64,000 nt of DNA from the NCBI GenBank assembly GCA_951406725.2, contig OX597815.1:77376001-77440000 (forward strand), in the 5' to 3' direction. Shown piece by piece: positions 1 to 64,000 of the stretch. The stretch is from Octopus vulgaris (taxonomy: Eukaryota). The notes beneath the pieces are model-generated. The model ran no database searches. It was not told the DNA's origin and saw only the letters and a list, made by a program, of their open reading frames with translations. The position numbers were made by a program, and so were the translations under genes. Each line of letters starts with the position of its first letter. Position 1 is the first letter of the stretch.

Positions 1-174
1 AATGTTAAAAATATACAAAAGGTAATGTCTACATTTGGAAAGGCACACTCAATAATGTTTATTTTAGCAAGTTTAAAACGATTTCTAATGTGCCATAAAT
101 TATTTACAATTTCTGTGGTGCCCACCCTTCCCTCAATGCTCTAAACACATGCTTATTTTGCTGAAGGGTTAATC

Positions 175-630
175 CAGTGCTGAGTGTAATGAGTGCTTTT
201 CACGTGGCATTGGTACAGATGTTTTTTTATGTGCCACTGGCATGGGTGTCAGTTACATGACTCCGGCATTGGCCACAACTACAATTTCACTTGTCTTGAT
301 GAGTCTTCTTGAGCACAGCATATTACCAAAGGGTTTGGTCACTTTTCATCGTATCTGTGAGGTCCAAAGATCATGCTTCACCACCTCGTCCCATGTCTTC
401 AGGGCCTATTTTTCAACAGAGTACTTCACACAGCTGTCCTCATCCATACACATCACATGACCATACCAGCGCAGTTGTCTCTCTTGCACATTATATCTGA
501 TGTCTCTTATGTCCAGTTTTTCTCTCAAGACACTTCTACTTTATCATACATGCACACTGACATTGCACATCCAGCGAAGCATACTAGCTTCATTTCTTTC
601 AAGCCTTCACATGTCCTCTGTGGTCACAAC
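175..630 (-). mobile_element. RTE-clade LINE relic, ORF C-terminus plus start of 3' UTR
   Basis: Minus strand translates to ERNEASMLRWMCNVSV...QLRWYGHVMCMDEDSCVK...KTWDEVVKHDL with stops and frameshifts; LRWxGHV is typical of the RTE C-terminus. Same family at 28566-29120. Confidence 0.85.
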
Positions 631-631
631 C

Positions 632-720
<89 letters not shown>

Positions 721-2183
721 GAACAATTAAGATACACATAAGTATAAATTAATAGTTCCTATGTATATTTCAGCCTTGGCAATTATTTGGAATCCTGCAT
801 TGGATATTTCAAGTGCATTTTGATGCCTAACTGCAATGGATCATCAGGGAAATGCTTTATTGCATTCTTTTACAGAGATCTAATATCTGAAGTCAGACAC
901 ACACACACAATGTGCCTGTGTATATATATCCCTTTGACTTCACCTCATGGTTGTAAACGAGTATCACTGTCATACAAGCGATGTTTGTTTCTAGTTTGCT
1001 GACAGAAACATGTCTGGCCATTGGGAAATAATAGCTTGCTTGGAAACAAGTGAGGGTTGGCAACACGGAGGGTATCCACCTGTAGAAAAATTGCCTCAAC
1101 AAATTATGTCTAATGTGTGCAGACATGGGAAACTGAACATTAAATGGTGATCAGATTGATGTACAAAATTTCAGAACCAATGCTAAGATGAAAAAAAAAA
1201 CATGTTAAAAATCATTTTTTTTTCAACTGTTTTATATGAATCTTCCTTAAACTCTTTGTTCTGATACAAATTCTATGTTTTAAATTATCTAAATTAAAGC
1301 CTGCTATCAAAATTTCATGTTAATTTATATTCCAGATACCAGCTTAATAATGACAGCTATTTTTATAACTTAGTTCATCAATTTCAAAATTAAGTGAAAC
1401 AAAAGCAATATATTTCCACATAAACATGGTTACAAAAAGGTTAATGAACAAACAGGAACTCTGTTGTTTTGTGTATCTATTCTGTCAAGATTTTATACAT
1501 TGTGTAGTTGAGTTGTTAATATACTGAAATTGCTTTTAAAGATTTAAAAAAAAATTGATAATGGATGAATGATAATTTAAATTGTTTTCATTCCAAAGTA
1601 ATCACTGAGATAACTAACATATGAAACGTAAATAAATTACTATTAAAGATAATGAAGAGGTAGATAAGAAATTGAAAATAAATGATAAAATTTTAAGAGG
1701 AAAATAATTCCAAAAATTACCGGCCATTCTAAAAAGCTGTACTTAAATTTTAGAAATCTTATCTTGTTCCTGTAAAACAGTAACATATGCAAAACACTTC
1801 ATTTATGTGAAAATGAAATGAGCCTGAAAATAAAATCAATATTATTCTTGATTAAAATAATAGAAAAAGATAAGAATATCTTAAAAGTAAATTATGAAAA
1901 CAGTAACAAAATAAACAAATAATCAGTAAAGTAATTTTCAGAAAAGAAATTTAATACTAAATGAAATTCATTATCATCATCATCACCTTCACTATCATTA
2001 CCATCATTATCATTTTAAGATCCACTTTTCCATCCTTGCATGTGTCAGCTGGAATTTGTTGAGATAGATTTCTTATGGCTGGATGAACTTCCTATCATAA
2101 ACCTTTGCATTTCCAAGCAAGGAAATATTTCTCCATGGCTTGACATGTTTTTCAAAGAAGACTAGAGAAGAACATTACTTGTA

Positions 2184-3481
2184 TGAGGGTTGGCCGAAAA
2201 GTTCAAAGGTTGACCAAAATACTCTCATCAAATGTGACCAATATAGTCCTCCTTGTGGTCTACATACTTCTTCCATCAGGGTTGCAGTGTCTGGATCCCA
2301 TTAATGAAGAAGCTTTAATCTTGTCAGTTAAAAAGTCATCAATAGAAGATAGGATGTCATCATCACAGCAATATGGTTCCCAGTCAAATATTTTTTCATG
2401 TTGAGGAGGGAAAAAAATCTATTTTTGTTTATGAAAAAGTCCATGGTAATGCAATCTCCCTTGATAGCATGAAAATCAATTGGAAAATGAATTCACATTG
2501 TAGGATTTCGCATTATGACCAGATGTTCAGGAACATATTACTTCTATAAAGTGAGGTATTCCTATAGAGAATAATGTGAGTGATCAACTAGTTCAAAGCC
2601 ACATTCATGCACAGCAGCCATTGAAACAAAGGATTTGTGTGCTGGAGCATTGTCCTGATGAAACAAGACCCCTTTGTCAATTTTCCTAGGTGTTTGTTCA
2701 GCAAGTTGGCATAGTATTCTCCATTGATGGTGTGATCCTTTTGAAGATAGCCAATAAACACAATGCCTTTTGTATCCCCCCCAAAACTGAGGCCATCACC
2801 TTCCTGCAGATGAGATAACCATGGTCGTCTTTGGAGTGTTTCCACTGCATAGATTGTCTCTTTGTCTCTGACTGAAAGTGATGAAGCCAACACTTATCCT
2901 GGCTTAAGCTGGATCTGTCTCAAACAATGTCAGATTTTCCCACTGGTGTGCTTTTAATTAGGTGTCAAAAGATGTAGCACCTACTGAACAGAAACCTTTA
3001 TTTTTGTCAACTCTTTCACAGGATATACTAATGGCATTGGCTATTTGATTTATAGTCAATTGCCTATCACCCATCTCCATGTGGTGAACATGATCAATGT
3101 TTTCCTAGATGGTGACAGTTGCTGGACATGCAAACCTTGGGTCATCTTCAAGAATCTCCCTTCCCCTCCTGAATTCAGCTACCCACTTTTGATAAAGCTG
3201 GAGCATAATTCCCTAATGTAGCAACATGTCAGCATGAATGTCCTTGGAGGCTAAACCCTTTTTCTGCAGGTACTTGATAACACCAGGATGCCCAATTTTG
3301 CCCATTTTGAAGAGAAGTCACTACTACTTATGATTGATATCTTTGAACAGTCACATGTCAGTTTACCTGGAAAGAAACAAGCAGTTATAAGTAAGTAGAG
3401 TTGAAATGAATGCATGCAAGATTTCACATCTCTAACATCACTCCTTCATAGTCAGCCTTTGAACTTTTCAGCCCATCCTTG
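2184..3481 (-). mobile_element. Degenerate mariner (Tc1/mariner) DNA transposon
   Basis: Terminal inverted repeats TGAGGGTTGGCCGAAAAGTTCAAAGGTTGAC / GTCAGCCTTTGAACTTTTCAGCCCATCCTTG with TA flanks; minus-strand remnants GIVFIGYLQKDHTINGEYYANLL and GFELVDHSHYS. It interrupts a repeat seen uninterrupted near 14870-15070. Confidence 0.9.
2418..2567 (+). repeat. 150-bp copy of 4309-4458 inserted inside the mariner
   Basis: Direct repeat, 3 mismatches in 150 bp by eye. Confidence 0.92.
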
Positions 3482-3574
3482 TATGACAATGAAGCTTGTT
3501 CACAACTATTATACAATATCAAGACAAGGGTACACACAAACATACACACACTCATCCATACACAATCCTAGATT

Positions 3575-3790
3575 AGACTGAACACTGAAAGAAATTTACA
3601 AGAAAATCCTGAAAATTTCATACAAGGACCATATCAGAAATGAAGATGTCTTTGAAAAGAGCATCATTCCAAAACCTCCAAAAGGTGGTAACTAAATGAA
3701 GACTGGCTAGCTTGTCATGTCTTGTGGACAGTCAGATGATCTATGTGAGATGGACACAGGCTGGAGAAGATGAGGAAAATCATAGGTCAA
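3575..3790 (+). mobile_element. RTE LINE fragment
   Basis: Decayed translation resembling RKILKISYKDHIRNEDV...RLACHV. Confidence 0.6.
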
Positions 3791-5450
3791 ATGAAGGGCC
3801 TATGAGAGGGAGCCTCAGCTAGTACATAGCAGACTGGGGCCCAGATACCCAAGGAGTAGCCTGCGACCATCTTCTGAGGCACTTCCTAAAAGAAAAAAAA
3901 ATCAGCATTCTTGAATTTTGAAAACCAACCTCTTCTCTTCCACCAACTTTCATTTCATTGCTCAAAAGTACCAACACCCCCTTGTTATGGCTGCCTCAGG
4001 TTACAGGATTTCATGCTTGTGAGATTTATAAAGTATGACCATTAATTTTGGGATATTATAAGACAGTAAATACTGTCCCTCATCCTCCTAGTGATGCTCA
4101 TTCCACCACCATCCCTCACACAGTAGCCAACATCTTTTGTGGCAAGAACATACTTTTATGATATGATTCTTATTAATTCCCTAACTTATTCCTCTTGAAA
4201 TGTTTTTGTGTTTTTATGTATCTATATTGTACTATTTATGTTTGGAAATTGTTATATTTATGTATAAAAGTGTTCATGCTGCTATTGGTTTTCTATTGGT
4301 TTTTCTTTTCTATTTTTGTTTATGAAAAAGTCCATGGTAATGCAATCTCCCTTGATAGCATGAAAATCAATTGGAAAATGAATTCACATTGTAGGATTTC
4401 GCATTTTGACCAGATGTTCAGGAACATATTACTTCTGTAAAGTGAAGTATTCCTATAGTTTTGTTTTGCTTTGCCATATTTCTTCCAGAAGCTCTGGTTG
4501 TGTCAGTAGAACATGAAGGCTGTTAACAGACACTGGAAAAATAGAGAACATACAACTAATCAACAATATCAAAGAATTGCATGTCTGATGCACAAACATA
4601 AGATGTACTAACTAACAAACTGATTCACTGAAAAATATCAGCAATAAAAGTATTCTAAAGAAAACCCAAACAAAATCCCAAAAAGTTACCCCACCTTAAA
4701 TATTGAACTATCAGTAACATATTCTAGATTACTATCAATAAAATAAGTTTAGATTTTAAATCCACTGAGATATGATTAATCAACATAGCTATGCAGTCTA
4801 AGTATACCCAGGGGTCAATCTAAAAGTAGTCAATCATTTATTGATCTACAGACTACCATTTCTCTCTATCATAGCATTTCCCCTCTTTCTTTGTTTCTCT
4901 CTCTGTTTTTTCTTTCTCAATCTCTCTCACTATCATGTGGTGAGCATTAATACTTGGTAGCAAGTCTTACATTATTTACTATGTTTAAGAGAAGCACAGT
5001 TCATCTGAAGTCTAGTCCATGCTACACAACTACCCCTCTAGCTACATTTCCAATCACTTACAACACACATAGATTCATATAAAATATCATTTTGCTCATT
5101 TGATTCAGGCAAACATGCATACCAGAATAGTTACAACAATGATTGTCACACTAACCTTTAATTCTATGCTGATTCATTATTGATATTTCTAGGGCAGTGA
5201 GAGCAAACGATTGGCAGAATCATTAGCACATCAGACATTTTGTGTTATTTAGTCATGATGCTAAGTATCTGAGTTCATATTCTGCCAAGGTCAACTTTTA
5301 CCTTTCATTCTTCCTGGGTTGATAAAATAAACTACTAATCAAGTACTATTTAATCCTTCCCCCACAAATTTCAGGCCTTGAGCCTATACCAGAAATGATA
5401 TTACTTGGGTTGAGAATTGACAGAATTGTTTGTGTGTCAAACAAAATTCC

Positions 5451-5678
5451 TTAACCCTTACGTTACTGTATTTATTTTGAGATGCTCTGTGTTTCTTTCA
5501 ATTATTTTAAATATAACAAAGCATTTAGTAAAATAACTTAGTTATCATTAAGCTAGTGTTAGGAACATAAATTGTGACTAAGGTTTGGTGGAAGATTTTA
5601 ATTCAAAACTTATGAAAACAAGACATTTGTACTCAGAGCCAGAGCCGGTTTCAGCCGGGTTGGTAACAAATGGGTTAA
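5451..5678. mobile_element. piggyBac-like MITE
   Basis: TTAA|CCCTTACGTTAC ... GTAACAAATGGG|TTAA: TTAA duplication with CCC/GGG termini. Confidence 0.7.
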
Positions 5679-5961
5679 GGCAGCGAGCTGGCAGAATCAT
5701 TAGCATGCTCTGAGTTCAAATTCTACCAAGGCAAAGTCAACCTCAGTGGAATTTGAACTCAGAAAGTCAAGCACACATGTTCGTGGGCACAAACACACAC
5801 TAACACACACACTGATGGAAAGAAAGAGAGACCTGCTTCTACAGTTGCCAAAGATCTCAGTGACCGACCGAATACCTGAATTAGTGTAAAACCAAGGTGT
5901 GGATATAGCAGCAGATATAATAACAGTTACTAAATATATCATAGCAATATTACCTGTATTC

Positions 5962-6177
5962 AAGGCATTGAGCTGGCAGAATCACTTGCATATTTGCCAA
6001 AATGTTTAGTGGCATTTAGTCCGTCTTTATGTTCAGAGTTCAAATTCCATTGACGTTGACTTTGCCTTTCATCCTTCCAGGGTTAATAAAATAAGCAACA
6101 GTCAAGTGCTGGGGTCAATGTAATTAACTTACCCCCTCCCCTCCCCATAAAATTGCTGGCCTTGTGCTATCATTATT
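5962..6177 (+). mobile_element. tRNA-derived SINE, family B (alternative tail)
   Basis: GAGCTGGCAGAATC head, GAGTTCAAATTCC B-box, GCCTTTCATCCTT..GG.TCGATAAA core; many copies in the window. Confidence 0.8.
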
Positions 6178-6443
6178 TCACTTTCATCATCTTTACCACC
6201 ACACACACACAATCACATACATGCACACACACAATCACACAAATATCATCATTTTATGCTTAGTTTCCATTTGGCCATGATATGATTGATTGATTGATTG
6301 ATTCTAGTTTCAGCTCATGAGCTGTGGCCATGCTGGGGCACCGCCATATATACATACACATACATGCATACATACAGTCATACATACATACATATATATG
6401 TGTATATATATATATATCTGTATTAATATATATACATATATAT

Positions 6444-6483
<40 letters not shown>

Positions 6484-6647
6484 ATGATTTGTTAAGCGGT
6501 GTTGTGTTTTACAATTCTGTAAACAACAACAATAATAATATTTTATAAGTTTAAGCTTATAAAATATTATTATATGTGTGTACGTGTGTACACACATACA
6601 TGCATACATACATACTGAGGTAGTCAAGTTTAACCCTAAGCATTAAA

Positions 6648-6703
6648 AGCCGCCGAGGAGGACTAAGATGGTCTACATCAAAATTTGAAATTGCGATCTG
6701 GCT
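6648..6703 (+). ncRNA. Degenerate hammerhead-like motif
   Basis: AGCCG-CCGAGGA-...GAUG/CAUC hairpin...-GAAAU-UGCG-AUC-UGGCU; core carries U4C. Confidence 0.35.
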
Positions 6704-7214
6704 ATGTACACTGGGGACTTACCTCCCTTTGTCACTCACTTAAGGCAGTGCGTTTGTAGCTTTGAGTGCTAGTCAGTATCCTCTGTCACTTTTAATTTTA
6801 TATATATATATATATTTCTCTCCTTGTGTCTTTCTGCGTAGGCTCAAAACGTTAAAGACTTTTTCAATTCCCGAGCATTATACTAATATATCTGTTTGTT
6901 TTCTACACCACCTGTCTTCGTCTTTTGTTTTTTTCGTAAATTCTCCCCATATATACACATACACACGCCCCCCCCCCCCACGCACACACATAAAGGGCTT
7001 CCACTCAGTCTCTGTCTACCAACTTCACTTACAAGGCATTGGTCAGCTCAAGGCTATGATAAAAAACCAAATATATATATATATATGTATGAGTGCATAT
7101 GTATGTATGTATGTACGTATATATGTGGAGGTATGTCAAATGTAAAATAGAATTAAACAGAAATTAAAGCAATGATATTGTGAGTTAATTTAACTTGTAT
7201 ATGTACCAGACACA

Positions 7215-7625
7215 CCTACACTGTCATGACATGCCACCAAAATGGAGGATCATCAACTTCCCAAAATAATACTGTATGACAAACTCTCCTCTGGTCATTG
7301 TGATAGAGAAACACCAAAGAAGGACTTTCTAATGAAATCCCTTGCTTCCTGCCACATTGATTACCACCCTTGCACACTGACCATGAAGCCTCGTGTCTTA
7401 CTGTCCACCAAGAAACAGCCTCTTTGAAGACACCTGCAGAACTATCCTTGCAGACAAGAGAGAAGGGTGAGGTAAAGCAGGGACACTACAGTGAGCCTCA
7501 ATCAGCCTACTTTCCCATGTAGCATCTGTGGTCATGGTCTGAATCAGACTTGACAAGCATCAGCAAGCCTGCAACAAACTTTGACATCTGCCTCTTTAAA
7601 TCTTCGTTTGCAAAGCTAAGCCATG
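7215..7625 (+). mobile_element. RTE (BovB-like) LINE 3' fragment
   Basis: MEDHQLPKIILYDKLSSGHCDRETPKK resembles the RTE R.PK..LYGEL..G.R motif; decayed FPCSICG finger follows. Confidence 0.75.
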
Positions 7626-7649
7626 GTACATACACGAGTGCGCACGCAC

Positions 7650-7714
<65 letters not shown>

Positions 7715-8233
7715 ATGCACACACATACACCATCCCTTACATACACAATATACACACATACATACTCACATGCAACACATACAGCACACTCACACATACA
7801 CACTCACTTGCATACACACAAATACAACACATACAACACACACACATACATACATGCTCTCTCTCTCTCTCACACATACACATATACACACACCATGTAC
7901 TTTTATACAATAGTGTGTGCTGTAACACACACACACCTGAGTTAGAAGTTTGTATTGCTAAACTGACTAATTTCAAATTCACCAATGACTGCAGTTGATG
8001 TTTGTCTGCAGTGCCTGTTAGTACGCATGAAATATTTTAGGACTGACATAGAGTAAGGTTGACTAATGTCGACCACATGAAATCTTTAGAGTATGATGAA
8101 ATAGTGTAGTTTATAAATAATTGCATGCAATTTGTCTCTCTGTCTATCTGTCTGCCTGTCTGTCTTCCTTTATGTCTGTGTCACTCTCCCTATATATATA
8201 TGTGTGTATTGTGTGTGTGTATATGTATATATT

Positions 8234-8267
<34 letters not shown>

Positions 8268-8300
8268 TACACACACATATATATAGATATACATATATAC

Positions 8301-8370
<70 letters not shown>

Positions 8371-9060
8371 TTATATACATATGTGTATGTATGTATGCAT
8401 GACAATATATATAAAAAGAAAAGAAAGGAAGAGTTATATATATATATGTGTTTGTGTATGTGTGTTTATATATAATATGTATATATTTATATGTATATGT
8501 ATATATTTATATGTATATGTACATATATATATATTTGTGTATCTATCTATATATCTATCTATCTATCTATCTGTCTATTATCTATCTATCTATCTGTCTG
8601 TCTGTCTGTCTGTCTATTTACACACACACACACAGAGGATGTGTGTATTGTTGTTATTTTGATATCTCAAAATATAAAACTGTTTCTTTGGTATTATTGG
8701 AAATCTAGTTTCAAGCAAGCAAAGTGGTCAAATTGCCTTAGTGTCTAGGTCAAACACATGAGTAGTACTGCAGAGGGATGATGTGTTGGTACACATACAT
8801 ACACACATACACATTGATCCATACACAGATTCATACAGTTGTACACAGACATATACACATATACATACATTACTTAATATGGTAATAAAACTGATGGTTT
8901 AATAAGTCAGAAAGATACAGAATTGCTCTTGCATGAAAGAAATGAGTAAAATCGTGTATGTATGTGTGTGTGTATACACACACACACACACACATATATA
9001 TATATGCACACACATATATATGCATATACATACACCCACACACTCACATATATATATATC

Positions 9061-9095
<35 letters not shown>

Positions 9096-9173
9096 TTCTC
9101 AATTTGTATGTCTAGTAGCATTAAGTGTGACTCTGTTAGTATATCTTGAAAAGAAAGGGCATTCACACGCACA

Positions 9174-9273
<100 letters not shown>

Positions 9274-9789
9274 ACACACACAGACTCACACCCTCTGTCT
9301 GTCTGTCTCTGTCTCTGTCTCTCTGTCTCTCTCTAACATATTCTGATATCTACTCTCTGTCTCTCTAACACTCCCTCTCTCTCTCTCTCTCACACACACA
9401 CTCTTTCTATCTTTCTCTCTCACACTCACATACACTCTCTTTCTCTCGCACTCTCTCACTTTTTCTCTCACACACTCTCTCTCCCTCTCGCACCACCACC
9501 ATGAACTGTTTGCAAGCAAACAGCAGGACAAATGACATCAATTGATTTTAAGAAAGTTGGGTGGCTGGGGTGAAAAAGAGAAGTAATTATTGAATGATAT
9601 CGAGTAGAGTGGAAGAGAGAATTAGATTGATATCAAGGGAGACGTAATGATATTATAATGATATTCAGAGAGAGAGGAGAGAATAAGAAAGGCAGCTACC
9701 CAAAGAAATTAAGAGCATAAGAGAATGATGTGTGTGTGTGTGTGTGTGTGTATACACACACACACACACATTCATACATGTATTCTGAT

Positions 9790-10422
9790 TTACTTGTTTC
9801 AATCTTTAGACTGTGGCCATGCTGGGGCACCACATTCAACAAATTTTTAGTCAAGTGAATTGACCTGTGTACTTAGTTTCTTAAAGCTTGGTACCTATTC
9901 TATCAGTCTCTCTTGCTGAACTGCTAAGTTACATGGACATAAACACACCAACACTAGTTGTCAAGTGGGCAACAAACATAGACACAAAGATACACACACA
10001 CACACTCACGCACAATAGGCTTCTTTCAGTTTCCATCTACTAAATCCACTCACAAGGCTATGCTTAGCCCAAGGTGATAGATGACACTTGCGCAAGGTGC
10101 TACATAGTGAGACTGAACCCAGAACCATATGGTTGAGAAGCAAGCTTCTTTCTTTTTTAAAAGCCTATATATATATTTCTTTATTGCCCACAGGGGGCCA
10201 AACGTAGAGAGGACAAACAAATGAATTAAGTCAATTACATTGACCCCAGTGCGTAACTGGTACTTATTTAATTGACCCCAAAAGGATGAAAGGCAAAGTC
10301 GACCTTGGCGGAATTTGAACTCAGAACGTAATGGCAGACAAAATACTGCTAAGCATTTTGCCTGGGGTGCTAACAATTCTGCTAGCTCACCACAAGCTTC
10401 TTACCACACTACCACACCTGTG
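9790..10422 (-). mobile_element. tRNA-derived SINE family A (CORE-like) with nested family-B SINE
   Basis: Matches the 12667-13108 copy; interrupted at 10151-10392 by SINE B flanked by duplicated CAAGCTTCTT. Confidence 0.85.
10175..10392 (-). mobile_element. SINE family B, near full length
   Basis: Head through ...GCCCCTGTGGGCAATAAAGAAATA tail. Confidence 0.9.
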
Positions 10423-11368
10423 TGCATATATGTACATACACACACATGCACATATATATTAATTATGCAATGAGTGGCATGCATATCATCACTGTTTATA
10501 CATCTACTTTTCCATGCTGACATGGGCTGGATGGGACTTTTAGAGGTAGTGTTTTATAGCCAGCTACTCTTCCTGATACCATCTGTTTCAGTATGCTGAA
10601 ACCAGTGTGGCTGTGTGGTTAAGAATTTTGCTTCTCAACCATGTGGTCTTAAGTTCAGTCCCACTGTATAGCACCCCAACTGCAAGATACCTGTTTCTAT
10701 CCGTAGTCTAACTTCTCATCACCTGACATAAAGCCACTTCTCTCAATATTACTCTATCCTCAGTTGAGGAGTCTTGTCTTGCAAATTAGATGATGACGCC
10801 ACTGGTGGTGCCACATAAAAAGCACCCAGTACACTCAGGTAAGTGGATGGCATTAGGCCAAGCATTCAGCTGTAGAAACCATGCCAAAACAGACATTGGA
10901 GTATGATGCAGTTCTCTGGCTTACCAGTTCTTGTCAAACTGTTCAACTCATACCAAAATGGAAAACATATATTAAACGATAATGATGATAATGATGATGA
11001 TGATGATGATGTGCATGTGCATGTGTGTGTGTATGTGTGTTTTTGATATCGTGATGGGAGTAAATGAGCATCACTATCATGCAAGTGATGTTGTGCATTT
11101 CCAGTCTTCCATGGCAAATCATGTCTGGCCATGGTAAGTATTACCATATTCAGAAACAGGTCGGGGTTGGCAAGAGAAATGGCATCCAAGCTCAGAAAAT
11201 CTACCTCAACAGATTCCATCAGATCCATGCAAGCATGAAAAACTGAATGTTAAATGATGAATATGATGATAACACACACATAAACATATATAATTATACC
11301 ATATGTTATACATATGTGCGTGTGTGTGTTTATTAGTTGTGAGTGTGTGTATGTGTGTGTATATAAAT

Positions 11369-11433
<65 letters not shown>

Positions 11434-11664
11434 TACTCATATATATAATCCTACTTCATCTAACTCCCCATCCACCCATGCTAGCATAGAAAACAGATAT
11501 CAAATGAGTGAACAAATCAATGAATATAAAAAGGAGAAGAGAAGAGATACTGAATGATATTGAGGAATGTGGGTACAATGCTATGTGTGTGTATGTGTGT
11601 GTGTGAGTGTGTGTGTGTGTTTATATATAGATATATATGTATGCATATATTCACACATACACAC

Positions 11665-11698
<34 letters not shown>

Positions 11699-12666
11699 GC
11701 ATATATATATACTTAGAGGGAGAGAAGGTAAAAGGTTAGAACATTGGTAAAAGATCAAAGAGCAGATTATAAAAAGTAAAAAAAAAAGAGAGTGGGGGAG
11801 AGAGAAAGAGAGAGAGAGAGAGAAAGTGAGAGGGAGAGAAAGTGAGAGAGAGAGAGAGCCTATAGATGAAAATTTAAGAGCTTTACAAATGATGCTTACA
11901 ATATGACTGCACTGCAACTGTGGCTACTGTTGCTGGCTGCAGTAGGTGATGCAGCAATAATAGATTAATGCTGTGTAAAAGCCAGCAAGGTAAAGAAGCA
12001 TAAATACCACCCCCACCACCATCACCATCACCCCCACCCCGCCATCACCATATCATCATCATTATTGTTGTTATCATCATCATCATCATCCTCATCATTA
12101 CTGTCACCACCACCATCACCAGTATCAACATCAACATTTCCACAAGCCATCATTGTCATTATTACTACCACTATCATCTCTATCACCAAGTCCAAAACCA
12201 CCACCACCACCATTATCACTATTACAACTGTAGCTGCTGCTGCTATTATTACTACTACTACTATTGCTACCTGTAGCAGCCTTTGAGTTTGTCCCCTCCC
12301 CCATACATACCAGCCCTCCAAGTCTACACAGGCTTATACAGTGCCATCCCCATTAAAGTATCACCCTAGCCCCTACAACACTTTTTGTGCCTCTAACACT
12401 CCTAGCAACCCCAGCTTCTTGTACTCACTAGCTCCCTTCCCATAGCACCCCATCCTGCATCAAGACAGAGAGAGGAGACTGCATGCCTGTGGGCTTATGG
12501 GCTAGAGGCTGGATCATGTCTGTGAGTGATTGAATCCCAGTCCATCAAGTGGCCCTTCTTTGGATGCAATTCAAGATGTGAGTATGCATAGCAGCAGCAC
12601 AATTCCAGATGCTGGAGTAGTGCTTCATTGTGGGCCTCCCTTGTACCTTGCAGAATGTCAACAATA

Positions 12667-12894
12667 CTCTTTTACTTGTTTCAGTCTTTTGACTCTGGCC
12701 ATACTGGAGCACCATCTTTAGTCAAGCAAATCAATCCCAGGACTTATTCTTTAGAAGCCTAGTACTTATTCTATCGGTCTCTTTTCCTGAACTGCTAAGT
12801 TATGGGGATGTAAACGCACCACCATCAGTTGTCAAGCGATGTTGGTGGACAAACACAGATACACAAGCATATACACACACATACATATATATAT

Positions 12895-12943
<49 letters not shown>

Positions 12944-13108
12944 TACGATGGCCTTCTTTCAGTTTCCATCTACCAAATCCACTCACAAGGCTTTGGTCGG
13001 CCTGAGGCTATAGTAGAAGACACTTGCCCTAGGTACCATGCAGTGGGAATGAACCCAGAACCATGTGGTTGGTAAGCAAGCTACTTACCACACAGCCACT
13101 CCTGCGCC
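12667..13108 (-). mobile_element. Full-length SINE family A with internal (TA)n/(TG)n microsatellite
   Basis: GGCGCAGGAGTGGCTGTGTGGTAAG A-box head, GGGTTCA B-box, CCT(T/A)GGGCAAGTG CORE-like motif, tail ending GAAACAAGTAAAAGAG. Resembles octopus OR-type SINEs (from memory). Confidence 0.88.
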
Positions 13109-14111
13109 TTAGTTAGGAGCTGAAATATTTTCTGGCTTTGGAGTGAACAGCTAGTCTTTGAGGTCCATTTCAAGCTAGAACATACTTTCACCAGGAGAAA
13201 TCCTCAGTGACAACAAGATTGACTCAGCATCTGAAGGGACTGGAACTGTGTGCCACTCATATTTGGGGTGGGTTGTGCAGTGGTATTTTCTTGATATGAG
13301 AAATGCTTGAGTGTTTTCTTTTAGATTTTCTTTTGCTCATAATTCTATATTGCTTCTGCTCATGGTAAAGTGTAGACAACATCCTGTGGCAGATATTTAT
13401 AGCTATGTCTGAAACCTAAATCCTTTATACAAATGATGATTTTTTTGATATCAACAAGATTATTGATAACATTTTTATCACATAGGATGGTAAGCTGGAA
13501 GAATCATTTGTATGCTGGGCCAAGCGCTTAGCGCATTTTTTCTGTCTTTACATTCTGAATTCAAATGCTGTTGAGGTTGACTTTGCCTTTCATCCTTTCA
13601 GGGTTGATAAAATAATTACCAGTCAACCCCTCTCCTAAAATTTCTGGCCTTGTGCCAAAATTTGAAACCAATAAATTTACTACATAAGAAGTGAGCTGGT
13701 AGCATTTTTAGCATGCAGCAGCATTTGTCTAGCTTTATGTTCTGAGCCCAAATCCCACCGAGGTTGATAAAAAAAGTACCAGTCAAGCACTGGGGTCAAT
13801 GTAATCAACTTGCCCTCTACCCCAAAATTCTGGCGTTGTGTCAAAATTTGAAACCAATATTTTTACTACAATTCACCAAGTTACAATAATTAAAATATAT
13901 GTAATGTAAAAATGTACATCATACATTTTTTTGTACTAAGTACAAAACAAAGATTAGTAAAATGTTTAGAGAGGAATTTGATCAACAAGAAAGTATTCAC
14001 CAAGCTTCTAGCTTTCATCAACTCTTCATTGCAGCTCTTGGAACAACATTTCATGTGTTAAAGAATTGGTTTTCTAATTGTTTGCTTCTTATTGTAGAAA
14101 CTATCAATAAT

Positions 14112-14324
14112 GATTTCAAATTTTGGCACAAGGCTAGCAATTTTGGGAGACGGGTAAGTCTATTACATTGACCCCTGTGTTCAACTGGTACTTATTTTAC
14201 CAACCCCAAAGGATGAAAGGCAAAGTTGATCTTGGCAGAATTTGAACTCAGAATGTAAAGACAGATGAAATGCCGCTAAGCATTTTGCCTGGTATGCTAA
14301 CGATTCTGCCAGCTTACTGCCTTA
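14112..14324 (-). mobile_element. SINE family B (alternative tail)
   Basis: Same head and core as other B copies; tail GCCTTGTGCCAAAATTTGAAA. Confidence 0.85.
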
Positions 14325-14793
14325 AGAATGTATCAATAATGTCATCCTAATAAACATAGAAATTAAAAAAAGAACTCAGCTCAAGATGTATAATTGCCTC
14401 CTAAGCTCAACCACACTGCATATCCTCTGCAGTGATTAATGAATTATCAGATAAGGAAGGGTTAACATGTTTCTTTTACTGCTGTCATATAAAAAACGGC
14501 TCAGTCAATACACACTGCAAAGTAGAAATGAGCAGAGAAAGCATACAGTTGTGATATCTCTTTAGTCACGTCTTGTCTTGGTGAGGAATTATTAACTGCC
14601 CTAATACTGATGTCATGAGAAAATGCACCCCAGTACTCTCTGTAAAGTGGTTGACAGTAAGAAAGGTGTCTAACTGAAGAATCCAAGCTGTGAAATGATA
14701 CACAGAAGGACCAGTCTATGATGACTCATTCAACCCATACCAGCAGGGTAAATGGATGTACAACACTGCTGCTGTTGCTGCTGATAATGATGA

Positions 14794-14829
<36 letters not shown>

Positions 14830-15414
14830 ACACACACACACACATTTAAATGTTATTGTCATCATCATGTTAATCTTCACTTTTCTATGCTTGCATGGGT
14901 CTGATAGAATTTGTTGAGACGGATTCTATGCCCTTCCTCTCTCTAACCTTCATAATTTGTTTCCAAGCATGATAATACTTCCCCATAATTAAGCATGTTT
15001 TCCATAGGAGATTAGAAATAAAAAGATATTACCTGTATGATGGTAACACTCATTTACAACTATGATGTGATGACAGCACATGCACGCATGCAGCCATTGA
15101 TATGGCAAGCTTCTTTCTTTCTGTCTACAAAATTCATTCACAAGACTATGTTTAGCCTGGGGCTATAATAGAAGAAACTTAGCCAAGATACCACACAGAA
15201 GAATGAACCTAAAAGCACGTGGTTTCAGGAAGTGTGTCTGGTCCTGGGGGAAATATTACCTAACTTGAGGACAAGCAAGAGTTGATATCAAGAAGGGCAT
15301 CCATGTAAAGCTGGAAAAGTGGATATGAAAAAGAAAAAGGTGGTGGTGGTGGTGGTGTATGTATGTATGTATGTGTGGTTGAGTGTGCATATATGTGTGT
15401 GCATGTGAGATAAC

Positions 15415-15815
15415 AATGATGTCAACAACAAAGATGATGGTGATAGCAATGCAGATAATGATGATGATGAGAATGATGACAATGGTGACAACGGCAATGA
15501 TGACAACAATGATAACAATAATGGCAACAATGATGACAATGATGATGACAATGACGATGATGGTGGTGGTGGTGGTTGTGGTGGTGGTGGTGACAGTGGT
15601 GGTGGTGGTTGTGGTGGTGATGATGGTTGTGGTGGTGGTGGTGTGGTGGTGGTGGTGGTTGTGGTTGTGGTTGTGGTGTTGGTGGTGGTGGTGTTGGTGA
15701 TGGTGTAGTGGTGGTGGTGGTAGTGGTGGTGGTGTTGTTGTTGGTGGTGGTGTTGTTGGTGATGGTTGTGGTGGTGATGGTTGTGGTGGTGGTGGTGGTG
15801 GTGTGGTGGTGGTAT
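15415..15815. repeat. (GAT/GAC/AAT)n grading into (GGT)n degenerate trinucleotide array
   Basis: Direct inspection. Confidence 0.9.
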
Positions 15816-15863
15816 ATGAAGGGTGATGAGAAAAATACTTACTGGTGTATGTATTTATTTTTC

Positions 15864-16080
15864 ATTTCTTTATTGCCCACAGGGTGCTAAACATATAGTG
15901 GACAAACAAAAGGTTTAAGTCAATTACACCGACCCTCAGTGCGTAACTGGTACTTATTTAATCGACCCTGAAAGGATGAAAGGCAAAGTCAACCTCGGCG
16001 GAGTTTGAACTCAGAACGTAACGGCAGACGAAATACCGCTAAGCATTTCACCCGGCGTGCTAACGATTCTGCTAGCTCGC
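15864..16080 (-). mobile_element. SINE family B, young copy
   Basis: CpG-retaining copy of the family-B consensus. Confidence 0.9.
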
Positions 16081-16257
16081 ATATTCAATACATACTGGTG
16101 TATGTATTGAATATGAACAGTGTGTGTATAAGAGTTGCTCTGCTGTGCTATTTCTGTGGCTGATTGCCAAGAAACCATAGCTTTAAATGTACTAAAATGT
16201 ATTGTCATAATTAGCAATATGTAACATGGAGCTGTTATTCTTTACTGAGCAAACAGA

Positions 16258-16820
16258 CATTTGTTTCAAGTAGGACTACATTAGCTGATGTGTCCTTCTT
16301 TTGCTTTAAAGAGCAAGGTGTGATCTGAGAGAAATTTGGTTGTTATTTCTAGCAATCTGAATAACTACTCATTGGTTATATTAACTTTTGTTTCAAGCTT
16401 AGTGTGTGTAGGACTACATTAGCTGATGTGTCCTTCATTTGTTTTTAAACCGCAGGGTGTAATTTGAGAGAGATTTGGTTGTTATTTCTAGCAATCTGAA
16501 CAGCTACTTATTAACTGCATTGTTTAACTTTTGTTTCAAGCTTAGTGTATGTGGGACTACATTATCTAATGTGTCTTTGTTTTGTTTTTAAACAGCAGGT
16601 TGTGATTTGTGATTTGAGAGAGATTCGGTTGCTATTTCTATCAAGCTGAGCAACTACTCATTGGCTGCATTGTTTAACTTTTGTTTCAGGCACAATGTAT
16701 GTAGGATCACATTATCTAATGTGTCCTTCCTTTCTTTTAAAACAGCAGTGTGTAATTTTGAAAGAGACCTGGTTGTTATTTCTAGCAGGCTGAGTAGCTA
16801 CGTATTGGCTACGTTTTTCA
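16258..16820 (+). repeat. Tandem array of four diverged ~130-150-bp units
   Basis: TTGTTTCAAG..TAGGACTACATTA..GAGAGA.TTGGTTGTTATTTCTAGCA recurs near 16261, 16389, 16531 and 16681. Confidence 0.9.
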
Positions 16821-17688
16821 GGGTTTTAAGCGACATCAGTTAGCAGTTTTAAAAGTTGATCAAAACCATATTTAAATCTATGAAATCATTGATTGCCTTC
16901 ATTTTTAATTCACTGTCTAAAACAGTAGGTTGTTATCTCCAGTCCATCACAAATATTTCACACCAGACATTTTACCAACAGCCGCATTACCTACTTAGGC
17001 TCTGCAGCCATTAATTAGACTAGTCTTTACAGTCTTTGATTAGACTGGTCTTAATAAACTTTAATTAGTTTTGTGTTTCATTGGCAGTTAAATTAGACAA
17101 TACTCCCAGTCACTTATAAACTAACCTTTACATGTTGCCTATGACTATCTTGGCAACTTTCATTCAATGTAATTTTTATTGGTTACATCTTAAAATGCAA
17201 TTGGTTACTGCTACTACTACAAATACAACTGCTGCTGCTGCTGCTACTACAAATAATGCTGCTGCTGTTATTGCTGCAGCTGCTGTTGCTGCTGCTGTTA
17301 TTGCTGCTGCTGCTACTGCTCTTGCTGTTACTGCTGCCGCTATTAAAAAGCCAGCTGATGTTGTCATCTTTTTTCCATCACTACTGCGCAGATAACTGCA
17401 TTCCTGCTTCAGCATGGGCACGCACACATATATACACACAATTAGATATGTATACATCTATCTATACATTTCTACCTACCTACGTACCTACCTACCTATC
17501 CACCTACCTTCTTTTCCTTTTCCTTCCTTCCTTCCTGATATATCTGTCAGTTTACCTACCTGTCTGTCTGTCTCTTAGTCTCTGTCTCTCTTTCCCTCCA
17601 GACCACTCTCTTTTTCTCTCTTCCCCACCCCTTCTCTCTGTCAGTCTGCCTGCCTGCCTATCTGTCTATCTGTCTGTCTATCTTCCTG

Positions 17689-17767
<79 letters not shown>

Positions 17768-18095
17768 GCACACACACATACACACACACACATACATACA
17801 CACACATACACACACACACACAAATATATCATCATATATATATGTCATACATATATATATGCATATGTATTTATGTATATATATTTATGTACACACACAC
17901 AAAATATATCATCATCATTTAACGCCCATTGTCCATACTAGCATGGGTTGGACAGTTTGACCAGAGCTGGTAAGCTGGAAGGCTGCATCAAACTTCAGTC
18001 CGATTTGGCATGGTTTTCTGTGGCTAGATGTCCTACCTAACGCCAATCACTCTGAGAGTGTAATGGGTGCTTTTATGTGCCATATATGTATAAAT

Positions 18096-18146
<51 letters not shown>

Positions 18147-18407
18147 CACACACTCATATATATAGGATGTGCCTGTGACCCAGCCAACCTATACTGTCAA
18201 AGGTTAGATGGGTCATCATGAACCAAATCAGTTCTTATTGCATACATACTTCCCTTTTTTTCTATTTCTTTCTATAGCAGGATGCGCTTCCTAACACCAA
18301 CACTTTACAAGAGTGTATACAATTCAATTTACTGTGACACTAGCATTAGAAAAGATAGGGGTGAGAGTAAGTGAAAAATATGTAAGTATTAGCCTTTTGT
18401 ACGAGAC

Positions 18408-18524
18408 TGCCCTGAAGATATCTGGTCACTGTGTTGTTATTTTTTACATCTAAAACTCTTAACATGGTTGAAACCCTCTGAAGCACTGTTTACTTAGTGA
18501 CCAGATTGAAACATGTGTAGGCAC
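18408..18524 (+). ncRNA. Minimal type I hammerhead ribozyme with long stem II (Penelope-like)
   Basis: Stem I UGCC/GGCA; core CUGAAGA; stem II AUCUGGUCACU/AGUGACCAGAU; GAAAC-AUGU-GUA. Confidence 0.8.
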
Positions 18525-18755
18525 TTCATACACTTATTTTATGTTAATATGTGTTCATTTAAATTTTATTTGTATTAAACTATTTACTATGTTCTTATTG
18601 TGATACAAATAAAATAAGTAACCACAATATTTTTTCTCTGTTTTCTTATAGTAATGAAATATATATTTTATGTTTTGTGAAATTTGATTTAGTATTTCTA
18701 AATTGAATTTTTCCCAGTAAGTTTGGAATAATATTCCCTCATATTATTATTATTA

Positions 18756-18848
<93 letters not shown>

Positions 18849-18864
18849 GTATGTATGTATATAA

Positions 18865-18896
<32 letters not shown>

Positions 18897-19023
18897 ATTA
18901 TATACATACATATGTATATTATATATATATTTATATACGCACACCTATATATACATATATATACACATACACACACATGTATATATATACACACACACAT
19001 ACACACAGACACACACACACTCA

Positions 19024-19086
<63 letters not shown>

Positions 19087-19115
19087 CAAAATAAGCAACA
19101 GGATATCAAGAGGTG

Positions 19116-19203
19116 ATGCAGTACAACCGTTTCATGCAGCTCCATTTAATTGAACAATACAATTATTACATCAATTTAAATGCACGGCTATCTTCAGCTG
19201 CAT
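19116..19203 (-). ncRNA. Type I hammerhead ribozyme
   Basis: Stem I AUGCAG/CUGCAU (6 bp); CUGAAGA; long imperfect stem II; GAAAC-GGUU-GUA. Confidence 0.8.
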
Positions 19204-19714
19204 AAATAAATTGAATTTTTTAATCAGTTGGACACATTAATATAATTTTACTCAAATTCTCTAATAGAGCAAGCAGAGGGAGAAAGTCCATGTTGCTACT
19301 AATGTGACTCAGAATATACTACACTTCTAAGAATTGTATGAAGTTTGTTAGGGTCACAGCTTGTAATTGATTGTGGTTCATTTTTGTTTATTATTTTTTT
19401 TATCAACTACCAAATCTAAGGCTAGAGGACAGTGTCTGTTTAAAATGGATAGACAGAGTGAGTTGACAGTTTATAGTTGGGTATAGTCATAAATATTGTC
19501 AGGAAATTAGGAAATGTGTAATTGTCTATAAAGGAGGCTGGATAAGGGAAGATCCTAAATCAAGATATTAATAACCAGTTAAAGGGGCAAGACACTAATA
19601 AAACTTATGATGTTAATATAAAGGTAATTATCATGGGGTACAATGGATGATTGTATATAAACAATATTGTTATGTTGTATGAAGATAAAATTTAAGATTA
19701 CTAAAATGATATTA

Positions 19715-19858
19715 TAACGAGAGGCAAAAAACCTCAAAACTATAGTCCGTGCGTATCATTTAGGTTTATGAGAGGGGATGAATTCCCTTTGTGAATATCA
19801 TAAGGGCACAGAAAGTGTGTCTAAAGCCAGCTGGAGACGATGATCTCCTGGGGCTAAA
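19715..19858 (+). ncRNA. Decayed hammerhead plus three-hairpin module
   Basis: UAACGA-GAGG-CAAAAAA-CCUC-AAAAC-UAUA-GUC (CpG-decayed core), then hairpins AGGGGA/UUCCCU, GGCAC/GUGUC and AGCC..GGAGA/UCUCC..GGCU. Confidence 0.6.
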
Positions 19859-20837
19859 AGCTTCAGTAACACCCACCCTTAGTGGTTAGCCATATTGAGA
19901 TGGCTAGTATACTTTATGATATTATAACCAGAATAGATAAACTGTGTATATATACAGATTTTCAACATTAGAAAGGGACGATTACATAGTTTAATATTCA
20001 TTCCTGTACTTAATTATTTACTTATAAGGTAGTTTCTATAAAGATTGCTCTGGGTATTTACTTATGGAATACTGGGGCGATAAATCATGCTATCTTTATA
20101 TTAGTTATAAGCTAAGAATCAGAACCCCCCCCCCCGGAAAAATAAGTTGTGCACAGATACATACACATATTTAACTATGTGCACACATGCAAATATACAC
20201 AAATATTTGTACTTTATTATGGGTATGTTATAATCAACTCTTCTAGACTTAAGTAACTAGAAAGTTTATATTGCTCTTTAAGAACATTAATAACTTATAA
20301 GAAGTTAATAGGTAAAGATATCAAAATAAGAAAACAAAATAATAAGAAATTATAGAGAATAGTAAGAAAATATATATAACTTATATATAATACTAGCAGG
20401 TAAGTTCACATCATATACAACACTAAAATTAATTTCTCGTGTCTAGGTTCGAGTGCAGCACCTATAAACACTAATTTTGAAAATGTACGGGTGACCCTAT
20501 GTATACATGATACTCTTAGGTCTAATCTATTATTAATTAGGTTGCTCTTGTCCCTATACTTGAAAATTTCATAAGTTTCCATAGAGCACAGCTAGCACCT
20601 GTACCAACTATCTTTGTAAGGCTGTGCTTTCCTTATAATATTCCATTTAAGGCTGAATTTGATTCTGCTTTACTTCCATTCACAAATCTTGGTAGATAAG
20701 GACATACAATTGGCCTTGTGTATATATATGTGCATTATATGTATATGTATGTATATTATAAAGATATATATGTATATTATATATATATATATATATATGT
20801 ATGTATATTATATATACATATATGTATATATGTATAT

Positions 20838-20872
<35 letters not shown>

Positions 20873-20873
20873 A

Positions 20874-20904
<31 letters not shown>

Positions 20905-21145
20905 TTTATATATGTACTAGATGACCTCGTGCCATTAAAAATGACAGCTAATTGTAGTATTTTATACATAAAAAGGCTACAAAAGGTGGAAAAAGATCAA
21001 GCAGTGCTTCAACTCTGTGTGAGTGTGTGTGTGTGTGTGTGTATGCATACATATACATTTATATGTATGAGTAGCACAGTCTGTAGGGATTATGGTTTTC
21101 TATACTTTATCACAGCCTGCTTCCTTCCTTTTTAAGTGTGTCTGT

Positions 21146-21189
<44 letters not shown>

Positions 21190-21683
21190 GTATGTATCTA
21201 TGTATGTATGTATAAATGCACATGTACCTGTAATTCTATTTTCTATGTATATTTCTAAATAAACATAAACACATATAGACTCACTCAAATATATGAATAT
21301 ATTTTATACAAACACGCACATAGACACGCACACACACAAACATTCACATTCCACCCTTTTACACACATATACACATATACACAGAGTTGAAGCACTGTTT
21401 AATTTTTTTTCACACTTGATTTTTCACCATACCACTTCCATTGGTGGATCACCCACTTCCTTTCTTATTCATACAAAAGAGCATTATTATAGTAGGTTAT
21501 TACAGTAGAAGATACACAATGCTTTTTTTGCCACTTCCTCTCTCTCATTGCTATTACTTTCTTTCCCTCTCAGTCATAGCCATTACCCTCACTACTTCTC
21601 CTTCACAGAATTATTGTTTTCTCTCCTTTCCCTTCACCCCAACTGCATGATTTTGGACAAATATATATATATATATGTATGTA

Positions 21684-21741
<58 letters not shown>

Positions 21742-21799
21742 TGTGTGTGTGTATATATACAAATATATAAAAACACTATGCTCATTATTATATTAGGAG

Positions 21800-21847
<48 letters not shown>

Positions 21848-21962
21848 ATATATATATGTATGTATGTCTATATATATTTATGTATATATATATATGTATA
21901 TATATATATATGTATATTTATTTTGTATATATATATATTTTATTTATAAATGTATATATATT

Positions 21963-21997
<35 letters not shown>

Positions 21998-22084
21998 GTT
22001 ATATATATGTATATATTTTATATATATTTATATATTTGTTGTGCAAGATTATTTTATGTATAGTCGTGTGTTGAAACAGATATT

Positions 22085-22659
22085 GTTATATTTTGGAATG
22101 GTCATTTTGCCAGTTTAGCCAATAAAAACACACGCACTATATATTTGGTGTTATTTTGCTTCAGTGTTATTTATTTTTTACATTAATCTTAATCTTATTT
22201 CGGCCAGAGTTCTTTCGTCACACTCCTGTGACCACATCAGTGGTCCTTTGTTTTCTTCTTTCTTATTTGTGTCTCTCCTTACTAACCGTCAGCCATTTTG
22301 TATTTCTATTGTATGTCTTCATTTGCGCATGCTTATATCTCTATGTGTGTTTAAGTTTATTTAGTGTGTGTGTGGGGGGATGCCTGTAATATTTGTATCT
22401 TCTGAGATATAAGCATGCGCAATGAAGACATACAATAGAAATACAAAATGGCTGACGGTTAGTAAGGAGAGACACAAATAAGAAAGAAGAAAACAAAGGA
22501 CCACTGATGCAGTCACAGGAGTGTGACGAAAGAACTCTGCCCGAAATAAGATGAAGATTAATGTAAAAAATAAATAACACTGAAGCAAAGTAACACCAAA
22601 TATATAGTGCATGTGTTTTTATTGGCTAAACTGGCAAAATGACCATTCCGAAATATAAC
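22085..22659. repeat. Long inverted repeat (~257-bp arms, 62-bp spacer), Penelope-like inverted pseudo-LTR
   Basis: 22085-22341 is the reverse complement of 22404-22659; each arm has an HHR-like motif; flanked by (TA)n. Confidence 0.92.
22498..22542 (+). ncRNA. Variant hammerhead-like motif (mirror copy 22202-22246 on the minus strand)
   Basis: GGACCA-CUGAUG(CA/UG)-GUCAC-AGGAGU-GUGAC-GAAAG-AA-CUC-UG(G)CC; non-canonical at A9. Confidence 0.55.
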
Positions 22660-23213
22660 TATATTTTATATATATATGTATATATATTTTACGTATATAT
22701 ATATGCATACATACATATACACACATATATATATGTATGCATGTATTTGTGTGTGTCTTTGTGTCTGTGTTTGTTCTCTCACCATCACTTGACAACCTAT
22801 GTTGGTATGTTTATGTCCCCTTAACTTAACAGTTTGACGAAAGAGACCAAGAGAATAAGTACTAAGCTTACAAAGTATAAGTCCTTGGGTCGATTTCTTT
22901 GACTAAAAACACTTTAAGGATGTGCTCCAACATGGCCGCCATCCAATAACTGAAACAAATGAAAGAATGTGTGTGTATGTGTGTGTATAATGCCTCTACT
23001 ATAATTTGTATAATATATATTGTATTTCATAAATATTGTATTTCATAAATATTGTATATACATCCAATAGTAATAGTTACTCAAATATAAATACACATGT
23101 AATAAACTGATACACATATATAAACATATAGCTACATGTGTTTGACAACATACACACACACACATATATATTCATATATGTATGTGAGTGTATGTGTGTG
23201 CATGTATATATAA

Positions 23214-23278
<65 letters not shown>

Positions 23279-24249
23279 TGTATATGTATACACACACCAC
23301 ATACATACATATATACATATACACACATGTGTGTATAGATTCTCTCAGTCTCTATCTCTGTCACCCCATCTTCCCCTCTGTACTGCAGGCTATTCTTCTT
23401 CTCTTCTTCTTCCTCCTCGTCCTCTTTCTCCACTTCCTCTTCCTCAAACTCTTTTCCTTTCCACTAACCACCTCCATCCTATAGATTCTTTCTTCCCACA
23501 TATTTCTCTAAACTAACCATATGGGAAAGATCCCAGCCATACACCCACTGTTTTAATAAAGGCAATTCCCTATTTCTCACTCCCACAGTCCCCAACTTTA
23601 GCCCAAAACTTGTTCAATGGGGAAGCCATTATACAATCAACCACTCTGCTAGATGTAGCAGTCAAATAACTCCCTTCAATCTTAAATCTAACATCACCAC
23701 CACAACCATCACAACTACTATCACAAACACCAACACCGCAGGCTACCACTACTAACATCACCACCACCACTGCTGCAGCCGCCGCCGCCGCCACCGCCAC
23801 CACTACTACCACTACCACCACCATCAGCATCACCTCCCCACTATCATCACCTCCATCACCAATATATATACTCCTATTGTGACCAATAAAATCACCAACA
23901 TAACCACTACACTCACCACCTTCACCCATATTTCTACCATCATCTCTACAACCACCATGGTCATCATCCACAACAAGAGAATCTTTGTGATCTCTGAATC
24001 TACTAGAAATAGTAGCTAATCTCCCTCAAATCACATTGTACTGTCTTAAAAAGGGGAAGAATGCTTTGGTTAAGGTTGTCATGGTTGCATTTATTAAAAT
24101 GTGATGGCCACAAATGGGATGTCTGTGATCAGTGGTCTGGTCGCTCAGGATTGACTTAGTGTTGAATTCCACCAACAACAATGGTGATAATCAACAAGAA
24201 CAGTGTCAACCTCAAACGACATCTGTAGTAGTACCTGGCCATTCTTTAT

Positions 24250-24715
24250 ATTACTGCTACTACTACTACTATTACTACTATTACTACTACTACTAATAAT
24301 AATAATAACACTGACACCACTACCATAATCATCATCACCACCATCACCACCACTACAATCAGCATCACCACCACCACCACCACCACCACCATCACTACCA
24401 CCACCACCACCACCACCACCACCACCACCACTACCACCACAACCACCACCACCACCACCACAACCATCACTACCACTACTACCACCACCACCATCACTAC
24501 TACTACTGCCACCATGATGACGACGATGACGACCACCATCATCATCACCTCCACCACTATCATCACCTCCACCACCATCAGCATCACCACCAGCATCATC
24601 ACCACTATAACCACCACCACCTCCACCACCACCGCCACCACCACCACCACTACCACCACCATCAGCATCACCTCCATCACCACCACCACAATTTCTACCA
24701 CCAGCATCACTTCTG
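24250..24715. repeat. (ACT/ATT)n-(ACC/ATC)n degenerate trinucleotide array
   Basis: Direct inspection. Confidence 0.9.
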
Positions 24716-25266
24716 CCAACAAGAACATTCCATATCATATGGCCACTCCACTTATTTCCACAAAGATCTATAAGTGAAGGAATGGAGATGTGGAAAACAG
24801 TTGTTCTCCATCCCCTTTCCCCACCTACACACAGGCTTTACTGTTTCTCAGCCACCACCACCATCACCACCACCACTACCATTATAACGCCTACTCTGTC
24901 CATAACAACACCGTTGCTCTGGTCACTAGATTCATTATCACTGATAGCTTAAGTCTCAGTTTATGTCAACCTCCATCGCTATTCGCTTCACAACCCACAC
25001 ATTTATTTACATTGATTAATAATATACACACATACACACACATAGAAAGCCCACACGTGTACACACATATGCGTCCGCACACACACACACAGAGTCACAC
25101 ACTCTTTATATTATTAGAAAATATGTTGCATTTTTATGGACATTCTCCCTAGAGTCTTCAAAATCTTAAATATTTGTGTGTCTACATATCTGCTTATTTA
25201 TTTCTTTATTTATCTATCTAACTGTCTATCTATCTATCTGACTATCGGTCTGTCTGCCTGTCTATA

Positions 25267-25376
<110 letters not shown>

Positions 25377-25395
25377 TACACACAGACACACACAC

Positions 25396-25436
<41 letters not shown>

Positions 25437-25437
<1 letters not shown>

Positions 25438-26314
25438 TCCCGTGTCAGGCCGAAGAACGAAATGTTTCCAAGATAAGAGTCTTTCTAATCTAATGTTGTG
25501 GTTGAGCTGTTTTGTTTGTTTATTAGTTATTATTATTATTACTATTATTAGTACTAGTATTGTCCCTTTGATCCCCTGGTCGACAGTTTGCTTATTATTA
25601 TTATAATTATTATTATTACTATTTTCAGCTTCGCCTCGTATTGCATATTATTTCTCCATACAGGGTTTTTTTTTCAATGGCGGCCCATTTTTGCGGGGTT
25701 CTACTGTTCTTCTCTATCTATCTCTCTCTCTCCCTTTCTCACGTTGTCTGCCATTCCCCCCTTCCATTGCTAAGAGCATTTCTAAGCCAGCCCGTCAGTT
25801 CAACCTTCGTATATTCCCGGTGCACCCGCCCTTGCCCACCTCCACCACCAATACCGGATATCTCTATATTTTTGCTCCATCTATACCGGATGTCGCTTCT
25901 CCCACCACCATTATAGGTGTCTACTCTTCGAACCCCCCTCTTCAATACGCTATTTCACCATGCATTACCCCTCTCTTGATATCCTACGTTCTACTTGCCT
26001 AGAACCTGTCATCATTTCTCTGAACTACCCCTCCCCACTGGTGCTCCCCTATATATTTCTGCCCTCCCCCACATAAAAGCACCATCCGAACGTGGCCGAT
26101 GCCAGACCCCTCTGGCACCTGTGCAGGTGGCACGTAAAAACACCCACTACACTCGCGGAGTGGTTGGCGTTAGGAAGGGCATCCAGCTGTAGAAACACTG
26201 CCAGACTAGACTGGAGCCTGGGGCAGTCCCGAGCTCCCCAGACCCCGGTCGAAACCGTCCAACCCGTGCTAGCGCAGAAAACGGACGTTAAACGATGATG
26301 ATGATGATGATGAT
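25437..26314 (+). mobile_element. Young non-coding retroelement with RTE-family 3' tail
   Basis: CpG-rich; ends GGAAGGGCATCCAGCTGTAGAAAC...GGACGTTAAAC(GAT)n; internal segment homologous to 35980-36180. The 5' limit is uncertain. Confidence 0.7.
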
Positions 26315-26404
26315 ACACACACACACACAATATTAAGAATTTGAGTGAATCAGGTACTTAAATGATTCGAGTGTGTATAATACTAATCAATGTAATATAT
26401 AGAT

Positions 26405-26550
26405 ATTTCCTTGTTTCTTTCTGTGTTCCTTTCTGTGGAAGACTGTAGGCTTGAAATGTTAAAGACTTTTTCACTTCCCGAGCATTAAACTAATACATCT
26501 GTTTGTTGTCTACACCACCTGTCTTCGTCTTTTGTTTTTTTGTGAATTCT

Positions 26551-26555
<5 letters not shown>
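26405..26555 (+). mobile_element. Short Penelope-like pseudo-LTR end with degenerate HHR
   Basis: CTGTGGAAGACTGTAGGCTTGAAATGTTAAAGAC...CACCTGTCTTCGTCTTTTG then (TA)n; related copies near 6820-6950, 27950-28060, 29375-29425 and 50040-50100. Confidence 0.55.
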
Positions 26556-26603
<48 letters not shown>

Positions 26604-27020
26604 AAATATAATTGTAAGCTTTCATTGTATATTGACCATAGAAAATAGTCTGATAAACACCCCCCCCACACACACCCATTCACATACATACGTTCATAAA
26701 GATAGGTAATAGAAAAATAGATAGATAGATAGATATAATCATTATTATCATTTAAGAGCTATATCCTATGTTTCTATGCTGGTATGGGTTTGACGGTTTG
26801 ACAGGATCTGATGGATCCAAGGACTGCACTGTGCACCAGTGTCTATTTTGACTTAGTTTCTACAGCTGGATACCCTTCTTAATGTCAATCACTTTACTGC
26901 ATGTAATGGGTGCTCTTTTGTGCCACCAGTACCACTGAAACCACTATGCAGCTTGCAGAACTATGAACCCCAGGGAAGGTGAAGGTCAGCTCCTTTATGC
27001 TAGAGGATAAGTGGTTAAAG

Positions 27021-27265
27021 CAATAGTTCTCAACCAGGCCCTTAGGGGTCCATATAAGATTTTGTTGTTGAAATTTATGTGCAATAAACTGCTTATATTT
27101 CTACAATACACAAAATATTTAAACAATTTTTTAATACAATTTTTAATAATATTTAATTATAAATATATAATAGGATTTTTTAAACATTGAATGACTAGGA
27201 GGGCCAATCCAAATAAAATAGGAATCAAAGGGTCCAGAGGTGGGAAAATGGTTGAGAAATACCGG
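27021..27265. mobile_element. hAT-like MITE
   Basis: Termini CAATAGTTCTCAACC / GGTTGAGAAATACCG resemble CAGTGGTTCTCAACC-type hAT inverted repeats. Confidence 0.6.
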
Positions 27266-27626
27266 ATTGAAATATGAGAAAAGAAGGTTTCAGTGCAGGT
27301 TCTTGTAGTGGATCTGCAAGGCTTCTTCTGCAAGTAGGAGAGAGAAAGAGAAAGAGAGAAAAGAGGAATGATCAGTAGCAGCTGCAAAGTGACAGACAGA
27401 GCTGATGAGGTACCCAGGTGGATCCACAAGGTAAGTCATAATGTGAGAAGTGGGTGGGAGGTTTGCAATACTGTATGATGAGCAGGAGATGAGTAGATGG
27501 GGAGGCAGACTGCAGCAGTAAAACTGGGTAGGTTACAAGGGTGGTTGACCAATGAGCCGTTAGTTGGAGAAAGAGAGATGCAGAAGACAGCAGAGTGAGA
27601 GGAGGGTGGCAAGATAGTAATGATGA

Positions 27627-27838
27627 AATGTTAGCATGCCGGACGAAATGCTTAGCGGTATTTCGTCTGCCGTTACGTTCTGAGTTCAAATCCCGCCGAG
27701 GTCGACTTTGCCTTTCATCTTTCAGGGTCGATAAATTAAGTTCCAGTTACACACTGGGGTCGATCTAATCAACTTAATCCCTTTGTCTGTCCTTGTTTGT
27801 CCCCTCTATGTTTAGCCCCTTGTGGGCAATAAAGAAAT
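27627..27838 (+). mobile_element. SINE family B with 16-bp target-site duplication
   Basis: AAGATAGTAATGATGA at 27611-27626 and 27839-27854. Confidence 0.93.
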
Positions 27839-28565
27839 AAGATAGTAATGATGATACAGTTGACAAGGGAAGGACAAGAGTAAAGAGAAATGACAAGGTG
27901 GGGTGAGGTGCAGGAGATGGGTAGAAGAGACAGATATTAGGCAATGAATACAGAAATAAGACAACATAGAAAGGACAAGATTGAACGAATGTTGTATTAG
28001 TTTAATGCTTAAAAAACAGGAATGAGTCTTGATGTTTCATATAATAGCCCTTCAATAGAAAAAATAAAAGAATAAGAAAAGATGGTGGGGAAAAGTAAAA
28101 TGAGAAAAGGTAGTTGGAAAAAGAGAAAGAGAGAGATGTTGGTGGGGCCAAATGGGGATGTGGTCCTATAGGGAGAATTAGGACGGGAGGTAGAGGTTAG
28201 ATAAAATGTGTATGTATAGTAGGGTATCCATATAAAGAACTGGACATAGGGGGAGTTGCATGTGTGTGATAGTATGGAGTGTGTGGCAGTATGCAAGTAT
28301 GGAGTGTGGAATAGTGGAGATGTGAGAGGATGGTGTGTGGGTGTAATTGTATGCTATGTGAGAGGAAGGCATGGAGGGGAGGAAGATGTGGCAAGCATGA
28401 TTGTAAGGTGGAAGGGGAAGTGAGAGGAATGTGTTAAAAAAAAACATTGTTGAAAAGAACTTTATAAAGAGTTTAAAAAATATTAAAAAGTAGTAAAGTG
28501 ATAACGTGGGAGATTATGTAATAGGTGCAATATTTGGAAAAAATAATTTAAAAAAAGTATATGTA

Positions 28566-29120
28566 TATCATCATTTAATGTCTGTTTTCCATGCTGGCAT
28601 GACATAAGCAGTTTGACTAGAGCTGGTAAGCTGGAGAGCTGCACCAGGCTCCAGTCATTTGTTTTGGTTTGGTTTCCATGGCTGGATGCCTTTCCTAGCA
28701 CCAACCACTCTATAGAGTGTGCTAGGTGTCTTTTATGTGCCAGCAACAAACATGCCTATTACATGTCAGCAGCACAGAGGCCTTTTACATGTCACCAGCA
28801 TCGTCCATGATCATGATTTCATTTAGCTCGACATGTCTTCTCAAGCACAGCAAATCGGCAGAAATCTCAGTTACATGTCATTGCCTCTGTAAAGCTCAAC
28901 AACCAAAGATCATATTTCACTACCTTGTCCCACGTCTTCTTGGATCTACCTCTTCTGCAGGTTCTCTCCACAATTAGAGACTGGTACTTTTTATCCAGCT
29001 CTCCTCATCCATATGCATCACCTGACCATACTAGCACTGTTGTCTCTCTTGCACACTACATCCGATACCTCTTACATGCAATTTTTCTCTTAAGGCACTT
29101 ACACTCTGTTATACATGCAC
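28566..29120 (-). mobile_element. RTE LINE 3' fragment with tail
   Basis: Homologous to 175-630 plus the (GAT)n-ending tail. Confidence 0.8.
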
Positions 29121-29152
29121 TCTCTCTGTCTGTCTGTCTCCCTCACCTCTCT

Positions 29153-29222
<70 letters not shown>

Positions 29223-29526
29223 TTTCTTTAAGCTGATAGTACTCAGGGTTTTCCGACCTTCTGCAAAGATTTTTTTTATAAGATGAACAATAACAAACAA
29301 TAAGAAACTCTGAGTACCAATACAGTAAACAAACCATCAACTTCAAACAAGTAAACAATAATTAGTTCAAATTTACAGAAAACAAAAGATGAAGACAGGT
29401 GTGGGAACAACAAGCAGGTGTTTAACACTCCTCATCATCATCACCACCACTAGCAAGAGCATCAGCATCAGCAGCATCATTTGGAATTCTCTGGAAATCA
29501 ATCAGTTATAGAAATACTCAGAAGGC

Positions 29527-29568
<42 letters not shown>

Positions 29569-29615
29569 GCGCGCACACGCACACACACATGCACACACAT
29601 ATATGTATATATAAA

Positions 29616-30517
29616 CAGGGTGTTCAAGCTAAAATTGAGGGTTATTTATGTTTCCTTTTTTTCAGGAACAGCTTGATATATTGGTGAACAGTCAACAGCA
29701 TTGAAGAGCATAAAGATTAAAGCTGTAGTTGAGAAAAAGTAAGATGACATGGAGGACTGGAAGCCATCTGAATACTGGAAAAAAAGCTACTTGTATCATG
29801 ATGATTCATACTGGATATCAAAATGCTGACATCATGACTGCTGCTCAATATTCTGTGAACACTGTAAAGGCTGTAAGACAGCTGCAATGAACACCACAAA
29901 GCTATAGCCAGCAGGAAAGGACACAACAGGCATTCTGACTGTGCTTGCACACTAGAATTCATCCCCATATCTTTGAACAAGGACTTAAGCTCAATTCAGA
30001 TGGCTATGTGAAGCTGCTGGAGTGCTGGAGACTGGTTAATCTCTGGCTGGAGAAGGTTGCTGCTGAAAGGCCATATGTGTGACTGCAGGATTTGGCTCAC
30101 TGCCATACCTCTGCTAATATTGCTATGTGTTTGCTCCAGAAGTTCTGACATCACCAGTCCCAATTTCTGTTTGCCTAATTCCCCCTATTGTAATTCCATG
30201 AATTACTATATATGAGGCATAGTTGAAAAAGACACTAACTGCCCTGCCTACAACATCAAGCCTGAGCTGACAACCAAGATCAAAGAGGTGTTCAAAGATC
30301 TCCCCAGGGGCATAAGGTGGAATGCATGCACCAGCTTCTAGAGCTGTCTTGGAGCTGTGATGGAAACCGAAGGTGGATACTTTGAGTAAATTGTTATCTC
30401 CCAGCCATAATCTAGTTGATATTTTTTGATTAAAAAAAAAAACATTTATTTTTGGATGGGATATTGTATTTTCTTTTTCCTTTATGCAAACTGTCAAATT
30501 CAGCCTGAACACACATG
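29616..30517 (+). mobile_element. Internally deleted Tc1/mariner (maT/DD37D-like) transposon
   Basis: Termini CAGGGTGTTCAAGCTAAAATTGA / TCAAATTCAGCCTGAACAC; remnants WLEKVAAERPYV*LQDLAHCHTS and PNSPYCNSMNYYI*GIVEKDTN. Confidence 0.8.
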
Positions 30518-30535
30518 TATGTGTGTATACATACG

Positions 30536-30580
<45 letters not shown>

Positions 30581-30733
30581 ATATTAGAAACAAAAGAGAG
30601 AAAGACAAAATGGAATTCACACAAGATAATTTATTGATCACAATGATTATTTCTACACGTCTTGCATCAGTCTCTCTCAGGTGAGATGCTGAACAAATGG
30701 TTGTGGTGCATTCATATGTATGTGTGTGTGTGA

Positions 30734-30770
<37 letters not shown>

Positions 30771-30772
<2 letters not shown>

Positions 30773-30979
30773 AATAGTTATCACCAAGCTAATATGGCAG
30801 TTCAGAAATATTGGACAAATGCTGCTCTTGATTAGCTCCAAGAGGCCATTGCCTCTAGCTAGCTATGTGACATACGTGTGTCATATAGCTAGCTAGAGGC
30901 AATGGCCTCTTGGAGCTAATCAACAGCAGCAGCATCCTATATTTCTGAACTGCCATATTAGCTTGGTGATAACTATTAA
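30771..30979. repeat. Near-perfect 209-bp palindrome, axis at 30875/30876
   Basis: Arms are reverse complements with no spacer; each contains the GTGTGTC..AGCT..AGAGG/CCTCT..AGCT module. Confidence 0.93.
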
Positions 30980-31262
30980 TATCCAGTACTGCTGCTGTAG
31001 TCTCCTTTAGAGAGACTTAGAAATAATAATATTTATATATATATATATATATATTAATTGAAGTGTACAGTATTATATATCCATTGCAGCTCAGGGTTTA
31101 AAAAAGCTGAAGGACCACTACTATAAGTGTCTGAGAAGGGAATATGTTGATTAAAATCAAAATTGACTGATTCTCCAGTATTTTCTATTGCCCAAAACCA
31201 GGAACTTTTCAGCATCACTTCTTATATACATACATGCATATATACATACATATATATATATA

Positions 31263-31701
31263 TATAGTGGTTGTATACTGTCAACACAACCGCTATTTAG
31301 CCCTAGGAAGCATCGACACTTCCTGTCGGCTTTGACACATTTCCCGTGTTCTTATATTTGCAAAGGGGAGGCAAGCACCCCTGCCAGCTAGGAATAGCAC
31401 CTGGGGACATGTTTCTGGGTCTTGCCCGTCATCAGTCCAGGGTAGTAAGTCCTGCTACCTGAGATGGCTGCAACCTCTTTGCAAATATATAATATTTTCA
31501 GTGAAATTTATTCACTGGTTACCAAAATTAGAAATATTGAATTTCTAAATGTCTCAGAGAGACATGTGCAGTGGTGGGGTGATATAGTGGTTGTATACTG
31601 TCAACACAACATGACAGTCCCATAAAGGGAATCACACCACCGCTATCGCCCCACCACCGCTCATGTCTCTCTGAGACATTCAGAAATTCAATATTTCTAA
31701 T
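31263..31701 (-). mobile_element. Retrozyme/Penelope-pLTR-like unit (320-bp period) with inverted tail
   Basis: 28-bp direct repeat at 31263 and 31583; inverted repeat ~31528-31584 / 31644-31700; internal HHR. Confidence 0.75.
31400..31441 (-). ncRNA. Minimal type I hammerhead ribozyme
   Basis: CCUGG-A-CUGAUGA-CGGG-CAAGA-CCCA-GAAAC-AU-GUC-C-CCAGG. Confidence 0.85.
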
Positions 31702-32431
31702 ATATATATATGTATGCATATATGTTTGTGTGTCTATGTTTGTCCCCCCTCCTATTGCTTGACAACCAATGCTGGTGTGTTCATGTCCCCGTAACTTAGC
31801 AGTTTGGCAAAACAAACTGATAGAATAAGTATTAGGCTTACAAAGAATAAGTCCTAGGGTTGATTTGTTTGAATAAAGGTGGTTCTCCAGCATGACTGCA
31901 GTCAAATGACTGAAACAAATTGAAGAATAAAAGAATATATAAAATCATAATTAACCGATCCTCCTGTATTTTCTTTTACCCAAAGCCAGGAACTTTTCAG
32001 CACCCCCTCATATATATACATATATATCGTCTGACAGATAGCTAATTCATACTATTCATACTAAATCACAGACTTGATTGCTAATAATAGACAAAAGTGT
32101 CAATTCAGCATCATGGGAAATTAATATTAATAACAAGTGTTCAATATAAGATGACAGAAAATTGGAAAGAAAAGAAATTGGAAATGTAGAATATCTTATT
32201 TGATTGGGAATATATTTTTCAATTCACAAAAGGTGCAAGCATCACTGTGTGGTCAAAAATTTTGCTTTCCAGCCATGTGGTTTGGGGTTCAATTCCACCA
32301 CATGTCACCCTTGACAAATGTCTTCTGCTAAAACTCTGAGCCAGCCACATCCTTGGAAGAGAGTATTTGGTAGACAGAAACTGAAAGAAGCATGCTCTCT
32401 CTCGCTCTCTCTCACTGTCTCTTTATATATA

Positions 32432-32940
32432 AATAAGAGTTGTGTGAGAACTGCAATGCTGTATGAGAGTGAGATATGGTGTCTGGGGAAAAGAGAGATG
32501 GTAATTTTGAGAAGGACTGAGAGAGCAATGGTGAGAGAAATGTGTGGGGTGAAGCTGTTTGATAAGAGGACAGAGGATTTGATGGGAATGCTGGAGTTGG
32601 AGGAATTGGTGGAATGGTTGGCAAGGGCAAATGGAGTGAGGTGGTATGGGCATGTATTGAGGAGGGATGAAGAGCATGTTCTGAGGAGGATGATTGCGTT
32701 TGAGGTAAATGGAGCACGAAAGCAAGGTAGACCGAGGAAAAGGTGTAGGGGACAGGTGGAGGAGGAGATTGGGAGAGTTGGTTTGAAAAAGGAGGTTGCC
32801 CAAAACTGGGCAAGATGGTGAGATGGTGAAGTTGGTGTGAGGGCAGTTGCTATGGCATTGAAGTAGATCCGGCTACCCCTGTTAACAGGGACAAAACCCA
32901 AATTTGAAACACTGGATGATGAGGATGATGATAATGATGA
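32432..32940 (+). mobile_element. RTE-clade LINE C-terminal fragment (second family), abutting a SINE-A head
   Basis: SCVRTAMLYESEIW...RRTERAMVREMCGV...VRWYGHVLRRDEEHVLRR...GARKQGRPRKR; (GAT)n tail. Confidence 0.88.
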
Positions 32941-33004
32941 TATGTGTGTGTGTGTGTGCACGTCTGTATATACATATATATATATATAAATATATATATA
33001 AAGA

Positions 33005-33326
33005 GGTAAAGATCCCCTTTGGTTATGAATGACCATGAGATTGCACCTAGAAAGTTACCCTCCAAAATACAAGTCCAGGCAAAGTTGTTTATCTAAGACC
33101 AGTAGTCACTCATGCATACTGGCCTCCCCTCTCCATGCCACTGATGTTATCCAAGGGTAAGATAGAGGCCAATACAGCTTGGTACCAGTGATGTTGCCAC
33201 TTATTTCCACAGCTGAGTGAACTGGAACAACGGGAAATAAGTGTATTGCTTAAGAGCACAACACACAGCCTGGTCCAGGAATCAAGCTCACTACCTCATA
33301 ATTGTGAGCCCAGTGCTATAACCACT

Positions 33327-33330
<4 letters not shown>
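33005..33330 (-). mobile_element. tRNA-derived SINE family C
   Basis: CTCAGTGGTTA..GCACTGGGCTCACAA head, then TGTGTTGTGCTCTTAAGCAATACACTT..TTCCAGTTCACTCAGCTG; related copies at 58900-59150, 60150-60460 and 61050-61300. Confidence 0.75.
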
Positions 33331-33371
<41 letters not shown>

Positions 33372-33440
33372 TTATCTATTTATCTATCTATCTAAATCTA
33401 CCTATCTCTCATATATGTGTGTGTATATATATATATATTT

Positions 33441-34093
33441 CCGACCGAGACCTTTGGAAATATGCTGTGCGTGAAAAGACCAGGCAGGACAAGTGAGTCA
33501 AGCCCACTTATGCATGCCTTTCCTCCCTTGGACACACAAAGACCTGTTGAGGCAAGCGAAGTCGATATCGAACCTCATCCGACGACAGGCACCTATGCCA
33601 ACCCCCTTTGCTTGCGAAGACCTGTTGGGGCAAGTGAAATCGGAATCGAAATTGAACCAATCCTATGACTGGCACCCGGCAGATGCCAGGACCCCTGGAC
33701 TGGAGATACGTAACAAGCACTATCCGAATCGTGGCCGATGCCAGCGCCGCCTCGACTGGCTTCCGTGTCGGTGGCACGTAAAAAAAAGCACCATCCGAAT
33801 CGTGGCCGAAGCCAGTGCCGCCTTGACTGGCTTCCGTGCAGGTGGCACATAAAATGCACCAATCCGACCGTGGCCGATGCCAGCCTCACCTGGCACCAGT
33901 GCAGGTGGCACATAAAAAGCACCCACTACACTCACGGAGTGGTTGGCGTTAGGAAGGGCATCCAGCTGTAGAAACATTGCCAGATAAGACCGGAGCCTGG
34001 TGCAGCCTTCTGGCTTCCCAGATCCCCAGTCGAACCGTCCAACCCATGCTAGCATGGAGAACGGACGTTAAACGATGATGATGATGATGATGA
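33441..34093 (+). mobile_element. Young 5'-truncated RTE 3' end with internally repeated 3' UTR
   Basis: Starts with ORF end DRDLWKYAVREKTRQDK*; three ~65-70-bp units (AAGCACCATCCGAATCGTGGCCGATGCCAG..GGTGGCACGTAAAA); (GAT)n tail. An older tandem copy follows at 34105-34551. Confidence 0.85.
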
Positions 34094-34560
34094 TATATAT
34101 ACAGCATGTATCTCTGGAGATATGCTGTGACTGTGAAGACCCGACAAATAACATGAGATCATGTCTGTTTTCTGCACCAGTTTCGCATAGCAGCCCCAGC
34201 CCATCCAAAGTACCTTGGATTGCAGAACGACCTGCTGTGCTTACCTTGGATTGTAGGGTGACCTGCTGTGCTTGAGGAGACCTATTGAGACAAGTACATC
34301 AACATCAAAATAAATATCAAATGGAAATTGTAGTTGGCATGTAAAAAGCACCATCCAAACGTGGCCGATGCCAGTGCCACCTTGACTGGTGTCTGTACCG
34401 GTGGCATATAAAAAGCACCAACTGATCATGGACACTGCCAGATCAGACTGGAGCCTGGTGCAGCCTCCTGGCTTCCTAGACCCCGGTTGAACCGTTCAAC
34501 CCATGCTAGCACAAAAAGCAGATGTTAAACGATGATGATGATGATGATGATATATATAAG

Positions 34561-35419
34561 CAGGGTGCAGTGAATAAACTGTCATCTAAATTATGCAAAA
34601 AGGAAAACAACACTGACATCTCGTTTTATCAAATATTTATCAAAATTACATAAAAATACTTTGAAATACTAAAGAGTAAATTTATTCAATAAAATCGCCA
34701 TTGGCTTCAACCATGGCTTCCAGACGACTTCAGAATCTCCTGCGGCTCTTTTGGACGGTTTTTAAGTTGGTGAATGCTGCCATAATCCTTGCCTTCATTT
34801 CATCTTTGGTGTTAGAAAGAGTTTTGTTGGTCTCTTGCTTAATAGTAATAATAATCAAGAGGGTTGCAGTCTGGGGAGTTAGGTGGCCAGATGTTAGGTG
34901 TGATGTGGTCGCAGAAATTGTCTGACAGCCATGACTGGGTTCTTCTGCTTGCGTGGCATAGTGCAGAGTCCTTTTGCCAGACGTAGGGTTATCCAGCAGT
35001 CAGCCTCTTGACCCAGGGCAGCACTACCTCCTCCAAGCACTTAATGTAGGCCTCTGTGTTGAGTGTGAGGCCATGTGGGAAGATGAATGGAGGCATAACG
35101 TCGCTGTCACTAGTGATCACTCCAAACACCATGATGTTGACTGGATGTGTGATTTTTATCACTCTTGGTACATGTTTTAGTGATTGAGATTGACACCCAA
35201 CACTCTGAAATGTTTGTATAGGAGCTTCTGGCACAAATGCCAAGCAGTACAGCATGTCATTTCCAATTTTCTGGCAGAGCTAATTGCATCAAGGTGTTGT
35301 TTCTCTCAAAGACAGTGTCTAACTAGCCTTACTATACTGTGTAGTCAACAAAATCAAAAACAAACAATATGCATATGCAAAATTAAAAATATAAATGGTG
35401 ACAATTTACCCATCGCGCC

Positions 35420-35422
<3 letters not shown>
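34561..35422 (-). mobile_element. Internally deleted maT/DD37D-like transposon
   Basis: Termini CAGGGTGCAGTGAATAAACTGTCA / TGACAATTTACCCATCGCGCCCTG-TA; HPVNIMVFGVITSDSDVMPPFIF...PYVWQKDSALCH...IWPPNSPDCNPLDYY. Confidence 0.9.
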
Positions 35423-35455
<33 letters not shown>

Positions 35456-35496
35456 CTTTATTCAACTGATATATATATATATGTGTGTGTGTGTAT

Positions 35497-36924
35497 ATCA
35501 TCATCATCATCGTTTAACGTCCGCTTTCCGTGCTAGCACGGGTTGGACGGTTTGACCGGGTCTGGGAAGCCAGGGGCCGCTCCAGGCTCCAGTCTGAATC
35601 TGGCAGAGTTTCTACGGCTGGATGCCCTTCCTAACGCCAACCACTCCGTGAGTGGATTGGGTGCTTTTTACGTGCCACCTGCACAGGGGCCGGAGGGTCC
35701 GGCATCGTCACGATCGGTTCGAGCATTTTAACGTGTCGGGAGGTTGGGGTAAGGAGGAACGATGGCAGGAAGGGTTGGTGTAGGTTCCTAAGAAATAAAA
35801 ACGTAGGATATTACGAGGCGGGAGGGTACTAAAAGGGGATGGTCGGATTGAGGCAGTGTCAGGAGGAAGCGTAAGATCGGTGGGCAGTTGATGAGCTATG
35901 GCGCTAGCAGCTTGTCTTTTCACAGTGAAAGCATATGAGGAGAAGGGGTAGTGGAGGGAGGAGGAGGGAGTAGGGCGTACCCGGTGTAGATGAGTAAGGC
36001 GTATCCGGTGTAGATGGTGAGAACAGGGTATACTGGTATTGGTGGTGGGGGTGAGAACAGTGTTCACCGGTATTGGTGGTGGCGGTGAGAACAGTGTTCA
36101 CCGGTATTGGTGGTGGGGGGTGAGAACAGTGTTCATCTGTATTGGTGGTGGGGGTGGGGGGTGGGGGCGGGCGCACCGCCAATGGCGGAAAGAAGGGAAA
36201 AGATGGGTTTTGTAGAGAGAGATAGGAAAGATAAATCAAGTTATGGCGAAGGCTTGAAAGTAGCCTAAAAGGTTAAATTTTCGTAAATTTTCGATGGGTA
36301 AGACGAATCAAGTTATCAATGTATGAATAAACGTAGTAACAACGAATAAAAATAGTAAGATAAATTTTTAAGAACTTGCTGCGGGCATCGACCGGGAGTT
36401 GAAGAAGAAAGTAAGTTGAATTGGGAGTTTAAATTGCAGAATCGTAATGGTAATGGCGATTTTCAAGTTTTAGCATAAGAAGAAGAAGAGGAGGAAAGAC
36501 CGCCAATGGCGGAAAGAAGGGAAAAGATGGGTTTTGTAGAGAGAGAGATAGGAAAGATAAATCAAGTTATGGCGAAGGCTTGAAAGTAGCCTAAAAGGTT
36601 AAATTTTCGTCAATTTTCGATGGGTAAGACGAATCAAGTTATCAATGTATGAATAAACGAAGTAACAACGAATAAAAATAGTAAGATAAATTTTTAAGAA
36701 CTTGCTGCGGGCATCGACCGGGAGTTGAAGAAGAAAGTAAGTTGAATTGGGAGTTTAAATTGCAGAATCGTAATGGTAATGGCGATTTTCAAGTTTTAGC
36801 ATAAGAAGAAGAAGAGGAGGAAAGACCGCCAATGGTGGAAAGAAGGGAAAAGATGGGTTTTGTAGAGAGAGAGATAGGAAAGATAAATCAAGTTATGGCG
36901 AAGGCTTGAAAGTAGCCTAAAAGG

Positions 36925-36926
<2 letters not shown>
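35497..36926 (-). mobile_element. Young non-coding retroelement: tandem 5' monomers, minisatellite and RTE 3' tail
   Basis: CpG-rich; RTE tail at ~35497-35690; ~34-bp minisatellite at ~36017-36150; monomer array at the 5' end. Confidence 0.75.
36176..36926. repeat. ~325-bp tandem repeat, 2.3 near-identical copies
   Basis: CCGCCAATGG(C/T)GGAAAGAAGGG starts near 36176, 36500 and 36826. Confidence 0.95.
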
Positions 36927-36971
<45 letters not shown>

Positions 36972-37441
36972 CATATCAGTTGAATAAAGTTAAAACATGG
37001 TCTGGTTCTCACGTTTTTTATTAAGGTATTTTAACATTAAAAAATTATTTTGTGATGCTCATAAAGTTAAATTACCACTTTCATACATAGTGTACTCATT
37101 AGATTTCAAACGTGTTTAATTGACAGTTGAGTTTTTGACAACTTTAGAACTTCTTAAAATGCTCCAACCAATTGAATTTTTAGAATACCTTTTTGACCAA
37201 TCCCCATGCTCTTAAACATCATGGTTTGCCAAGCGTACTAATATTCTGTAACTTGTTTATATTTATTAATCCACATCATTAACTGATTGTTATATTATTG
37301 CAGTTACTTCCATTCAGAACAAGTTTGAACATATTAATGAACCATTTTTCTTTTATCTTTCTTCCAACCTCGTTTGTGTCATGTAGTTTGTGGAAAGGAA
37401 AAATTAAAAACATTTTCTGACCACATGTCTCTGTATGTTCA

Positions 37442-37472
<31 letters not shown>

Positions 37473-37476
<4 letters not shown>

Positions 37477-37581
37477 TTGTTTTAGCAGTACATATACTAA
37501 AATTGGAACAATAAAGAGAATATTAGCCTGGCCCCTGCACAAGGATGACACACAAATTTATGAAGTGTTTCATATATTTTT
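37473..37581 (+). pseudogene. U6: U6 snRNA pseudogene
   Basis: Colinear with U6 over ~107 nt (CATATACTAAAATTGGAAC..AGAGAA.ATTAGC.TGGCCCCTGC.CAAGGATGACAC.CAAATT..TGAAG.GTT..ATATTTT). ACAGAGA box mutated to AAAGAGA; upstream is (TA)n rather than a promoter. Confidence 0.93.
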
Positions 37582-37590
37582 ATTGTCAAA

Positions 37591-37987
37591 GGCATGGTTG
37601 TGTGGTAAGAAGCTTGCTTCCCAACCACATGGTTCTGGATTCAGTCCCACTGTGTGGCACCTTGGGCAAGTATCTTCTCCCATAGCCTCAGGCTGACCAA
37701 GGCCTTGTGAGTGGATTTAGTAGATGGAAACTGAAAGAAGCCCATTGTGTATGTGCGTGTGTGTATGTTTGTCTGTCTGTGTTTGTCCCCTACCACTCCT
37801 TGACAACCAGTGTTGGTGTGCTTATGTCCCCGTAACTTATTGGTTTGGAAAAAGGGACGACAGAATAAGTACCAGGCTTTAAAAAAAGAATAAGTACTGG
37901 GGTCAGTTCATTCAACTAACAATTCTTCAAGGTGGTGCCCCAGCATGGCCACAGTCTAATGACTGAAGCAAGTAAAAGATAAAAGAT
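37591..37987 (+). mobile_element. SINE family A, near full length
   Basis: Head, (TG)n spacer and tail as in 12667-13108. Confidence 0.88.
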
Positions 37988-39974
37988 ATATATGTACATA
38001 TGTAATACACACGCACACGCACACACACACACACACACACATACACACACACACATATATAATTTTAAATTGATAATAGAAGGGTAACATTTATTAATTA
38101 GATTAATTAATTAATTAATCAATTAATTAACAATTTTACCAAGTAGATCGGTACATTAAAATAACCTTTATAGGTAAAATAATCCACATATAACAGTAGA
38201 AAAGGAATTTTTAACTCCTATCTCTAATTTCAGTATGTGGTGAAGCAGTTAGCTGAACCCTAATTATAATTATATATATATGTGTTTGTGTGTGTGTGTG
38301 TGTGTGAGTGTATATCTGTGTATGTGTATATCACTGTCTCCTTGCCTTTACTTTATGGAACAGATGTAAAACAACCACCCTTCCCCTCATCATGCAAGCA
38401 GTGTCCTTTGTTTCTTATCTTCCATGAAAACCTGTCTCTATGAAAGAATATTACCTTGATTACAAACAAGCCTCAACAAATTCTGTCCAACCCCTGTGAG
38501 GATGGAAAAGTAGTTGCTAAAATGATGATGATGATGGTGATAAATTTGAAAATCATATGTTAAAGTAATAATGCATCCTGTTTATAAGCAAAGAGAAATA
38601 GAAAAGTCTGTCTATGGCCACTGATCAAGAAGCATCACTTTTGTAGTATTAACAGACAGCAAATTGATAGCGTGAATTTCAAAGAGCAATACAAAGCATT
38701 GAGCTGAACTGAGAATTTCAATTGTGTCTTGAGAACAATTAGTAAATGTTCCAAGAGAAGTATGAGCCAAATTCTTACTGCCAAGTGGCAAAGACAATCT
38801 CTCAGCAGAAAGTAAGTGTGCCGGCATTGAAACAAACTATTGACCAATGGTTGCATAGAACTGTTATGTTTCCTGCTCCTCCCCCTCCCCCTCCTCCTGC
38901 TCCTGCTGCTGCTTCTCCTGCTTCTGCTCCTCCTCCTCCTCCTCCTCCTCATCATCATCATCATCATCATCAGCTTCATCTTCACCAGCATGACCATAAC
39001 AGCTAGAACCAGAACAAGCAGCACCACCACCACCACCACGATCACAGCAACTGGCATCCTCATTCCATTTACAATGACATTCTTGTGTAAATCTAGATTC
39101 AGTCCTCTTTTATCCATCATGGCAAAATGTTGAAATCACCTGAATCTACAGGTAGACCCAATTAATTGAAAGCAACAAGAAAGATCCCTGTTTTAACAGA
39201 ATCTTGAATAGAAAGCAGGAACAGAGGAAGAAGTTATTGAATTTCACATCCTCAATTGTAGTTGATTTCCCTGTTTGCAAATTTCATTTTTAATTGCTCA
39301 ATTATTCATTTGTGAAGTTGAAAGTTAATTTTTTGAGTTCAACTTGTTCACTCACTCTATGTAGTTCAATATCTGTTATCTTTTACTGTTTCAGTCACTA
39401 GACTGTGGCCGTGCTGGGGCACCACCTTGAAAAACTTTAGTTGAATGTATCAACCCTGGTATTTAAATTTTTTTTTTTGTAAAGCCTAGTACCTATTCTA
39501 TTGGTCTCTTTTTGCCAAACTGCTAGGTACAGGGATGCAAACACACCAACACTTGTCAAGCGGTGGTGGGAGACAAATACAGGCACAAAAACACACACAC
39601 ACAACAGGTGTCTTTAACTTAGTTTAAAAAAAAAAAAAATTATTAAAACATTAACATTCCCATATTCATACTTGATATTACTTTGAATGGATGCAAAAAT
39701 AAGTCAAATATTTCCGAGGGGTAGGAGCCATAGAAAAGGTTGAGGACTAATGGCTTAAATGAAACTCACCCTGCTGTTTAGTGAGATATGTACATAGGAG
39801 TGGCTGTGTGGTAAGTAGCTTGCTTATGAACCACATGATTCCGGGTTCAGTCCCACTGCGTGGCACCTTGGGCAAGTGTCTTCTGCTATAGCCTCGGGCC
39901 GACCAAAGCCTTGTGAGTGGATTTGGTAGATGGAAACTGAAAGAAGCCCGTCATATATATGTATATATATATAT

Positions 39975-40015
<41 letters not shown>

Positions 40016-40734
40016 ACATAGCTGGTTAATGTCTACAGGAAAAATGTGGCTAGAAAGAAAACTAGAATGCTTACAACTCTGTTACAGACACTCCAGAACC
40101 GAATGGGGGTTGTTAAAATGGGTGGTATTTGCCCCACTTGCAGCCTTTCATTGAGTAGCAACACAAGGAAGATGCATCCTTGTTGAACATACACAGTAAA
40201 AACAAAGTGAAAGCTAAAGCTTAATGAAACCTCAGTCCAGATAATCAGTCACAGAGTGCCTCGGATGGCATAAGATACCCAAACAAATGCTCCACTGGAG
40301 ACTAGAAAGGTATTTGTAGGAAAACATTATGCATTGACAATGAAAGTAAATTATTTGAATCACTGCCACTAAAGTAAGGATCCTAATGGAAATTATGTTC
40401 AGTTCATCCCATGAAAATCTGAGTGACAGGAAATTTATGCAAGCCATATGACTCATGACTCGTGCAGTATGACTCAACAGCTGTTACTGCTGGAATAACA
40501 ACATAGCAATGAATGTCTCCAGATCCAAAGGTATGTATATGCTACACTAGGTACCTGAAATTCATCGGTCTTATGTCAAGTCTTACTGCAAGAATTACAC
40601 ACACACACACACACACGAACAGGCATGCACACACACGCACACACACACACACACACACACGCACATACACAAACACACAAAACTCATCTGTAGACAAAAG
40701 CACTTGATTTAGTTTTGATTAAAGAAATCATCAC

Positions 40735-40767
<33 letters not shown>

Positions 40768-41256
40768 TCCCTCCCCCCACACACATGTATGTGCACACAT
40801 GCATGCACACACACATATCTATACCATTCCATCATCATCAGCAGCAGCATTACATCCACTTTTCATGCTGGCCTGGATTGGATTGGACTGGTCATCATGA
40901 TCCAAATGATATTTCTCATTGGGAACCATTGCTCCCAAAGTCTTATATTCGTACATGTAATTTTGGCTTGATTTCCACAGTTGGATACCCTTTATACCAC
41001 CAACCACTTCCCAGAGATTACTAAGAGCATTTTTCATGCCATCAACACTAGAAAGGTCGGTAAGTCCTCAGTGACACTGAACAGAAGGGATCTCACAATG
41101 TTATATTTCTCCACTGTAGCAAGAGTATGGTGGTAGGGACAGAATCCTTGGTGGGTGAAGATGGGAAGGGATTGACAAGCAATAATAGAGGTAGATAAAG
41201 AATAAAGACAGTAATGGATGGAAGTGTAATAAGCTGGAGTGTATTGGGTGCATGTG

Positions 41257-41290
<34 letters not shown>

Positions 41291-41660
41291 TGATAGAAAT
41301 GGTAAGACAACAAAAGAATGAAAGAGACCTCAATATTATGTAAATAGAGGAATTTATCTGTAAATGTAATATGTGACAATTATTCGGTAGCCATGATAAA
41401 ACTCCATGGTTTGGATGTCAGGGTGGAAATCCACGATATATATTGCAACAAAAATTTAAATCTTGGACATAGAGTTACCAAAGGTTTTGTATCCACAAAG
41501 CCTTGTGGACTGTTTGTGAGACTCTATACAAAGACAAAAAATTTTAACTTTCTACATTGCGGGCGTGAGGAAAGGCTCATAAATTGAAATTTAAGTCTTA
41601 ACATATAAAAACGTTAATGAGGACTGGTTGTCTCTCTTGAACCGGAGGATAAAACCACCC

Positions 41661-41993
41661 TGGGAAAATAAAGCATCCGAATGCAGGACCTGGTGTCAGT
41701 CCTGCATCTCCTCAGTTCAAAGATTTGAGCAGAGCTGACTTCAGTATTGGGACCAACTTTGTGCAAGTATGAAGGCTTGCTGGCAAAATGCTGCTCCTCT
41801 AAATGAAAAGCTTACCTGTTATTGCAATTTTGTGGCATGGAACAAAGCAGGCCTTGCCGGCCACCCAAGAAAACACATAGTAAATGATCCACAAGCACTT
41901 GAGTAAACTGAGTCATTAACTTGTTCCATTTGCCAAAAGGTTTGCAAGGCACTAGCAGGCCTCAAGAGACACATGCGTGTCCATGGAACATGA
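41661..41993 (+). mobile_element. RTE LINE C-terminus with two C2H2-like zinc fingers (pseudogenised)
   Basis: One frame: WENKASECRTWCQSCISSVQRFEQS*...LTCYCNFVAWNKAGLAGHPRKH...*TESLTCSICQKVCKALAGLKRHMRVHGT*. Confidence 0.75.
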
Positions 41994-42289
41994 TTACTGC
42001 TTTATTTTACTGAAACCTCATTCAGTAAAATGAAAGAATCCATCATATATTATTTAGTTGATAGATCCCATACAGACAGAATCAACAAAACTATGACTCC
42101 ATCCAGTGAAAGAAATATCAATTTGATACACATACCAAAAGAGTTACTAATAGTTTCATGCTTTTATGATACTAGAAAAAGCAATATCTACAAAATACAG
42201 CATGTCTCTCCAAGCAATTAGTAGATCTTTCTCTTTGTGTATTAAATTGATATATTATACACACACACATACATATATATATATATATG

Positions 42290-43730
42290 TTGCAGTCTCA
42301 GCGCATGTATGCACATCATCAACCACAGCATGCCCAGCCCTCCATTGACAGCAAATGGATTACTTAACCATCGGAATGCTTCCCTTCCACAGAAAGCAGA
42401 AGAATATGCATTCCAGTTTGTTGATGGTAGAGTCAGGACAAGATATGATGGTCAGACGGTAATTGATGACGGATGCGATGTACGTATTCGCCACCTCCAC
42501 CCAATCTTTTAGAGAGAGCTTCCTCTTAGCCCATTGCTGGGTGAGAGTGGCCACCCTAGTTGTTATCTCGCCCAAGTTCTTCTCTATCTGGAGGTCGAGA
42601 CCGAACCAGACTCTGAGCAATTTAACTGGTCCGTCAGTCCAGCATCTCATGATGAAGACACTGTTGGATAGCATGGGCTTGCTTCTCCAGGTGCCGAAAC
42701 GCAAGCCCACTGACTTTTCCTGGTTAATTTTTGCCCCTGTTACCGCTTTGTATTCTTTTAGTGTCTTGCTGACCAGGTCGATATGTCTGTGGCTCAACAC
42801 TACGACGGTGATGTTGTCTGCATATGCAGACATGCTCCTCCTACATCTCAGCTCTCACAGGATGCCCCTCAGATTGCCAGTTTCCACAGTAGTGGCTCAA
42901 GAGTCAATACGTACAGAAGCAACAAGAGGGGGCATCCTTGACGAACCAAATGTGTGATGTTAAATGGTCTGGACAGATGACCATTTATGCAAACTACCAA
43001 GCGGATGCTGCTGTATAAGGCAGTGATCCAACCGTGGAACACGGGACCAAAACCAGCCACTCTGAGGACAGCCTCCAAGTAGCAATTGTCTACCCTATCA
43101 AAAGCTTTTGCTTGATCCAAATTGATCAGCATCCCACCCATGCCAGGTTCTTTAACTACCCTATCTATGATGTAGTGCATCAGATGGAGGTTGTCATAGA
43201 TACTCCTACCTGGCACGGCACACGTTTGCGCCTTGTCGACCAGTTTCCCGATGAAAAGTGCCAACCTCTCAGCTAACACCTTGGCCAAAATCTTCAAATC
43301 TGTGTTGAGCAGAGTGATGGGCCTGAAGTTATCTATGACGTTCCCTTTGTTTTGGATCTTTCTTTAGCAGTGCCACCACTCCTCACTTTACAGAAATGGG
43401 GATACTCCCGTTTTTGCTGCCAGTTGCAGTAGACAGCTGCGAAGACACCTCTAAATAAGTCTGGCATAAGACAATAAAGTTCGTAGAGCAGACCATCCAA
43501 GCCTGGTGACTTGTCTCCTGTGCAGCTTGCCATCACATCCCGTATGTCCAAGGCTGTGATGGGTCTTTCACAACACTCTGCCTCTCTTTCCAAGAGTCAT
43601 GGCAGGCTATGCAGGCAGGCACTAAAGTCCACTTTGCATTCTGACCCACCAGTTGTCACGAACAGTCAGGTAAAGTATTGTTGAAAGGCCTCACACATCC
43701 TTTCGGGCTCAAGTAATTCATGCCCCTGTT
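42290..43730 (-). mobile_element. Tx1/L1-clade LINE reverse-transcriptase relic
   Basis: KSPGLDGLLYELY, KILAKVLAERL, PGRSIYDN, LDQAKAFDRV, VRQGCPL, AYADNI and GAKINQEKS across frameshifted ORFs. Confidence 0.95.
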
Positions 43731-44308
43731 CAGACGGGACAGATTACAAAGTAGAGCTTTTCTTTTTGGGGAGAAAAAAAAGTGTGGTTGGTTTTCAATC
43801 AAAAGAGATTGTAAAAGGGAAAAAAAAACAAAAGAAAAACGATCAATAGGGATCGTGTTTTACAGAAATGCCATGATGTAAAGTGTAAAGGGGGAAGCAG
43901 ATAAGGTTTATCCGTGGAAAGAAAAGCCTACGGAAAAGACCACAGTAACCTCGGTCAAGAACGTGACATGTTAGCACATTTGTTTGCATGTAAGTAACCT
44001 TCTGTTTTAAATTTTTCCGGATTCATAGGATTATGCTCAAGGTGGACATCATCATTCATATGTGCCATCATTGCTACATTCACCCATCTTTTTTTGAAAC
44101 ATTCGCTAGACAAAATTTGCCTCTCTACTCTCACTTTCCTTTTCAAGTGATACTTGAAGAAGTTGATGAGAGATTGACCAGAGAGGAAAGTGTTTGTCTC
44201 CAATCCTTTCAGACGTGTCCACCAGATACATTCTTTCGCCATAGCCATAACAATGATGAAAATAGCTCTTCCTTCCCGTTTGAAGGAAGGAGGCATGACA
44301 ATATTGAC
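43731..44308 (-). mobile_element. Tx1-clade LINE ORF2 C-terminus plus 3' UTR
   Basis: [13 protein letters not shown]...FFKYHLKRKVRVER...FKKRWV then a U-rich UTR ending AAGAAAAGCTCTACTTTGTAATCTGTCCCGTCTG. Confidence 0.85.
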
Positions 44309-44362
<54 letters not shown>

Positions 44363-44502
44363 CAGATAGACAGAAAGAGAAAGTCAGATATGTAAATAAA
44401 TATGGATAGATATTTAGAAACAATGACAGACTGACAGGCAGACAGACAAATAGACTGATAGCTAGCAAAATTGATAGATAGACAGATAGATAGATATGTA
44501 CA

Positions 44503-44579
<77 letters not shown>

Positions 44580-44580
44580 C

Positions 44581-44621
<41 letters not shown>

Positions 44622-44627
44622 TGTACA

Positions 44628-44658
<31 letters not shown>

Positions 44659-44770
44659 CATGCATATAGACATACATACATACATACATGCATAGAGCTA
44701 GCAAGATAGATGAAGACACAGAGAGAAAGAGATACAGGACAAATAGACAGACTAGCGGATAGACAGACAA
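44309..44770. repeat. (GATA)n/(GACA)n array
   Basis: Direct inspection. Confidence 0.95.
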
Positions 44771-44781
44771 CATAGTGCATA

Positions 44782-44830
<49 letters not shown>

Positions 44831-45505
44831 ATGCGTGTGAAGGATTAAAGGATTTCGGAAATGTATTGACTGATCTGTATATTTGTATCACCTTTTGTCA
44901 TCAATAACCCTGTTACTGGCTTCTTACAGCAAAACTACAACAGCAACAACTACAGCAACAGTCGCAACACCACAGCCACAACCACCAGCAGCAGTAGTTG
45001 TAGCTGTAGCAGTAACAGCAGCAGCAGGAGCAATAGCAGTTGTTATAGGAGCAACAGCAATAGCTGTAGTAAGAGCAGTAACAGCAGCAGTAGCAGCATC
45101 CTGGTCCACCTCCTCACTGAGGACTGTTACTACTAAAGCCTTCACTGCTATGACAATGATGATGCCAACATCAATAGAGAACAACCCTCAGCTAGGAGAA
45201 TAATGTCAGCTTCAAATATTACTTGATTAAAAAAGAAAAACAAAAACATAAGATTAAAAAACCAACAGAAAAAGAAGTGAATTTGAGCTGAAAATAATAA
45301 TAATAATAACAATAATATTAAATACATAAATAATAATATATATGTGTGTATATATATATTATATGAAATATAATAATAATTTAAATAATAATAAATAAAA
45401 ATAATAATAATAACAAAAGGAACCATCCAGTTGCTGTGACTGAGCTGCAGTCTTGGTCACATAGGAATATTTTCTTCAGCATCAACCAAGGAACATCCTC
45501 CTGCT

Positions 45506-45537
45506 CTACAGTAAAGGATCTTTACATTGCCACCAAC
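45506..45537 (-). CDS. Candidate terminal coding exon (G)WWQCKDPLL* of an unidentified gene
   Basis: Acceptor gatgatttctcAG|GT; phase-compatible with the exon at 48261-48405; unique sequence. Confidence 0.5.
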
Positions 45538-47702
45538 CTGAGAAATCATCAATAGACATTATGTTGCTTTTGATTTTTAACTAGCAACAGTATATAAAAG
45601 GGAAAAAGAATACAGAGAAGGTTCCACGGTCTGTGTATAAAATTATATATATAGATAGATATATATATATAAGTTTATATACATAAATATATTTATTATA
45701 AAAAAAAGAGAATTATTTGATAAGCAGCGTTTGGTTCATATTATTTCTACATTCTAGTGTATTTTACACATAACTACAGACAGAAATGGGGAAGGCTACA
45801 CATATTGAACACCATCCTCTTGCTCCGCAGTCACGTGAGTATATGTATATGTCTTTCTATATATATCTACACATTATGTCTATTATATATGTAGATTATT
45901 TATCATAAATAAAAAATACATAAATACACACACATACACAGATACATATGTATATATTGATGCATTGTGTTACTTAGTTTTCATGTGTGTATAATTCTAT
46001 GTATTTGCTTTAATGTATAGTAATTGTGTTTAATTGCTGTTCAAGGGTGACTAGACTGTGTAATGGTTAACCCAATGAAGGATATGGCTCAGGACTCTGC
46101 AGTCCAAACTAGATATCATCTGCAGTAGGTCAAACAGTCTGGATGGGTCTGCAAGGATGCGCACTGTCTATTCATTCCCACTTGCACATCAAGAAATACA
46201 TTTACAAACACACATACATATGTGTGTGTATATGTGCACATATATATATGTGTGTGTGTATATGTATGTATGTATGTATGTATATATGTATTCTCACACA
46301 GGTATATTTATTATAATATGTATATAATTTATATTCACATCTAATCTTCTTGTGTATTTCAATGCAATGTATGTGTATATATATATGTGTGTGTGTATAG
46401 GTGTGTGTGTGAGGATCAGTTCTGGTGAATGAATAAAACCAAATCTGATGTCTTGAAAATCTCAACAAGTGAAATGTCATTCTTACATATGTCCCTCAGG
46501 ATAATTACATATTCATACTGCTGTACTGTGTTCAGTGTGTTATTTGTTTAGCTGAAATTATAACATTTCATATACAGGCAATACACATGTATATATATTT
46601 ATGATATATATATAATGTATCATTACTTATATTACTGTATCATTACATATAAAAACTACATATTCATATATATGCATATATATATATATATAAATATGTG
46701 TGTGTGTGTGTGTGTGTGTGTATGATTATGTGTGCATGTGTATGTGTGTGTATGCGTGTGTGTGTGCGTGCGTGTGTGCATGAAATAGAACATTCTGTAA
46801 ATGGACATGTTCACAAATGAATGCACTTATTTCCATTCTTTATGTGAAATCACAAATTATTACAATATCTATCTGTCCATCTAACTATCTACCTCTCCCT
46901 CTCTCTCTCTCCCTCTATCTACCTACCGACCTACCTACGACCGACCTACCTACCTACCTACCTACCTACCTACCTACCTACCTATCTACCTATCTATCTA
47001 TCTTTCTACCTATTTATCTATCTATATATGCATGTGTATTCATATACTTACATACATACATACATATAATGTATGTATATATATTCATATACATAGATAC
47101 ACATACACACAAGTAATTTAAATAAAGTATGTGTCTATACACATTTAAAAAAAACATTTACTAATCCATGGAGCTTACATGGAGCTTAGTCAATTTTTGT
47201 CAATAACACAAGGGTGGCTGTATAGCTGGTTGACTTGACTTTACTCAATACGTATTAATATTTGTATGTTTCTGAGGCAATAAGCTGGTGAAATCGATGG
47301 AGCAATGGACATAATGACTTGAAGTATTTGTGAATGACCTCTTATGTTCTGAGGTTGAATCATGCTAAAGTCAACTTTACCTTTCATCCATCTAGTGGGA
47401 GTCAATAAAATTATGTACTTGTCCAGCACTAGGGTTCAATATTATGGACTCTTTACCCTATCTGAATTGTCAATGGTGTGTGTCTATGTAAGAAAAAAAA
47501 ATCAATATTAGCATATTTCATTTTCCCATCTATTTTTAAGCATATGTGTGCTTCATATATGTATGTATATATGTATATATGTATATATGTGTATATGTAT
47601 ATATATATATATATATATGTATGTATATATATATGTATATATATATTTGTGTGTATGTGTGTAGATAAATATGTACATACATACATACATGCATACATAC
47701 AT

Positions 47703-47737
<35 letters not shown>

Positions 47738-47771
47738 TATATATGTATGTATATGTATATGTATATCAATG

Positions 47772-47859
<88 letters not shown>

Positions 47860-48260
47860 CCTATAGGTATATAGTTGAATGTGTATAGCTCTCTCTCTAT
47901 ATATAGATAGATATATACCAACCTATATGTCTATTTATCTATCTATCTTTCTATTCATCTATCCATCTATTTATCTATATTCATAAATATACATACGTGC
48001 ACATACGCAAATGAATATGAATTAAACATATGTTCAGCAACAACTTAATTATGGAACTTGAAGCTGGAAAGAATGCAAATAAATCAATATTCAGCTGCAC
48101 TGTAAACTCCAGAAAAAAGAACAGAAAAATCAAATCCAGTACCTAGGAACCATTATATTTATCACACAGAGAAACATTACTGAAATTACCAGTATTGTAA
48201 ATTTAAGGAATTTATGTATCTCTGTTTAGCTATGTCTTTGTAGATAGATGAATAGATTAC

Positions 48261-48405
48261 CACAATCCTGCAATGGAATGTTTGTTAAAGCTAGTTCTAT
48301 AGCAAACAGTCCAGTTTTGAGATGTGGAAGCTGAACAAATGGGAAATATGTAACACGTGTCTGTGTCTCAAGGAGCCTATTGAATGTACTGTTCCCCCCA
48401 CCATA
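48261..48405 (-). CDS. Candidate internal coding exon YGGGNSTFNRLLETQTRVTYFPFVQLPHLKTGLFAIELALTNIPLQDC
   Basis: Acceptor tattttcccaacacatttcAG, donor G|GTAATC, 145 nt open frame of ordinary protein-like composition in non-repetitive DNA. Confidence 0.6.
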
Positions 48406-48690
48406 CTGAAATGTGTTGGGAAAATATGGCGACATGAATTTTGCTGATCACTTCTTTGGAAAATATTAATGGAGATGTCTCAAATAGTATATAATAATGA
48501 CAATGATGATGATGATGATGATGATCTTTTCCACTAAAGGCACAAGGCCTGGAATTTGTGGGGTGGGGGATAGTTGATTACATTGACCCCAGTACTCAAC
48601 CGGTTCTTATTTTATCAATCTGAAAGGATGACAGGCAAAATCAACCTTGGCAGAATTTGACTTTGTTTTTCATCCTTCCGGGATTGATAA

Positions 48691-48743
<53 letters not shown>

Positions 48744-48756
48744 TAATAATAATAAT

Positions 48757-48985
48757 AATTTCTTTTATCAGCCGCAGGGGCATAGATGTGTGGGGCATCA
48801 CAAGGACAGACAACAATTTGTGTGGGGATTTACATAAAGGACACGGGGGGAAAAAAATAGAAAAGATGGTGAAATGAAATAAAAGTATACATAGTATAAT
48901 ACCAAGTATGTGATAACATGAATGATACAGTCCTCCTGATACAGGAGAAATTCTAGCTAGGGTCAATCAAGGAAGCCCAGGATTG
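48757..48985 (-). mobile_element. Probable LINE 3' UTR end (Tx1-like) running into (ATT)n
   Basis: Ends TTGTCTGTCCTTGTGATGCCCCACACATCTATGCCCCTGCGGCTGATAAAAGAAATT(ATT)n, similar to the SINE-B and Tx1 tails. Confidence 0.55.
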
Positions 48986-49287
48986 TATAGCTTAATTATT
49001 CTTATTTTCTAAAACAACTAAATAATAGAATTAAGGTAGTGGCCCAGCATGGAATAATTGGGCCAACCAATATGTTTTATTTATTTTATTTAGATATGCA
49101 TTCTTTTATATTTAACCCATCATTTGTTGAAATCTTCATCTGATGTCCTATTTTAATATCCTAATTTGATAACCTATTTTTATTTTATCTTGTCTTCCTG
49201 AATACATTTAAAAAAAATTATTCCTTTATTTAGAAGAATATTCCAGAAACAGCTTAGGTCCATGCCAGCATGGACAACAGACATTAA

Positions 49288-49333
<46 letters not shown>

Positions 49334-49627
49334 CGATGATGATATTTAACTTAATATTAAAACTAATAATCACCCCACTCCTACATTGAAAACTAATACC
49401 CCAAAATCTAGGCGCAGCTTGTTCACATTTAGTTTGCCTATTTAATGGTTTAAAATAACAATTAGAAATGACATCTTGTATGCAGAAATTATTATTGTAT
49501 GATATATTTTGATAATCCTTAACAATCTAATATAATCTCTTGTCAGTTTTTTTATTTATTTGACCATCCATTTGATGTCTCTTCTTGTCTGTCTGTTTGC
49601 TGCCTGTCTATCTATGGATACATACAT

Positions 49628-49672
<45 letters not shown>

Positions 49673-49682
49673 TATCTATCTG

Positions 49683-49719
<37 letters not shown>

Positions 49720-49734
49720 TTATCTGTCTATCTG

Positions 49735-49815
49735 TTTTTTTTCCTCCCCATAAAGAAAAGCTCTACCTTGTAATTTGTCCCGTCTGCGTGCAGCCCTGTG
49801 GTTAATACAGAAACA
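49735..49815 (+). mobile_element. Extreme 3' end of the Tx1 element inside a (TATC)n array
   Basis: AAGAAAAGCTCTACCTTGTAATTTGTCCCGTCTG matches 43731-43765 (minus) and continues CGTGCAGCCCTGTGGTTAATACAGAAACA. Confidence 0.85.
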
Positions 49816-49868
49816 TATCTGTTTCTCTATACATGTCCATCTGGTCTATTTATCCGTTTATCTATCTA

Positions 49869-49932
<64 letters not shown>

Positions 49933-50099
49933 ATCTAACTATCAACATATTTATCTATTCATCTTTCTCTCTTTTTCTTTCTTTCTCGCTCTCTCTGTTA
50001 TCTCTCTCTCTCTCTCTTTTTCTATATATATATATATACTAATACATGTTTGTTTTGTACACCACCTGTCTTTGTCTTTTGTTTTTTTTAAACTCTCCC

Positions 50100-50139
<40 letters not shown>

Positions 50140-50223
50140 CTATCTATCTAGTCTGTCTGTCTGTCTATCCATCTACCTATCAACCTATCTATCAGTCTGT
50201 CTGTCTGTCTGTCTATCCATCTG

Positions 50224-50267
<44 letters not shown>

Positions 50268-50970
50268 AGTATCATATATATATATATATATATATATATT
50301 TCCACACACTGACACAAGTATCTATCTACCGATTTATCTACCTCTACATACATACCATCTACCCATCCATCTATTTATAGATGTAAAATGAAGATCATTA
50401 TTCTAAAACAAATTTAAGAACAATAACAGAACATTTACTGATGGGGGAACTCAAAGTAACAATAGAATCATATATATTATAAAATTCATTTTAACAGGAC
50501 AGGTTGAATAAGCCATCAGGTGAGATTAAATCCCAATCAAATTGAGTTTAATAATAAATTTGACTCCATCTCTATATTTATTGATCTGTATGAATATCCT
50601 GTATATAATAAACAGCAAAAGAAAAAAAATAAATAAAAAACAAAGCACCCCCTCATCATATGTACAGACTGTATTGGTTGGTTAGGAATGCATCTTAATA
50701 TTTTCCCATGTCAGTTGATTCTGCGTCATAGAGACTAAGGAGTGTAACAAGTAAAGACCAAGTCTGACTACAATACATCTGTTTTGAATAGCTCGTATTT
50801 ATTCCATTTATGGCATCTCTTCCTTTAACTGACTGTATATATGTGCAAATCTACACATATACAAACACACCTGCACAAAAACACTATCACGTATGCATCC
50901 AAGAAATTTATACAGTAAGCTCATATCATCACCATCATCATCATCATCATCATCGTTGTCATTGTTGTTG

Positions 50971-51028
<58 letters not shown>

Positions 51029-51150
51029 CATCATCATCATCATCATTATCATTATTATACACAAATACACTTCATCTCCTCTTTCGCAAGTGTGTATATA
51101 TGTATGTTAATATAACTATCTACACACCTCTATGAAGGATCAATGTATGC

Positions 51151-51235
<85 letters not shown>

Positions 51236-51236
<1 letters not shown>

Positions 51237-51620
51237 TTCTTTACTGTGCACAAGGGGCTAAACATAGAGGGGACAAACAAGGACAGACAAACGGATTAAG
51301 TCGATAACATTGATCCCAGTGAGTAAATGGTGCTTATTTAATCGACCCCGAAAGGCGGAATTTGAACTCAGAACATAACGGCAGTCGAAATACCTATTTC
51401 TTTATTACCCACAAGGGGCTAAACACAGAGGGGACAAACAAGGACAGACATAGGTATTAAGTCGATTACATCGATCCCAGTGCGTAACTGGTACTTAACT
51501 TATCGACCCCGAAAGGATGAAAGGCAAAGTGGACCTCGACGGAATTTGAACTCAGAACATAACGGCAGACGAAATACGTCTACACATTTCGCCCGGGGTG
51601 CTAACGATTCTGCCAGCTCA
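51236..51620 (-). mobile_element. Head-to-tail SINE-B dimer
   Basis: Two tails (near 51236 and 51396); the second unit starts internally at GGTATTTCG. Confidence 0.88.
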
Positions 51621-51649
51621 GTTTAAAACTTGCAAAGAAGGTCTTGAAA

Positions 51650-51695
51650 CCACCTGATGAATGTCAAAAGAAGTGACAAGAAACGATCGTAGTGG
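51650..51695 (+). ncRNA. Minimal type I hammerhead ribozyme
   Basis: CCAC-CUGAUGA-A-UGUCA-AAAGAAG-UGACA-A-GAAAC-GAUC-GUA-GUGG; palindromic ACGAUCGU in stem/loop III. Confidence 0.88.
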
Positions 51696-51788
51696 ATATC
51701 TTAATTATATTTAATTTATATAAAATTTTTTATGTATTGGATTAAGTCTTTCTTTGTTTGATTTGCATAATAGTGGTTTTGTCTCTAA

Positions 51789-51846
<58 letters not shown>

Positions 51847-52228
51847 CAAAACTTAAGTACTGGGGTCAATTCACTCAACTAAAATTCCATAAGGTGTTTT
51901 CACAGCATGGCCACATTCTAATGATGGAAACAAGTAAATGAAAAAATGGATGGGTGTGTGCGTATATATATATACATATATGTATATGTATATATATTTA
52001 TAGAAATGTATATATATATATATCATCATCATCATCATTTAACGTCTGCTTTCCGTGCTGGCATGGGTTGGATGGTTTGACTGAGGACTGGCAATCTGAT
52101 CTGGTAAGGTTTCTACAGCTTGATGTCCTTCCTAATGCCAACCACTCCGAGAGTGTAGCAGGTGCTTTTTATGTCCCACAGGTATTAGAGCCAGTCAGGC
52201 AGTACTGGCATCGACCATACTTGAATGA

Positions 52229-52270
<42 letters not shown>

Positions 52271-52272
52271 CA

Positions 52273-52308
<36 letters not shown>

Positions 52309-52323
52309 TACTGACATATATAT

Positions 52324-52355
<32 letters not shown>

Positions 52356-52377
52356 TATACATACACATATACATACA

Positions 52378-52433
<56 letters not shown>

Positions 52434-52614
52434 AATATGTACATACATACATACATACATACATACATACATACACACACACATACATACATATACATAT
52501 GCTTAAATATAGAGAATGTAAAATTCAGGTCTTATATCTTTTTTCCTTCCTGTCAAAATATTACCTTTCCTGGAAACAAGTGTGGATGCTAAACAATGAT
52601 GATGATGATGCATA

Positions 52615-52652
<38 letters not shown>

Positions 52653-53000
52653 TGGAACTATAATTTTATAGAAACATCTAAGTTTGTTGTTTGATACACA
52701 GTAAAAATGTAGCCATCTGGAGAAAGAAAAACACCTAAGTAGAACTTATATGGAGTTGTTAAAATCCCCTTAATAGAAAAGTCTAAGGAGAAAGCTCTCT
52801 CCTGTAAAACATACAGTTGCAATAGCTTCCAATTTTCTTGTGCTTGCGTGTCCCTAGATATTTCACAAATGCTTATAAAGATGGATACTTATAGCGATGC
52901 TTATGTGTCATACAAGTGCGTATGAAGCAAACATCTGTCTATCTATCTATCCATCTCTTTGTCTCTATCTATATATATACATACACACATGCACATATAC

Positions 53001-53415
53001 TTCCGTACTACTATTGTTTATATTTCACTCAGAGATTTAATATAACATATCTCTCTCTTTTACAAGATCAGCAACGGTGAGTCGCTAGAAAAGTATATAG
53101 CAATTTGTGAGTGGAATAAGTTTTCACCACTAGCTAGTGATTAACACATGCTGAGGACAGGTGACCATCCAGAAACCCGAGTCCATGTGTATCACGTAAA
53201 ACTAGAGATGGGAGCGATGACCTCCCTTCACAAATACTAAATGGACACAGACTGTGTGTCATTAGTCAGCTGGAGGGGATGTCTTCCTGGGGGCTATAAA
53301 CAACAGTAGCGCTCTCCTGTATAGGGCACCACACTTAGTTAGCAAGTATATTTTACAATTCCGTACTACTACTGTTTATATCTTGCTCAGAGATTTAATA
53401 TATCTTTCTCTTTTA
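53001..53415 (+). mobile_element. Retrozyme/Penelope-pLTR-like unit (358-bp period)
   Basis: ~60-bp direct repeat TTCCGTACTACTA.TGTTTATAT..CTCAGAGATTTAATA at 53001 and 53359 enclosing one HHR and the hairpin module. Confidence 0.78.
53144..53190 (+). ncRNA. Minimal type I hammerhead ribozyme
   Basis: Perfect 7-bp stem I ACACAUG/CAUGUGU; CUGAGGA; short stem II; GAAAC-CCGA-GUC. Confidence 0.88.
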
Positions 53416-53461
53416 TATACATATATATATATATACACACAAATATATGTATATATATATA

Positions 53462-53500
<39 letters not shown>

Positions 53501-53597
53501 GAGATAAATGCTCAAGATGTTGTTAATCTATTTATATCATGAAGTCCTCTACATATGTTTTGACGAGTACACTCCAAAATGTTCGGCAGGATAAATA

Positions 53598-53661
<64 letters not shown>

Positions 53662-53676
53662 ATGTATATATGTGTG

Positions 53677-53715
<39 letters not shown>

Positions 53716-53752
53716 ATATATATATATATATACGTATGTATATATGCATGTG

Positions 53753-53796
<44 letters not shown>

Positions 53797-54117
53797 TATT
53801 TGTGTGTGTGTGTGTGCGAGCATGTATGTGAGTATGTATATATTTTTGGGCAAATGTGTGGGTGAGCATGTGTGTGTTTCAAGTGAGGGTGGATGAGTAT
53901 ATACATAAAGGTGCATATATGTGGGGGTGCGGGCATGAATGTATATGTATGGATATGCGTGCTTAAGCAATTACTATGAACATTTTTACTCTCTTACCTT
54001 TACTCCTTCCCCTTACTTAGCAGTCATTCTAATAGCTCTTCTGTCTTAATAACGGTCAATGACACAGTAATTGCCCTTTGTTTTAATGGTAATTTTCATA
54101 GCATTTTTTCGATGGCC

Positions 54118-54180
54118 TGATAACTGAAGAGATGCTGCCATGGGTTTCCGCCCCAACATCTGAAACTCAGAGTTTTATCA
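54118..54180 (+). ncRNA. Type I hammerhead ribozyme
   Basis: Stem I UGAUAA/UUAUCA; CUGAAGA; GAUG..CAUC stem II; GAAAC-UCAGA-GUU. Confidence 0.75.
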
Positions 54181-54223
54181 TGGCTACCGAATAATTGTCA
54201 CATATTCTATTTACAGAGACATA

Positions 54224-54280
<57 letters not shown>

Positions 54281-54283
54281 ATA

Positions 54284-54335
<52 letters not shown>

Positions 54336-54410
54336 TATATACATATATACTAAATTTATAATTATATAGATAATTATATTAAAGGGTGTTGATTTACCAC
54401 AACTACATGA

Positions 54411-54680
54411 TAGAAATAGATGCCAAATGGCTCTAAAAACCACCTCACTGCTCCATTAGCACATGTTGTAATCAGGCAGTTGAAAAAATATATAAAAACC
54501 TTTTAGATCAATTGTATATCGAATGATTTCAAACTTAGCATTATGAAAACACCTTGCATTATGAAATTGTTCGATATACACTTGATCTAAATATCTTATT
54601 TATTTTTTCACCTACCCAATTACAACCTGTGCTAATGGAGTAGTGAGGTAACTTTTAGAGCCATTTGGTATCTATTTCTA
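54411..54680. repeat. Diverged inverted repeat (~120-bp arms) between (TA)n tracts
   Basis: TAGAAATAGATGCCAAATGGCTCTAAAA... / ...TTTTAGAGCCATTTGGTATCTATTTCTA. Confidence 0.85.
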
Positions 54681-54690
54681 GCATATATAA

Positions 54691-54733
<43 letters not shown>

Positions 54734-55751
54734 CATACACAGACGTGTGTGTATATGTGGCTGTGTGTGATCTTGGCCAGTTTCACACAAGGATGACTAC
54801 CATCAAAACGGACTTTTTAAAAATGTAGCATCAAAGCTTTTTGCTTTTTATTTGGCATGAAGAGAACAGCTGAGAGATGAACTAATGATCTGAGTTGGAG
54901 GTGAACCAAGTCAGAAATAATGCAAACATCCCTCTAACTATTCATACAGAAACCAACAAACCTCCCACCCAACTTGCCTGTACTGATATATGCATTAATG
55001 TACGCTTAAATAGTCACAGAAATATACATATGTATATGCATGTATGTATATATGTATATGTAGATGCACATATATATATGTAGATGCACATATATATATA
55101 TGTAGATGCACATACACACACACGCACACACAAGCATATTTTATCTTATATCTGTTTCATTTGACTGCAGCTATGCTGAGTCACTGCCTTAAAGAATTTT
55201 TAGTCAAACAGTTTGACCTCAGTACTTATTTATTTAACTTTTTTTTAAACTTGGTACTTTTTCTATCGGTCTCTTTTGCTGAACCTTGGTCACCTATACA
55301 AATAAACTTACCCTCGTTCATTGAATACTTTCTTCGCCTTCATTTACTCCCCTATCTCCACCTCTTAAGTACTCATTTCTGGTCTTTCTTTTATCATTGT
55401 TCTCTCTCCCAAATTTACATTTACTGTGTACAAGGTCCCATTTCACCATAGGTGAAATGGTTGGTTTAATGAGCAGAGTAAATGTAAGGTTTGAAGTTTC
55501 TCTTGTCCAGGCTTACCAAGGACTGTTTACCCCCCCCCCCAGTGCTACTGTCATACAAAAATATATCCAGAACAATCTGTAAAGTAGGTGGCATTAGGAA
55601 GGGCATCCAAGTATAGAAACCATGCCAAAGACATGTATGAGCACCTAGTCTTTGGGAGTAGTGACTCCCAACAGGAAGTGATTTGGGCATTAATGATTTG
55701 TCCAGGATATGTTATATTAAATCTCTGCCAAGATGGAAAGATGACATAAAA

Positions 55752-55789
<38 letters not shown>

Positions 55790-57827
55790 AGAAGTGGTGG
55801 TGGTTTCGGGTGTGGTGAAGATGATATATACAAATGGCCATCATTCAAATACAATTCTTTCAAAATTCATCTGTTGATTATCTTTGCCAGACTCATACTA
55901 AATTTCACTCATAAGTAGTAATATTTAACTATCATATTTTAATGAACACACACCCACAAACACATACACACACGCACACACACACACGCATATACACACA
56001 CACTTATTCATGTACACACACATACCCCGCAATATCCTGTCACTTATATCATGGCATTTGAACTCCAAGTGTATGCCCTGGCACTTGCCACTATCTATAT
56101 CTCTCTCTTCTTTTACTCAACAATTTCATTTATACTCTGATCCCCATTCCTTGTGAGCATGCCTGGCATTTTGCCACCATCTCCATTCTGTGGTCTCCCA
56201 TTCTCTCTCTCTCTCTCTCTCTCCCTTCTCCTGCACTTCCCTCAGGCTGGGCTACCATGTATTTCCTTTGCGGTAGCACACCTGTTTCTGTCTCCATCTC
56301 TGATCTTTCTCTCTCTGGCTGGGTAACCTTGTACATCCTCTTCAGCAAGACACCTATATCTGTCTCACTATAACCTTTCCATCATCACCTCCTCCCCTCT
56401 TAAAAGTTTTTGTCCTGCAAGTACTTAGTGACCCTGTCAGTGCAGGTACCACTGAAAAGCACCCAGTCCACACTGTAAAGTGGTTGGTGTTTGGAAGGGC
56501 ATCCAGCTGTTAAGTTGTGAAAAGTGTTTCTCTGCTATATTGGGTATTTACTGAAAAACAAATGGAAAATTGGATATTTTCCACCCCTATAAAAGAAACT
56601 GTTTTTCCTTGTATTGAATTATATATATAAACATTCTTGGTTTACTCCTAGGTCTCTTGTCAATTGGCTCAGATCAAAGAATTGGTCTTGCTATTCTTTC
56701 CTGCAACATTCTAATCTGACTAACAAATTGTCTAAATTAAATGACAAAGCTTCGGTTATCCTATGGGTACAGTAGAAGATGCCGTACAATTATTTTACTA
56801 AAACACAGAATATGGCGCATTCCAAGTTCTTGAAACAGGTCTACTTCTTCTCTGATAGAATGTCAAAAAAAGAAGTGGGTTAGAATTTATCTTTCAAGTT
56901 CAAAGTTTACTAACTTCAGCTTTGTTGGTCAATTTTTCTATGGTCAATGAAATAGAAAAACAATACAAGTAATTTGTGTTAAGTGAACAGACTTAAAACC
57001 TTTTGTAAATTTTTGGCCTCATATCATGTGTCAAATTTTGAAATCACTATCATAGTCACTACTGTTATGGCTACTACTGCTGCTACCACAACAACAACGA
57101 TCACCACTACCACTAGTTTTTATGATAATAGGGTTTAGATAATAGGGTTTAGTTTGAAGGCAATTTCACTGCCTTTTCTTGCAAATTGAGTAATGATGTA
57201 AAAATTTTCCCTTTGTTAGTGATTGTGATGTTGGTAGAGCCATTATTTTTGTCTGTAAATTGGTAAGTTGATAAGCTATTGGTCTACCAATCTTGTGTTT
57301 TATTTCATCCCACGATTCAGAGCATCTCTGTGTGAGACACCATAATTCTAATTGGTTGGTTTAACTCAGCTGGGAGTTATAGCAACAGTGTCTTCTAAGA
57401 AAATAACGTGACATAGCTTAGCTTTTGATTTGCTATGTGGTTTGTGATTTATCTCTGCTTGGGACAAGTAGTTAGCAGAGTTAAGGATATGCTTTTGTGA
57501 CTTTATGATTATAATAAAAAGATTAACCAACATTTATACAAATACAGTCACATGCACTGCCATACAGGTAGACACACAGACACACACAGGCACAGACACA
57601 CAAACATGCACACACACACACACACACACAAACACACATGTGCTAAGTGTGTGAATATGTGTAATCATTTCATTTCTTTTACACTCGTCTTTATATGCAG
57701 TCTCCAACAATAATCAATAACTTCTAGACATTGATGGTTTCTCAGTTAGGTTAACCTGCCCTTCACATGCTTTATGAAAATAAACCACATGATGATGACT
57801 TAATGACCTAAGGAGTGTTTTTTCCTG

Positions 57828-57863
<36 letters not shown>

Positions 57864-57956
57864 GTGAGTATATATTATTTAGCCTGGTCAATTAACTTGT
57901 GGAAAACATTAAACCATTTACACATTTACTGATAGTGGAGTCTGAAATTTTTTGAT

Positions 57957-58068
57957 AATATTGATCTGACTGAGACCTCAGGTTTCTCCCTTAATGGTTT
58001 ATCTAAGCAGTTTGGTTGAATAAGCCTTTAAAGGTGAAACCTGAGTTGAGCCCTGTCAAATCAATATA
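57957..58068. repeat. Imperfect hairpin containing the 3' half of an HHR-like motif
   Basis: ATATTGATCTGAC..CTCAGGTTTC / GAAACCTGAG..GTCAAATCAATAT. Confidence 0.7.
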
Positions 58069-58160
58069 ATATTATACTAAAGTTTTATATAAATATATAT
58101 AAAGATACATACACATACACATATATATAGATTTAGTTTTAAATATATTTATATATGTAT

Positions 58161-58197
<37 letters not shown>

Positions 58198-58279
58198 CAT
58201 ATATTTATGTATAAATTTTTTAATAGGGAAATGGAGGATATTAAAACAAACGCAGTTATAAATAATAGCATGTAAATAT

Positions 58280-58472
58280 TCTTTTCTCCTCTAGGCACAA
58301 GGCTTGAAATTTTGTGGGAGGGGACCAGTATGCAACTGGTACTTAATTTATCAACCCTGAAAGAATGAAAGGCAAAGTTGACCTCGGCAGAATTTGAACT
58401 CACAACATAAAGATGCGCGAAATGCCGCTAAGCATTCTGCCCTGCGTGCTAACGATTCTGCCAGCTCACCGC
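58280..58472 (-). mobile_element. SINE family B
   Basis: Head, core and alternative tail. Confidence 0.85.
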
Positions 58473-58540
58473 TTTGATAGGAAAAGTTAAAAACTGCCTA
58501 GATATATATAAATACACACACACACACACACACACACATA

Positions 58541-58758
58541 CAAGGGAGTGCTGAAAAATTCCTGGTTTTAAGGGTATTGTGAAAGGACTGGTTGGAAGCC
58601 CAACCTTCCAAGTTGTTTTACAGGGCTTAGAAAACTGAAGGACTACTGCAATAAGTGTGTGAATCTGAGAGGGAAATATGTTGAATAAAATCATAATTAA
58701 CTGATCCTTCTGTGTTTTTCTTTTACCCAAAGCCAGGAACTTTTTCAGCACTCCCTCG
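58541..58758. mobile_element. Mariner-derived MITE
   Basis: TA|CAAGGGAGTGCTGAAAAATTCCTGG ... CCAGGAACTTTTTCAGCACTCCCTCG|TA; partial copies near 31095-31220 and 31938-32010. Confidence 0.88.
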
Positions 58759-59306
58759 TATGTGTGTGCATTATATGATAATGGTAAGTATTGAAATTCT
58801 ACTAGATAAAAGCTAAGCTAAATATTTTTATTCCATTTACATAGGAAAAATATCAAGATTTATATGATCATAAAAATATCAAGATTTATATGGTCACAAT
58901 GTGCTTCGCATTGTTTTAGCCTTCAAATGATGCCACCTTGCTGGCTAAGCGAGCAGGCCAACAGAAGAAAGAGTGAGAGAAAGTTGTGGCGAAAGAGTAC
59001 AGCAGGGATCGCCAATACCCACTGCTAGAGCCTCATTGAGCTTTAGGTGTTTTTGCTCAATAAACACTCACAATACCCATTCTGGGAATCGAAACCGCGA
59101 TCCTACGACCGTGAGTCCACTACCCTAACCACTGGGCCATTGCACCTCCACATCATATCATCATCATCATCATCATCATCATTTAACGTCTGTTTTCCAT
59201 GCTAGCATGGGTTGGACGGTTCGACCGGGGTTTGGAAAGCCAGGAGGCTACACCAGGCTCCAGTCTGATCTGGCAGTGTTTCTACAGCTGAATGCCCTTC
59301 CTAACG

Positions 59307-59351
<45 letters not shown>

Positions 59352-59396
59352 TTATAATCTTGAGTATGTATTTGAATATGTACATTTGTAAGAATT

Positions 59397-59438
<42 letters not shown>

Positions 59439-60467
59439 TATATATATTCATGTACATGTACATATCCAACATAATAAGTCAGTTATGTCTGTTTGTGTAT
59501 TATGTTTAAGATATTCTTTAGAAAATTGTAAATAAAAGATGTTTGTGCTTTGACTACTGCAGCTTCTGCTATTATTTCTTCTGTAAATAATGATAATCTT
59601 TGCCAGCTTTCTATTCCTCCTCCACCCCTCTTCCTACTTCTCCTAACCACCACCACCGCCACCACCACTACCAATATTACCATCATCACTACTACTACTA
59701 CTGCTGCTGCTGCACCTGCTGCCATCGCCACCATGATGATGTTTGCAGTTCTCCATGCCTTCAAGATTAAAGAATAGCATCCATGCTGCAGCAGAATTTA
59801 ACAACTTTGCTCTACAGTTCATATTCATTTATTATATCTTATTTTATTAATCAACACATCTACCAACCCATTAATGTACTTTCTCTTTTACTTATCAACT
59901 ACAAATCCTGTCTTATACACATTCTTGTCATTCTGATTCTTTGCAAAAAGTTATCAAAAATACTTATCAAATTCCACTCACCCGACATTTACATTGGACT
60001 TTTTACAAGCCAGCATAAGGAAATGAACGGAAACATCTACTAAATGATGATGATGATGACAACATGTTACATCTCCAGCAAAAATTTAAGCAGTGCAGTG
60101 AGAGTTAAGTTCCAATAAAAAAAAGTTGTTACTGGTTAAGTTGACTACCATGGAGGCCAAGTGGTTAGGCTGCTTGAATCATGATCATTAGAGCATGGGT
60201 TTGATTTTTGAATCAGGCATGGCATTGTGTCTTAGAGAATTGCACTTCTTTTCATATCACTCCAGCACACTCAGTTGAAAATGAGTAGCAGAGGTAGAAG
60301 CTAGAACTTAACCTTGTAATGAACCACTCCGCCATTCAGTGGAAAGCATATGTGTCTCCCATTCAGTGGGAAGCTTATGCTCTCAGTTGTTTAAAACACC
60401 AAGGAAACCAGAACAAGCTCTGGTTTAATGAGCCTATAAGCTCAAGATAGACTTCAACTTTGAAATT

Positions 60468-60660
60468 TCTGTATTTGATAGCATATAAGATGCATTTATT
60501 TTCAAAAAAATGTCTCAAAAAATCATTGGGGCCTTATATGCAAAATTGGGTCAATATTACATGCTTTAATGCACTAAAAACCATTTTTCCTGAATATACG
60601 TTGCTGAAGTTTGAGTGTTTCTAATATGCCTGTATGTCATTTATGTCATCAAATATGGTA
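60468..60660. mobile_element. Decayed pogo/Tc1-type MITE
   Basis: CTGTATTTGATAGCATATAAGATGCA ... TTTATGTCATCAAATATGG-TA termini. Confidence 0.5.
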
Positions 60661-62662
60661 ACTAACATTTTTCTAACATATTTTTTTGCTGCACTCAACT
60701 GAAAATTAATACCAATGGCAGCTGGGAGTCAGGCAGTGCTGGGAGTCAGGTCAACTCTTGTGACAGACTGGTGTTCTCTTGTATAGTCAGTCACTTAAAA
60801 CATATGGAAAATGGGAGAGCATTTAAACTGGCCATATCTGGCCCAAATATTCTACCCATTTTATGTTCAAACTGTCAAAATCTGGCCTGATACACCTTCC
60901 CTACAATGTCATTCTAAAAATATACAATCACGTCTTAAAAATCTGAAAGTTGCAAGATATTGCAGGATTAATTCAAAACTATGTGAATTAAAAAGTATTA
61001 AATCTGACAGAGTAATCTGAATGATAAAGTGTTAATGGGTCTGTGGTAAAGTAAAGTTACCTTTTTGAGTCATGCTGACTCATAAGGTCTGGTTTACTGG
61101 TTTCCATAGTGTATAAAATCCTCACCTGGACAGGATGCTGTCTGTCACAGGATTACTAATTTTTGCCTGCTGAGTGAACTGGAGCAATGAGAAATGAAGT
61201 GTTTTGTTCAAGAACACAACATGTCACTTGGTTAAAGAATCGAAACTACAATTTTACAATCACGAGCCCAGCACCTTAACCACTAAGCTACATGCTTCCA
61301 CAAATAGGCCTGTAGGCTTGAGACAGGCCTCATTTTATATCTCTCTGTCCTTCTACTTAGTCAAAAGGAATCAATATGACTGGCTCCATAGAAAATGGCT
61401 AAAAGCAAAACAGCATCAGTAGCAGCATCAGGAACAGTAACAATAGCAATGTTCATTGAAACAACACTAATACTACTGTTAATCAATTATTGAACTACTA
61501 GTTTTACAGGTTGTCAAGATGTTTCTAAGGTGTGGAAAAAAAAAATTAGGTATCTTAATTAGCTATGTACATACACACTCAAAATCTAGTAACTTCTCAG
61601 AAACAGGTTAAGGCTATTCAATATCTATGTGTCTTCTTTTTTTAAGCTTCTCTTATATATTTTTCCACTTACTTCAGTAATACCCATAACAGTCTATCAA
61701 CAACGGACATTTGTGGCTGGGTCCTGGATTAGATTCATAGCTTACAGTTCTTAATTTAACTCCTGCACAGAAGAGCTTAACCTTTCATCTTATTTCAAGT
61801 ATTATTGTAATGATGACAATGACAACGACGATAATGGTGGTGGTGGTGATGGTGGTGATGGTGGTGATCATGGTCATGGTCATGGTGGTGGCCGTGGTGA
61901 TATTGGTGGTTTTGGTGGTTTCAAATTTTGGCACAAGGCCAGTAATTCCAGGTGAAGGTTAAGTCAGTTACATTAACCCCTAGCTTTCAACTGGTACTTT
62001 AATTTATTGAATCCAAAAAAAAATGAAAGACTAAGTCGACCTTAGGGAAATTTGAACTCAGAAATGCTGCAAAATATGCTGTCTGGGCATGGCACCAACT
62101 TGCACATACACACATACACACACACATTTATGTATTTATGCATATATAAATTCCTTTATGCAAGTATAAATTCCATGCATGTACATTTGCAGGCATATGT
62201 ATGTCATTCTTTGTGTATGTGTATCTACAAAGACAAATTTATAAAAAGATATCTAATAGGATGTCTTGCAAAAAAAATAAAAAATTAATTAATTAATTCA
62301 ATAATCTCATTTCTAATTTAATCCCATCACAATCTAATGATCAATTTAACTGCTTAATGTCTCTTTGGAGAACAGATTATGATGTTCTTAGGTATATAGC
62401 CAGCTGTCAGTTTGACAGCAGGAAAGTTTGCTGTAAGAGATATCACAGCTGGATTCAAACAGGTCAAGTAATTATATAGACAGTTTCCCTTTCTTTGTCT
62501 TTAATTCACTAACATGTTAGAGGAGTAAACACACACACATGCATATATGAACATACTTACATACATGCACACATGCATACATATGCACATAAATACAAAC
62601 ATATGCTACAAATACCTGGACATTGATGAAAACATACACAAAAGTTCTACAAATAAAGATAG

Positions 62663-63276
62663 AGTGACCTGAGAATATTGGAAACATGCTGTGCTTGAGA
62701 AGACCTGGCAAACCAAGTGAGACCATAACCTTGTAGCCTATGCCAGGGGTGTAACCAGCCCACTTATGCATACCTTTCCTTCATTGGACACTAAACTCTG
62801 CTTGCAACGACCTGTTGAGGCAAGTGAAATCGAAATCAAATTCGATGACTGGCATCCATGCTAGTGGAGCGCTAAGAGCATCATCAGAGCATGATCATTG
62901 CCAGAGCAGCTAACAAGCTTCCGTGCTGGTGACATGTAAAAAGCACCTTTCAAGCATGATCATTACCAGCATTGCCTTACTGGCACATGAAAAACATTCG
63001 AGCAAGGTCGTTGCCAGTGCTTCTGGACTGGCTCCTGTGCAGGTGGCACATAAAAAACACCATTGCCAGCACTGCCTGACTCGCCCTCATGCCAGTGGCA
63101 CGTAAAAGCACCCACTACACTCTTGGAGTAGTTGGCATTAGGAAGGGCATCTAGCTGCAGAAACTCTGCCAGATCAGACTGGAGCCTGGTGCAGCCATCT
63201 GGTTTACCAGTCCTCAGTCAAATCGTCCAACCCATGCTAGCATGGAAAGCAGACGTTAAACGATGATGCTGATGAT
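62663..63276 (+). mobile_element. RTE 3' end with repeated 3' UTR
   Basis: Homologous to 33441-34093, ending GACGTTAAAC(GAT)n. Confidence 0.85.
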
Positions 63277-64000
63277 ATATGTATATATGTGTGCATATAC
63301 ACACATAATGCATCCATTCATCCATCCATTCATCTATACATCCATGTATGTATGTATGTATGTATTTATACAAAATAAATGAAGTTGAAATGTTAAAAGA
63401 ATATGTGAAGAGTTATTTAAATTTTTAAATAATTATCCGTAACTGGTTTCACATTTGGCAACTTTCAAAAGTGTATATTATGAGGAATGGGAAATTATGC
63501 TGCAAACTGTATCTTCTATGGACCTTGTTCTAAAATTCGTTTGTTTTTATACACAAAATGTGGCTCAAATTAATAACAGTTAATGTTCAGATTGATTTGT
63601 TGAGGATAGTCATGTGACAGTCACATGGGAAGGTCATTGCAAAGCTTTAGTCCAGTATATATATATCACATGATAGTTAGAATAATAGCTATGAAAGGTG
63701 AAAATCTAGACCTTAGGGCTGTTTTAGCCAGCAGCTGTGTGAGCAGCAATTATCTTATTTAGCTATGGCTAAATAAGATAATTTTTGTCTTACAATGTTT
63801 TTATGTATGTTTCAGTTTTCTTTACCAAAATGTAGTCAAAAAAGTTGAAAAAGAAATGTTACTTTAAATCTTTTTTGCATTCACATTGTTACATGAAAAG
63901 TAAAGCTTTTTTATTCACATGTTTTGGATTCATCATGCATTATTTTGTAACTTTGAGATTTTGATGAGGTAATTTTTAGAATGATATTGTAGGGTTGGTG

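Follow-up and report, generated by a model that had tools for sequence, protein, structure and literature searches.

A superfamily of protein-less octopus retrozymes of about 355 nt with a covarying RNA fold and two fixed 3' ends, likely copied in trans by a Penelope-like enzyme

What kind of element places a series of conserved hairpins at a fixed distance behind a hammerhead ribozyme, and what would such hairpins be good for? The question is raised by a 64,000-nt stretch of the genome of Octopus vulgaris (the window; contig OX597815.1, positions 77,376,001 to 77,440,000), for which the original prediction proposed that three otherwise diverged loci, and a fourth in part, share a covarying three-hairpin RNA module downstream of the hammerhead cleavage site. 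By reading and alignment the three loci indeed share hairpin 1, hairpin 2 with its GUGUC end and hairpin 3, and the spacing of the motif is close to that claimed, with TGTGTC beginning 72 (copy A), 67 (copy B) and 69 (copy C) nt after the GUC cut. All four window loci are copies of one superfamily of repeats lacking an open reading frame, with one hammerhead or none apiece. Their features, with sites 1 and 2 denoting the two preferred 3' ends treated below, are:

53001..53406, + strand: copy A, 1.14 units of family A (357-nt unit)
53094..53150, + strand: upstream arm of the rod of copy A (sequence, family fold, strand-swap test)
53144-53150, + strand: 5' strand of hammerhead stem I of copy A, at the end of the upstream arm
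53151..53183, + strand: type I hammerhead core of copy A (sequence; predicted cut after 53183)
53210..53226, + strand: hairpin 1 of copy A, predicted alternative to the rod
53244..53260, + strand: hairpin 2 of copy A (folding, covariation)
53264..53295, + strand: hairpin 3 of copy A, outer and inner stem (covariation)
53304..53374, + strand: branched helix 4 of copy A, around two or three small hairpins (family fold)
31264..31646, - strand: copy B, about one unit of family B (354 nt), ending at site 1
31435-31406, - strand: intact hammerhead core of copy B
31644..31701, + strand: inverted arm of copy B, tail only, ending at site 2 (98% over 58 nt)
19717..19916, + strand: copy C, 5'-truncated, family C (355-nt unit), ending at site 1
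30875..31038, + strand: arm of copy D ending at site 2, beginning within hairpin 2 and without hammerhead
30768..30876, - strand: inverted arm of copy D ending at site 1, head-to-head with the other D arm

Copy A starts at site 1 and ends at site 2, which leaves the 47-nt tail at both ends, and site 1 recurs within its helix 4 at about 53350-53358; the copy agrees with the family majority at 86% over 407 nt, is decayed and has a best fold other than the rod (z -1.9). In the case of copy B, a 33-nt internal deletion lies 3' of hairpin 3, and the linker at 31365-31353 is complementary to the arm at 31489-31477, with a z-score of -4.2 for the rod fold. A hammerhead had been assigned to all three loci, which holds for A and B with their intact cores but not for C, where the truncated and mutated ribozyme is missing its initial core bases together with the 5' strand of stem I, and AAAA stands in place of GAAA. 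Copy D is a head-to-head palindrome between TA repeats, and family D possesses at the same spacing the hammerhead that the window copy lacks; microRNA matches in Rfam at 30829-30922 were rejected as they arise from this palindrome. Elsewhere in the window, a U6 snRNA copy with several substitutions (37473-37579 +; Rfam 90 bits) directly follows a TA repeat and is probably a retro- or pseudocopy, translations inspected by eye reveal a broken LINE-type reverse transcriptase and C-terminal fragments (42360-43363 - and 32315-32821 +), an inverted repeat at 22080-22664 (244-nt arms, 97% complementary, 97 nt apart) has no match to the superfamily, and a tandem repeat occupies 36175-36927 (period 326, 2.3 copies, 98% match).

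The four window copies retrieved 1823, 1805, 1954 and 2690 candidates from the 2.8-Gb genome, with 40 scored for each, and seeding from new matches yielded 275 distinct arms, of which 263 belong to ten families and 12 in small clusters were excluded from the family set. Units of the ten families measure 349-364 nt at a GC content of 0.40-0.46 (D2 and E rely on single copies each, J on a majority with a short gap), and the seven complete majority units (349-361 nt) are 49-78% identical end to end. The notion of a stand-alone three-hairpin module in otherwise unrelated elements is not supported, as homology spans the whole unit. Upstream of the hammerhead, copies re-enter their own 3' part, which reveals a short unit in partial tandem; tandem units with two or more hammerheads are present at some loci (L210, L273, L146, L293 and L133). 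No open reading frame of at least 120 aa with a reverse transcriptase, nor one that combines reverse transcriptase and GIY-YIG endonuclease, was found at the loci. A profile of the module only, run on 800 kb sampled from the 13 largest contigs, gave 20 matches, and none once the sequence was reversed; the ten units cover 5456 of the 800,000 sampled bases at 16 loci, about 0.7% of the sampled genome, from which roughly 56,000 loci are extrapolated genome-wide. At the loci L206 and L210, copies of family D2 hardly differ, whether compared within one locus or between the two, a likeness pointing to recent activity or duplication. In Rfam, neither a hammerhead nor any other relevant family is among the 150 of 265 window matches listed, nor among the matches of four loci; the output of general repeat finders on the window was dominated by microsatellites.

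The hammerhead is a canonical type I ribozyme with a stem I of 6 bp in all ten families, a helix II of about 4 bp and a helix III that is short and, in nine of ten families, palindromic, a form thought to cleave as a dimer (PMC4209133). These helix sizes match the canonical form of Cervera and de la Pena 2014 and not the minimal hammerheads that had been presumed. The core matches in 28 copies of family A with C3-G8, and six families have C-G at positions 3-8, whereas D and D2 have U-A, a known covariation (PMC4209133), C has U-G (24 of 32 copies) and K has C-A (a mismatch in 7 of 8 copies, e.g. at L288 and L291). As judged from these substitutions in C and K, successful families may cleave weakly or not at all, suggesting that family K has spread with a weak or inactive ribozyme. 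In families A, C, D and E, most full copies have a TGTC anchor 70-73 nt 3' of the cut.

At the sequence level the elements are non-LTR retrozymes, such that what had seemed an unrecognised kind of element falls into a class already described. According to the available text of PMC7229834, non-LTR retrozymes share with the units here the canonical type I hammerhead with a short palindromic helix III, a unit of 150-450 nt with a GC content under 50% and without open reading frame, tandem copies and a self-paired predicted circle; mussel retrozyme units are given as 350-390 nt in the accessible literature. On the other hand, the units here are mostly dispersed, truncated and often head-to-head, whereas non-LTR retrozymes lie in arrays, and the accessible parts of the non-LTR retrozyme papers describe neither a covariation-conserved fold across families nor two mapped reverse transcription start sites. 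Repeat annotation of the octopus lists 190 Penelope-like families, with the word ribozyme absent from the available text (PMC13282606), and the units may already sit in such repeat libraries.

Folded individually as a circle, each family arrives at one common predicted design, in which the hammerhead tips an imperfect rod of about 50 bp and a multiloop at the opposite end contains hairpin 2, hairpin 3, the branched helix 4 and hairpins 5-7. Whole-unit circle folds reach z-scores of -4.0 to -11.8 in the ten families (20-25 shuffles each; -7.4 to -8.7 in the three families later added), and isolated module pieces of 112-118 nt are no stabler than shuffles (z -0.99, 0.07 and -1.84). What had been read as a linker between hairpins 1 and 2 forms the base of the rod, where it pairs into a long helix with an arm some 70 nt upstream of the hammerhead. 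The rod is predicted to prolong stem I and to join both ends of the cut monomer; its strands pair with their own arm at -51 kcal/mol versus -28 kcal/mol with swapped arms, the own arm being best in eight of ten families. Hairpin 1 can be formed in nine of ten families, but its standing has changed: shared as it is by the three loci, it stays unpaired in the predicted folds of circle, cut monomer and precursor and is predicted only with the upstream arm absent (seven of seven families tested). Helix 4 of copy A (53304-53374 +) closes as many as three small hairpins within about 75 nt, a cloverleaf-like topology without tRNA sequence motifs. In the single copy L133:931-1289 +, a more distant eleventh family with a 358-nt unit and two tandem hammerheads, the rod forms (z -3.5), the stems of hairpins 2 and 3 appear compensated by eye and the best fold is without these two hairpins.

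Support for this design comes from covariation. For 45 base pairs in ten families, 441 of 445 cells are paired, a percentage inflated by the choice of the strands of helices 4, 4a and 5 by best pairing and with the inner stem of D2 hairpin 3 excluded from the pair table, and 70 double-sided changes are opposed to 29 one-sided ones. Among the 28 pairs variable on both sides, normalised mutual information is 0.92 for partners versus 0.19 for non-partner stem columns, control columns that share the same tree, and the partner value was reached by 0 of 20,000 permutations; the covariation of hairpins 2 and 3 which the original prediction had claimed is found in these two hairpins by themselves (0.91 versus 0.15). 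Stem I, anchored on the core only, pairs in 60 of 60 cells despite nearly unrelated sequences. In 21 real copies 89.9% of the cells are paired with 149 double changes versus 50 in shuffles, and the paired fraction drops to 30-51% in slid controls. The covariation tracks RNA helices, G-U pairs included, and shows the rod-and-branch fold to be conserved, with the structure itself as predicted by the models. Mean column conservation is highest in the region of the supposed module, the best conserved third of the unit (0.82 versus 0.63-0.75 elsewhere).

The 3' ends of the copies bear on what the fold is for. They fall at two sites about 50 nt apart, 114 arms at site 1 and 111 at site 2 (225 of 263 arms), and 20 of the 263 arms continue into the next unit; queries A, B and C ended at hairpin 3, whereas the D query reached site 2, which biases the end counts of D. 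Site 1 is located 50-69 nt after hairpin 3 and about 165-175 nt after the cut, inside helix 4, and site 2 at 100-129 nt and about 220-235 nt, respectively, just after helices 5-6, and both occupy the same place in the structure in every family with sufficiently deep sampling. The central proposal of a conserved, covarying cis-acting RNA structure at a fixed distance from the hammerhead is supported, and as the two preferred 3' ends occupy homologous positions of the fold, recognition or priming by reverse transcriptase is its best-supported role. For hairpins 2 and 3, which sit 55-125 nt away from the start sites, a role in docking can only be inferred.

The surroundings of the copies carry further marks of insertion. 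Flanks are AT-rich (79% versus 64%), a TA repeat adjoins 82 of 244 ends versus a background of 3.5%, and an inverted arm abuts in 85 of 188 locus-family pairs. After de-duplication, both arms end at a defined site in 53 of the 74 head-to-head loci, and 46 of these 53 have one arm at each site (p 2e-8 versus an even split; 50 of 57 before de-duplication), a rule that copies B and D of the window follow. Direct repeats of 9-16 nt, with those consisting of TA only not scorable, flank 11 of these 46 loci versus 24 of 2070 mismatched flanks (1.2%). The ribozyme cut site is read through by 197 of 259 arms and four begin within 5 nt of it, and 5' ends neither pile up at the cut nor show a clear excess at site 1 or site 2. 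The read-through indicates a circle or an uncut multimer, and not the cut monomer, as template; as the resemblance among tandem units and between inverted arms mostly does not exceed that of separate loci, the circle is not favoured over the multimer.

The copies thus show the full set of Penelope-type marks: partial tandems, an inverted arm truncated at its 5' end, a tail confined to one arm, AT-rich targets and target duplications. The accessible text on Penelope-like elements with their pLTR/tail (PMC11167929, PMC3846280, PMC8557442) describes partial tandems, an inverted 5'-truncated copy and the tail on one inverted arm, along with AT-rich or (TA)n targets, target duplications and two reverse transcription starts downstream of the hammerhead. 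Differences to these elements are the absence of open reading frames, a tail of about 50 nt versus 30-40 nt, the distances of the start sites from the cut as given above, the canonical hammerhead versus the minimal one of endonuclease-containing Penelope-like elements, and the lack of a sequence match to the autonomous elements sampled in the same genome. We infer that a Penelope-like enzyme uses the unit as a substrate in trans, and a protein-less 355-nt retrozyme with a covarying fold that is copied in trans by a Penelope-like reverse transcriptase-endonuclease from two fixed starts in this fold is the likely reading of the superfamily. Non-LTR retrozymes have been proposed as non-autonomous Penelope-like elements before (PMC7229834; bioRxiv 10.64898/2026.07.22.740005; text available in part), in the case of the 2026 preprint by Li, Clavereau and Pollet, as far as its accessible text goes, from co-occurrence and pLTR similarity in 35 genomes with no mollusc among them.

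Candidate helpers exist, as young elements with reverse transcriptase and GIY-YIG domains in open frames of 781 aa are present in the genome. One of them, L300:1245-3587 +, has in addition a further frame upstream, a U3-A8 hammerhead located about 70 nt from its own 3' end, and many copies with 99-100% protein identity. The distance from their own hammerhead to the end is about 70-115 nt in GIY-YIG elements, and an autonomous partner with the fold or sequence of the units in its 3' end was found at 0 of 46 GIY-YIG loci of several families, drawn from 148 of 6136 candidates listed, where module matches are separate insertions only. At least two further hammerhead repeat families without the module (L107, L174, L194, L214, L225, L236, L304 and L315) end about 90-150 nt after the cut, adjoining TA repeats.

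How the copying in trans might proceed is outlined by biochemistry of the anole Poseidon protein, which in purified form cuts and extends both target strands in AT-rich DNA, starts reverse transcription at two internal RNA sites bounding the tail and is predicted to dimerise, with hammerhead mutants not impaired in insertion in vitro (PMC11167929). In the octopus, multimeric transcripts would be cut by the hammerhead, probably as a dimer, and then closed to circles; hairpin 1 may be a transient fold of the newly cut 5' end. The branched domain including hairpins 2 and 3 would dock the enzyme, which would make a staggered cut in AT-rich DNA, and each target strand would prime one cDNA, one per site, giving rise to head-to-head arms with a one-sided tail. 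The more specific proposal that the branched domain docks a reverse transcriptase-endonuclease dimer, that both strands are primed at once from two sites of one RNA and that hairpin 1 is a conserved switch is put forward tentatively and has somewhat less than even chances. In bulk, the anole enzyme uses its start sites equally between strands, a measure that leaves the pairing of sites within a single event untouched (PMC11167929). For Adineta, the available text explains head-to-head arms of Penelope elements by self-priming on an antisense template (PMC3846280); twin internal priming, if true, would account for head-to-head arms and a one-sided tail without such a template, and the switch, if true, would let the cut end swap partners for circularisation.

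A fold with these properties might alternatively have been selected for making and protecting circular RNA, by helping the hammerhead to fold, keeping the cut ends close for ligation and withstanding nucleases, with the reverse transcription starts being accessible A/U-rich stretches and hairpins 2 and 3 not involved in docking, a reading we consider unlikely. The rod extending stem I and joining both ends of the cut monomer would suit it, as would the known retrozyme circles, which are highly self-paired and ligated by RtcB (PMC7229834, available text); however, the rod alone would suffice for this purpose, while hairpins 2 and 3 are the most invariant in sequence (24 of 57 columns), which suggests a partner that reads sequence, and both start sites retain their place in the structure in all deeply sampled families. 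Nor did three cDNA runs, about 6% of each, give evidence for circles. In these portions of the runs, the organism of which is maybe not the species of the window and a contig run of which holds 701 records, 82, 56 and 28 reads matched copy A at 82% likeness, on both strands and with no pile-up at the cut site or ends and no joints; with circles possibly lost from the libraries, this result speaks weakly against abundant expression and says little about circles. Few reads without joints, where retrozymes of coral, mussel and axolotl have abundant circles, count against the preferred reading as well.

That unrelated hammerhead elements acquired a transferable unit of three hairpins, or a second functional RNA such as a ligase or another ribozyme, would agree with this region being the best conserved of the unit and without a match in Rfam, but it is made very improbable by the end-to-end homology of the units, by hairpin 1 and the linker being part of the rod, and by the module not being seen outside the superfamily among the loci examined (800-kb sample and GIY-YIG loci) nor, with 0 matches of the hairpin 2-3 pattern, in metagenome contigs. 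Similarly slim are the prospects of a conserved stretch that works as DNA, either as internal promoter or as endonuclease recognition site: dispersed units need transcription, and the Drosophila Penelope tail is needed for DNA recognition by the endonuclease (cited in PMC11167929, available text), but the covariation follows RNA helices with G-U pairs, and neither a common Pol III A or B box nor a consistent tRNA call was found. An origin from a tRNA-derived SINE or Pol III gene was likewise rejected, with the B box absent in ten families and relaxed ARAGORN calls in three of 11 sequences at unrelated places. Hairpins shared by common descent only, with an unselected structure, would be expected of families that share an ancestor, and isolated module pieces are not unusually stable; this reading is largely refuted by the complete pairing of stem I between nearly unrelated sequences and by partner columns that covary far above non-partner columns of the same tree. 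Hammerhead viroids of the Avsunviroidae are of similar size, with the hammerhead on a rod and a multi-hairpin domain. The units here differ from them by a hammerhead in one polarity only, by genomic DNA copies with marks of retrotransposition and by no evidence of RNA-to-RNA replication.

With respect to what is new in this reading of the superfamily as a trans-copied retrozyme, it is a fold backed by covariation and the use of two start sites in pairs, neither of which is described in the accessible literature covered; supplementary material may show folds of mollusc retrozymes. At stake are the way in which animal retrozymes move and the RNA feature that is read by a Penelope-type enzyme. 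Here a Penelope-type helper is indicated by the insertion marks themselves, the ten families provide an RNA model that rests on covariation and has two start sites mapped onto it, and the genome itself holds a young candidate enzyme of 781 aa, with which binding, priming and paired site use become accessible to in vitro tests.
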